Source of the DNA: Yuukianura sp. NJ FZ-2021 | Taxonomy: Eukaryota | Direction of reading: 5' to 3' | Length of the DNA: 64,000 nt | Assembly (NCBI GenBank): GCA_046563655.1 | Contig: CM102288.1 | Location: 930,001 to 994,000 of the forward strand | Shown here: positions 1-64,000 of the stretch, piece after piece | Position numbering within the stretch: position 1 is the first letter of the stretch | Layout: each line of letters starts with the position of its first letter | Made by a program: the position numbers and the translations under genes | The notes under the pieces: generated by a model | Told to the model about the DNA's origin: nothing | Databases searched by the model: none | What the model saw: the letters and a program-made list of their open reading frames with translations, nothing else

Positions 1-1106
1 GAAATGGACATGGATTATTCTAGAGAAAGCGGAAAGAGAAAACAAAACAAAGCCTAACACGATCACATCACATTACCTCCGTCTCTACACTATAACACTA
101 CGAACCTAACCAAAAACTATCATTTCAATTTTTAAAAAAATCAAAATGGTTAGGTTAATAGAAAAAGTGAACAAAACTACCAGAAACAGAAAAAGAAGAA
201 ATTTTTTTTAGCTGTTTCACCGCAAAAGAAAGTTGCAATCTTTCAAATTCAAAGGTGGAACTTGTAAAATTCCTAAAAAATGCTGAAAACCGATTTTTTA
301 TTTTTTATATTTTTTTTCGAAAAAATTTTTTTTAGCATTTACTTGTCATTCTCGCATAAAATATGTTTACAGTATCATAACGAGCTAAGTTTTACATAAT
401 TATTTGAAAAAAGAATAGAATATTTTTATACGACGCGGCGCTTGATATTCAGAAAAGTTAAGTCAAAAGTTGGAATGAATTTTTCTTTTTCATTTTAAGT
501 TTGAGGTATTGTTTTACGTAAAAATTAAATTAAAAATTCATATTAAATTTTACTAAAAGGTTAAAATTGAATATTCATTCGGTACGAAAAAAAATTGTTG
601 CACAAGAGAAGGCGGAGAAAAAAGGAATAGTAAGCTGAAAAGCAAACCTTTTTGTGTCGTAAGTGTAATGAGGTTTTCCCTGTGCTTTCTCCTGCCGCAA
701 ATAATTATGATTTATTGATGATAGCTTTCTCCACTTGAATCACATGTTAGAGCGGCTCTCGTTGCCTAAGAACAGAACTTACCAAACATAGTCTCCATGT
801 ACACGTACTTACAAGTACACGTACACATTCTTACACGTACACGTATGTCCCACAATGTGTCCATTTTTCCATCAACGATGAATCCAAATACATCAGGGAC
901 ACTACACGAATTGCGTTCCAACGGAATCCACTTGGGGAAAGATTTTTTTAAAAACTGTATAAGAAAGTTGGATGACAAAGACAAAATAAGGTGGAAAACA
1001 AATTAAACTTTACTTTAACCAAGTTAATTCACAAAGTCATAAAATTCTAAAAAGTTTTTCAAAAAAGAGAAAATTTCGAAATTCCTTAGCTCCCGGTTGT
1101 CAAATT

Positions 1107-3382
1107 TCACTCAAAAAGGACCGTTTCTGTTCTGAATTTGGAATTGGCTGAAGGTGGCGGTTGAAACGAGACTTTTGCCAAGGCTGCCACCAGAAGTGGC
1201 TCGAGTCCTTCAATGTCTCGCATGACCTTTGACTTTTCTTCGATCATGGCCAGAAATGTATCCACAATGTCCGTTTCATTGTGAAATACAAAATGGGGGT
1301 AATGAGCATCAAACGTAGTGCAGATCCACTTGATCAACTGAGAAACTCTGTCTGGATCTTCAAAGCCACTTTCCCATGAACTCTCCACTCGAGAGCACAA
1401 GTATTCCAAGAATTTCTTGACATTGTCGAAATCCATTGAGCGCAGACTCCGAATCAATTGTCGTTGGTCAAAGGGGCGCTCAAGGACTTGGTTAATCTGG
1501 CCGTTGCTGGGATACGTTGACCTCTGACCTGATTCGCCTTCAGTTACTTCTGTCTTTTCAATGGAACCAAGCAGAAACGTGAGGATTGCGACGAGAATTG
1601 GTTCAGGAATGTCCAAAAAGTACTCGAGAGACCAATTCAAAGCTGCGAAGTTCCGCTGTTCAATCATCGAAGGAATTACTTGTCCACAGATACTGAAAAA
1701 ACAACAAAAACGATCTATTCGTTTCGAAAACGTTTTCACTTAAAATGATTAAACTTATGTCGAAAATGGTCAAAATTTCTGCCGTACACTGATTGTGGCT
1801 GTCCATGATTTTCCAGAGTCTTGACCAAAGTAAAAAATTCTTCAAAATCTGTCACTCCCCCTGTCGTGTCGTTTGTTTTATCCGAATTCGTTTCAACTTC
1901 TTCATCGTCGTCTCCCCAACCACGCACCCAAGGATCCCTATGCTCAAAAAAGTCGAGACTCTGGAGCTGATGTCGGCCAAGGACTGACGACAGTAGCGAT
2001 TTGGTTATGCGCAGGCCGAGAACCAAAATATGGAGTCCCACGGGAACAAACATGGACAGTCCCACTTTCTCGGCTATCGGTGGGTCAGGGTATAACTTGA
2101 GTGACTGCTTTGAAAGGAGGAGGTCATAGGTCACATCGTATATTAGCATCACACCACCCTCTTCCGATACATCTCCACCGAATAGAACAATTGAAGAGGC
2201 ATCCACGCATCTTATGGCCACCGCACTCTGCTTGTTCAAGTATTTACTCAAATTCCCGATCCGACTTCCGGTTTCGGCCAAAACTGTTTGGTCTGACAGG
2301 ATTTGTGGTATCAAGCGACGTCGGTATAAGAAACCGTCCCCGCCTAACAGTGAGAACGAAACGATAACTTGACATTTTCAAAAAAAAATTTGAAAATTTT
2401 CAAAATTTATTTTTTTAAAACTTACACAAGTACACTACGGTACTGTCTTCGGCGTTAGTAATAACGCAAGACCCCAAAATTGTTGGACTGTCGAGGAAAA
2501 CTTCTACAGCATGGACAACCTTTGTCGTTGGAGGCGGCGGAGCGAGAGTGGAGGAGACTTGTAGGCTTTGCTCCATCTTCAACGTAACTACGCGTAAACT
2601 GCTTAGTTTTCCAACGCCACATTTCGAAGTAGGCTGAAAATGAGAACATGTTAAGTCAAATGGGAATAGAAGACATTAGTTTATGCATTTACCTTATGCT
2701 TCGGCAAGTTTCCACAAGTAAGGAAAATATGTCTTGACTTCTCATCAATGCCCACTGCTACAATTTGTTCATTTTCCGGGTCAACGCGAACATCAACTGG
2801 AACTGTCTGCTTTTCCTCTGTTTCGTGGCAACTCAATGGAACCACTCGTCCATTTTTAAAGATCACCAAAGTTCCCAGCGTTTTTGTTGGCCTCAGCTCA
2901 AATATAGGATCGGCATACTGGAAAAGAGAGGAAAATGCTGTTAACGATTTCAATTTACACAAAAGATTCTAAAACTTTCAATGTTTCCATCTTTCATGTC
3001 GTACTTTGTATTTCTTTAGTGTAGCCAAGTGCCCGTCGTGTTCAGGCCATAGTCCAACTGTACAATGGTCAATGACTGCTCCATACTTTTGAAAGTCTGG
3101 ACAGTAGACAACTTTAGACGTGAGCCAGTGACGACTTGAAGCCCAACTAACCTCTTGTTTTTGCTCCTTCACCTACCGCAAATAGAAATACAGAATTTCA
3201 ATAAATCCAAACCGACATAAATCAAGTACTTTAGTAATTAGAGTCCTTACATCGTAACGAATGGCAATATTTTTGCCAATGGTGAGTATGACTTTATCTT
3301 CTTCCTGATCCGCCGACATGCCAAGGAACTCTTTGCTGTCTGCTAATGGACAGAGGATGAACGGCGGTGCTAGAGTGGCCAT
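1107..3382 (-). CDS. NOL11: Nucleolar protein 11 (multi-exon)
   Basis: ORF pieces 3173-3382, 2978-3172, 2681-2962, 1736-2314 and 1107-1739 are joined by short GT-AG introns (e.g. exon 1 3382-3251, exon 2 from 3172). The N-terminus MATLAPPFILCPLADSKEFLG...VILTIGKNIAIRYDV..QKQEVSW...SKVVY..FQKYGAVID and C-terminus FRTETVLFE resemble NOL11. Confidence 0.8.
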
Positions 3383-3917
3383 CTTCTTTAGAAGTATTTA
3401 AAATTCCCTCAATCAGAGAAATTGCCCAATGTAGACAGCAAGGATTCTCCAAAATGACCTAAATAACATTCATAACAATTAAAAAACTGCACTAAAAAAT
3501 TCATACATTACATTTGGATTTTGAAAATTAACTTTCGAGTTTCTTTCGACTAAATTAAATTAAGTTTGACCACGATAGCAAGGATTAGGTTAGGCTTACA
3601 CGTCAATTTGTTGGAAGCAGAGATGAAAACGTCCCGCTCTGTCACTGAATTTATAAAATGATTAATTGGGGAACGGTACTCCGATCGTATTCCAATTACT
3701 TTTGCAAAAAATTAATCGATCAATCTCAAAGTCAAAGCGAAAAAAAGTGGTTTTAACTACGGGTTTGACAAAAATTTTCCGCCAAGAATTTGAACTTATA
3801 TTTTTGAATGAATCATGTGATATCCACGTACTACACTTAAAAATTTGATTACAGTCGAGTTTCCCTTTTATTCCATTTGCCAAATACAAAACAAATTGCA
3901 ATTGGACTACACTGGGG

Positions 3918-4350
3918 CACAGTGGGGCCGATTGCTTCAAACAACGACAAGCGTTTCGGGGGAAACAAATTGATTGTTAGAAAATACACAATTATGGAGA
4001 CAAAACAGTCGCTAAATTATCGACATAGCAACCGATAGTACAGCGCGATTTCAGTTTTTATGATTGACGAACTGGTTTTCCCCTCATAGACGCAATTTTT
4101 CACCAACTTCAAAAATCAGTTAAAAATACTAAATTAGCAAAGTGGCAAGAAGTGGCACTCGGACTTGGTACGTGATGCTGTCTAGTTTTTATTACGATAT
4201 TCAGGTTATCTGTAGGTAATGGACATTTTTGGACGATTTGATTTTTGTAAATCCTGATTTTGGCATTCATTTTTAATGTAATTTCTAAAAATCAACTTAA
4301 CGTTTCCATTGACAACCGTGGCGCCTGTTTGAAGCAACGGCCCCACTGTG
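3918..4350. mobile_element. Non-autonomous Transib-like DNA element (MITE), 433 bp
   Basis: TIRs CACAGTGGGGCCGATTGCTTCAAACA (from 3918) and TGTTTGAAGCAACGGCCCCACTGTG (ends 4350). Perfect 5-bp TSD TGGGG at 3913-3917 and 4351-4355. CAC termini plus a 5-bp TSD are the Transib signature. No coding capacity. Confidence 0.8.
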
Positions 4351-4672
4351 TGGGGTTAGAAAATTACATGAGTCTGAAGTCAAATTGTCATTGGCAATTC
4401 CCCAATTTGCCATTTGGCGTTTCATTTTGCCAGTTCACCGCCAATGTACGGGTGCGAGTTTTGTACTTCTCAATTGTATTTTGTTTTGTATTTGGCAAAT
4501 GGAATAAAAGGGAAACTCGACTGTATTTACCTTCGGTGATCAGCTGTTTCTCGCGCTATTTTCACAGTTACATATTTTATTTATTTTTTTTTTGTTAGAA
4601 CTATCGGTTAATTAGCATTTAACAATCAATTAAATTAACTTTTGCAGTTGTCAATTGCGAAACAACATAGAC

Positions 4673-6648
4673 ATGAAGTGGGTCAAAGCTGCCCGGAAAG
4701 AACTCAATTGCCTTATGCATGAACATAATGCAAAAGGAGTCAAGTCAATCGCTCTATTACATATTGTGCAAAAATACTACATGTAAGGGCTTTAAAACTT
4801 TGTAATTTGTACATTTAGATATGCCGTTTATAAATTTTAGTTGATAGTCATTTTTGATTTTTGTTTCCAGGAAGCTGTCACTGGAAGTTGTTAAAATCGA
4901 TCCGAGTATTGCCGACGACGTCTTTCGTCAATGGGATCCAAAGATTCGACAGTTATTTCTTAGTCTTCATTTGTATCTTTCGTCGTGTCAATTGAAAGCA
5001 AACAAGAAACGGATCCGACAATCTCTGGGTCTCCTCTGCTCGGCTTATATCAATTTTACTCTAAAACTTTTCGGCAGTTGCAATTCTTCTACGACGTAAG
5101 TTGTAACCAGATTGCAGTAGCATCGTTTTGGTCCGCTTTGTCTAATAACCTTTGCTCTTGGAAATTTTAGGCAAGAGGAGTATTGCCATGTTGCGAATAC
5201 GATGTACACATTCTTGAACCGGATGAGCCACACTGCAGAAAGTGACACAAATGGAAGAAAGCAACCTCTGTACTTTCTTAACATCTTATTGGCATCACAA
5301 GAATTGGTCCAGAGTTGGAAGGACTTTGAAACGGGCTACTTCTTTTTGAAGCTGATTCTTGGACATCGACAACTTTATACTCAAGATCCAGAAACACACT
5401 TGAAGTTCTTGGCACTCATGACTATATTTGATAACTTCAGTTCTAAAGATCGTCTTGTCAGGAAGTGTCTAAACGATCGGAGTCATCGTGTTCCTGCTGA
5501 TTTCTTTCACGGCATGTCAGAGTTCTTGTTTTCATTTGAGTTTGACGTTAGTCAGGGAATCTCTTCGCCGCAAATCATCCGTCACTTGAAAACCGGGAAC
5601 TTAATTAGTGTACGTAAACATACTCAAATTCTAATAATTTCATTTATGAGTTTTCAATATTTTTCCATACGTTTTACAGTCCGCAAAAAGTTCTCTCAAG
5701 TCCAAACCAATCCCAGAGGCAAAGCTGCTCCCAATCAAGCGATACCTCAAAAGGATCCGGAAAAAACGTAACTCCAACGTTTCATTTCGGAATTTATTCC
5801 TCAAGGATGTTTTAAAAATTACTTTTGACTTTTTTAGGAGAATTGTCTTCTTCGAGTCATATGAGCTCTGGTGTCACCGTGTCTAACTCGACTACGTCTT
5901 TTGCTTCGGAACAGCCAGAACCTGATTCCATCACCGACGTAGGAAGTTGTAGCGACGTTCAAGAGTTTTCATGTTGGTCATCATCACGCGCTGAAACCAT
6001 TGACGAAATAATGACGAACGGTGCTAGTTTCGAGGCCTCAGTGGACGATGAGTCAGAAAACCTGGAAAATGGGTATCTCAGTTACAATGACGACTGGTCG
6101 TCGGACTTTGGTTCTCCCGAGCAAGAGTATCAGGATGATCCAGATAACGACAGTCGTAGCGAGGACTTTGAAGAACAGGAAGAGACGATGTCGTTGCCAC
6201 GTAGAAGAAGGCGACACGGATCCAACGATACTGTGGAGCTGCCACCAGTCAGAGAATCACCAATGCTGGTGCCTGACAACCATGTATCTTCATCATCTCA
6301 ATGTTCAGCACCATCAGAAAAGTTAAATCGTAGAGAATCGCTCAAGGACGAAGCAACTCAGACGCCAAGTTTCCAAGACAGAGAAACCCACACAGAAAAT
6401 TATGTCTCTAATGGTTCGCCCACAAGTAAGTGTTCTACATTTCGAAACTCTAACAAAATATAACTCTTTATAAAAAATTCTTATTCTTAGAAGTGATGAT
6501 TGCTGCAGAAGATGAAGAGTGTTGGTCAGATGATTATGCTGCTTCCGATGCCAGTACGATTCCTTACCTTTGGTCCGGAGATGAGTTGATGGACTCTGGC
6601 AGTGACAATGACGATCAAGATCAAGAAAACTTCATGGATCAAGCGTAA
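4673..6648 (+). CDS. Uncharacterised protein; helical N-terminal half, acidic Ser-rich disordered C-terminal half
   Basis: ATG at 4673. Exons include ORFs 4854-5099, 5202-5771 and 5825-6463, joined by phase-compatible GT-AG introns. Last exon ends TAA at 6646-6648. No family recognised. Confidence 0.6.
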
Positions 6649-7069
6649 TTTGGAAAAAGTCTAAGCTGAGTACCTTCCGCCACTGGCGGCTAAAAGATCT
6701 AAAAGTAACACCTCCTGAATCTAACGTTTTTACAAGTATTTTTTCACTCTCAGAGAAATAATCAGAGTACTAAAAGGAAGTCATGAGGTTGGGGTTAGTT
6801 TGTCAATACATTGTAACATTTTCAATATTTTTTGTTGGTCCATGTCTGGTGACTACTTTAAGTTTCATTGAGCAGGGTGACAGTCTGCGTATGGTACATT
6901 GACAATCAACGTCAACAGTAGTCCTTAAATAATACACTTTTGATGTTACACCTTGGTTGCCCTAGTTTGTTGAAATGTTATTCTTGTTCTGTTTTTTTCG
7001 TGCTGATCGTAAACTACTTGGTTCAATTTGAATTTTAAAGTGGGTTTTAGCTTGAGACTTTCAAGCAAG

Positions 7070-8701
7070 ATGGGAACTCCGGCGGCGAATACTGCGGAAT
7101 TCCATCGAAAAAGTAGTACAGTCGAAGATGAGTTTCAGAAAATCAAGCCTGCTGAACTTGGAAAAGTTGAGCGCTTGCGTCCTAGGAAATACTCAGTACT
7201 CGCCAGTGACATTGACATTCAGTCGCAGCGGCCTGGTTCCAGCAGCGGTGAAGTTGGTCAGCACAAATCTATTCCACCGAAACGTATCAGTGTCTCCGTC
7301 GTTTCAGCAACTTCGACATATGTAAGTTACATGAAAACGATAATTAAATAACTTAAATGAAAATTAAACATAAGTTTAACTTAATTGTCTCGTTGCAGGC
7401 AACCCGAATCGATTACGTCGGTAAAGGATTTTGGTGTACTTCTAAAGGCTATCGTAAAATTGCCTGGATTCTTTGTGTGGTTCAAGCAGTAAGACCGTAA
7501 ATACTAAAATACTAAAAAGTGCTTGATTTTCAAATTTTAACTTTTGTCTCAATTTGTTTGAATTTTAGGTATCGATGATGCTGTGGGTAACAAGTATTTT
7601 GTTAGTCAAGTACTACTGGCCAGCTCGTCACCTCACTGGACGATTTCTACCTGGATATTTAACAACTGGACGAGCACGGATGATTATCTTTGCTTGTCTT
7701 GGATCAGAACCCATCATCAGTTTCATTCTCCTTGGAATTTGTTTAGTTTTGGCCAAAAAGCAAATTCGATGGATACGATTTGTAAGTAATAAGTTCCAAC
7801 TTCCAACATTTTAATTATGAACAACCGATGATTGTTCTAAAATGCAAATCTTCATGTCAATTTCAGTTTTACGTTGTAAATTCCTGGTTGTGCATAGTCC
7901 TTATAGTGACTGGAATTTTCGTTATGTCATTTTCGGTCAATTCCAACAACCACGTTAACGTCAGAGCAAAACTTTATGAAATCTTGACGAAATACGACGA
8001 CAATGCCACACTCGAACAAGTTCTAGAAGTTGCTGACACAAAAGTAGACTACACTGCCAAATCAGACTGGGATGAACTTCAATATTTCGTAATTATCCAC
8101 ACTCCATGAATGATCATGAATTTTAAACTTAATTTTATATCTGTATTTTATATTTACTTAAGTACAAGTGCTGTGGAATTGAGTCCGAGGAGAACTGGTA
8201 TGCTGTTCGCAACTTTTTCGAAGAGGATGAGATCGAGAATGATCCGTCATACTGGAGGGTTCCTGCCAGTTGCTGCCGGTCAACCAACAGAGTTGGGTGC
8301 AACGTTTTGCAATAATCGTTTCTAAAACGTTTCACGTTTCTACGTTTTGGTTTCAGCTGGAGATTCAAAAGTGTACCCGATGTCCAGCCAAGAATCTCCT
8401 GCTTCTTTGGCAACCTCGACGTGGTTGTCTGGAACCGTTCAAGCAGCTACTTGCAAGTCTCAGTGCATTAGCCGGAGTACAAGTATTTTCAAATTGGATC
8501 ATCCAGGGCATGAGCATTGTGATCATGACGAGCTACTATGCTTCAATGCGAGCAGGGGATGGAACTGGCTACAAACGATCAGCCAGAACCTACTTCTGCG
8601 AACTCGTTTGTATGTGTTGTGACCGGAAGCGCAAAGTACGACGCCCTAAATCCGACTGGGCTCTTCCTGTCAATGAAGTCGTGCAGAGAGTTTATGAGTA
8701 A
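7070..8701 (+). CDS. Tetraspanin-family protein with long N-terminal cytoplasmic tail
   Basis: Spliced model has four hydrophobic segments. The large extracellular loop has CCG (YKCCGIESEENW, ~8163-8200) and PxSCC (VPASCC) motifs plus a late Cys (RGCLEP). Confidence 0.75.
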
Positions 8702-9295
8702 ATCATAAAAATCAGCGGTAATCTCCCCCTAAATGGTATGTTAGTAATCGTTGTTTCAATAAATTAAGCTACAAACTTTAAAAGAAACGATTTTGTTCCA
8801 CTTTCAGAAGAGGAATGCGTTCGTTCAAACAAGGGTAAAATTCTAACGTTTTACCGTAATTTCGAATTTTCCCGCCATTCGTGTTATAATTCCCTACCGA
8901 AACTGAAATTGAGCGCCAAATTCATATTCATTCATACTTGTAAATCAATTCGAATTTTTGTGAGAGTCGAAAACTCCAAAGACAAAAGAAAAGCAAAGCC
9001 GCATTTTTGTTCAGAAACGTTTTTGGAATTAATTAGAGCACTTCTAATTAATTAATTAAATTGCTTTTCTTAAAACATTCAATTCATTGTGGAATTACTA
9101 TTTTCGTTCCGTTACGAATTCGCGTGGATTCTATCAGCTGATGCCAACAATTCTACACTTTCTTCTAGTTCCAGTCACTTGTTTCGTTTCTGTTCAACTG
9201 CCTTAACGCAATTAATAATTGGTGAGTAGGGTGCCATAACTTAGTAATTGATATTGTAATTGTTCATTTCTTTATTAAATTTACGTTTGTTAGAA

Positions 9296-10913
9296 ATGGA
9301 GGACTTAACGAGAGAGCTGAGGCGAGAGGTTAAGAACATGGATATCAGTGGAATCGAAATCTTAGAGAAATCGGATACTAAAAATGTAGGAAAAGTTCAA
9401 TCCGAACCAATGCAATCCGTCGAAGAATCGGTTGGGACTAAAACGGAAGCACCAATGGGTGAATGCTCTTACGCTGCTGCGGAGACTGTCGATACAAGAA
9501 ACACAACTGTCATATTCATGTTGGGAATGGCAGGATCTGGAAAGACAACATTCACACAACGTTTAGCGGCTCATTTTCTTGCCCAAGGCAAAGTACCTTA
9601 CATTTTAAACTTTGACCCCGCCTGTGAAGATCCACCGTTTCCAGTCAACATTGGTTCGTTCTGTTTAACTTTATAGTTTGTTTACCGAGCTGGAAAGTGG
9701 AATTGTTTTGTTACAGACATCCGTGACACGGTCAACTACAAAAAAGTTATGCAGCAATACAACTTGGGACCGAACGGCGGAATTGTTACGTCTCTCAATC
9801 TCTTCACTACTATTTTTGAGCAAGTACTGAACATTGTGAAACAAAGAGCCAAGACACACGAGTATATCCTTGTGGACACGCCTGGACAACTGGAATGTTT
9901 CCTATGGAGTGCCTCTGGACAAATTATTCTTCATAGCTTTGCAGCCTACTTCCCAACGATAATTACATACGTCACAGATCTAACAATTTGCAAAAACCCG
10001 ATCTCTTTTGCCTCCAACATGATGTACGGTGTAACAATTCTGTATAAGAGCAAACTTCCCATGATCATTGCTCTCAACAAGGTTAGACGTTCAAAATTAC
10101 TTTAAATTTTTAGCAAAGTTTTACATTTTTCTAAAGTTTACTAAACTTTAGGTTGATATTGAGCCACCTCTTGGGAAACTTGTATCCTCTTGGATCGTCG
10201 ATTTTGAGCTACTACAAGAAGCCCTTAGAAAAGAGGAAGGCTACTCATGCAACTTAGCTTCTTCAATCAACTTGGCTCTTGATGAATTTTACAATGTCGT
10301 TGACCACGTCGTCGTCTCAGCCTATGACGGTTACGGACTTAAGGACTACGAAAAATTAGTGCACAAAGGAGTCGAAGAATACAATAAGTAAATCTCTACA
10401 CCACTTGCTTATCATTTACTCTACAGTTTAATGAAAATTTTGAGGAATTTGAAATCGTTTCAGGGACTACGTCAAAATGTACAGGGAAATGAGGGAGGAT
10501 TACGAAAACAACGTTGCCCAACGAAGGGAAACGAACTTGACTCGTTTTCGAAAAGACTTTCATACCGGAGCCAGAAACGAAGTTTTTTCAATGCAAGCCA
10601 CTTCAACGCTCTCCGAAGGGATTGATCTTCTTCCTCATGATTCCGATGCAGATGAAACCAGTGACGAATCTCAGGAAGAGGATAACATGGGTAAACTTAA
10701 AAAATTGAAAATAGAAATCTTATTGTAAGATTTCTTTTTCGATTTTTTTCAGTGAAAATACAAATTAGAATCCGATTTTTAATAATTTCAGAACGGGAAG
10801 AGGAGGACAAAGAAACAATGAAGGACTTTGTATCAAGCGAATCGGCCAAGCGAGACCACAAGAGACAGGCGCCGATTATTTTGGGCAATCGCGGACCGAA
10901 TCCACAGATATAA
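9296..10913 (+). CDS. GPN1: GPN-loop GTPase 1
   Basis: [10 protein letters not shown]-loop, [21 protein letters not shown] (GPN loop), DTPGQLE, LNK and an acidic C-terminal tail. Last exon ends TAA at 10911-10913. Confidence 0.92.
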
Positions 10914-10999
10914 CTAATTCAGTTTCCACTTTTGTTAATTAATCTGATGCAGATTTATCTGCGTATTTGTATAAATAAATAAAAAGCGTTGGTGATACG

Positions 11000-11672
11000 T
11001 TATGATTCCGGTTGAGGTGTCTGGACAGGCGTGGAGCCACCGGCGGAAGACGGAGGATTTGTTGCGTTTTGGCCAGGACCTGGAGGTTGCGAGGGAGGAC
11101 GTTGTTGTTGTGCTGCTGTCATGGCGGGCGGTGGTCGTTGTTGCATTGCTGTCATTGCTTGCATTTGTGTTTTCATCCTGTCCAATTCCATTACTCGGGC
11201 ATTGGCATGTGACGACCGATGCAATGCCATCTGAACTACTTTCTGTGTAGCAAAACTGGACCCTTCATGAGAATGACCTAATAACAAAGAGTTTATCATG
11301 AATTTTAAGACAAACACAAAGCAATTAGCAACTTGTTTAGAAATGATTGAACTTACCGGTGGATACTTGCGTAAGGTAATTGATGTTCTTCCCGATTTCC
11401 AGTTCCACTCGATTGAGTATCTTCATAAATTGGGTAGTGTTGTGATCTGCTGCTTTGGCCGATGGTTTACTGTCTTTACTCAACTCTTGCAGAGCTTGAC
11501 CTATAAAAAAATAAAATCGATACATTTCAGCCAATGCATGAGGTCGTTGTCTCCTCAGATTCTTTGAGGCTTCAACAACATTCTGCTTACCGGCACATTG
11601 GATACACTGCAAAATGTCATTTTCAACAACGTCCAAAGATCGAAGTCTTTCAACAGGATCTATTGGATTCAT
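11000..11672 (-). CDS. MED11: Mediator subunit 11
   Basis: Three exons giving ERLRSLDVVENDILQCIQCAGQALQELSKD...INYLTQVSTGHSHEGSSF, followed by a Q/P-rich tail. Confidence 0.9.
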
Positions 11673-11997
11673 ATTCCTCCGTTACTCCGAATCACTAATC
11701 AAATCACACTCTAATCTGCGTAAAACAATTATTAATTAAGATGTTAAACTGATTAGATTTTAAGTTTTAAAAACAAACAGAAGACAGCTGACAGCGGCGG
11801 CGACAGGACACCAACAAAAGGAAGCTGAAACAACAGCAGCTGATTTTGGTATGTAAACCACATGGTTCTGATAACACAAAAGTGAATTCTGGACACGAGA
11901 ATAGATAAGGTAAACCGGTAAACGCGTAAACATTGTTTTGATTAATGATTAACAGTTTCTGATTAATTTTCAGTTATACATACCACACAATCGTACA

Positions 11998-12673
11998 ATG
12001 GATCCATTTTTTGGAAAAGAAGGAAAGGTCACACGAGCCTTATATCGGAATGTATCCAATACAGGAGAAATACGGAGCGAAATTTTTACGGCACGTCTGC
12101 CAATATGTCTCCTCAAACCAAAGTTTGTAAGAATTAAATACACATTTACCTTATTATTCTTTACATTGTACTTAATTTAAGGCATGGATCTTCCAATTTC
12201 ATTTGTATTCAGATAGTAGACGAATTACAGCTGTCTGTCGCCATCAGTAAAGCTCTCCACAATCAAAGGCAGCACACCATGACCACCAAGAGTTTTGCTA
12301 CCGAAGTCATCTACTGCCTCAGTCCATCCAAAAACGTAACGAAAACGATTAACACCCAAACTGAAGCAAATAATAATCAATTCCGGTTCCTGTATTTAAA
12401 TCCGCTTCATTTCCTTTTTAGATTACCGAATCCATCAGAACATTTGGAACGACGGAAGGTGACACTGACGTTCTAATTGTCGGTGACGGCGACGCTTTTG
12501 CCAAAAGTGGTATCCAAGTTAACGGAGATGAAGTACCGTTGACCTCCTTGAAGGAATTTACCGACACTGATACAGTGACTGACCTCTATCAAATCACTCC
12601 AGAAGAACTGTTCATTTCCAGTCTCCTGGATTCCGTCATAACAAAAATGGCCACCAAAGACTACCAACTCTAA
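11998..12673 (+). CDS. TPRKB: EKC/KEOPS complex subunit CGI-121/TPRKB
   Basis: LYRNVSN...LLKPKFIVDELQLSVAISKAL...MTTKSFATEVIYCLSPSKNITESIRTFG; C-terminus ..LDSVITKMATKDYQL*. Confidence 0.88.
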
Positions 12674-14491
12674 CATAACTTGCGCTCTTCCGTTCTAAAA
12701 CAGCTGAAACTCAACTAATACAACCGACTTCGATTTGAAGATTTTTGAAAGCGAACGATTAATTAACGTTAAAGTTAATCAAGACATCGTTGGATGCGAT
12801 TTACTTTTTTTTTATTGTTGAACATTCAAGTAAAAGAGTTGCAGGAGGTGTTGGGTTTTACAGAGAATAAGGTTTTGGTAGTCATAAGTTGTTGGAGTTG
12901 ATTGTTTTTCTTTAAGTTTTAAAGAAAAACGTAAACAGTTTGTCACAATTCACCAGTGAGTCACAGACAAGGAAAAAAACAAACAACATCAACAACATTA
13001 TTACATTAGTGAACCTTAACTGTTACAATGTTGGTGGTAGTAAGATTAACATTTACCTCCATCCAGAAGATAACCATCAATTTCTAATAGGTCAAATCCA
13101 ACTAATTGGTTACACATAGTAATTAGTTAGGAAGTGAATCATTAATCAACTGGATTTGGATATTTATGGATAGTTGGGAGTAGTAGTAAGTCGGGGCAGG
13201 ACTTAAAAATGTCGACAAACTTAAATTTTCTTCACAAAAAACACAAAAATAATAATAATACCAAGAGTTACAATATTTATTTCTTGTTTTTGGAGAAAGT
13301 CTTCTCCATTTTTCTAAATTCTAGTACATTCTGTGTACTTGGATGTCAAAACTGTTAGCTTGTGTTGTAGCAGCAACGTCATTAATCGTCACTCTTTTAA
13401 TTAATTAAACACCTTTCTTCCTCAAATACATGGATCTCCGTGCGAAGGAAATTTTTAGTAGTATTTGCCGTGTTTTTCTAAATTGTGTCTCTCAAAAAGC
13501 ACATCTTTTTAGTTTTAGCAAAAAAGATTTTCAGTTTAGTGTTCCTCCGTGCCTCCATTTTTTCGAATTCGAAGAGTATAATATTAACAATTCCTTCCAA
13601 AAAATTAACAATTAGAAGACAAAAATTACTCCACAGGTCGCAAATTACTAACTCGGAACCTAATTAACTTTTTAGTTAAACCCATCTTCACACTTCTCTC
13701 ACTTCTCAGGGAATAGTCAACAACTTTATATCGGAATCCCACTTTTACAAGGTTTTACACCAAAATGTAATTTTTCAACACATTTCATTTTCAATTCTAT
13801 TTGAAATACTAAATTTTGCAATGCTCCGCTACTAATTCCAAAAAAAAGTGAAAAGTTACTCTCGATTCAATTTTCAAGTAAAACCAATGTTTCCGCAACT
13901 AAACTAAAAACGAAACCTAATGTTCAATAGAATTCAAGAAACCGGAATTTTTGTTAAAGCTTTATCAAATGAAAGGAAAGACGAGAAAACTTTCGAAGCA
14001 TTTCAAAATCTAATCCGTTTTTTTCGAAAAACCACAATTTTACTAGAACTGAAACAAAGAGTTTCAGCAGCTGAGAAAACCCCTTCCATTTCCTTTGATA
14101 AGTTTTTGTAAACAAATTATATACAAAGAGATCATTAACCTTTTCAGAGGTCTTTTAATTACTTCTGAACTACTTGAAATACTTCTTAATTCAGTATTTC
14201 AATTAATTCAGTAGTGACTCAAAAACCTTGAACTTTTTAGTAATAACCAGTTCAAAAGAACTTGCAATTTCAAACCAAAATGTTTCCATTCCCTTAAGTA
14301 TAAATTACATTTTGTTTACCTTCATGAGAGGATGGAGCCCGTAGGAATCGATAGCCAAGTTAAGTTGGAGAAAGCAAGTTAGGTCAAAGGGTACACAGAG
14401 AGCGTTCTGACACGACATCAATCTTTTAGTAATTGTGGAACTTTTTAGTTGAAACTTGATGTTGAGGAGGCAAAGAGACATGTTGAGATTC

Positions 14492-17401
14492 TCATTTCCC
14501 GGAGGAGGCATGCGACGACAGCCCAATGGGTCCACAGCCACCAAGTTGTTGCTGTTGTTGTGGCGTGAGACTGCCGAGTCCTGGAGAATGAAGATGTGGT
14601 GAAATGGGGCCATTGCTCAGACAAGGACGCCCGATATCAAGATGATTCGAGTGCGAGCTGACGGAGACACCGAGAGAACCGAGGCCCAGGATAGAGCCAG
14701 AGGAAGAACAATGGTTCTGCTTCAAGTTGTTGAGACGATGCTGAGGCTGTTGTTGTTGTTGCTGGGCAATGGAAAAGTTGTTGTTCACTTGTTGTTGTTG
14801 TTGATTTTGATTTTGATTGAGTTGCAAAACTGGCGAGCTCTGCTGATCCTGTCCCTGTCTGTGATGATTTGAAAAGTCAGACGTTGTCAAAATCTCAATT
14901 AATTGCCCTCGAACTTCTTCCAATTCTTCTTCTTTAGCCTTGATCATTGAGTCACTACAACAAAAAAAAACGATTAAGATTTTTTTTTTGAAAAAGTTTA
15001 AGTTTTTGGTAATTACCGAATGGACAACTGTCGCCTGGCTTCTCCGAGCGCAGAGAACAAGTCCAACTTCAAGCGTGTTTCGGCACTGAGACTAGACTCA
15101 AGATGTGCGTTCTGATCTTGAAGCGTTGTTAAAAGTGACATTATCCGCGCTGATTCAGCAGGAGGTGTCTAAAAATCAAGTTTCAAGTTTTTCAAGTATT
15201 TAGGTCCTAATAACACAGTAGAATGTAAGTCATAGGCTATGTCCATACCTGACATGCTTCCTTATTCTTCTGCTCATGCAGAAGCGTGGACTTTACGTTC
15301 TGTAACTCTCGCTCTATTCGTACAATTTTCTCTTCGCTGAGTTTGATATCTCGACGAAGTCCTTCCTTCTCTCGTTCAGCGTCACGCAGTTTCCGCTTGC
15401 AATCCCCACAGCATTCCAACAAAGCCTATACAATTCAAAAAGTTACAGTTTATATGTGTGCATGTCTTGATCACAAAAATTTAGTTTGTAACTTTTGTGT
15501 TACCTTCTTTTGCTTGTTGATTGCATTCTCCTTGGCCTTCCTCTCGTCCACTAGCTTCTTTTCATAGCACTGCCGCTCTTCCTGGAAAAGGAAACCATTT
15601 CTCATTACATTCTGAACATTCATAGCACAACAAACCCCAAGCAGTCGAAGTGTCATCTGGTTAGGTTTATTATAAGTTATAATTTATAACTCGCTTTAAA
15701 AAAGTCAGATTTGTTGCTACAGCTTCGTGTCTTACCTGACTCTTGGATGACAGCGCTGAGTATTTGAGTTGGAGTGACTCATGTTCACCCTAAAACATCA
15801 AAGCAATTCCAATTGATTGATGAAATTACGACAAATTAGTACTGGCAACACTGAAAAAAATACTGTCAGCGAATTGTTACTTGTAGTGCGGCAATATCCG
15901 CCCGAAGATTTCTCTCTAAGCCAAGCAGTGTTGAGATCTGATTTCTCAGTTCAGATTCCGTCGTTCGTACAACGTGAAGGTCGCTTCGTAGCTTTCGTAC
16001 TTCAGATTCAAGCCTAAGACAACAAGAAGAGTTCGGATTTAGGTTCAAGATGAGTTTAAAGATGCAAATGTTAAGACTTACTTGAAGTTCTTTGGTGCCA
16101 ACATGCAACTGCATTGATTCGGAATAAGTGTTACCGGTGGAGTCACCATTGCAGCCACCGGAGAAGTCGTTAGACTCGTCTGAGGCGAAAGAGGTGAAGA
16201 GTTGGAATTGGTAAAGTTGCAACTGACATTGTTGTTTTGTGTGACGAACACATGGTTGGCTGCAGAACCATTTAGTATTGGTGAAGACGATGAAGAAATT
16301 GGAGTCAGTCCACCGTTCACGAGCGGATGATGATGAGATGAGTTGTTGTTCACTGAACCCAGTGACTTTGAAGATCCCGGCACCTCCTCACACAACTCCA
16401 TTGACTTCCTTCTGATGACAGGAAGCGCTGATGGCTTTTTCGCAGCTACTAGAGCCGCTCCACCGTTCTGTATCACCTAACAACCAACACAGCATCAGCA
16501 TCATTTCAATTTGAAGACAAACTTTGGCAGTATTTTACCTCATTGCTGTTCACCGGCGACGGAGACGAGAACGATGGCAAAGCATCCCAGAGCAGTGAGT
16601 ACAAAAACTCATTCTGCCTGGCAACATCGTTTCTTGTCCGTTGCTTGAGTCGACTGGCTATGAAGGCTTTCAGCCCAAAGCCAAGTGAGACCAATGGAAA
16701 TCCAACACTGCAAAGGGGAATTGCGTTGAAATGTTAAAATTCAACCCTGAACATTTTCGTCGGAGAGTGAAAAGTTGGGAAATTGCTGTTGCTAGGTTAC
16801 CAGTGTGCGGCAAGAGGACTTAAAGATTGAGTAGGAAGCGGTCTGATGGATTTCCCATCAATATACATGAGTGTAGGGAGCAGAATTAAAGGCCCGAAGG
16901 GGGCTAGGCTCCAACTAATATGACTCCAGACGGCTAAGCTTCCCAATAAGTACAACCACTGAACTGGTACGGCTCCAAGACAGATGACATCCACCGACAC
17001 CACGACACATGCTAGGAGAATTGCAAATGCCTAGCAACAACAGTTTCAGTTAGTCAATTCAAAACAAGAACTTAGTATTTTGAAACAGTATTGGTGATTA
17101 CAACTCCCTGAAACTTGTACGCCTCATAGGTGTTATGCAGAACAAGGTAAATGGGGTAAAGATACTCGAGGCGAAACTCCAATAAGAAATCACCACCCAT
17201 GACACAGATCCAAAGAAGTATCAGTTTGACGTACACGACGAGACTAAAAGAACAACAAAATCAATTATGAACTTATCGTAGTTGTTGCAATTTGTAAACA
17301 TACGACGTTGTTACTCACCCGGTATAAAATCCATCATAAATTTTTGGAATCTTTTTTACAGGTCGTCGAGTTTTAATTGAGTCGACATTCCTTCGCTTCA
17401 T
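14492..17401 (-). CDS. MACO1: Macoilin (TMEM57)
   Basis: Start MKRRNVDSIKTRRP, then DFLLEFRLEYLYP, TM segments, LAAHCVGFPLVSLGFGLK, a long coiled coil with LESSLSAETRLKLDLFSALG, and a Q-rich tail. Confidence 0.9.
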
Positions 17402-19608
17402 AACCGTGTGGATTCAGTGTAGATGAGGATGCTTTTCCTTCATAGATTTGAAGACCAGTTGTCGCCAGTGCGTTGACGTTTTAGTGACGAACGTATTCAC
17501 GATTTCCTTCAAAACCTGGACACCAAAACTTCTCGTTATGATATTACACTAAATACCTTTCAAATTGACATTGTAATTGACCTTACGTATTTGTAGCAAT
17601 CGATTGCTTGCAATCATTCGTTTTGCAAACGTATAACCCTTGACCCTACGACACGATGGACAACAAAAACTGTAACCCTGAGCAGGGCAACACTTTATGG
17701 ACAAACTACAGGTGGTTCAACTAAAATAAATAACAAATAATATAAAGTCACAGGGTTTACAAATACTTGAGGATTAACGTAAATTTAATTGATCAAGTTT
17801 CAAACTTATGTTGTCAAAAAAAACCTTTGTTTCACTTTAGTGCACTTTTTGGTTCGTCTTCTCTTCGCCACTTCCAAAAAAATCAATTTTACTTTTTGAG
17901 AGATAAAAACTGAAAATTGAATTTCCCTCCTCTTGTTGTCACAAAATTCATTTGAAAGCACAAAAACCCCAGCAAAATTGTTCTCAAAAATTCCAAAATT
18001 TTCAATTTCAAAATTGTTTCTGTAATATTGATAGAGGTCAGAGGTGATGATGAATTGCAACTAACTGCTACGTCAATTAGTTAATCTGTTTTGGTAATTC
18101 TAACATAATTCTTTTAAACTGTTTTCCGTCCGCATCCTCAAATTTGACTGGATCTTTTCACTTTTTACGTCATCGTCATCAACTTCAAACATAAATAGTA
18201 GTTGGTCACCATTTCAAAAAAAACCGGGAAAATTTAAACATGGTCGCTGCTTCATTGTTTCAACACGAACGCATTTTGTCATGTGTGTGTTTTTTAAAAT
18301 TTTCGTAACCGAAGCGTCGATGATGACATCATGTTTTCTCGTTTAGTTTTTGGATCGAACCGAATTCGGATTTGGATGTTTACGGATCATTTTTTTTAAA
18401 GCAACGCTTGCGCGGACACCGACGATTGTAAATTGAAATGGAAAAACAACCGGAGCGGAAACTTCAAGTTTCCACGAAAGAGGACTCTTGAGGAAACCCG
18501 CCATAGGGAAAAAGTTACCTTGCCCAGGTAGCAACACGACGATGGAAAGAAAAAGTTCGAACAGAAACGTACACTTTCGGTCTTCTGACGTTTATTTTTA
18601 TCCGAAAACGGTCACCTCGGAATTATCGATCTTTTTCACGCTTTCTCTCTCCTGAAAGTTGAGTTGCTAGCTCAGACAAGTGCCATTGTTAGAACCGGGG
18701 GGGTCAAGTTCAAACTCTAATATACCAACGACCAACGCCAAAGGAAAAGTTTGAAATGAAATGAGACTTTAATTAATTTCATCGATTAGCAACCTACGCA
18801 ATCATTTAAACTGAATTCGAGTTCTTAAACGATGGCAACAGCCACCTTTCTTCCTTCTTTTCATCCAACCAATCAACAACATGTTCCTTTTCTTTGAAAA
18901 AAAAAAGTTGAAAAATTCAAGAAAAAAACAGAAAATAACAACAACCTTAAGATTTCAAAACCGACCCTCATCAAATTCCCATTTACAAAAATTCAAAATA
19001 CAAACAATTTTCAAAAACAATTTTCATACACAAACTAACTCAAAATAGATCTTAAAATTTAAACAATTATGAACTTAATCCTATTATAAATTAATTGAGC
19101 TATTAAAAATAATTACTTCTAAGAACTGTTTACAGTAATTGACGTTATCTGATAAACTGATATTGGCTGGCAGGGTTAAAGTACAAAGCCAATCGTAACT
19201 TTTACGTTTACTTTTCGTTTTCTTAGCCCTTAGCACAGGGCCCTTACGACATACTGTACATCCTAAATTCTTTAGTCAATCTACGACATAAGTGCAAAAC
19301 AGTGTTTATTTACTTTTTTCTTATAGGTTCACCTTAAAAGGGCTACTTAGGCTATGACTATGTTATGTTAGGGTATTATACACTGTATGATAACACCGTA
19401 AACCTAACGTTATACGTATCTAGGGAACGGAAGGAGGAACTGGGCGGAGATAGGGAGAGCTTGAACAACGCATGGAAAATTTGCATTCGACTTTCGTGGA
19501 GGTGGTACCATTCGAACTACACACTCAACAACAAACAAATAATTAAAAATAAACGAATCATCACTCCTTTTCTTTACCAAACAATCGAACAATTCATACT
19601 AACTTTGA

Positions 19609-20374
<766 letters not shown>

Positions 20375-21605
20375 AGATGCGTCACTAATTCAATTCAGTT
20401 TATCAGCGCAACTTGTCAATGATGGGTATAATTTTCCGGACTCTTTTAATCAAAGTTAATTGACGTGTCGAACCATCGTGTATTCGATACCTAAAATGAA
20501 TTTCTTTTTTCTTTTTTGTTGACGAAGTACATATTTGTAGTTATCATAGTTGGAATAATCGTTATAAATCTAAAAGTAGAGAAAAGTTTAATAGTTGTAA
20601 AAAGCACATAACGTTAATGAATCGCAACAAAGCTCTATTTCAATCAACCGTGTATAAGTTCTAAATCAAGTAATTTACTAACTTTTTAGAGAGGTTGAGC
20701 ACTTTCTGCAACTAAATTACAGAAGCATTATAGTTTACTAGAAAATTCGAAAAGTCAAAAAAAATTGTCAACTTTCAAAGAATCATTGTTTAAACGGCAG
20801 GTTTGTTTGATCTCAAGCTTTTAAGAACAGGAACACAGGAGCCTAAACATTTCACGACCGGCAGTTTAACTAAATTGTTATTAACTATAACTTCTATGTA
20901 TTCATGTACTTCTAACCATCACTCTAATGCTTCTTTAATTTGTTGAATAATTCGCAATGTAAATGTATTATTATACAGAGCTACAAAATAAGTGTTAAAA
21001 AATATTCAGATTAAACTTATTACGAAACTACAAATAATCGGAGGAGGAGGAGAATCAATCTTAATTTTATCTTAAATTTTAACCGATCATTAGCAATTAA
21101 AGATTAGTTTAGTTGATTGTAAATGTAATTTATCGTGTGTTGAATTTAGTATGTGGTTCGGAGGCGTGGCGGTAAAATTTGAATTCATAACTGGACTTTG
21201 AACGGTGACTGAACTAAAATAATCTCGTTATGATAATTAGTCATCTGACGATGACCACACACCAAGTATAGCGGTAAGGGGAAAAGGGAAGGAAGTCCTG
21301 TTGTATTCTAAACTTGTTGTGGTTTTCACTGAGAACACAAAAAGATAAACATTACTGTGATTAGGCCACGGCTACACTACGTTAGGTATTCAGTAACATA
21401 TGTTTTAATTCCGTTAAATTTAGGAGGACATGTACTAACTAGACAGACGCAGCACCGACAAGACGTGGCGGCGACAACAGTAACGACGAAAAGAAAAACA
21501 ACACGCGTGGTTTCTATCGTATTAGAGACATTGGGCATTCAAGCCAAGCCGTTGGATTTTGACGTTAAAGACGATTAGCGTTGCAATTAAAGCTTAAGCT
21601 CAGCC

Positions 21606-22460
21606 ATGAACCCGGGCGCACCTCATAGAAGACTGTCGTAAGTATATTGATTAACGTTATGTTTACGAAAAGCTTTAGTAATGCAATACACCATATAAAT
21701 GTTACTTCAACTGATGTGTTTTGTTTGCTTGTAAAGGACAACTGGAGAGAGTTTATACGTTGTACTTGAAGTTCCAAAAACTGCGACTATAGAAGAAATT
21801 AAGAAAAGTTATCGCAAATTGGCACTTAGTAATCACCCGGACAAGAATCCGGGAGATGACGTCAAAGCTGAAAAGGTAAGTTGTGAAAAACAGATCATGT
21901 TTTGAAGTTTAGGCGATTATAAACGTGATTTTCTGTTTTTCAGTTCAAAGAAATTAGCAAAAGCTATGCCATCCTATCGGACAATACGAAAAGAACGATT
22001 TATGACAGATATGGATCCCTTGGCCTCTACATTAGCGATCAATTTGGGGAAGACAACGTCAAAGCATACTTTATGCTCACGTCACCATGGGCCAAGGCTG
22101 CCTTCATTTTTACGGCTGTAATCACTGGATGCTTCTGCTGCTGTTGTTGCTGCTGCTGTTTCAACTTCTGTTGTGGAAAATGTCGCCCGGTGCCTCCAGA
22201 AGATAGTCCAGACTACTCAAATCTTCAGGTAATTGTGCAGAATCTTAACATCATTTGGATTAATTGTAACTTAAAGTGAAACTTAATAACTTCAATTTTG
22301 TTTTTAGGAGGACTGTGCTGATGGTGAACCTGGTCCGTCGTCTCCAGTCACATCCGAGCCAACACCAGTCACAAATCAGCCCCCTGCTTCAAAGCCCACC
22401 GAATCATCTCCACTTCGTGAAACCAATCAACCACCATCATACCAGAGTCAATTCAGCTAA
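21606..22460 (+). CDS. DNAJC5: Cysteine string protein (DnaJ subfamily C member 5)
   Basis: RRLSTTGESLY, J-domain with HPD (NHPDKNP), YGSLGLY, and the cysteine string [19 protein letters not shown]. Confidence 0.95.
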
Positions 22461-22888
22461 TCATTCCACTACTACGATGTTCATGTGAAGTACTGCAAAA
22501 ATCCAACTAACAACTGTTCAAAGTCTGGCAATTTTGCATTTAAGTTGACGCAATGTGCACTTTTTGTGGTTCCTATTCTGTTGTAAGGTAAAATTTAACG
22601 TTTCTGAGTATTCTAGTTTATCTTCATAGCTGTTGCAGCGTAACCCTTGGGTTGTTTAGGTTGTTAAACTTTACGATAACTTTACTTATCAAGTACTCCC
22701 CCTTTGCAAAAGTATTGTGATGGCCTTGTTATCTTATGCAGAACTTATTCCGTTAATTTTTCCCAGTTAATATTTTGCTCCGAATTAATCGATTATGTAA
22801 TGAAATTTTTCTTGAAATGTCGAATCTAATAACTTTATTTTCTAAAGAAGAGTAAAATGTCTCAAAAGTTTTCGAAAAACAAAACAGC

Positions 22889-22964
22889 AACAAAAAAGAC
22901 GAAAAGTATCGGCAAATCTTGGCCTTGCGGTTTACAAGATCGGCGTCATGAAGTCTTGTTTGTT
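22889..22964 (-). promoter_or_regulatory. SECIS element (type II) in the GPx 3' UTR
   Basis: Minus strand reads AACAAACAAGAC-UUC-AUGAC-GCCGAUCUUG-UAAA-CC-GCAA-GG-C-CAAGAUUUGC-CGAU-...-GUCUUUUUUGUU. It shows the AUGA/GA core, a ~10-bp upper helix, unpaired AAA, an apical mini-stem and a 12-bp lower helix with one mismatch. Confidence 0.88.
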
Positions 22965-23018
22965 GAATTCTGATCTTCGAACACCTTCTGAGAGCATTAG
23001 ATCTTCTATTTTTATGGA

Positions 23019-24301
23019 TCACTGTTGAGCAAAGAGCTTGTTCAGGTCACTTTCCATTCCCTGTATAACAAAATATTAATATTTTAAAACAAAATCAATT
23101 GGTTTTATTAAATTAGTAGAGGCGTACCGATGGATCGATGTTTGGCCCGTAACGCTCCAGCACAACTCCCGTTGGTCCGATAAGAAACTTGGTGAAGTTC
23201 CACTTGATAGATTTTCCGAGCAGTCCCGTTTTCTTGGACTTCATGTACTTCCAGAGCGGATGAGCCTTGTCACCTGAATTGAACAAACAAATTACTTCGG
23301 GAATCATAGTTAACTTTTGTAATTGATGTAATTTATGTCTTTAAATTACCGTTGACGTCCACTTTACTTGCCAAGTCCCACTGGACTCCGTAACCCTCCA
23401 CTGCGAACTTCTTGATTTCAGCTTCCGTGCCTGGCTCTTGGTGTGCAAATTGGTTGCAAGGGAAACCCAAAATTCGGAGTCCATTGCTTTCTCCATACTT
23501 TTGATGGAGGGCTGTCAACTCTCTGTAGTTGACAGCCGTCTTGCCTAAACATAAAAACAGAAAACGTTTTTAGACAACATCAAATCGTCTATGTTCTGGT
23601 GACGTTCAGCTTAGAAACTTACCTCACTTGGAGGCCACGTTAACCACGATCAGTACGTGGTTCCTGAAAAAAAGTATCAAAAAGTCAACGCTGGAGGTTA
23701 CCGGACATGTGAATTTAGAAACTTACTGGTAACGTGACATGCTCTGCGTCTCACCATCGATGTCAACGTACTCGAAATCGTACACCGACGAAGCGTTATC
23801 CCCACCTTGCGCCTGAAAAAAAATCAAATGAATCACTACCATTTACAACAAGATTCGCAACGTTAAGTCAATCAAGTGTACAATAATTATTATGGTAAAC
23901 TTTTACCATGATTTTAGTCGAACTGCTTGCTGCCGTCGATGATAGTCCTTGAGTGTTGTGCAAGTTTCTTTGGAAGTTGAAGATACCGTTGTTATTCCAA
24001 TGCTTAACTATTTGGGACTGTGTCCACGTCTTCGCTAGGTTATTGATTCCTAGGAAACATAAAATATAAACCATAAAATCCATAAATCGATTAAATACCC
24101 GGAAGGAGTTTTAGTTTTAAGAGTTGACTTACCCGAAAAGCTGCTCCACTTCCTGGAAAAAAACAAAGTTATCGATGTAATTAACACGTTTGTCTCTCCA
24201 GCCTATATCTCACCGACTGCGCACTTCTGTGGCTAATAATTCTATTTACCATTAACCACTTACCTCAAGAGACAACTCTTCCGTGATAGAACAATGATCA
24301 T
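23019..24301 (-). CDS. GPX4: Selenocysteine-containing phospholipid-hydroperoxide glutathione peroxidase (GPx4-like)
   Basis: Spliced reading gives VVNVASK-TGA-GKTAVNY, with the in-frame TGA (23624-23626) at the catalytic position. Also [20 protein letters not shown] and a downstream SECIS. Short-form ATG at 23909; in-frame upstream ATG at 24301. Confidence 0.92.
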
Positions 24302-24761
24302 GTGATAAGAGGACAGTGCAATTACCATTGGCTCTTTCCAGAACAAAAAATACCAAAGCTACTGCTACTCCCACAGTCCAGGAACACTTTGATGCTGCAA
24401 TCCACTTCTACTAGATTATCACGTCCTACTCCTGGCCTTGGGGTCCACGGCAAGTCAAGGTCACAGGTCAACCCACCAACTTTAACATTTAGCTTTTTCA
24501 ATCTAGTATTTTCATCTCAACACTTTTGTTTACTTTTTGTACCCTGGGGCCACTTTCTTTTGGCGGAATTTTCAAAAATAGCGTCCTTTCTCTTTCGTTC
24601 GCTGTATCGGCACGAAACTTCCTCTTACGATCTACTGCAACATTCTTAATAGATTCGACAAATTCTATCACGTCCTTTGTCATTTTGAAGAAAAATATTA
24701 TTTAATAAACAAGTTTTAAAATTTCAAGAAAAAATTGCGTCTGTAAACATTGAAAATGGTT

Positions 24762-26747
24762 TTAATTTGTATTGGCAGTGGCGATTGCCACGGACTCCAC
24801 GACGTCTGCCGCTCTTGCCTGACAGTTGGAAGATCGAATTCTAATTCCAATTGATCTCATTCGTTCCTTTAACAATTCATCGTTAACCAATTGCTCAATG
24901 CCATTAAGGAGTTGTTCCTCAGTGACATCGTATGGTAGAAACTGGAGTCCATGTCCAGTTTCTTCTACTCTTGTTGCATTGTCATTCTGATCTCCACCAA
25001 TTGGAAGAATGATCAATGGTTTCCCAAAGTAAAACGATTCCGTCACAGTATTATTCCCACCATGTGAAATGACCAAATCCACTTGCGGTAGAACCAACGT
25101 CTGTGGAACACTGTTCGCTCCCCACATGTTACTAGCCAACTTCAACTTGTCACCAAGTGGGCCTTAAAAATTAAATTTTTAGTTAACTTTAATTAGCGCC
25201 ATTACCAAGGTGTCTTGACAACAGAACACATTTTCTTTAACAGGTTACGCAATAACTCGAGATACAATAAAGTTTTAAAAAATTTCTTTGAACCAATTCG
25301 AATTCAGAAATACATTAGGCCACCATGGTGGAAGCGGTTTCTTTATTGTTTTGACGATTTACGCAAAAAAAAATTGAAAATCCAAGGTATTGCCTAACCT
25401 ATTAAAGAAAAACTGTTTGTTTTTGAGCAACCTTGCTCATTACTATTGCCTTTACCTTTGGAAACGATAAAACGATTTGGAGATTTTGCCAGAATTCGAA
25501 TAAGTTTTTCCATCAAAACGAGTTCACTTGTTCCAGTCGTTCCAAGGGAAAAGTAAATGAGTTTTCCGGGTAAATTTTCCAGAGTTTTTGGAATTTGAAA
25601 TTCGCCAATTTCCCGTCTTACGAAAGCATCGAATCTGTGCCATTTTGGCGGAAATGGACTATGCACACTGTAACACATTTCGGCTGGGTACATGCAAATA
25701 TTGGCAAACGGGGAATCCCCTTGCCAAAGTATAGATCCGCTAAATTCTTGTGCTGGCCCACCCTGTTCGATTACCCAAGCCCTGTATTCTGCATACGTTT
25801 TGGCTAAAACTTCAGTTGCTTTGTCTGAATACTTCTCCCACAACTTTTTATCTGCGTTAAAAACAGGGTAACCGCTGAATCCAGGAGGGAGATGCTCCGA
25901 CACAATCACTCCGACGGGAGCAAGCGAAGTCACCAAAATCCAAGGCACACCTTGGAAACAAAAATGACGTTTATGTTTTATCCTCTTTTGGATTGAATTT
26001 TACCAAGGTTGATAATCAAAGCAATACTTTTCCTTTAACAGGTTAGGGAATAATTTGAGTTCCAAATTTTTTCAACAAAAAATAAAATAATTTTTGAAAA
26101 TGAATTCACTAAGTTCATTATTTGCCTTTGTGACAATTTCAATTTAAAAAAGATCCAGTGGATCAAAATTGCTAAGAAAATTCAAGAAAATCTGTCAACT
26201 GAAACTGATTTTTTCGATTCGTAAACAAAATTGGTTCCCAATTGGTTCCATTTTTTGTTGTTGTTTTTTTAAAGATCGAGTTATTGCCTAACCTGTTAAA
26301 GAAAAAGTGTCTCGTTGTCAAGACACCTTGAATTTTACCATTGTCCATCAGAGCTGGAACTCTGACTACGTCGTCAACTAGAACGACATTCGGTTTGACC
26401 TGCTCCATGATTCTGCGCATCTTGCTATCAGAATTCTTAACTTTTTTGATCGCTTCAGCGTAAAATGCAGGCATTAAAAATTCCAATTTTTGAATCGCAG
26501 GAAGTCCCAGAATTGGAGCCATTTGGATTACTAAGTCGCCCCAGCCATCAGTAGCTGCAGGATCTTCATCTTGGTAGTACACCTCTTCGAATCCCAGTGG
26601 AACCAACTTTTGTCTCCAAATATTTGGTGTCACAAATACAACTCTGTGACGTCTCTTCAACAACTGTTGACCAATTCCAATACAGGCGTTGAAGTGACCT
26701 ACTGATTCTACCGGAGCAATCAGGAACGTAAACGGTCCACACGACAT
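24762..26747 (-). CDS. GT1 UDP-glycosyltransferase, cytosolic bacterial-like (MGT/YjiC-like) type
   Basis: Exons 26747-26339, 25950-25456 and 25162-24762. N-terminal GH catalytic motif (SVGHFNAC), IYFSLGT, and UGT signature VPQTLVLPQVDLVISHGGNNTVTESFYFGKPLIILPIGGDQ. No signal peptide or C-terminal TM anchor. Confidence 0.88.
25206..25435. mobile_element. MITE (CAAGGT...ACCTTG family) in UGT intron 2
   Basis: ~50-bp imperfect TIRs shared with the copies at 26004 and 33144. Flanks GCCATTAC and CTCATTAC look like a decayed 8-bp TSD (6/8). Confidence 0.6.
26004..26330. mobile_element. MITE (CAAGGT...ACCTTG family) in UGT intron 1
   Basis: Imperfect ~50-bp TIRs. Perfect 8-bp TSD AATTTTAC at 25996-26003 and 26331-26338. 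Confidence 0.75.
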
Positions 26748-27250
26748 CGCAACAACTATTTAATAATAGTTTGATGACTAAACTCAAAGTGAACTTTTTG
26801 GATTAAGTTTTTTGGATCGGGTTGCGTGAGTTAACTTTTCGCAGGAATTTGAAGCGGATTTGTTCTTTAGTGTTTAAACTTTAGAATATTTTAAGTGTTC
26901 TAGAATTAAGTTAGCTTCCACTCTCAAAGCCTAAAGCATAAGCAGTTGGCCTTCTTTGTGATTTTTTATAGATATCATAAAACCTACACTTCAAGTTTAT
27001 AGATTCCTAGTACTAAACCAAGCAAACAATTAACTCGACCTATTTGTGCATAATTTCTTTTGAAAAAATTAAAATTTGAAGTCTATATGTAACAAGAATT
27101 TGTCACTTTTTGTTTTGTACTTTTCGTTTTTTACTTTTCACTTTTTTTTTATTACAACTTCTCCTAGTTTTTTATTTCTGTTTGAATTCAAAATTCGGTA
27201 AATTTTCAACTGTAGTCTGTTTGAATTCAAAATTCGGTAAATTTTCAACT

Positions 27251-28444
27251 TTAGTTGAGAATAAATTCATACAAAGCGTTCAGTATGCCTCCATCAGAAC
27301 TAAAACCGGATTGACCTACTCCCAGAACCAGCAAAAGAACAGAGTTGTAAAACAGCGTTATCAGAAATAGAACTATGAACAATTTAGAAAAATAGAAGCA
27401 AATTAACGCAATTAATTTGAAACCCAAAAATAGTTTTTTGAACAGCATTCCTATAATGGGGATTAGAGCGAGGAAGTTGAGTCCTCCTAGTTCTGGAGTG
27501 GCTGGAGTTCCTGGAGTTTGACCTGGAACTGCTGGAATAGTGATGACTGGAATCTGGATGGTGGGTATTAGCTGTGCTGTGATTGGTGGATTAGTTGGCA
27601 TTTGCGTGGTCGTAGTCGTACTTGTAGTTGTAGGCGGAGGATTGCAAGGTTGCGCAGGACACAAACAAGTGCAAACACGAAATCGTGTTCCAGCAGTATT
27701 CCCTGGTTCGTTTTCTTTACACAGGACACCGCTGTTTAAAAAAAATTGAACTTTTGACCTCTGAAAGCTATGAGCAGAGCAATTTAACTCAAGCAAAAAT
27801 TAAGGTAATGAAAATTTTGAAAATTTTGTTCTAAAAAGAGAAAATTTTGAAAATTCGGTTCTAAAAAGAGAAAATTTTGAAATTTATGAATCTACCCAAA
27901 ACCTCCGGGACATTCCATTTCACAGGACGCTTCGCAGTCTGCTGCGTTGTATTTAGGATCCTGCGTAGTGTCGCTCAGAGGAGGACAGTAGTCGTTACTA
28001 ATCATCTCAGGCGGAGGAGGCGGAGTTATCTAATGAATTAGTTGTAATTACAAGTAATTCAACATTTCAGAAAGTTGAGTGCAATGAATTACTTGTGAAT
28101 TATGAATTACTTACATCGTAGCAAGCCTGTTTACAGAGACAATGTCCCGAACGACTGCAAATATTGTTGGAAGATTTTGGATTTGGGCGGCAAGCATGGT
28201 CGCAGTAGCTGTGCGTTACGAATGGCGTTTGATGCATTTGGAGATACGGGTCAGTGCACTTGTGAACGTAAGTTTGACCTGACACCTCCAATTTAGTACA
28301 AGAACATTTCAAAAAGAAATTCCGAAGTATTTCAAAAAATGTAATTATGTTTTACACAACTCAAAAAGAAAGTCTGATTGTGTAGCTTACCACTTGACTT
28401 GTCCAAATGTTGACGAAAATGAGGAGAAATCGCAAATTTTTCAT
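27251..28444 (-). CDS. Uncharacterised secreted/membrane protein: signal peptide, Cys-rich modules, Thr/Pro-rich stalk, hydrophobic C-terminus
   Basis: Exon 1 MKNLRFLLIFVNIWTSQV (28444-28391), Cys-rich exons (~28287-28115, ~28030-27904), then ORF 27251-27796 with PPPTTTSTTTTT and long hydrophobic stretches. Splice phases are compatible. Confidence 0.6.
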
Positions 28445-30121
28445 TTTTAATTCTAGCACCGAGCAAGCAACTACAGAAACAAAACAACTTTGAATTTCGA
28501 ACAGTTCGAACCAAGCAAAATCAAAATTTCCTGATCGACTACAAATTTTGATTTCGGTAATGGCTTACTTCAAAAAAAAATTTGCGTTAAAATGCCAAGT
28601 CAGCGGCAAAATTTGAAAATGGAAAATCGTGAGACGTGAGACGACAGATGAGCTTAATCAACACGCTGTGCGTATTGACAAACAAAATGAAATGAGAATT
28701 TGTTGTTGATGGTTTGATGAAAAATCGCCAGTTGATGAAAATTCATGTGGGTTCGATTGATGACAACAGAAATGGCTTATTAGTATACGACTTCATCATA
28801 CCTGCTGTTGTCAAAATCGGTGATTTACACGGATTACACTTTTGTGCAAATCATGAAACAGTATGTGAGCAATTATAACTTAAGTATAGTAGCAAAGTCC
28901 TGCCAGCCGGTCAATAAAGCCCAGTGTCTTAATTGGTCATCGAAAGAGTAATTAATTACATTAATCATTGCTAAATAAGGAATGAATTCCAACGCTTCGT
29001 GTTTTTTTTCTTCTGAATTTCAGAATTTTTTATGTTTGTTTTTAATAATCGAAAAATCAAATGTGCTCAACTTTATTTTTGTGAATTCAACTTCTCTCAA
29101 AGTTCAAAAAACGAGTTTCCGCAATTTTTTCTCCAAACCCGGGTTTATTTTTATCCCGTACTTTTCTGTTCGCCTCTTATCACGCTTGTTGCAAATTTTT
29201 TGTGACTCACGATTCTGCTTTTTAAGAATCCGGTTCAATTCTATTGGATTAGCACGGACATACGCCCTGTTCAAATTATAGTAATCCTGTCAGAATCATA
29301 CTCTATTCAGAATCTATTCAAAACTTCAAAATTGTGCTGAATCATACTACTCAATCTCAATTAATTACAATAAGTGTCAAAAGACGCTTTTGGAGATCAT
29401 TTTTTCAACTTTTGACAACTTCAATACTATTTTCTTCAAAACCGGGATTCCTGAAGCCTCAGGTAATTTCAAAAAGTTCAAAAGAGTAAAGAAAATTTAA
29501 ATTTTTAGACAATTTTCAACAATCATGTGTCACCTACACACGCAAACCACAAATTAAAATTTACTCAAGGAAAATTTTTTGCATTTTACCTTGAAATTTT
29601 GTAGCAAAAGACTGTCTACCGTCATATCCACTTTTTTTGTTCAACCAGGGTTAAGCCTTGCCTTTCTTAAATCATCATCTCCATCATTTCTATTTTCATC
29701 TTGACTTTTAGCACATAAACAAAACTTTACCCAGAAAAAAAAGTTTTTGTTACTATATTGTCGTTTTTTGCAATTTTCACGAGCCCCCGTACCTAAGGTG
29801 GGGATTTTGAAGTGGTTTTGTATTGTAGTACTGATATTGTAGTGCTAAGGTTACTGGAATTGCGAAAAGGGCTGCACTATCTAATCCTACATCCTTTCCT
29901 GAAGATGACACAAAGGGAGGGTGATGCTTGATGATGATATTAGTATAAAGTACAAACATGTTAGTCACAAACATTGTTTTTCCGCTTTAGTCGGATTCAC
30001 ACTTTCTCATTTTGAACATTTTTAGTACAATTTTGTCATTCCGAGGAGCTGAAAGCAAACAGGATTTCCTGGAACGAACTACTCAAAAAAAAAAACAATT
30101 TTTGAAATTTCTAAGCAGAAA

Positions 30122-30611
30122 ATGGCCAACGACGACAGACAAATTACATACAAAAAGACGACGTCCAATACCAAAACTGTCAATGTAAGGTCACGTGTTT
30201 ATGAATTAAATACGTTATTTATGAATTAAAATAAATTAAATATAATTAAATTATAAATCATCTAGTTGTAAATTTTCACCAATTGTTTGTTAAATTTCTA
30301 AAGACAAGAAAAGAAATCTAAGTCCTAAGTCCGGAAATTAATTCCCACTAAACTGAAAAAAAAAACTTCATAAAATAATGCAGCTTAAATTCCAACCAAA
30401 ATGTTAACGGCATTCATGTATTCACAGAAGTTTAAAAACAAGTTTAAAGTTTAAATAACAAAATTTAAAATTTTTGAAATTGTAGGGTCAGTCGACGACA
30501 GAGACGACGACGGTGATTGGCTACTCTGATGGCACAACAGAGACAAAGACCACAACCAGCAGTGGTACTGGCAAGAAGGGATGCTGTGGAGGCAAATGCG
30601 TTATCGTCTAA
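30122..30611 (+). CDS. 62-aa Thr-rich microprotein ending in a CaaX prenylation box
   Basis: Exon 1 30122-30184 (63 nt, followed by gtaag) and exon 2 30486-30611 (preceded by tgtag): MANDDRQITYKKTTSNTKTVNGQSTTETTTVIGYSDGTTETKTTTSSGTGKKGCCGGKCVIV*. TATAAA at 29944, AATAAA at ~30782. Confidence 0.72.
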
Positions 30612-31440
30612 AACTGGAAATTTCACTTTTCCAAAACGGTTTTCAAAAATGTTCTTTTGAATGTGATTTTTAAAAGTACGAGGCTTCATGGCAGCTTTAA
30701 CAACTTTTTCCTTTTGTACAAAAAAATTCTTAAAAACGAATCTTTCTCCTGTAAAAAGGTATTAAGAATGTGAAACGTAAAAATAAAACATGCTACGCAG
30801 CTTTACGAACGAATCTTTCGAAAACGGTTGTTGAGACTTTAAAAATGTGTATAAAAAGGTTCATAAGATGAACAAATTTGAATAATCTAATTCCATGCTA
30901 GTTTCGTAAAGTGAATTTGGAAGGAAGTTTAACTCGCTTCAATTGACACCCATAAGGCTTTGGAGAAGTCCTTGAAGTTTAAATTGGTCACGCGTGAAGC
31001 TACGGAGTTTAGTTTATGTATTTCATAGTTTAATATTTATGTGGTGAATATAATAATATAATTTTGCAGAAAATCTCAGTAAAGAAATAGACTTGACATG
31101 ATGTGGTTGGTGGCTCCAAGGTCAACTACTTCACAAAAAAAAATAATTTGTGCAGGAGGCGTCATTTGTCCAAATTTTGTACCAAGAAATTTAACAATTG
31201 GCGAACCGGCTATTCCACGACAAATATTTCGGTTCAAACTACACCGCTCAAGTTAATTTAGCTGAAAACATATAAAAATAACTAGAGAATTAAATTGTAA
31301 AAATTGTGGAGGTTGCTTTCAAAGTGCAGAAAGTTCGCTTGCTAATAGCATAGTTGCTATAGTATCATTAAGTAACGACGCCATTCTATCCAGTAAATTT
31401 AAAACGCATAGAACGCCAATAGCACAAGTTTTACACAAAA

Positions 31441-31816
31441 TATAACGGTAAAGTAAATTTACGATGTTAAATGTAGTGGTAATGTATAGCGGTAAGGTAA
31501 ATTTACGTCAAATGTACTGGTAATGCAACTTTATGACACCAAATTTAACGGTAACCGCAAATATTTGACGTTATATATACCGATAACGTTCCGGTAACCG
31601 GCAAATGTAACGGTAAAGCAAACATTATACATAAAATATAGCGGTAACACTCCGGTAGAGCGTCAAATATACCGGTAAAGTAATTTTCACGTGTCATTTA
31701 TAGCTGTAATGTTCCGGTAAGACGATAAGACCAACACTTAAGTAAATTTAAGACTTCAGATATACTTTGTGCGTTCCGGCAAAACGAAGAATAGAGCGGT
31801 AACGCTTTTGCCGTAA
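31441..31816 (+). repeat. Degenerate array of CGGTAA-like motifs
   Basis: About 16 same-strand copies of CGGTAA or one-mismatch variants at irregular 10-60 bp spacing. Confidence 0.5.
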
Positions 31817-32260
31817 CTCTTGTCGTGGCATGCGCATCCGAGCAGATGTAAAGAAGCACTTTAAGATCTCATTTACCATTTGTAGAAAAGGAGACAATAG
31901 GCAGAGGTGTGCTACTCAAATGGCCACTATCTCTGTCTTCCTTCATTTTGTGTTCCGTAGCCAAAACAGTTAATATACTTTTAGTAGCTGAGTGGTTGTT
32001 ACCCAAAACCCCCTCAGAAAGCACCCAACAAGAACAGAGGGGTGACCTTTGGGCTCTAAAAGGACATTTTTCCAGGGTCATCTGCTTCTCTTTTCTATTT
32101 TACGATTAGCCCATGGCACATACCATAAACACTATTCTGATAGTAACAACTTAACACTGCTAGAGCATTGAAAACTACACTATTCGTGACCTGTGAAGAT
32201 CGCTTTGAGGTCAAAGGTCAAATGTGTTTTCTTGCAATTTCCAATTTACTATCAACTAGA

Positions 32261-33139
32261 ATGATGGCCGTTCGATACAAACTTCGCGCCAGATTTCGTT
32301 GTATTCCCAAGTATATCAGACCTTACTGCTTCATCTTGAGACGCGTAAGTTCAAAATAGTTAGTTTGAAATCGGAGCTAAAATTTGTTGAAATTTCGATT
32401 TTTCTATTTTTTCAGATTTTGGGAGGTTTTGCACTTTATACAGTACTGACTACACTGTTAGCCGTATGTTGGTACACATCTTTTCAAAAACCGAATTTAC
32501 AAGTTTTTGGAGTCGTGGTATCTTTTCAGCTGATAGTAATTGGATGGGCGGCGGGATTTTTGAGAATCCTAACATGGTTGTTTGAATGTCTTCATGCCAA
32601 TATGGTAAACACTCAATTTCGGAACTTTTTTGAAATTTTGAAACTCTTTTTGAAAACTTTTTCAGATCGTGTATCTCATTTCCGCTATATACTTGGTCCA
32701 AATGTCATACATGTTCCTGGATCTCGATGATTCTCAGTTCATTCTGCGTGGAACCATCAGCTACGCCATTACTACCCTCTTCTTCCCATTTGTAATTCTG
32801 CAACTCCCGTTATGGAAAAGACGCATTCTGATTGGTCCATCCTACTGGTCGACAGTTACGCAAGTGACTTTTAGCATCGGTGCAACTGCATACCTAATTC
32901 AGTTCCTGCTGCAGAATCCCTGTGCACCCACTTCTCCTGCGACGCCGCAGCAAGCTTCTGCACTCTGCGCCAAAACTTTTCAAACTAACGCAAGTCTCAA
33001 TTGGCTTTTCCTTAACGATTTGACACTGCTAAAAATGGTGACGCTATTTGGATTCCAAGCAATGGCCTATCATGTAGCAATTCAAGAAGAATTGGCGCGA
33101 AGTAACCGACCAGTACGCATGAACAGAAGATGTGGATAG
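32261..33139 (+). CDS. Uncharacterised multi-pass membrane protein
   Basis: Three phase-0-compatible exons (from 32261, ~32417 and ~32666) encoding about 6 hydrophobic segments; TAG at 33137-33139. Confidence 0.62.
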
Positions 33140-33143
33140 CAGC

Positions 33144-33232
33144 CAAGGTTCCTTGACAACCAAATTGTATTTTCTACAACAGGTTGTTTAATAACTCGCG
33201 GATTTCAAAAACCTTGGTGTTTGTCAACCTTG
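33144..33232. mobile_element. Internally deleted MITE (CAAGGT...ACCTTG family), 89 bp
   Basis: Left end matches the UGT-intron copies (caaggt..cttgacaac...ttttct..aacaggtt....aataactcg). Perfect 8-bp TSD ATAGCAGC at 33136-33143 and 33233-33240. Confidence 0.75.
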
Positions 33233-33430
33233 ATAGCAGCATTTATTTTGAAATTATATTTATAGTGTACTTACCATTAAAGTATTTCATTAAACTGTTT
33301 TGAATTTTAGTATACCATGTGTACCTTTTTGAAAAAAGTTTGAAAATTGAAGAATACAGTAAGTACTTGGAGTTTTCTTTGTGTGTGTGTTTTCTTTTTT
33401 TTGTTTTCAAAATTTAGATTTTTGGAACAT

Positions 33431-38645
<5,215 letters not shown>

Positions 38646-38986
38646 TTCAACTGATGAGTAAGAAATTTGCAGACAAGGCTAATGTCAATTGGATTTTGAA
38701 CAGAGGAGGTTTGAAAAGTTGGGAATTTGCCGACTGGTTGATTTGTAAACTATGACAGCTGAAGATTGAATCTGAAAAGTAAAACCTTGAACAGGAGCTA
38801 CTGAGGATTTTTAGTTCGATTCATCTTCTAACTCCACTTTGAAGACCTTGGCTATTCATGTCACACTTCATCTGTGTTTCAACAACCTAAACTGTAAATA
38901 GTAATCTATGAGGGGAGAATCGACTCATAAATGCAACTACCGCACAACAACAACATCAGAACACCACAACCTAATGTTGTAGTTTT

Positions 38987-39290
38987 CACACAAGAACAAC
39001 TCTTACACACAAGAACAACTCCCACGCACAAGAACAACTTTTACACACAAGAACAACTTTTGCACATAAGAACTACTTTTACATACAAGAACTACTTTTG
39101 CACACAAGAACAACTTTTGCACACAAGAACTACTTTTACATACAAGAACTACTTTTGCACACAAGAACAACTCTCACGCACAAGAACAACTTTTGCACAC
39201 AAGAACAACTTCTACACACAAGAACAACTTTTGCACACAAGAACAACTTTTGCACACAAGAACATTTACGCACAAGAACTACTTTTACAC
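38987..39290 (+). repeat. 19-bp minisatellite in left TIR (~16 copies)
   Basis: Unit CACACAAGAACAACTTTTG with minor variants. Confidence 0.92.
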
Positions 39291-40013
39291 ACGTCTACTA
39301 CTTTTTCACGCCTACTGCTTTCTGCTTTCGCACACAAGAACAACTCCCTCCGCCTACTATTTTTTTGTCCAACTCATCAAGTGGTATCAGATAGGTTAGG
39401 TCAGAAAACGATAGCCCAGATTTTGAAAACCTTTTGCACATACAAGCCACCCACATCGATGCAGTTTCTCAGAAAATTATAGCTTTGTCAGTGGTCCAGG
39501 TCAAAAGTTATGGTTGTTTCATGTCCAAGAATGTTTGATGTACCAAGGCAAAGTTGGTTTTTCCTTGAATTTAGTCAGCAAATTATAGACTTTTCTTTCT
39601 CATTTAATCGCTCAATTCCTCAGTTCGATTCGTCCAGAGAATAATAATTGCTTTTATTAGCAGCTTTTTCGTTTATAAAAACTGGGACCTGAAGAGCATT
39701 AATGCAAGAATTGAAGTACGTTCGTATTTTAGGAAAAAACATAAACAAAATATTCTACAATTGCCCAAATCCGCTAACACCGTAGTCTAAAATCAATCAA
39801 TCAATCAATCAATTTTTATTTGATTTGGCCTTTTGCCCTATCAATTACAAATCCTGCAGCTCATTTAAGTTAAAAGTAATAAAACAAATTAGCAAAGTCA
39901 AGTAGGTAGAAAAATTAAAATAAGTAAGAAGATGTAAGTAATACGAAGTCAAAAGTAGAATTAGGGGGACTTAATGATGTGTGCAATGGGAGAGAATTAG
40001 AGGTGTCCCGCGG

Positions 40014-43000
40014 TCATCGGTCCAGGGCAGGCTCGAACATTGAGAGTACTTTTTGATTTAAAATTTGGAGGTTCTTGATAAGTGTGATGTCGTTGTAATG
40101 TGAACTGACCCAGACAATTGGGCATTGGGACGGTGGGATGTGCAAATGAATCCGGTGTGTGTTAGTCTGTGGGCAGGTCCATAGAGCGTGGTAGTAAGAC
40201 AGTTGGTCTCCACAGAAACTGCAGAACTTTTCTTTGAACTGGCCGAGATCAAGCCATTTTCGGTTGTGGTAGACCTGGTTCATGTTCAGCCGGATCTGCA
40301 TGACTGTTCTGGTGAGGTAGGCTGGGAACCGTTTTGAAAGTAATTCCTTCGCCGGGAAATCGTTCTCAAGGGTAGAGTAGTGTGGTATGGAACTGGACAG
40401 CAATGCACGACTCTTGTCTGATTCACGGTAGAAGTTCGCAAGGTTCTTGATTATTGTTTTTGTTTTTGCTCTGATGTCATGTAAGTTTCCCCGGTCATAG
40501 GCTCCCTCTTCCCCAATTTGAGTAAGGGCAGCTCTAAGCTGTAGGCACCAACTGTATTTTTGATCAGGGTAGAGTAATGTAACTTTCCTTAGTTGTAGGT
40601 ATGCGTTTTTTGTGAGGTCAGAGCAAGATTTTGTGTGGAATTTTGTGAACAGTTGCCAGGCTCTTTTGATTATTTCGAACTCTAAGGGAGGAGACCCTGT
40701 CTCTAGCCGTATGAAGTACCGGGGAGTAGTGAACGGTAAGTGGAAAACTCGTTTGTAATAGTTTTGTTGAACCGTTTCTACGGTGTCAGAATGTAGTAAA
40801 CCCCAGGTTTCACAATTGTATAAGGTTGTGGATGTTACAAGTGAGTTGAGTAGCATCTTAACCGTCCACAGGTCAATGTAGGCAGATTTCTTGAGTAAAC
40901 CCAAGACTGCTCCTTGTGCTGAAGTTCCTTTATCAACTGCGTTCCTTGCAGCTTTGTGGAATGTGCCGTTAGATTGGAAGATCACACCAAGGTACTTGTA
41001 TTCTGCCACTGTTTCTATCCGTGTTCCATTCCAAAAGAACAGGTCGTCTTTTCGTAATCTTCCCGATCGACGGAAAGGTATTACCTTTGTTTTTGTAAGG
41101 TTGACCTGGAGACCTCTGGCTTTGAAGAAGTTCGAGGCGATTTTGATTTTCTCCTGGAGCAGTTCCTTGGACTGTGCTGTGATTACAAGGTCGTCAGCGT
41201 ATAGCAGAACATGAATAATACGGGAGCCCAGAGTGTAGCCTTTGAGTAGTGAATTGGTGAATCTGCTTACTAGGTCTTCAATGAACAAATTGAAGAGGGT
41301 GGGACTGGCGGATTCACCTTGGAGCACCCCTTTCATTATTTTAATTGGATCGGTGAGTCCTTCGCTGGTGTTAACTTGGGTAGTGGCGTTGTCATAAAGG
41401 GACTTGAATATTTTTAGAAATTTGGTTGAGACACCCATGTTTCCCAGGACCTCCCAGAGTAGAGAGTGGTTTGGAGTGTCAAAAGCCTGTGACAAGTCAA
41501 CGAATGCGACATACAACTCTTTTTGTTTCAACATCTGGCATTGAACCATAGTCGTTAATGTAAATATGTGGTCAGTGCAGGATCTAGATTTTCTGAAGCC
41601 AGCTTGGAAGTCTGAAATTTTGTGGTTGACATTTATCCAGTTGTTGAGTCTTGTGTTCATCACCTTAGTAAACAGCTTTAGAATCGTATTCATCAGCGAA
41701 ATTGGACGGTAATTTTGCGGCTGGTCTTTTGGCCCTTTTTTGTATAATGGGAGTATTCGAGTATTACACCAGTGAGTTGGCAGTATCCCGTTCTGGAGGA
41801 TATTTTGGAAGAGTGTAACCAGGAATATTAGAATGTTCGGGGTGGCCGCTTTCCATAACTCATTCGGGATTCTGTCGGGGCCTGTTGCTTTGCGTGTTTT
41901 CAACGACTTTGTTGCCATCCTTATCTCAATTGCTGTTACGTCACGATCTAGTATTTCATTTTCTACGAATGGTGTATGTAGGATTTGATGATTCGGGACG
42001 TCACGGGCTTTGAAGAGGTCCTGGAAGTGTTGAAACCACGTATCCTTCGGGATTTTGTCTTGTGAAGTTGTTTGGGCTGTAAAGTATTTTACCGCCTTCC
42101 AGAAGTTTGCCGGGTCTTTGGATGAGTGAAGATGCGAGACAAAATTCGACAGGAACAATGATTTCTTGTTAATTAGTTGCTGTTTGTACAGTTTCTGGGC
42201 TTCTATATAGCGTTGTGCACATGCCGCTCTATTCTCTTCGTCGCACCTTCTTAACTTGCGGAGGGCATTGTTTTTCCTCCATTTCAAGGAGTTCAGCTCC
42301 GCGTCGAACCACTTAGGCTTTGGTCTTATTGGTTTTGGCTTTGACTTCGTGTGGTTGCCTGTTACCTTCGCTGTTTCTACGACTGTTTGTTGTAGTTGAA
42401 GGCTAGCTTCGTTTGCATCCTTGATGTCATAATTCAGAGAGGTCTCAAGAAGTTTATAGAAGTCGTATTTTGCCATTTTTTCTGTAGGAATTATTATTTT
42501 CTCTTGGGTCAGGCCACCGTGATTCTGCGGTTGGTTCACCGTTTGTTGAAGGGAGACGAGCAAAGGGAAGTGGTCGGAGTGATGCCAGTCTAGTATTTTC
42601 AAGTCCCTAACGTTGCCTTGCCAGTTCTGGGATGTGAGCACAAGATCTACCACACTGCACCCTGCGTTTGCTGGGTTTACCATGGTTATTTCTCCTTGTT
42701 CATCTCCTGTTATTGCTCCATTACAAATTGTAAGGTTACACTCGGCCGCAACTGATAGCAGGTTTCTCCCATTTCCATTTATGAACTTGTCCTTGCTTTT
42801 TCTTTTGTACAATGGGGTTGTGTTTCTTTCCCCGGTTCTTGAATTTAAGTCTCCCATTAGCAGTATTGGTTTGTTTGTGAATTTTAGAGTTTCAAGTGTA
42901 TCAGTCACTAGTTTTTGGTTGGATTTATCCGGAGGAATGTAGGCGAATAGCAGTAGAAATTGTGATTGATGATTGCGGACGGCTAGTAGTATTGAGTGGT

Positions 43001-43262
43001 CCGTCGTTTCTAGTAAAGTGATTTCTGAGCCTATTGAGCTGTGCCAGCCAAAAATGAAACCCCCATAAGGACGTCCCCTGTCTGGTTTTTTGGCTAGGAT
43101 TTGGTGAACTGTATATTCTTGCTGTAGTCTGAGGTTTTTATAATTTTCCCATTGCATTGATTCTGATAGGCAGAAAAGAGAAGGTTGGAGGCTCAAGAAT
43201 TCGTTCCAGAAAGTCGGTCCTAGGTTATTTACACTTTTTGCATTCAAATAGAAGATTGTCAT
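40014..43262 (-). CDS. LINE ORF2: AP-endonuclease, reverse transcriptase and C-terminal CCHC-like motif (1082 aa)
   Basis: EN motifs LSE, GDLNSR, VDLV and SDH. RT motifs GPDRI, YRPISL, QAGFR, DLSQAFD, GVLQG, YADD and YLG. C-terminal CSFC...H...C. Confidence 0.96.
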   Translation of the reverse strand: MTIFYLNAKSVNNLGPTFWNEFLSLQPSLFCLSESMQWENYKNLRLQQEYTVHQILAKKPDRGRPYGGFIFGWHSSIGSEITLLETTDHSILLAVRNHQSQFLLLFAYIPPDKSNQKLVTDTLETLKFTNKPILLMGDLNSRTGERNTTPLYKRKSKDKFINGNGRNLLSVAAECNLTICNGAITGDEQGEITMVNPANAGCSVVDLVLTSQNWQGNVRDLKILDWHHSDHFPLLVSLQQTVNQPQNHGGLTQEKIIIPTEKMAKYDFYKLLETSLNYDIKDANEASLQLQQTVVETAKVTGNHTKSKPKPIRPKPKWFDAELNSLKWRKNNALRKLRRCDEENRAACAQRYIEAQKLYKQQLINKKSLFLSNFVSHLHSSKDPANFWKAVKYFTAQTTSQDKIPKDTWFQHFQDLFKARDVPNHQILHTPFVENEILDRDVTAIEIRMATKSLKTRKATGPDRIPNELWKAATPNILIFLVTLFQNILQNGILPTHWCNTRILPLYKKGPKDQPQNYRPISLMNTILKLFTKVMNTRLNNWINVNHKISDFQAGFRKSRSCTDHIFTLTTMVQCQMLKQKELYVAFVDLSQAFDTPNHSLLWEVLGNMGVSTKFLKIFKSLYDNATTQVNTSEGLTDPIKIMKGVLQGESASPTLFNLFIEDLVSRFTNSLLKGYTLGSRIIHVLLYADDLVITAQSKELLQEKIKIASNFFKARGLQVNLTKTKVIPFRRSGRLRKDDLFFWNGTRIETVAEYKYLGVIFQSNGTFHKAARNAVDKGTSAQGAVLGLLKKSAYIDLWTVKMLLNSLVTSTTLYNCETWGLLHSDTVETVQQNYYKRVFHLPFTTPRYFIRLETGSPPLEFEIIKRAWQLFTKFHTKSCSDLTKNAYLQLRKVTLLYPDQKYSWCLQLRAALTQIGEEGAYDRGNLHDIRAKTKTIIKNLANFYRESDKSRALLSSSIPHYSTLENDFPAKELLSKRFPAYLTRTVMQIRLNMNQVYHNRKWLDLGQFKEKFCSFCGDQLSYYHALWTCPQTNTHRIHLHIPPSQCPIVWVSSHYNDITLIKNLQILNQKVLSMFEPALDR

Positions 43263-43337
43263 GTTGGTTAAAAATGTTTCGCTGCAGGATCCTGTACTTG
43301 TTTTGTTTAGTAGGCTATTGATAGGGCGGCCGAGTCC

Positions 43338-44096
43338 TCATTTTGGGGCAGGGAATGAGCTTCGAGTGGCCGAAGCAAAGGTTCTGGGAATAGTCGAATT
43401 TGATGTTCCTGGTGCTAGAGTTCGGGATTCATAAGCCCGTTGTCTTAATTCGCGATTTTTTTGTCTTTCAAGTCTGGTTTCCGCAGTAAGGTCTTCGGTA
43501 ATGGAGTAAATGTCTTTGTTTTGTATGAACGTCTTCCGAAGCTGTAGAGCTCGCATGCGTTGGGCAAATGTAGAAATTCGAACTTTAATTGGGCGGGGCT
43601 TATCAGACGACGGGTTCAATTTTCCAATTCTGAATGCATCTTCTACGTTGACCGGAACGTTGTAGTGGTTAAAAAAGTCGTTGGTGATGTTCATCGTGTT
43701 TTCATTAGTAGTTTCCGAAAGTCCGTGGATAAGAATGTTGTTGCGTCTTAATTCGTCAGTGAGACGGGAGTTCATTTTTTTCAGTTGGTCGATTTCTTGT
43801 TGTTGCTGTTCTGTTTTCGTTTGTAGTTCTTCGATTTGTTCTTGGTATTTTTCCAATTTGAGTTCGATGGAGTCGCATCTCGTGTCAATTTTTGCGTCGA
43901 TCTTTTCGGATCTGTCAATCAGTTTTGTAATTGCCGCCATTAGATCTTCATTCGAGACATTTGATCTTTTTGAGTATGGTTCGTTTCCGTTGTTAGGATC
44001 CGATTCGGCAGGTCGTTTGCTTCCTTTGTTTTGTGGGAGGAAAGGTAGGGTGGTTTGCGACATGTTCTGTGACACGGGTGAGCGTGAGATTGGCAT
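43338..44096 (-). CDS. LINE ORF1: coiled coil plus RRM-like (L1 ORF1p-like) nucleic-acid chaperone (252 aa)
   Basis: Heptad coiled coil followed by RRNNILIHGL...RIGK...KPRPIKV...ITEDLT. Lies directly upstream of ORF2. Confidence 0.88.
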   Translation of the reverse strand: MPISRSPVSQNMSQTTLPFLPQNKGSKRPAESDPNNGNEPYSKRSNVSNEDLMAAITKLIDRSEKIDAKIDTRCDSIELKLEKYQEQIEELQTKTEQQQQEIDQLKKMNSRLTDELRRNNILIHGLSETTNENTMNITNDFFNHYNVPVNVEDAFRIGKLNPSSDKPRPIKVRISTFAQRMRALQLRKTFIQNKDIYSITEDLTAETRLERQKNRELRQRAYESRTLAPGTSNSTIPRTFASATRSSFPAPK

Positions 44097-44110
44097 CAGC
44101 TTTTAATTTT

Positions 44111-44574
44111 AGGTTACTCTACTGAGTTACCTCTTAGGTTACCCTACTGGGTTACCTTAGGTTACTCTACTGAGTTACCTTGGACCGTAGGTTACCCTAC
44201 TGGGTTACCTTAGGTTACTCTACTGAGTTACCTTAAACCGTAGGTTACCCTACTGGGTTACCTTAGGTTACTCTACTGAGTTACCTTAGGTTACTCTACT
44301 GAGTTACCTTAAGCCGTAGGTTACCCTACTGGGTTACCTTAGGTTACTCTACTGAGTTACCTTGGGCTGTAGGTTACCCTACTGGGTTACCTTAGGTTAC
44401 TCTACTGAGTTACCTTGGGCCGTAGGTTACCCTACTGGGTTACCTTAGGTTACCCTACTGAGTTACCTTGGGCCGTAGGTTACCCTACTGGGTTACCTTA
44501 GGTTACTCTACTGAGTTACCTTGGGCCGTAGGTTACCCTACTGAGTTACCTTAGGTTACTCTACTGAGTTACCT
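44111..44574 (-). repeat. Array of 18 palindromic 22-bp units in the LINE 5' UTR
   Basis: Plus-strand units AGGTTACTCTACTGAGTTACCT (9), AGGTTACCCTACTGGGTTACCT (7) and hybrid AGGTTACCCTACTGAGTTACCT (2), separated mostly by 1-nt or 8-nt linkers. Confidence 0.95.
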
Positions 44575-46384
44575 TTGACCTTTGAAAAGGTAAACGGCGT
44601 AATCGGTCGAGGAGAAATTGGCGTAGGGATAACGTAATTGATTGAACTTTAATGACTTGGAGTTAAAGATTGGATGCTGTAATTACTGGATGTGTTCTGA
44701 ATAGACGTTGGAGGTTGCTACTAGACGATTACTGTTCGGTTTTAAGTGTAGACGAGCAGTGTGTTGTGGTAGTACTAATTCCTCTTGTTGTGCCTGTGCA
44801 ATGACGAGTCTTGTGCTGATCGACTGTAGCGACTTGATGTGCACTGGAACTGGCAGGGTGTCGTCTCGTGTCACTGGACAATTAAAAGGACTGGAACAGG
44901 ACGGGTGTCGTAAGCCTTTGGTAGATTGTAATGCTCTTGGCCTATGTCAAAGCGTGAGTCCTCTCCTATGTCTCGTTCAGTGCTTGATTAGTTATTGATG
45001 CCTTTGCCGTTTAGTAGTTGATTGTTATTGATTACTGGTAGCTGGTTGTCTGTTAGCCACTGATGATTCGTTTGTCACGAGACACAATAGTATTGCGTTA
45101 CCTTCATTAATGTTAGTACTTGTCCACGAGAACGAATGGTCAGCTGATCGAAAAGTACTAAAAAATCCCACAATTAGCTCCCTGGTACTGCCAAAAGTAG
45201 TATCAGCGTGTGCGGGAAGAGTTGCTCTGTTGAATTCCAGTTGATTCCAGTGACCAAGGTTAGTTAATTGGTGAATAAAAATGATTGATTAGGGAGCCTG
45301 TCTTTTTCGTTCACCAGAAACACCCCTCCTTTTACACCGTAGTCTAAAACAAGCTTCATTTTCGAGTTAAGTTGCTCTGCCGTAAAGAATTTTGGAATGA
45401 CAATCTCACTGAAGCAAGCATGTACCTCGATGTCAGTCGCCTCTTCGCTGATATTCAACTTCAGAACGTCATCTGGAAACCCTCCCCAACCGGTCCATGC
45501 TTTTAACAAATCTCCTAACTTGTCGTCTAAAAACAATCAAAAGCAAATTATAATTTCATAAGTGGTTTAAATGTTACCAGTTAATGGAGTTACTGTTCAG
45601 ATCAAATAAGAAACCGCAAAAACACCTGCACATCGTCATGTTCTTTTTCCCAAAAAGTAGTTTAAGAGTTAATTAATGTCATCTTTCCTTTAAAGCAGAA
45701 ATCGTTCTTACCCAAAGTTAGGATTGTGTCACTTAATCCGAAAGCGGAAAGCGAGGCGAGTCGGATTGAGTTCGGAGCATTTGCTTCGGCACGATCCCCT
45801 AAGGAACAAAACGGTTTCGTCCAGACCCTATCCTGTGCTACTCTACTGCTACGATTTGTTGAACGACCAACGGTTCTTCCTCTCCCAGCTGGTGAAGCGT
45901 ATGGCAGGAAATTTCGCCTTGCCTCCTAGTAAATCCTAGCCGGCGTACTGGGCAACATGACAGGGCGAGAAACAGATAAATTCGAGGGACCTGGGCTATC
46001 AGTTGTCATATTGTCTCTCGCTAATGCTGCCTGAGACGCTGCAAATAACAATCAGTATTAGAACGTAACCATTATAAAACATGAAACTATAACTTAGATT
46101 TCCGGAATAAGTTACCATTATTGTTATTTGAAGATGCAATGGCGTTCCTTATTTCGTCTAAAAGGTTTAAGACACGTTGTCGTGTGACATCCATGTTTAT
46201 ACGAAGGAACTAAGTTACTGGAAACAGGAACAATTTGCGAAGTGCAAATAATAAATATTCAACATCTGAGCACATAACAACCAACAAATTGATATTCCCT
46301 CGCCTGGACCACATGATGAGTTGGACAAAAAAATAGTAGGCGGAGGGAGTTGTTCTTGTGTGTGAAAGCAGAAAGTAGTAGACG

Positions 46385-46620
46385 TGTGCAAAAGTTGTTC
46401 TTGTGTGTAAAAGTTGTTCTTGTGTGCAAAAGTTGTTCTTGTGCGTGAGAGTTGTTCTTGTGTGCAAAAGTTGTTCTTGTGTGCAAAAGTTGTTCTTGTG
46501 TGCAAAAGTTGTTCTTGTGTGCAAAAGTTGTTCTTGTGTGCAAAAGTTGTTCTTGTGTGTAAAAGTTGTTCTTGTGTGCAAAAGTAGTTCTTGTGTGTAA
46601 AAGTTGTTCTTGTGTGAAAA
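46385..46620 (-). repeat. 19-bp minisatellite in right TIR (~12 copies)
   Basis: Reverse complement of the left-TIR unit (AAAAGTTGTTCTTGTGTGC). Confidence 0.92.
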
Positions 46621-47106
46621 CTCAAACATTAGGTTGTGTGTTTTGATGTTGCTGTTGTGCGCGGTGGTTACATTTATGAGTCGATTCTCCCCTCATAGTA
46701 ATCTACTTTGAAGCACTCAATTCAAAAGCAAACAAGAACAAGCTTTTTAGTAAACTACAATGTAGTACACACCTTTTCATGTGGTCAATTCATGCTCAAA
46801 AGTGACACTTAAGGATGTGGTCAACAAAAAAAAAGTTTTACTAAAAACTAGTTTTAAATTATAATTGTATCAACAAAACCCAATTTTTACTTGTGTATTT
46901 GAAACGGATGCGAATTGGAAGTGCAGAAACGTACAATTTAATTCATTTCCATAAATTATTGAAAATTAATTTTATGCAATCCATTTTCAAGTTAGCATAA
47001 AAGTTGGTACAAAACTAAGAGCTTGAAATTCCGCAAAACCCGAACGTTTTCTATAAATTAAATTTGAAGACGAGTAGAGAAACAGCATTTGAAATCAAAA
47101 TTTGCG

Positions 47107-47400
47107 TTATCGTTCCTCTTCTATTAAACAGTAACCCATTCGAGCAGAAAACTGACAGTTTCCGGCACAGTAGTTTTGACAATCCGAGTCTGTAGCGTAG
47201 CAACACCCTGCAAATTACACAAAACATGAATATTATGGGGGGAAAGTTGTTGCTATTTACAATCTCTCACTTTTATATCATATTTTAGCAAAAAATAAAT
47301 AAAATTAAATGTAAAATAATTTATAGTAACCTTGAGCTGCTGTGAGTGTTACTAAAATGACCAGCAGAGCAATAAAAACAAATTTTAGTAAACTGGCCAT
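47107..47400 (-). CDS. 56-aa secreted six-cysteine peptide (defensin/toxin-like architecture)
   Basis: Exon 1 47400-47331 (signal peptide, phase-1 intron) and exon 2 47207-47107: MASLLKFVFIALLVILVTLTAAQGCCYATDSDCQNYCAGNCQFSARMGYCLIEEER*. TATAAAA at ~47497-47503 on the minus strand. Confidence 0.78.
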
Positions 47401-48802
47401 TTTTTTAGGCTGGTTGTTGTTTTTGAAAAATATTTTGAAAAGTTGTTCAAAACTTGAAATTTTGGAATAATGTATTGCTGTGAAAGTGGTGGCTCCTTTT
47501 ATACTGGAACTAACCACACCTACCTCTAATTTCTCACCATTTAAATCATAAATTAGTAAAAACGGGCAGTTAAATTAATGATTACCCCGCGGCACTTTCT
47601 TTCCTGTTGAAAACGATTTTTTACTGTAGGCACCATTCATGTACTCGTGGTCAATAAACTTTGTACTGGACAGTTCTTCTAATTGGCAAATTACTATGAG
47701 GGGTTAAGGATGTACTGAAACTACTGTTTGTGTATGAGACAACAACGTAGTATGGTGGGAGCAGACTAAATTTCTTGTAGTTCATAGTTTCGGCGGCGGC
47801 AAAATCAAAAGTGTTTAGGTAATTGTGAATACAGTTTTTTTCCATATCCGTTTGTACATCCGTTTTTGAAAATATCAACTTACAAAAATCCATTGAGAGT
47901 TCTTTACCTTGATGTTGGTGGAACAAACGTGAATGGAAAATTTTGTGCAATTTTGGATGCAGTTTTGGCATTGAAGGCGTCGAAGGAAATTAGCAAACTG
48001 AAAATTGCGTCATATCGGTTTGCCTTTGTCTTTCACAAATTTCTAGCCCTGGAAAACGTTATACTTTTCTCATACTAGAAGCACAAGTTAAGTCTCCACA
48101 AAAAAATTGCATCTGCGTCAATGTAATTATGTAATTACTGTAGTGTACTTACGTAATTACTGCATAGCGAGGTACAATTACTCTAGAAATTGAGGCGTAT
48201 AGAAAGTTAAAAGAAACAGGAACATACGCAGTATAGTTGAAAACTAGGCCAACGCTGAAACCCTATTCAATGCCTCAATTAGGGGTAATTAAATAAAACT
48301 TTAAAAATTCAAACTTTAAAAAGAATACAATTGAAATTTTGAGTTCTTTCATGATTTTGTTTTCATTATTTCACACATTCCGGACGGCTTGATGACTACA
48401 ATTAATTTTTTCCAGTTTAAAAAGTTATCATGCCGAAATCATTGTAATGAAACTTATCTACGCTCACTCAGTTGCAGTTGGCGAAAAAGTTCAACTTTTT
48501 ACTTTTAGTAAATTGAAAGGAACAGAAATTTCTCATTAGCATCATTGTTATTCTCTTAATTTTTGCACAATTCAAAATTTGCTACAGAATACGAATTATA
48601 CAGCAAATCGAATAAAATCAATTTGTAAAAAACAAAAAGTCAAAGCAAGAGATATAGAAAATTTTATTCTAGGCTGTTTTTACCGTAGGTGCAAATTTTC
48701 CAAATTTTCAATTTTTTTAATACAAATTTTGAAGAGTTGTCTAATCTTGTGGCTCCATAACTTATGTCTGTGACTTCTTGGATCCGTGTTCTGTTCTGAA
48801 TG

Positions 48803-51800
48803 TTAGAAATTTTGAATTACGGGCGTGGTGATCCGGGAACGAATTGGTAGAGCAGCATCGTGCCACATCCGATTCCAAGGACGACCAGATACACTACCGT
48901 TACCAATGCAAGGTCGAATACAACAGAAGTTCCTGGCTTCGTTTTGGTATGGCGCGTCATTTTTCGGATTTAGATTCCTTAATACTGAATTTCCCAAACC
49001 TACACTGCAACTTACAATGAAATTTTTGGGTTATAAAATGAGTCCAGGACAGGAGCCACAATTTGGTCATTACTATTTCAAGTGTTTTAATGATAATTTA
49101 AACTTTATCATTTTTCAACGTTATCTTTGTAATAATCTGAGTGCCAATGCAATTAGAACAGATAATTACCAGATTAAAAAGAGCTTAACAAAATGGAAAA
49201 CTTTGCACAAATTGCATGTCAAGGCTATTTCACAATCATGTCAAAAAGGTAGGCAACAAAGCGGTGAAAGTTGTGATAGAATTTCTCAAAATGAAATATT
49301 TGGAATGTTTTAAAAAAAATTAAATTGTGTTAAAAATTTTGCTAAAAAACATGATTTCCCGAGTCAAGAAATCAAATGAGGGAACTTTCTTGAGAATTTT
49401 TTAAATGCATTTAATATATTCTAAGAGCCAATTTTCACACTAATTAACTAAAAATTTGATTTTTTGTAATTTTTTGTGTTAGTAATCCGAAATTCCAGAA
49501 CTTCTTTTTTCCATCCAGATCCCGATTACTTGCATGGGCAAGAGCATTGGCCTCCTGGAAGATAAATTCTATGTCGAAAGTAGTCCTGGGTTGAAGCAGG
49601 ACTTTCTCCACTGAAATTCAAAGTCACTTGTTCAGCCGATGGTTGTCCATTGATGATAACGACATTCGGTTTCTTTAGTTGTTGCTCAGTTGTAGTTGTA
49701 GTAATCTTAGTGAAGATTTGCTTGGTTCCCTGTTGTCCATTAAAGTCAATCACATTTGGATTCTTCGGTTCCTCCTCAACGAAGATCATGTTCGAATCGT
49801 TTGGCTCCTCCTTAGAACTCACCGTTATGTCTCCCAGATTATGCGGCTCTCCATTGATGTAGACGATGTGTTCTTGTTCTGTGGAAGTCGTCGGCACGTC
49901 TTCTTGAATTTGAGGTTGACCATTGATGTAAATGATATGATGGTGTTGGCTTGGTTCTTCGTGGGTAGTCACCGTGGTCACGCGTTCTTCAATTTGAGGC
50001 TTGCCATTAATAAAGACAATCTGGGGCTTCTTTGGTTCCTCTTCCGTGGTAACAGTCGTGATGGTTTCTTCAGTTTGGGGCTGCCCATTGATGTAGCTGA
50101 TGTGGGGCTTGTTTGGTTCTTCTTCAGATGTAACAGTCGTGATGCCTTCTAGAGTCTGAGGTCGGCCGATGATAATGTGTTGGATTGGTTTTTCCTCTTC
50201 AGAAGTAACAGTCGTGATGGTTTCTTCAGTTTGAGGCTGCCCATTGATGTAGATAATGTGGGGCTTGTTTGGTTCCTCTTCAGAAGTAACAGTCGTGATG
50301 CCTTCTAGAGTCTGAGGTCGGCCGATGATAATGTGTTGGATTGGTTTTTCCTCTTCAGAAGTAACAGTCGTGATGGTTTCTTCAGTTTGAGGCTGCCCAT
50401 TGATGTAGATGATGTGGGGCTTGTTTGGTTCCTCTTCAGAAGTAACAGTCGTGATGCCTTCTAGAGTCTGAGGTCGGCCGATGATAATGTGTTGGATTGG
50501 TTTTTCCTCTTCAGAAGTAACAGTCGTGATGGTTTCTTCAGTTTGAGGCTGCCCATTGATGTAGATAATGTGGGGCTTGTTTGGTTCCTCTTCAGAAGTA
50601 ACAGTCGTGATGCCTTCTAGAGTCTGAGGTCGGCCGATGATAATGTGTTGGATTGGTTTTTCCTCTTCAGAAGTAACAGTCGTGATGGTTTCTTCAGTTT
50701 GAGGCTGCCCATTGATGTAGATGATGTGGGGCTTGTTTGGTTCCTCTTCAGAAGTAACAGTCGTGATGCCTTCTAGAGTCTGAGGTCGGCCGATGATAAT
50801 GTGTTGGATTGGTTTTTCCTCTTCATAAGTAACAGTCGTGATGGTTTCTTCAGTTTGAGGCTGCCCATTGATGTAGATAATGTGGGGCTTGTTTGGTTCC
50901 TCTTCAGAAGTAACAGTCGTGATGCCTTCTAGCGTCTGAGGTCGGCCGATGATAATTTGTTGGATTGGTTTTTCCTCTTCAGAAGTAACAGTCGTGATGG
51001 TTTTTTCAGTTTGAGGCTGCCCATTGATGTAGATAATGTGGGGCTTGTTTGGTTCCTCTTCAGAAGTAACAGTCGTGATGCCTTCTAGAGTCTGAGGTCG
51101 GCCGATGATAATGTGTTGGATTGGTTTTTCCTCTTCAGAAGTAACAGTCGTGATGGTTTCTTCAGTTTGAGGCTGCCCATTGATGTAGATAATGTGGGGC
51201 TTGTTTGGTTCCTCTTCAGAAGTAACAGTCGTGATGCCTTCTAGAGTCTGAGGTCGGCCGATGATAATGTGTTGGATTGGTTTTTCCTCTTCAGAAGTAA
51301 CAGTCGTGATGGTTTCTTCAGTTTGAGGCTGCCCATTGATGTAGATGATGTGGGGCTTGTTTGGTTCCTCTTCAGAAGTAACAGTCGTGATGCCTTCTAG
51401 AGTCTGAGGTCGGCCGATGATAATGTGTTGGATTGGTTTTTCCTCTTCAGAAGTAACAGTCGTGATGGTTTCTTCAGTTTGAGGCTGCCCATTGATGTAG
51501 ATGATGTGGGGCTTGTTTGGTTCCTCTTCAGAAGTAACAGTCGTGATGCCTTCTAGAGTCTGAGGTCGGCCGATGATAATGTGTTGGATTGGTTTTTCCT
51601 CTTCAGAAGTAACAGTCGTGATGGTTTCTTCAGTTTGAGGCTGCCCATTGATGTAGATGATGTGGGGCTTGTTTGGTTCCTCTTCAGAAGTAACAGTCGT
51701 GATGCCTTCTAGAGTCTGAGGTCGGCCGATGATAATGTGTTGGATTGGTTTTTCCTCTTCAGAAGTAACAGTCGTGATGGTTTCTTCAGTTTGAGGCTGC

Positions 51801-54800
51801 CCATTGATGTAGATGATGTGGGGCTTGTTTGGTTCCTCTTCAGAAGTAACAGTCGTGATGCCTTCTAGAGTCTGAGGTCGGCCGATGATAATGTGTTGGA
51901 TTGGTTTTTCCTCTTCAGAAGTAACAGTCGTGATGGTTTCTTCAGTTTGAGGCTGCCCATTGATGTAGATAATGTGGGGCTTGTTTGGTTCCTCTTCAGA
52001 AGTAACAGTCGTGATGCCTTCTAGAGTCTGAGGTCGGCCGATGATAATGTGTTGGATTGGTTTTTCCTCTTCAGAAGTAACAGTCGTGATGGTTTCTTCA
52101 GTTTGAGGCTGCCCATTGATGTAGATAATGTGGGGCTTGTTTGGTTCCTCTTCAGAAGTAACAGTCGTGATGCCTTCTAGAGTCTGAGGTCGGCCGATGA
52201 TAATGTGTTGGATTGGTTTTTCCTCTTCAGAAGTAACAGTCGTGATGGTTTCTTCAGTTTGAGGCTGCCCATTGATGTAGATAATGTGGGGCTTGTTTGG
52301 TTCCTCTTCAGAAGTAACAGTCGTGATGCCTTCTAGAGTCTGAGGTCGGCCGATGATAATGTGTTGGATTGGTTTTTCCTCTTCAGAAGTAACAGTCGTG
52401 ATGGTTTCTTCAGTTTGAGGCTGCCCATTGATGTAGATAATGTGGGGCTTGTTTGGTTCCTCTTCAGAAGTAACAGTCGTGATGCCTTCTAGAGTCTGAG
52501 GTCGGCCGATGATAATGTGTTGGATTGGTTTTTCCTCTTCAGAAGTAACAGTCGTGATGGTTTCTTCAGTTTGAGGCTGCCCATTGATGTAGATAATGTG
52601 GGGCTTGTTTGGTTCCTCTTCAGAAGTAACAGTCGTGATGCCTTCTAGAGTCTGAGGTCGGCCGATGATAATGTGTTGGATTGGTTTTTCCTCTTCAGAA
52701 GTAACAGTCGTGATGGTTTCTTCAGTTTGAGGCTGCCCATTGATGTAGATGATGTGGGGCTTGTTTGGTTCCTCTTCAGAAGTAACAGTCGTGATGCCTT
52801 CTAGAGTCTGAGGTCGGCCGATGATAATGTGTTGGATTGGTTTTTCCTCTTCAGAAGTAACAGTCGTGATGGTTTCTTCAGTTTGAGGCTGCCCATTGAT
52901 GTAGATGATGTGGGGCTTGTTTGGTTCCTCTTCAGAAGTAACAGTCGTGATGCCTTCTAGAGTCTGAGGTCGGCCGATGATAATGTGTTGGATTGGTTTT
53001 TCCTCTTCAGAAGTAACAGTCGTGATGGTTTCTTCAGTTTGAGGCTGCCCATTGATGTAGATGATGTGGGGCTTGTTTGGTTCCTCTTCAGAAGTAACAG
53101 TCGTGATGCCTTCTAGCGTCTGAGGTCGGCCGATGATAATGTGTTGGATTGGTTTTTCCTCTTCAGAAGTAACAGTCGTGATGGTTTCTTCAGTTTGAGG
53201 CTGCCCATTGATGTAGATAATGTGGGGCTTGTTTGGTTCCTCTTCAGAAGTAACAGTCGTGATGCCTTCTAGAGTCTGAGGTCGGCCGATGATAATGTGT
53301 TGGATTGGTTTTTCCTCTTCAGAAGTAACAGTCGTGATGGTTTCTTCAGTTTGAGGCTGCCCATTGATGTAGATAATGTGGGGCTTGTTTGGTTCCTCTT
53401 CAGAAGTAACAGTCGTGATGCCTTCTAGAGTCTGAGGTCGGCCGATGATAATGTGTTGGATTGGTTTTTCCTCTTCAGAAGTAACAGTCGTGATGGTTTC
53501 TTCAGTTTGAGGCTGCCCATTGATGTAGATAATGTGGGGCTTGTTTGGTTCCTCTTCAGAAGTAACAGTCGTGATGCCTTCTAGCGTCTGAGGTCGGCCG
53601 ATGATAATGTGTTGGATTGGTTTTTCCTCTTCAGAAGTAACAGTCGTGATGGTTTCTTCAGTTCGAGGCTGCCCATTGATGTAGATAATGTGGGGCTTGT
53701 TTGGTTCCTCTTCAGAAGTAACAGTCGTGATGCCTTCTAGCGTCTGAGGTCGGCCGATGATAATGTGTTGGATTGGTTTTTCCTCTTCAGAAGTAACAGT
53801 CGTGATGGTTTCTTCAGTTTGAGGCTGCCCATTGATGTAGATGATGTGGGGCTTGTTTGGTTCCTCTTCAGAAGTAACAGTCGTGATGCCTTCTAGAGTC
53901 TGAGGTCGGCCGATGATAATGTGTTGGATTGGTTTTTCCTCTTCAGAAGTAACAGTCGTGATGGTTTCTTCAGTTTGAGGCTGCCCATTGATGTAGATAA
54001 TGTGGGGCTTGTTTGGTTCCTCTTCAGAAGTAACAGTCGTGATGCCTTCTAGAGTCTGAGGTCGGCCGATGATAATGTGTTGGATTGGTTTTTCCTCTTC
54101 AGAAGTAACAGTCGTGATGGTTTCTTCAGTTTGAGGCTGCCCATTGATGTAGATAATGTGGGGCTTGTTTGGTTCCTCTTCAGAAGTAACAGTCGTGATG
54201 CCTTCTAGAGTCTGAGGTCGGCCGATGATAATGTGTTGGATTGGTTTTTCCTCTTCAGAAGTAACAGTCGTGATGGTTTCTTCAGTTTGAGGCTGCCCAT
54301 TGATGTAGATAATGTGGGGCTTGTTTGGTTCCTCTTCAGAAGTAACAGTCGTGATGCCTTCTAGAGTCTGAGGTCGGCCGATGATAATGTGTTGGATTGG
54401 TTTTTCCTCTTCAGAAGTAACAGTCGTGATGGTTTCTTCAGTTTGAGGCTGCCCATTGATGTAGATGATGTGGGGCTTGTTTGGTTCCTCTTCAGAAGTA
54501 ACAGTCGTGATGCCTTCTAGAGTCTGAGGTCGGCCGATGATAATGTGTTGGATTGGTTTTTCCTCTTCAGAAGTAACAGTCGTGATGGTTTCTTCAGTTT
54601 GAGGCTGCCCATTGATGTAGATGATGTGGGGCTTGTTTGGTTCCTCTTCAGAAGTAACAGTCGTGATGCCTTCTAGAGTCTGAGGTCGGCCGATGATAAT
54701 GTGTTGGATTGGTTTTTCCTCTTCAGAAGTAACAGTCGTGATGGTTTCTTCAGTTTGAGGCTGCCCATTGATGTAGATGATGTGGGGCTTGTTTGGTTCC

Positions 54801-57800
54801 TCTTCAGAAGTAACAGTCGTGATGCCTTCTAGAGTCTGAGGTCGGCCGATGATAATGTGTTGGATTGGTTTTTCCTCTTCAGAAGTAACAGTCGTGATGG
54901 TTTCTTCAGTTTGAGGCTGCCCATTGATGTAGATGATGTGGGGCTTGTTTGGTTCCTCTTCAGAAGTAACAGTCGTGATGCCTTCTAGCGTCTGAGGTCG
55001 GCCGATGATAATGTGTTGGATTGGTTTTTCCTCTTCAGAAGTAACAGTCGTGATGGTTTCTTCAGTTTGAGGCTGCCCATTGATGTAGATAATGTGGGGC
55101 TTGTTTGGTTCCTCTTCAGAAGTAACAGTCGTGATGCCTTCTAGAGTCTGAGGTCGGCCGATGATAATGTGTTGGATTGGTTTTTCCTCTTCAGAAGTAA
55201 CAGTCGTGATGGTTTCTTCAGTTTGAGGCTGCCCATTGATGTAGATAATGTGGGGCTTGTTTGGTTCCTCTTCAGAAGTAACAGTCGTGATGCCTTCTAG
55301 AGTCTGAGGTCGGCCGATGATAATGTGTTGGATTGGTTTTTCCTCTTCAGAAGTAACAGTCGTGATGGTTTCTTCAGTTTGAGGCTGCCCATTGATGTAG
55401 ATGATGTGGGGCTTGTTTGGTTCCTCTTCAGAAGTAACAGTCGTGATGCCTTCTAGAGTCTGAGGTCGGCCGATGATAATGTGTTGGATTGGTTTTTCCT
55501 CTTCAGAAGTAACAGTCGTGATGGTTTCTTCAGTTTGAGGCTGCCCATTGATGTAGATAATGTGGGGCTTGTTTGGTTCCTCTTCAGAAGTAACAGTCGT
55601 GATGCCTTCTAGCGTCTGAGGTCGGCCGATGATAATGTGTTGGATTGGTTTTTCCTCTTCAGAAGTAACAGTCGTGATGGTTTCTTCAGTTTGAGGCTGC
55701 CCATTGATGTAGATAATGTGGGGCTTGTTTGGTTCCTCTTCAGAAGTAACAGTCGTGATGCCTTCTAGCGTCTGAGGTCGGCCGATGATAATGTGTTGGA
55801 TTGGTTTTTCCTCTTCAGAAGTAACAGTCGTGATGGTTTCTTCAGTTTGAGGCTGCCCATTGATGTAGATAATGTGGGGCTTGTTTGGTTCCTCTTCAGA
55901 AGTAACAGTCGTGATGCCTTCTAGAGTCTGAGGTCGGCCGATGATAATGTGTTGGATTGGTTTTTCCTCTTCAGAAGTAACAGTCGTGATGGTTTCTTCA
56001 AGTTGAGGTTGTCCGTTTATAAGAACAATGTGAGGTCTGATCGACTCTTCTTTTGTTGTAATTTTCGTAATTCCTTCTACAATTTGAGGTTGCCCGTTTA
56101 TGTAGACAACGCGACGCTGGCTTGGCCTTTTCTCAGTAGTCACTGTTGTAATGCCTTGTTCAAATTGTGGTTCTCCGTTTATGTAGACAATGTGAGGCTT
56201 GTTAGGTCTTTCTTCAGTGGTGATTGTTGTCTGGCCTGGGTGGAAGTGAGGTTCCCCAGTGATGACGACATGGTGATGCTGGTTTGGGCTTTTGTCAGTG
56301 GTAACCACTGTTGTTCCTAGCTCATTTGTTGGTTGCTCATCATCTTCGCGATGTATTTTGTATTCGGGAGTGTGTGGCAGTGCATTTCCTTCATGGATAT
56401 GCGTCGTTACAACGTTGGCTTCATTGATTGATGTTGGGACATTGTTGACGTGAATTTGTGTGATTCCTGGCTGCTCAACCTTTTGATTTTTCAGAATAAC
56501 GTAGCTTGTTTCCTGTTTGTTGTGTTGCGGAATCGGAATGAAGCCGTGGTGGTGGGTTGTTTGATCTTCCTTAATTACTTTTGGAATATATTCGAAGTCG
56601 ATATGATCGCTTCCAGGTTGCTCAACAACGGATGCTTCATTCGTAACTGTGAAAGTGTCTTCTTGATTTTGAATGCCGAAAGTGGAACTTTGTTGATTTC
56701 CACCACGAATTATGAAATCGTTGAGATTGATGTGTCCACTTTCTGCGTCCGGAATATTCGTCCCGCCAGTGATGATTTTGTAAGATGGTTGTGAAATCGT
56801 TTGTTTGTGTACAGTTATACGGTGACTTCCGTGCATCTTGTCGGCCTTTGTTTCATCGTGCCCGCCAATCTTGATTTTGCTGCCACCAAAGGTGCCGTAG
56901 ACAATTTCGTGCGATTCTCCATGTTCATGGAAATTCTTGGGTCCGGTAATGATCGTCTTAACATGCGTTCCGACGAGGTGAGGACCTTCGTTCCCGCCTA
57001 CCTTGATTTCTTCGCTGCTACCAAAAGTACCGTGGCCAGTTTCGTGCGATACGTCATGTCCACCGAAGTTCTTGCGTTCGGTTATGATCGTCTCAGCATC
57101 ATTCCCGCCAATTTTAATTTCGCTGCTACCAACTGTACCGTGGTCAGTTTCGTGCGATCCGTCATGTACACGGAAAATCTTGGGTTTGGTAATGATCGTC
57201 TCAATATGCGTTTCGTGACTGTGATGACCTTCTTCTCCGCCAACCTTGATTTCGCTGCTACCAAAAGCACCAGCTTCATGCGATCCGTCACGTCCCTGGA
57301 AATTCTTGTGTCCGGAAATGATCTGAATATGCCTTCTGCTGCCCTGAAGACCGTCGTTTCCGCCAATTTTAATTTCGCTGCTACCAAAAGCACCGTGACC
57401 AGCTTCATGTGATCCGTCATGTCCATGGAAATTCTTGGGTGCGGTTCCGGTTATGATCGTCTTAACATGCGTTCCGCCGCGGTGAAGACCTTCGTTTCCG
57501 CCAATCTTGATTTCTTCGCTGCTACCACCAGTACCGTGGACCGTTTCGTGCGACCCACCATTCTCATGGTGGTTCTTGCGCCCGGTAATGATCGTTTCAA
57601 CATGCTTTCCGCCAATCTTGATTTCACCGCTACCGTGGCCAGTTTCGTGCGAGCCGTCATGTCCACGGCTACTCTTTTGTCCGGTAATGATCGTTTCAAA
57701 ATCGTTTCCGCCAATCTTGATTTCGTGGCTACCAAAACCACCGTGACCAGCTTCATGCGAGTCGTCATGTACACGGAAGTTCTTGGGTTTGGTAATGATC

Positions 57801-58209
57801 GTCTCAACATGTTTTCCGCCGCGGTGGAAATCTTCGTTTCCCCCAATCTTGATTTCACTGCTACCAAAAGCGCCTGTGCCAGCTTCGTGCGAATGTTCAC
57901 CAGGTCGCTGGTGTTTTGTTTTACTTGCACTGCCAAGTTCGTGCCGTCCTGCGTGATTCTGTTTTTCAAAAAAAAAATTGGTAAAGAAAAGCTGTAGTAT
58001 ATTGGTGTTAAAATGTAGTAAAAACAAATGCTGTTGTTGTAGATAAGTCGTAAGCACATTTAAGCAGTCGAATGTCTTTTAAAAATTTCCTCTGCATTTT
58101 TCATATTTGAAACAACCCAGATTAATTTATCTCGCGGCTTTGATTTGTTACTTACAGGCATCACGAGCAGGAGTAAAAGCAGGGCCAAGGGCCCATTCAG
58201 TACCGACAT
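48803..58209 (-). CDS. Giant (~2,890 aa) secreted repetitive protein: signal peptide, His/Gly-rich repeats, ~38 x 52-aa Thr/Glu/Ile-rich repeats, short Cys-rich tail
   Basis: Exon 1 58209-58156 (MSVLNGPLALLLLLLVMP, gtaag donor) joins in phase 0 to an 8.4-kb open exon from 57958. A probable phase-2 splice 49530 to 49004 adds a CCIRPC-containing exon ending at 48803; otherwise the stop is at 49526. Confidence 0.8.
50051..56000 (-). repeat. Coding tandem array, 156-bp unit, ~38 near-identical copies
   Basis: Exact 156-bp periodicity; unit encodes KPIQHIIIGRPQTLEGITTVTSEEE + PNKPHIIYINGQPQTEETITTVTSEEE. Confidence 0.97.
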
Positions 58210-59159
58210 CTCAAATTTCAAATTTTTGCTCGAAGTTTCAAAATGTTGTTGTTCTGGAAGTCGTCCGTAACTAACTAAAGCCATACACATTGACTAAATG
58301 AGTTATATAATTAAATGGAGTTATCGAAACGATTAACTCATTTGTGGTATGAGGCTTAGACGATGAAATTAGTTTAACTCTAACTGCGGTTTGCGAAGTT
58401 AACGCTTTTGGCTAATGTGTTTGCCAAATTTATCCCGAGGGGAAAGCCAGAACAAAATTCTAGAATCTTGGACAAAATTTTGTAAAAAAGACGTACTACT
58501 ATCAAGTGTTTCAGAGTTGAAATTTAAAATTTCCAAATTTTTTGGGTAAATTTTCGATCCTTACAACAAATTTCTTTCCAAATTTTTCTTGGTAAGAATA
58601 AATCTCCATGTTCCTGGTTTTGAAATAGATTATTCCATTTGTTTTTGAGGTTTAAAAAACGATAGTTCCCAAATTGATACACTTAAACACAAATTTAATT
58701 GCTGCTCTACCGCTAACCGTCGTTAATTAACTTATTAACTTCCTGGATTTGATAAAAGGCCTTTTAAGAGTTTAAGATTACTAAAGAAAGAGCGTGTGTC
58801 TGTTTTTGTACAAATTATGGATGATTGTTGGCTACAAAAGTTATGGCTGTGGCATCGCTGCGACTGTAGTTAGAGCATCGTGACCTTAGAAATCCACTTC
58901 CAGAAGATCTGCGTTCGATTTCACAATTTCTGAATAAGAAATTATGAATTGATTTAAAACACATTTTTGTTTTACGAAATGGAAATGAGCAGATTTTTGG
59001 TTAACTTTTTTGAAATGTATTTCGACATTTTTTCTTTCACAACTCGTATTTTGTAAAAATAGAATCAAGTCGATCTTTCGACTTTGGAAATTGTTAAAAT
59101 ATGGACGAAATTCGTTGTTTTGTTCTATTTTTTGTGTGTGTACATTTGAATCGGAGAAT

Positions 59160-60864
<1,705 letters not shown>

Positions 60865-61630
60865 TGTTTTCTAAAAAAAAAATCAATAAAAATTTAAAAC
60901 TTGATTCAAAATTTTTCAGAAAAACAGAAATTTTGAAGTTACCTTTTCAGTTTGTAGTAGTTGAATCACTTAAAATGAAATTTCAATTCACAAATATGGT
61001 TTTGTATTCAAGTGGACGATGTTTGAACAAGATAAAACCGATTTTTTAGAAAAATAAAATATGTACACGTCCGTTCACTTCGGCGGTCTGAGAAACACTG
61101 AGCAAAAATCCAAACTGAAAAACAAAATTTAGCAAAGCCAAACGAAATCAACACTTCAGTTAGTTGTAAATGAACAATCTCGGTCTCGTTATCATGACAA
61201 CAATTCTGCAGAATTTCCAAAAGTACTTGACCGCCTTGACTTTTTTTTTTGAATTGGTTTGTGTTATTACGTCATTTTTTAAAACAAAAGTTCCTAACCT
61301 TTGACCTTTTGAAATTATTGTCCCTACTCATCAATTTACGATTACTTAACTTAGCATAAGGTATACAACTTACATAAGTAACTAAACGGCTAACAAAATT
61401 GTATCACATCTTGGTAAGAAAAGTGCATTTTTTAGAAACAATTGTTTAAAGTCAAAGTTAAATGCATTTCTAGTTTCATTTTTTAAAACATCTTTCTGCG
61501 CGAGATTCTTAAATACTTTAAGCTGCTCTCTGATAAAATCAATCGTAATTTGGAAGAATATGCTCAAATGACGTTTCTTTTTAAAATAAATTAACGTTTA
61601 GCATAAAAGTTACGAAATTAAGTAAATATT

Positions 61631-64000
61631 TTAAAGTCCAGTGTACTGTGCAAGTCCAGTATCATGCAGAAATTGCAGCTCAGCAGGCTCCGCCTGACGG
61701 AAAAACAGGTTTCGACCACGACTGTGTGACCTTTTGGGTTTTGTTGGTTGAGTGACCTCGCTAAAACAAGGTAAAAAAACTTTGAAATAGTTTTTCAAGT
61801 TTAGAAAAAAACATTTGAAATGTGGAATTTACCCAAAAAATGGAAGAATAGAGATGAGTAAATTCTTGTCTGGATGAGCTGCTAGAACGGAATTGTTTTG
61901 CAGTATATGATTTATCACTTTGCGCAAGTAGTCTTGCAATTTCCGGCGCCTTTCGTCCACAAATTTTGTATCCTTCAAAAAGTAAGTCAACTCACATGAA
62001 AATTTTCTAAAAACTAAATTTTCAAAATTCGATGTTTTGATATTTACCTTGTTTCCTATATGCTTTTTTGAAGGAAAGTAAAATGACCCAATAATGGGAT
62101 CTTTCTTTTTCAACTCTTTATGAAAAGTGTAAAATTGAGAATAACGTCGGTAAACGTTCCATTCTGTGTCCTTAATTCGTAGAAAGACCTGAGAACACAG
62201 AAAAACGTTACTAAAACGTATCCTACGAACTTGAAAACGTTTTCATCTTTACTTGGTAAACATGATGAAGGTCGTTTGTAGCTCCAGTGAGAAATGCCGA
62301 CGGAATCCAAGTGTTGATCAAAATGCGTTCGTTAGTGGTCAACTGCCTTTGAAATGGAAAGTGTCTCTGTCCAGATCCAACTTCTGAGAATGGAATGTCA
62401 ATGGACGTGTCTTCCCCGTCGTCGTCCATTTCTCCAAGTGGACCTCTTAAATCTTCCAATTCTGCACGCAGGCCTCTCAGAGCTTGATCTTTCCTTTGCA
62501 GCACAGCTTGAAGATATGCATTGAATTCCATCAATTCTCCATGCATCTCTGCTACTTGAATTAGTTTCCGTTCATACTCGGCTGCTTCCGTAGATTGCTC
62601 TGAAAAGAAAGAAAACGTTTGAAATACGAATGTTTCAAAAAATTTCAAGAAATGAAAATAAACGTTCTAAAAACGTTTACCATCAGCGGCAGAGTTTTCT
62701 AGAGCATCAACTTCGTCCTGTTCAATCGAAAGTGAAATTCTTCTGACACCTCCACTTGCTCTTTCTTTGAGTAACTGCACAGCTCCGATGTACTTTTTCA
62801 ATTGATGTCTAAGCAATTGATTCTCTTTTGTCAAAGTTTCAACCTTGGTTTCAAGCATTTTCGATTGGTCATTGTGCTGTCTCCGCTCATCTGCAAGTTG
62901 TGCTGTAAGTTTGGCCACAATTTCAACTTCATGATCCAATACTAACTTTAACTTTCGTATTCTCTCGTCTGTTTCTGATCCTTGACTTTGGTCTTCCGGA
63001 CTTTCTTTTGGCGCAATCTTAGCCTCGTTAGGAAAAATTATTCCAGTAGTGGATCCACTTGCGGTGCTGATTTTATCATAGTCGTTTGAAAATTCGTCGT
63101 CACCGTTCGTATTGTAACTTGGAACGGGAATTAGTCCTTGGTTTCTTTCAGGATCTCCACTTAGAGAGCTATTGACGTCTTCAGATGAGCCGACGGGTTT
63201 GAGACGATCACAAGGCAAAATTGTCGTCAAACTTACGTTTTCCATGTCCAGTCGATCCGAAGTGTCAGAGTAAATGGACAAGTTATCTGAAGACTTAAGT
63301 GATGTTGAGTAACTGTTAGTGGATTTTTCTAGGCCGGTACTGGCAATTTCTTGAGGCAAGGAAGTTATCACAGCTGGAACTGAAGCAGTAGTATTGACAG
63401 TATTTGAAGTTGAAGTAACCGATTCATGTGGTAAACTCTGTCGATGACTCCTATTGGGAAGGATTGAACCAGGGGCGTGTTTTTCTGTAGGCGATGAGTT
63501 TTCGGCTTCATCAAATGAAACATAATCCGTTGGAACTTTCTTCTTTTTCTTTCCTTTTTTGAACTTGATTCCTAAGTGGTCTGGAATTGAGTCTTTCGAT
63601 AACAACCCCCCTGATTGAGCTTCAACTACACCATGCGTCAATTCTGGAACAGAACTTGCTATGGGATCATCATCCTGAAACACAAAAATAAAACTAGATC
63701 ATTAGAAAAAATCTAAAACTTTATTATTGTATTAGTACCACAGATGCCATTGTTTCGGATTGAATCTTGTCCAGAACGGGATTATCGACTATAAGTGCAA
63801 AAAGTATTGATCCAAGACCGGCAGCAGTTTGGGGCAAAATGGAACTCAGTTCGACGTCCAGCAGAAATGAGGACTGTTCGTAGAAATGACTCAAAGTATC
63901 GAATGACAGTATAACGTGAATGTATCTTTCAAGGGAATGTTCGTTAAGAGCTGCCCGGAGCCAAGCTCGTCCTCGACCTACATCAGTTCGGACGTTGTGC
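61631..64000 (-). CDS. SNX29: Sorting nexin-29 (RUN + coiled coil + PX), 5' part outside the window
   Basis: RUN end TDVGRGRAWLRAALNEHSLERY, coiled coil YERKLIQVAEMHGELMEFN, PX domain WIPSAFL...HHVYQV...WNVYRRY...FPSKK..GNKD..FVDERR, and C-terminus QYTGL*. Confidence 0.92.

Follow-up and report, generated by a model that had tools for sequence, protein, structure and literature searches.

The question raised by this locus is whether a piece of a HECT-type E3 ubiquitin ligase gene, enclosed by the ends of a DNA transposon, was taken from the host as a passenger or belongs to the transposon lineage, and what such a ligase would do for the element. The locus lies in a window of 64,000 nucleotides (the whole stretch of DNA that was analysed), in which positions 38907-46697 constitute a non-autonomous DNA transposon of the IS3EU/GingerRoot type, with the following terminal features:

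38901..38906, no strand: left copy of the 6-bp target site duplication (TSD), GTAATC
about 38907..39385, plus strand: left terminal inverted repeat (TIR), ~480 bp, starting TATGAGGGGAG
38983-39292: 19-bp minisatellite in the left TIR, 16.5 copies
39405..39512, no strand: non-coding segment of ~110 bp, 72% identical to a segment of intact elements
about 46308..46697, minus strand: right TIR, ~390 bp
46384-46620: 19-bp minisatellite in the right TIR, 12.5 copies
46698..46703, no strand: right copy of the 6-bp TSD, GTAATC

A preliminary description, made from the sequence of the window, had reported TIRs of 390-480 bp with internal 19-bp minisatellites enclosing a gene remnant; these were confirmed and their coordinates measured. 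Copies of the window ends were sought genome-wide by exact match to 24 bases of the end, which gave 11 places, corresponding to five paired elements and one orphan end (no partner end was found in 18 kb upstream of the latter). A looser end pattern occurred at 54 places in the genome, and a control pattern at none. TAT...ATA termini and a 6-bp TSD (GTAATC, AATATA, CTTCTG, CAAACG and CAAAAG) were present in all five paired copies, window copy included, in agreement with the IS3EU reading that had been put forward. Of the other duplication lengths considered at that stage, the 4- and 10-bp readings fitted the window copy only, and are accidents of the window site, and the 8-bp reading fitted the window copy and one sister copy (L013) only. 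Long TIRs holding minisatellites and a 10-bp duplication readable at the window site alone would be expected of a Mutator/Foldback-like element with a 9-10-bp TSD, but the other four paired copies give no 10-bp duplication; membership of Mutator/Foldback, the probability of which we regard as negligible, and of Pack-MULE was rejected, the TSD being 6 bp, not 9-10 bp, in 5/5 copies. Elsewhere in the window, a 6-phosphofructo-2-kinase/fructose-2,6-bisphosphatase gene (Pfam) was recognised on the minus strand at 34000-36500 (the element lies upstream of the exons detected for it, at a distance of some 2.4 kb or more), and a 2850-codon open frame rich in Thr, Glu, Pro and Ile, containing 38 copies of a 156-bp repeat at 99% identity, was found on the minus strand at 49526-58078.

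The gene remnant between the TIRs was resolved as follows, in the direction of its transcription:

46116..46194, minus strand: HECT exon 1 (ATG at 46194), matching the intact HECT gene
45712..46038, minus strand: HECT exon 2, start of the ubiquitin-like domain
45928-45926, minus strand: premature in-frame TAG in exon 2, codon 64
45591..45657, no strand: 67-bp end of an unrelated TA-flanked MITE family (about 90% identity), at the deletion junction
45350..45526, minus strand: HECT last exon (C-lobe), from profile and ESM Atlas matches
45416-45414, minus strand: Cys at the catalytic position of the last exon
39755..39776, minus strand: final HECT codons and stop, severed by a LINE and holding the Phe at -4

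Exons 1, 2 and last carry GT-AG sites and would join in frame, because both introns are of phase 1 in the intact gene. The exon-2 donor has an identical place and phase in the remnant and in the HECT gene of intact elements found elsewhere in the genome (see below), and both parts of the remnant (5' exons and last exon) match that gene, which bears out the claim that the TIRs enclose the 5' exons and last exon of one gene. The remnant covers just the first third of the ubiquitin-like domain. That the middle of the gene and any transposase are missing was likewise corroborated, in that the middle exons are lost and tblastn found no transposase remains in the window element. The exon-2 TAG and the MITE end at the deletion junction are additions to the preliminary description; the MITE family in question is roughly 410 bp long, TA-flanked, nearly palindromic and present in many copies (L024-L030), and its end at the junction may have triggered the deletion.

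Assignment of the reconstructed last exon to the HECT C-lobe, also proposed earlier, held. A profile of 23 fish relatives scored 21.3 bits on it (E 3.6e-6; best score among shuffled controls 2.5 bits, n=1000, 500 per part), the ESM Atlas returned HECT clusters at 0.95 (recognition 2108, below the bar of 2300), and a profile including the window exon matched the UBR5 C-lobe (E 1.1e-8), the catalytic Cys being invariant in 16/16 alignment rows and aligned to the UBR5 Cys motif. Pfam HECT gave E 0.027 and 14.6 bits on the split exon, below its cut-off of 23.9, which was not reached by any single exon tested from the window or the intact elements (weak or blank). The E2-binding N-lobe is deleted in the window copy and L013 and present in the intact sisters. 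HECT ligases have a C-terminal Phe at -4, which was cut off by the LINE in the window copy and kept in L013 and the intact sisters. The window copy yields no working ligase.

The LINE that splits the last exon comprises:

45334..45349, no strand: 16-bp LINE TSD copy, coding in the HECT last exon
39793..45333, minus strand: full-length LINE
44110-44575: 53-bp tandem array in the LINE 5' region
43341-44096, minus strand: LINE ORF1, open
40014-43259, minus strand: LINE ORF2, open, AP endonuclease and reverse transcriptase (RT)
39777..39792, no strand: 16-bp LINE TSD copy

The two TSD copies match perfectly, Pfam recognised the RT (E 4e-38) and endonuclease (E 2e-9) domains in ORF2, and the 3' tail is a tetranucleotide repeat. 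Relatives were found elsewhere in the genome (19/19 candidates matched, best 97%), at least 10 of them at 89-97% identity. The LINE is young, and its tail and ORF layout suggest that it may belong to the CR1/L2 group. Excision of the LINE and one TSD copy by script restored the C-terminal peptide, as had been stated, and the LINE-free L013 has the same peptide uninterrupted.

L013 is 98% identical to the window copy and shares its exon-2 stop, middle deletion and 67-bp MITE end at the junction, has a further stop of its own, and lies in a different 6-bp TSD. The gene died before LINE entry, as the stop and the deletion are common to the LINE-free copy, and a transposase acted in trans, since two 98%-identical deleted copies share lesions and differ in TSD. 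Between them, nine non-synonymous or stop changes and three synonymous changes were counted (dN/dS 0.9), and the remnant drifts neutrally. Its in-frame join over 206 codons, with GT-AG sites in both copies, could be taken to mean that the remnant has been retained for a small spliced protein (a portion of the ubiquitin-like domain plus the HECT C-lobe) or for a regulatory RNA, but the common stop at codon 64, the second stop in L013, the neutral dN/dS, the loss of the N-lobe and the removal of the C-terminal Phe motif by the LINE in the window copy make this very improbable. In the history that we propose, a parent with a transposase and a convergent HECT gene would have been reduced by deletion of its transposase and of the central part of its HECT gene, and would have picked up the exon-2 stop; the deleted form jumped at least once on a borrowed transposase, and the LINE entered last, in the window copy only. 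A parent with the exact window ends and a transposase was not found in the assembly (11 exact ends), and the layout ascribed to it is that suggested by sister families. Further copies pairing these TIRs with the HECT gene, the lack of which would have spoken against the preliminary description, were found (L013, and L014 and L015, which have the window ends and hold other scraps of the gene). L013 also contains a 400-bp MITE with an 8-bp TSD inside its left TIR (about 540-940) and an insertion of ~1.1 kb without TSD but with a terminal hairpin (about 1750-2825), presumably Helitron-like; this extra 1.1 kb was considered as transposase remains and rejected (no match).

Protein search with the window last exon found two intact elements in this genome (C4:7901407-7909887 and C14:125373-133939), with 44% identity in that exon. 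They are 8.5 kb each, 96.6% alike, and have TATGGGGGGAG ends, again of the TAT...ATA form, and their own 6-bp TSD (2/2). Each carries three open genes with GT-AG introns, for a transposase, a convergent HECT protein and a RING protein. The transposase, of 461 aa and encoded with 4 introns, is of the DD34E integrase-core type (D209-D266-E301) and gave a PF24764 match at E 8e-32 with a single exon; the HECT gene has 7 exons (656 and 652 aa, respectively; catalytic-position residue Cys623), and the RING protein (338 aa; 3 introns) combines zinc-knuckle, coiled-coil and C3HC4 (E 2.8e-7). Between the two copies dN/dS was 0.13 for the transposase, 0.32 for HECT (p 1e-4) and 0.27 for RING (p 0.07), and all three genes are under constraint. 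The Pfam check for a transposase, suggested in the preliminary description and run here on the intact sister-family elements, thus placed an integrase-like DDE domain beside the HECT gene, and the reading of the window element as a deletion derivative of an IS3EU-type element encoding its own HECT ligase is supported by these transposase-bearing sisters with the whole gene. The HECT gene begins just inside one TIR in the intact elements and the window copy alike. The ends differ, and DNA alignment with the window element is limited to the 110-bp segment (72%); the intact elements are best regarded as a sister family, not the direct parent. The family search for the transposase gave 5 matches among 16 candidates, a lower bound, and a word-indexed protein search with one HECT exon of an intact element gave none (0/2480 candidates).

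In the intact elements the 110-bp segment occurs twice, in the divergent promoter region that separates the RING gene from the transposase gene (L021 about 3950-4310), and it was retained in 5/5 paired copies with window ends. Its candidacy as a cis requirement of all these elements was rejected, as it was absent from 7/7 other non-autonomous copies and from 26 metagenome loci. Up to 290 bp of the same promoter region is present in L012, L014 and L015, 89-95% identical although their TIRs differ, and families may thus have exchanged sequence. In one intact element (L021 1408-9888) about 17 perfect palindromes centred on GCGC were counted, 10-18 bp in length and in many cases intronic; these were not seen in the remnant, which has 9 palindromes of at least 8 bp vs 6.6 expected.

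Other loci of this genome were also noted. At L031/L032 (C4:11551200-11560500), dispersed and degraded fragments of this type of HECT gene (45% identity) are accompanied by a nested mariner-like element and a zinc-knuckle ORF, and probably represent a further dead family. L065/L066 (C8:10724521-10739821) is an element of 15.3 kb that has the ends of the sister family and is flanked by an exact 6-bp TSD, and in which no matches to the transposase, HECT or RING proteins were found. In the IS3EU-like element L067 (C5:6548000-6557900), exons that we assume to be alpha-kinase-like (Pfam was blank on one exon tried) and a histone H3 tail-like ORF replace HECT.

Outside this genome, 26 metagenome loci from four assemblies (20 of them from one) were found with the transposase exon as query. 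An element-type HECT gene adjoins the transposase in 14/26, convergently in 11 and in tandem upstream in 3, and the HECT-bearing loci come from all four assemblies; a RING gene was present at 3/26. HECT was not seen at the remaining 12; in 8 of these no more than 0.6 kb of sequence follows the transposase match, and four (L042, L055, L057 and L058) have 0.97-9 kb of downstream sequence without HECT. At L050, transposase and HECT both lie within TATGG...CCATA TIRs, with no matching TSD. An exon-level protein search gave 32 relatives, one clustering with a Folsomia candida HECT protein (Pfam was blank on the F. candida relative P0034). From a second search came 111 proteins, of which those with names are fish proteins, many called G2E3-like. 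The HECT protein of the intact elements matches fish proteins in both its N-terminal and HECT parts, and one fish gene model fuses a transposase (40% to that of the intact elements) with an element-type HECT. The structure model of a fish relative, P0041 (pLDDT 74.8), matched HECT structures (UBR5: Z 22.0, rmsd 4.1, 356 aligned), and its residues 85-200 showed a ubiquitin-like fold with a middling match to the TBK1 ULD (Z 7.5, rmsd 2.7, 81 aligned), rows 20-50 of the matches being mostly of that fold. The element HECT is accordingly modelled, from this fish relative, as a ubiquitin-like domain followed by HECT. Three cyprinid gene models (P0097, P0102 and P0116) join a TRIM-type RING/B-box to the element-type HECT family, possibly by domestication or by annotation fusion.

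With these relatives in hand, the origin of the ligase gene can be considered. GingerRoot elements are known to pick up host fragments that contain introns, at 79-98% identity to the parent genes (22/77; PMC6839031), and this precedent would favour the suggestion that the HECT fragments of the element came from a host gene (G2E3, for instance) by Pack-type capture as a passenger. The genome protein search with the last exon, however, returned the sister copy and the two intact elements only (4/4 candidates), the DNA search finds no parent gene, and none of 16 host HECT loci scores above 33 bits with the last exon, for which element-linked HECTs reach up to 68 bits. The tree comprised 40 sequences (14/16 host loci and 12/14 HECT-bearing metagenome loci, omitted ones being too short) and was built from 71 remnant residues and machine-chained host domains, with SH-like supports, a midpoint root and no true G2E3. 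It unites the window exon, three metagenome loci and the intact elements in one group (0.977), and separates the 14 host HECTs from every element-type and fish sequence (0.98, 0.995), the two sets forming clades of their own. G2E3 carries N-terminal PHD/RING fingers before HECT; no finger family was found on the HECT-gene exons, and the N-terminal domain of the fish relative is ubiquitin-like. As there is no host parent, the TSDs are of 6 bp and the whole gene sits in intact transposase-bearing elements, the capture option of the preliminary description was rejected for a recent event and is given only a slight probability. The intact sister elements show the ligase to be the transposon's own gene, not recently taken from the host; at its root the lineage may have captured it in the distant past. 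With high confidence, then, the window copy is a dead non-autonomous element from an IS3EU/GingerRoot lineage in which a gene for a ubiquitin-like-domain plus HECT E3 ligase is the standard companion.

In intact elements the ligase would act in trans, ubiquitinating a host protein that restrains the element, and we give such counter-silencing, directed at a host restraining factor, about an even chance. It is favoured because the slot opposite the transposase holds alpha-kinase or TET in fungal IS3EU elements (PMC12730594) and an alpha-kinase-like gene in L067; this accessory slot looks swappable rather than a core step. The ligase might instead serve transposition, by limiting transposase levels or by stripping the transposase from DNA after integration, and both the tail-to-tail pairing with the transposase, stable in 11/26 loci, and the ubiquitin-like domain (TBK1 ULD match) would suit such a role. 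A domain of this kind could dock on the proteasome or on p97 factors. Protein-degradation control has moreover been proposed for a diatom MULE with an E3 (10.1101/2023.01.02.522487). The ubiquitin-like fold by itself, however, shows no function, and since other IS3EU lineages (L067 in this genome) carry alpha-kinase or TET instead, HECT is not an obligatory step; we regard a role in transposition as the main alternative, less likely than counter-silencing. Returning to counter-silencing, we tentatively suggest, at somewhat less than even probability for the whole, that an IS3EU lineage widespread among animals makes a ubiquitin-like plus HECT ligase of its own, in many cases alongside a RING partner, and uses it to destroy a factor by which the host silences or restricts the element. 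On this suggestion the genes of the transposon and their decayed remains, window copy included, would account for many of the 'G2E3-like' genes annotated in multiple copies in fish and invertebrates, and possibly also for reported expansions of G2E3.

The marks of IS3EU/GingerRoot are TA..TA ends and usually a 6-bp TSD (PMC10045372), and 45 Repbase families, 17 of them autonomous, have been described (PMC10045372; PMC6839031). The elements studied here are alike in ends, TSD, TIRs and, in the intact sisters, an integrase-like DDE transposase, and non-autonomous families are known in that group as well (PMC10045372; PMC6839031). GingerRoot TIRs are 100-150 bp long (PMC10045372; PMC6839031), whereas those of the window element are 390-480 bp with minisatellites, and the window copy, unlike autonomous IS3EU/GingerRoot elements, is without transposase. 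The main text of neither PMC10045372 nor PMC6839031 contains 'HECT' or 'ubiquitin'. The TET+ IS3EU families of rust fungi share TAYGG..CCRTA-like ends, a 6-bp TSD and an accessory enzyme gene opposite to the transposase, but their accessory genes are alpha-kinase and TET/JBP, for which escape from silencing has been proposed, and not HECT (PMC12730594; 'HECT' and 'ubiquitin' occur 0 times in its text and one supplementary file). No report of HECT in IS3EU was found in the literature searched; Repbase entries may already mention a HECT gene. The diatom MULE, a DNA transposon with a transposase and a putative, UBR-type E3 ligase, is a precedent for the general idea, but belongs to another superfamily with a 9-bp TSD, encodes another ligase class and is diatom-specific, whereas HECT occurs here across several animal groups (10.1101/2023.01.02.522487).

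The element ligase resembles HECT E3s in its C-lobe with invariant Cys and terminal GFG, and in profile and fold matches to UBR5, E6AP and Rsp5; the window copy, without N-lobe, is unlike a working HECT E3. The window copy is a fossil, and the interest lies in the intact lineage rather than in the window locus; with it, however, the number of HECT-bearing IS3EU families in this one genome rises to a second. The intact sisters offer a compact system for finding the ligase substrate and, if counter-silencing is true, an animal DNA transposon would be using virus-like targeted ubiquitination. Decayed families leave scraps that gene annotation could mistake for host ligases. G2E3 has N-terminal PHD/RING fingers, whereas the element HECT has a ubiquitin-like fold and is transposon-borne, and the multicopy 'G2E3-like' genes of fish are matched by the intact gene in both domains. 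Claims that G2E3 has expanded adaptively, as for the 20 copies of a hadal sea cucumber (PMC9700323), can be checked against the lineage.

Follow-up and report, generated by a model that had tools for sequence, protein, structure and literature searches.

Tandem repeats in the leaders of LINEs have, to our knowledge, so far been explained only in rodent L1, as promoters that act at the DNA level. The monomers of mouse L1 are roughly 200 bp long and non-palindromic. The human LINE-1 leader is long and AUG-poor and is translated by cap-dependent scanning. LINE ORF1 proteins (ORF1p) are regarded as sequence-unspecific, and both the cis-preference of LINEs and the control of ORF1 output are still open questions. 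Microsatellite 3' tails are typical of CR1/L2-like elements. Outside the LINEs, MS2/PP7-type stem-loop arrays, which were engineered from phage operators, are used to recruit coat protein. According to two reports, the tandem monomers that make up mouse L1 5'UTRs act as promoters, and their duplication buffers against truncation (PMC9022269, PMC6454616); in the first of these, the monomers form the 5' terminus, with a tether between them and ORF1. Type II ORF1, with a coiled coil, an RRM and a CTD, is reported for the L1, CR1, L2 and R1 clades (PMC4120745). In the literature searched, titles and opening lines of abstracts do not mention a short array of hairpins in the leader of a LINE.

Such an array is present in the genome of Yuukianura sp. 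NJ FZ-2021, in the leader of a full-length LINE that lies on the minus strand of the window, that is, of the whole 64,000-nt stretch of DNA analysed. The coordinates of the element and its parts are collected in Table 1. Tandem repeats are already known from LINE leaders, and the array is a variant of them.

Table 1. Features of the LINE and its leader, in window coordinates, with element coordinates (+) counted from the LINE 5' end; the last line refers to separate prokaryotic contigs.
Feature	Position	Strand	Basis or remark
Full-length non-LTR retrotransposon (LINE), 5,541 bp	39793..45333	-	perfect 16-bp direct repeat at ends, two intact ORFs
Target-site duplication, 5' copy, TTTTAGACTACGGTGT	45334..45349	-	longest common substring of flanks, 16/16 identical
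Target-site duplication, 3' copy	39777..39792	-	same 16-bp flank comparison
Unique upstream leader, AUG-poor, unstructured	44575..45333	-	element +1..+759
Sole leader uORF, 10 codons	45075..45107	-	ORF scan; ATG at +227
Hairpin array	44111..44574	-	18 units x 22 nt, ~8.5 copies of 53-nt higher-order repeat; element +760..+1223
Spacer from last unit to ORF1 ATG, AAAATTAAAAGCTG, 14 nt	44097..44110	-	ATG at 44096
ORF1, 252 aa, L1-type ORF1p (coiled coil 49-116, RRM, CTD)	43338..44096	-	profile, model and structure matches
ORF2, 1082 aa, APE endonuclease + reverse transcriptase	40014..43262	-	Pfam, PDB
3' tail (TTGA)5	39793..39812	-	read directly
Actinomycetota unit-core matches	L001:1501-1520, L002:213-232, L003:1176-1195		single copies

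The element is an APE-type non-LTR retrotransposon (LINE), as indicated by the domains of ORF2, the target-site duplication (TSD) and the 3' tail. In ORF2, the Pfam families RVT_1 (E = 3.6e-38), Exo_endo_phos_2 (2.2e-09) and Exo_endo_phos (7.9e-05) were matched, and comparison with the PDB returned L1 ORF2p (2.7e-34) and R2 (1.8e-30), matches that do not separate L1 from the CR1/L2 clades. Matches in the protein atlas were confined to generic reverse transcriptase/endonuclease clusters. For ORF1, comparison with Pfam gave nothing past coiled-coil noise, and Transposase_22 was without a match at E <= 0.01. A profile built from 61 relatives matched human LINE-1 ORF1p in the PDB (2ykp, E = 3.9e-21) at profile positions 53-225, a span that includes the coiled coil, the RRM and the CTD. 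The AlphaFold model of ORF1p (pLDDT 85.5) consists of a helix at residues 49-116 followed by an RRM-like fold, and ranks 1-9 of a Foldseek search with this model were all chains of human L1 ORF1p trimers. ORF1p is on these grounds of type II (L1-type), with a coiled coil, a single RRM and a CTD. An initial annotation, made from the sequence alone, had already recognised a LINE, and this assignment stands.

The 3' tail is a microsatellite and not the poly(A) of the L1 clade proper. Together with the type II ORF1, it points to the CR1/L2 side: a type II ORF1 is common to CR1/L2-lineage LINEs and to this element, and the (TTGA)5 tail fits CR1/L2-like elements. The relatives found here are distant, with 39% identity for the closest public relative of ORF2 and 35-38% for the best of 673 matches to ORF1. 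Judged from its sequence, the LINE is young and intact, and it seems still competent. Searches with blastn and tblastn returned self hits only, with no further copies of the element within the 64-kb window.

The LINE is sense-oriented in the apparent last coding exon of a HECT-like gene, whose flanking parts lie at 45334-45536 (-) and 39700-39792 (-). Translation of the upstream flank gives ..VHACFSEIVIPKFF..LDYGV, and the reading resumes beyond the LINE with SGFGQL-stop; the final 6 codons of this gene would thus give way to the insertion. The Pfam HECT match on the flanking exon (E = 0.025) falls below the cut-off of that family. Two arrays of a 19-nt tandem repeat (38965-39385 and 46308-46638), inverted relative to each other and 85-95% complementary, bracket the LINE together with ~1.4 kb of host sequence. 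The resulting foldback-like arrangement may itself represent a mobile element, or else a gene fragment that was captured. Elsewhere in the window, positions 50036-56008 are occupied by a 156-nt tandem repeat (38.3 copies, 99% identity) in an ORF at 49526-56836 (-), where it encodes a 52-aa protein repeat within a 2436-aa open frame. The Pfam hits PBSX_XtrA and TS_C on this frame have no significant stretch and appear to be artefacts of the repeat. The segments 1110-35738 and 61832-63999 are gene-dense, animal-like DNA, in which exon-sized frames match Nol11_C, ATP_bind_1 (GPN-loop GTPase family), Med11, CGI-121, Macoilin, UDPGT, 6PF2K, PX and RUN. The best relatives of the conserved GPN-loop GTPase exon of the host show 45-66% identity and are spread across animals, fungi and plants.

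The leader before ORF1 is 1,237 nt long and contains a single ATG, at +227. For the 759 nt upstream of the array, 6.2 ATG are expected against the one observed, and one or none was obtained in only 7 of 2000 dinucleotide shuffles. The antisense counterpart, CAT, is not depleted in the same segment, with 13 occurrences against 15.2 expected. Sense-only AUG depletion of this kind is characteristic of a leader through which ribosomes scan. The upstream leader folds no better than its shuffles (z = +0.83, with 14 of 20 shuffles at least as stable), whereas the 521-nt stretch holding the array reaches z = -7.75 on the sense strand and -5.75 on the antisense strand. The array is the sole strongly structured segment of the leader, set amid AUG-depleted, unstructured sequence. 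A lone half-unit, AAGGTAAC, occurs directly after the only upstream ATG, at 45091-45107 (-), ~530 nt before the array.

The position of the array also bears on its history. Because 759 nt of the element separate it from the 5' TSD, the array was copied through RNA, and as these 759 nt precede it inside the TSD, the template RNA started no less than 759 nt before it. The array is consequently inherited as a transcribed portion of the leader RNA, located away from where that RNA began. It is probably also older than this insertion and moved along with the element, because its linkers vary while the TSD is identical at 16/16 positions and both ORFs are open.

Read on the minus strand from 44574 to 44111, the array contains exactly 18 matches to AGGTAACnCAGTAGnGTAACCT in a pattern search, and its units have the consensus AGGTAACYCAGTAGRGTAACCT. 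Twenty of the 22 unit columns are without variation. Positions 8/15 are T/A in nine units, C/G in seven and T/G in two (units 2 and 5, counted from the array 5' end), and only three distinct unit sequences occur. The invariant columns include TAA at 4-6, TAG at 12-14 and TAA at 17-19, which lie in three different frames, and no ATG occurs inside the array on the sense strand. Among the linkers, nine consist of one A and seven have 8 nt (ACGGCCCA or a variant of it); the remaining linker is AAG. At a higher level, the layout is a 53-nt repeat composed of a T/A unit, an A, a C/G unit and ACGGCCCA; Tandem Repeats Finder reported this period over 44264..44575, with 5.9 copies and 96% matches. At one place a T/A-T/A-C/G triplet marks slippage in the 23-nt register. 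When as many as 3 mismatches were allowed, the unit pattern matched 18 times across the 64 kb, every time within the array, and in 100 dinucleotide shuffles it gave 0 matches. The initial annotation had arrived at the same inventory: 18 units of 22 nt (seven C-G, nine U-A and two hybrids), arranged mostly as 1-nt-linked dimers with variable 8-nt linkers, each with stops in all three frames and no ATG, and ending 14 nt short of ORF1.

The seven linker differences are all transitions on the sense strand, six of them C/T and one G/A at a CpG, and the T-rich linker variants gather at the ORF1-proximal end of the array. This clustering could reflect growth of the array at one end or deamination of unpaired bases. 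A scan of prokaryotic contigs (bacteria and archaea) for the unit gave three single matches and no arrays. These share a 20-nt core at one conserved locus in related freshwater Actinomycetota MAG contigs; their number is approximately that estimated for chance, and they were rejected as unrelated.

Each unit folds into a stem of 4+4 bp with an A.A mismatch and an AGUA loop. As sense RNA, the calculated energies are -7.8 kcal/mol for the U-A unit, -9.9 kcal/mol for the C-G unit and -6.9 kcal/mol for the U.G hybrid; on the antisense strand they are -8.6/-10.7 kcal/mol, and -3.8 kcal/mol for the hybrid with its C/A mismatch. Both the hairpin-forming capacity of the units and the behaviour of the hybrids, a wobble on the sense strand and a mismatch on the antisense strand, are therefore as first described. 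For the whole 521-nt stretch, the minimum free energy (MFE) is -205.4 kcal/mol on the sense strand versus -213.6 kcal/mol on the antisense strand. Any arm can pair with any other, since GGTAACC is self-complementary around its centre. When the entire array is folded at equilibrium, the MFE structure contains the own hairpin of only 9 of the 18 units, and the mean own-pair probability is 0.60. A search of Rfam over 39500..45600 on both strands gave 0 matches at E <= 1, hence no HDV-like ribozyme or IRES family.

The initial annotation had presented the paired differences between units as compensatory base changes, with the caveat that one ancestral change might have spread with the dimer. The caveat was right, and shuffling lends no support to covariation across units: only 1 of 8 pairs varies, among three distinct sequences, and 322 of 500 shuffles were as good. 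Because the array is a 53-nt repeat (96% matches) with U-A and C-G halves, the compensatory change is a single event amplified with the dimer. The claim was overstated, and what remains of it is one compensated pair. The chance that the two differences between unit types are mutually compensatory is ~0.012, or 0.035 with transitions only, and the chance that both hybrids are U.G and not C/A is 0.25 (n = 2). Moreover, palindromy and the compensated pair are not independent evidence, as it was these features that drew attention to the site.

The independent evidence consists of the position of the array inside the element, the AUG-depleted, unstructured leader around it, and the contrast between units and linkers. 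Differences from the position-specific 53-mer consensus amount to 2 of 396 nt in the units and 7 of 56 nt in the seven full linkers (Fisher p = 9e-6). With shared variants counted as single events, the contrast gives p = 0.003, and for the loops alone (0 of 72 nt, against the same linkers) it gives p = 0.0025. Most of the duplication took place in the 53-nt register, in which a linker is copied along with its units, so that simple homogenisation is not a ready explanation of this contrast; hypermutable linkers might account for it. The invariant loop and the uncorrected A.A mismatch suggest sequence-specific recognition by a protein, which they would fit better than bare stability.

The array is tentatively read here as an RNA-level stem-loop platform that gates ORF1 translation or RNP assembly, a proposal that ranks first among the readings but is possible rather than probable. 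The sense RNA would present as many as 18 small, identical stem-loops in a row, each of 4+4 bp and -7 to -10 kcal/mol, with the conserved A.A mismatch and AGUA loop, and this row would end 14 nt before the ORF1 start. The multivalent stem-loops would be recognised by a protein, which may be an RNA-binding protein of the host or the trimeric ORF1p of the element itself. The platform would then gate the scanning ribosomes that reach the ORF1 AUG, or nucleate an RNP beside the site of ORF1p synthesis, and the repeat number would set the dose.

Several features suggest such a platform. The array lies within the RNA, in a leader of the scanned type, and structure is confined to it; units and loops appear constrained relative to linkers, and the two differences between unit types are exactly compensatory. 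Both hybrids retain a U.G pair as sense RNA but not as antisense, and ORF1p is predicted to be an RNA-binding, trimer-forming protein of the L1 type. Against the platform, all of this evidence comes from a single element copy with one covariation event, and just two hybrid units underlie the U.G argument. Folding of the antisense strand is no weaker, and a DNA palindrome equally explains the constraint and the compensation. At equilibrium, 9 of the 18 units form their own hairpin; no Rfam family matches; the linkers may be hypermutable and the units may have been homogenised by slippage. The L1-type ORF1p is, moreover, described in PMC4120745 as a single-strand binder, and therefore hairpins are not its obvious ligand. 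A more specific form of the proposal, in which the array of AGUA loops and A.A mismatches would be a sequence-specific cis signal for RNP nucleation or ORF1 metering, acting through the ORF1p trimer or a host loop-binding protein, is improbable. We know of no description of a packaging or translation-control signal of such a kind for LINEs.

The alternative that survives best, although it is somewhat unlikely, is that the array is a functionless minisatellite. A palindromic, hairpin-prone 53-mer would have multiplied in the master lineage, through slippage or unequal exchange, and would be merely tolerated. The 53-nt higher-order periodicity with its 96% identity suits this explanation, as does the T/A-T/A-C/G triplet with its slippage in the 23-nt register; there are just three distinct units, the shuffles lend no support to covariation, and the linker variants are graded along the array, as in arrays growing at one end. 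The compensated pair would have arisen once, possibly by template switching in a quasi-palindrome, and would then have been amplified with the dimer. Quasi-palindrome correction is a mutational mechanism, but templated correction would be expected to remove the A.A mismatch, which is left uncorrected in 18 of 18 units. Tolerated expansion also accounts poorly for linkers far more variable than units (p = 0.003 to 9e-6) despite their joint copying in the 53-nt register, for the invariant loops (p = 0.0025), and for the retention of the array in an intact, recently mobile copy.

Action at the level of DNA is unlikely. Each 22-bp palindrome would bind a dimeric factor, and the whole would form an internal promoter or enhancer array, for which the promoter monomers of mouse L1 offer a precedent by analogy; since the array adjoins ORF1, copies truncated at the 5' end would retain part of the units and could still be expressed. 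A double-stranded site would fit the palindromic symmetry, the conserved units among variable linkers and the equal folding of both strands, and the hybrid units would be harmless as two valid half-sites. The TCAGT in the loop of the U-A unit resembles what we take to be the arthropod initiator motif, a post hoc likeness. However, the central 4 bp, which are usually free in the sites of dimeric factors, are invariant in 18 of 18 units, and no transcription-factor motif was recognised. Furthermore, the array starts 759 nt inside the element, the RNA behind this copy began far upstream, and units of 22/53 nt with 9-bp arms are unlike mouse monomers of ~200 bp. The initial annotation had offered a palindromic DNA-binding promoter array as one option and had cited the tandem 5' monomers of mouse L1; repeats in the transcribed 5' leader are indeed present, but they are not at the 5' end of the element, which weakens the case for a promoter of the mouse L1 kind at the transcription start.

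Insulation of ORF1 from upstream translation, also suggested initially, is hardly credible: every one of the 18 units has stops in all three frames that would close any reading frame running in from upstream ahead of ORF1, and the element is sense-oriented inside a host coding exon, but the upstream 759 nt, with their single 10-codon uORF, already have stops in every frame (6, 10 and 17, the last ones at +649 to +683), so that 18 more triple stops add nothing, and the unit stops are a by-product of GGTAACC and the AGTAG loop. Ribosome shunting was set aside; the single uORF ends ~500 nt before the array, unlike in known shunt leaders. Two post hoc motif matches in the array were also set aside: AAG|GTAAC, presumably resembling 5' splice sites or U1 sites, and UAGGGU/UAGAGU, which we take to be hnRNP-A1-like sites.

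The significance of the locus depends on which reading applies. With a short, hairpin-forming array of invariant sequence that adjoins the ORF1 start, deep in a scanned, AUG-depleted leader of a mobile-looking element, it lends itself to the study of RNA-level control in a compact natural setting. Should the array be a tolerated minisatellite, it is an ordinary transposon UTR feature.

Among known systems, the 5'UTR monomers of mouse and rat LINE-1 share with this array the head-to-tail arrangement of repeats upstream of ORF1 and a variable repeat structure, and an L1-type ORF1p is found in both. In contrast to the mouse monomers, the repeats here do not form the 5' terminus but are preceded by 759 unique nt and followed by 14 nt; they are near-palindromes of 22/53 nt and not non-palindromic units of ~200 bp, and the tail is (TTGA)5 and not poly(A). 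The human LINE-1 leader resembles the 1,237-nt leader in its near absence of AUG and precedes an ORF1p of the same fold, but it is not known to carry a tandem hairpin array, whereas here structure sits in one repetitive block. The MS2/PP7 arrays have no sequence relationship to the LINE array, and a protein binding the latter is hypothetical; as a functional analogy only, they combine the same features, namely many identical short hairpins with a conserved loop, an unpaired A in the stem and regular spacing.
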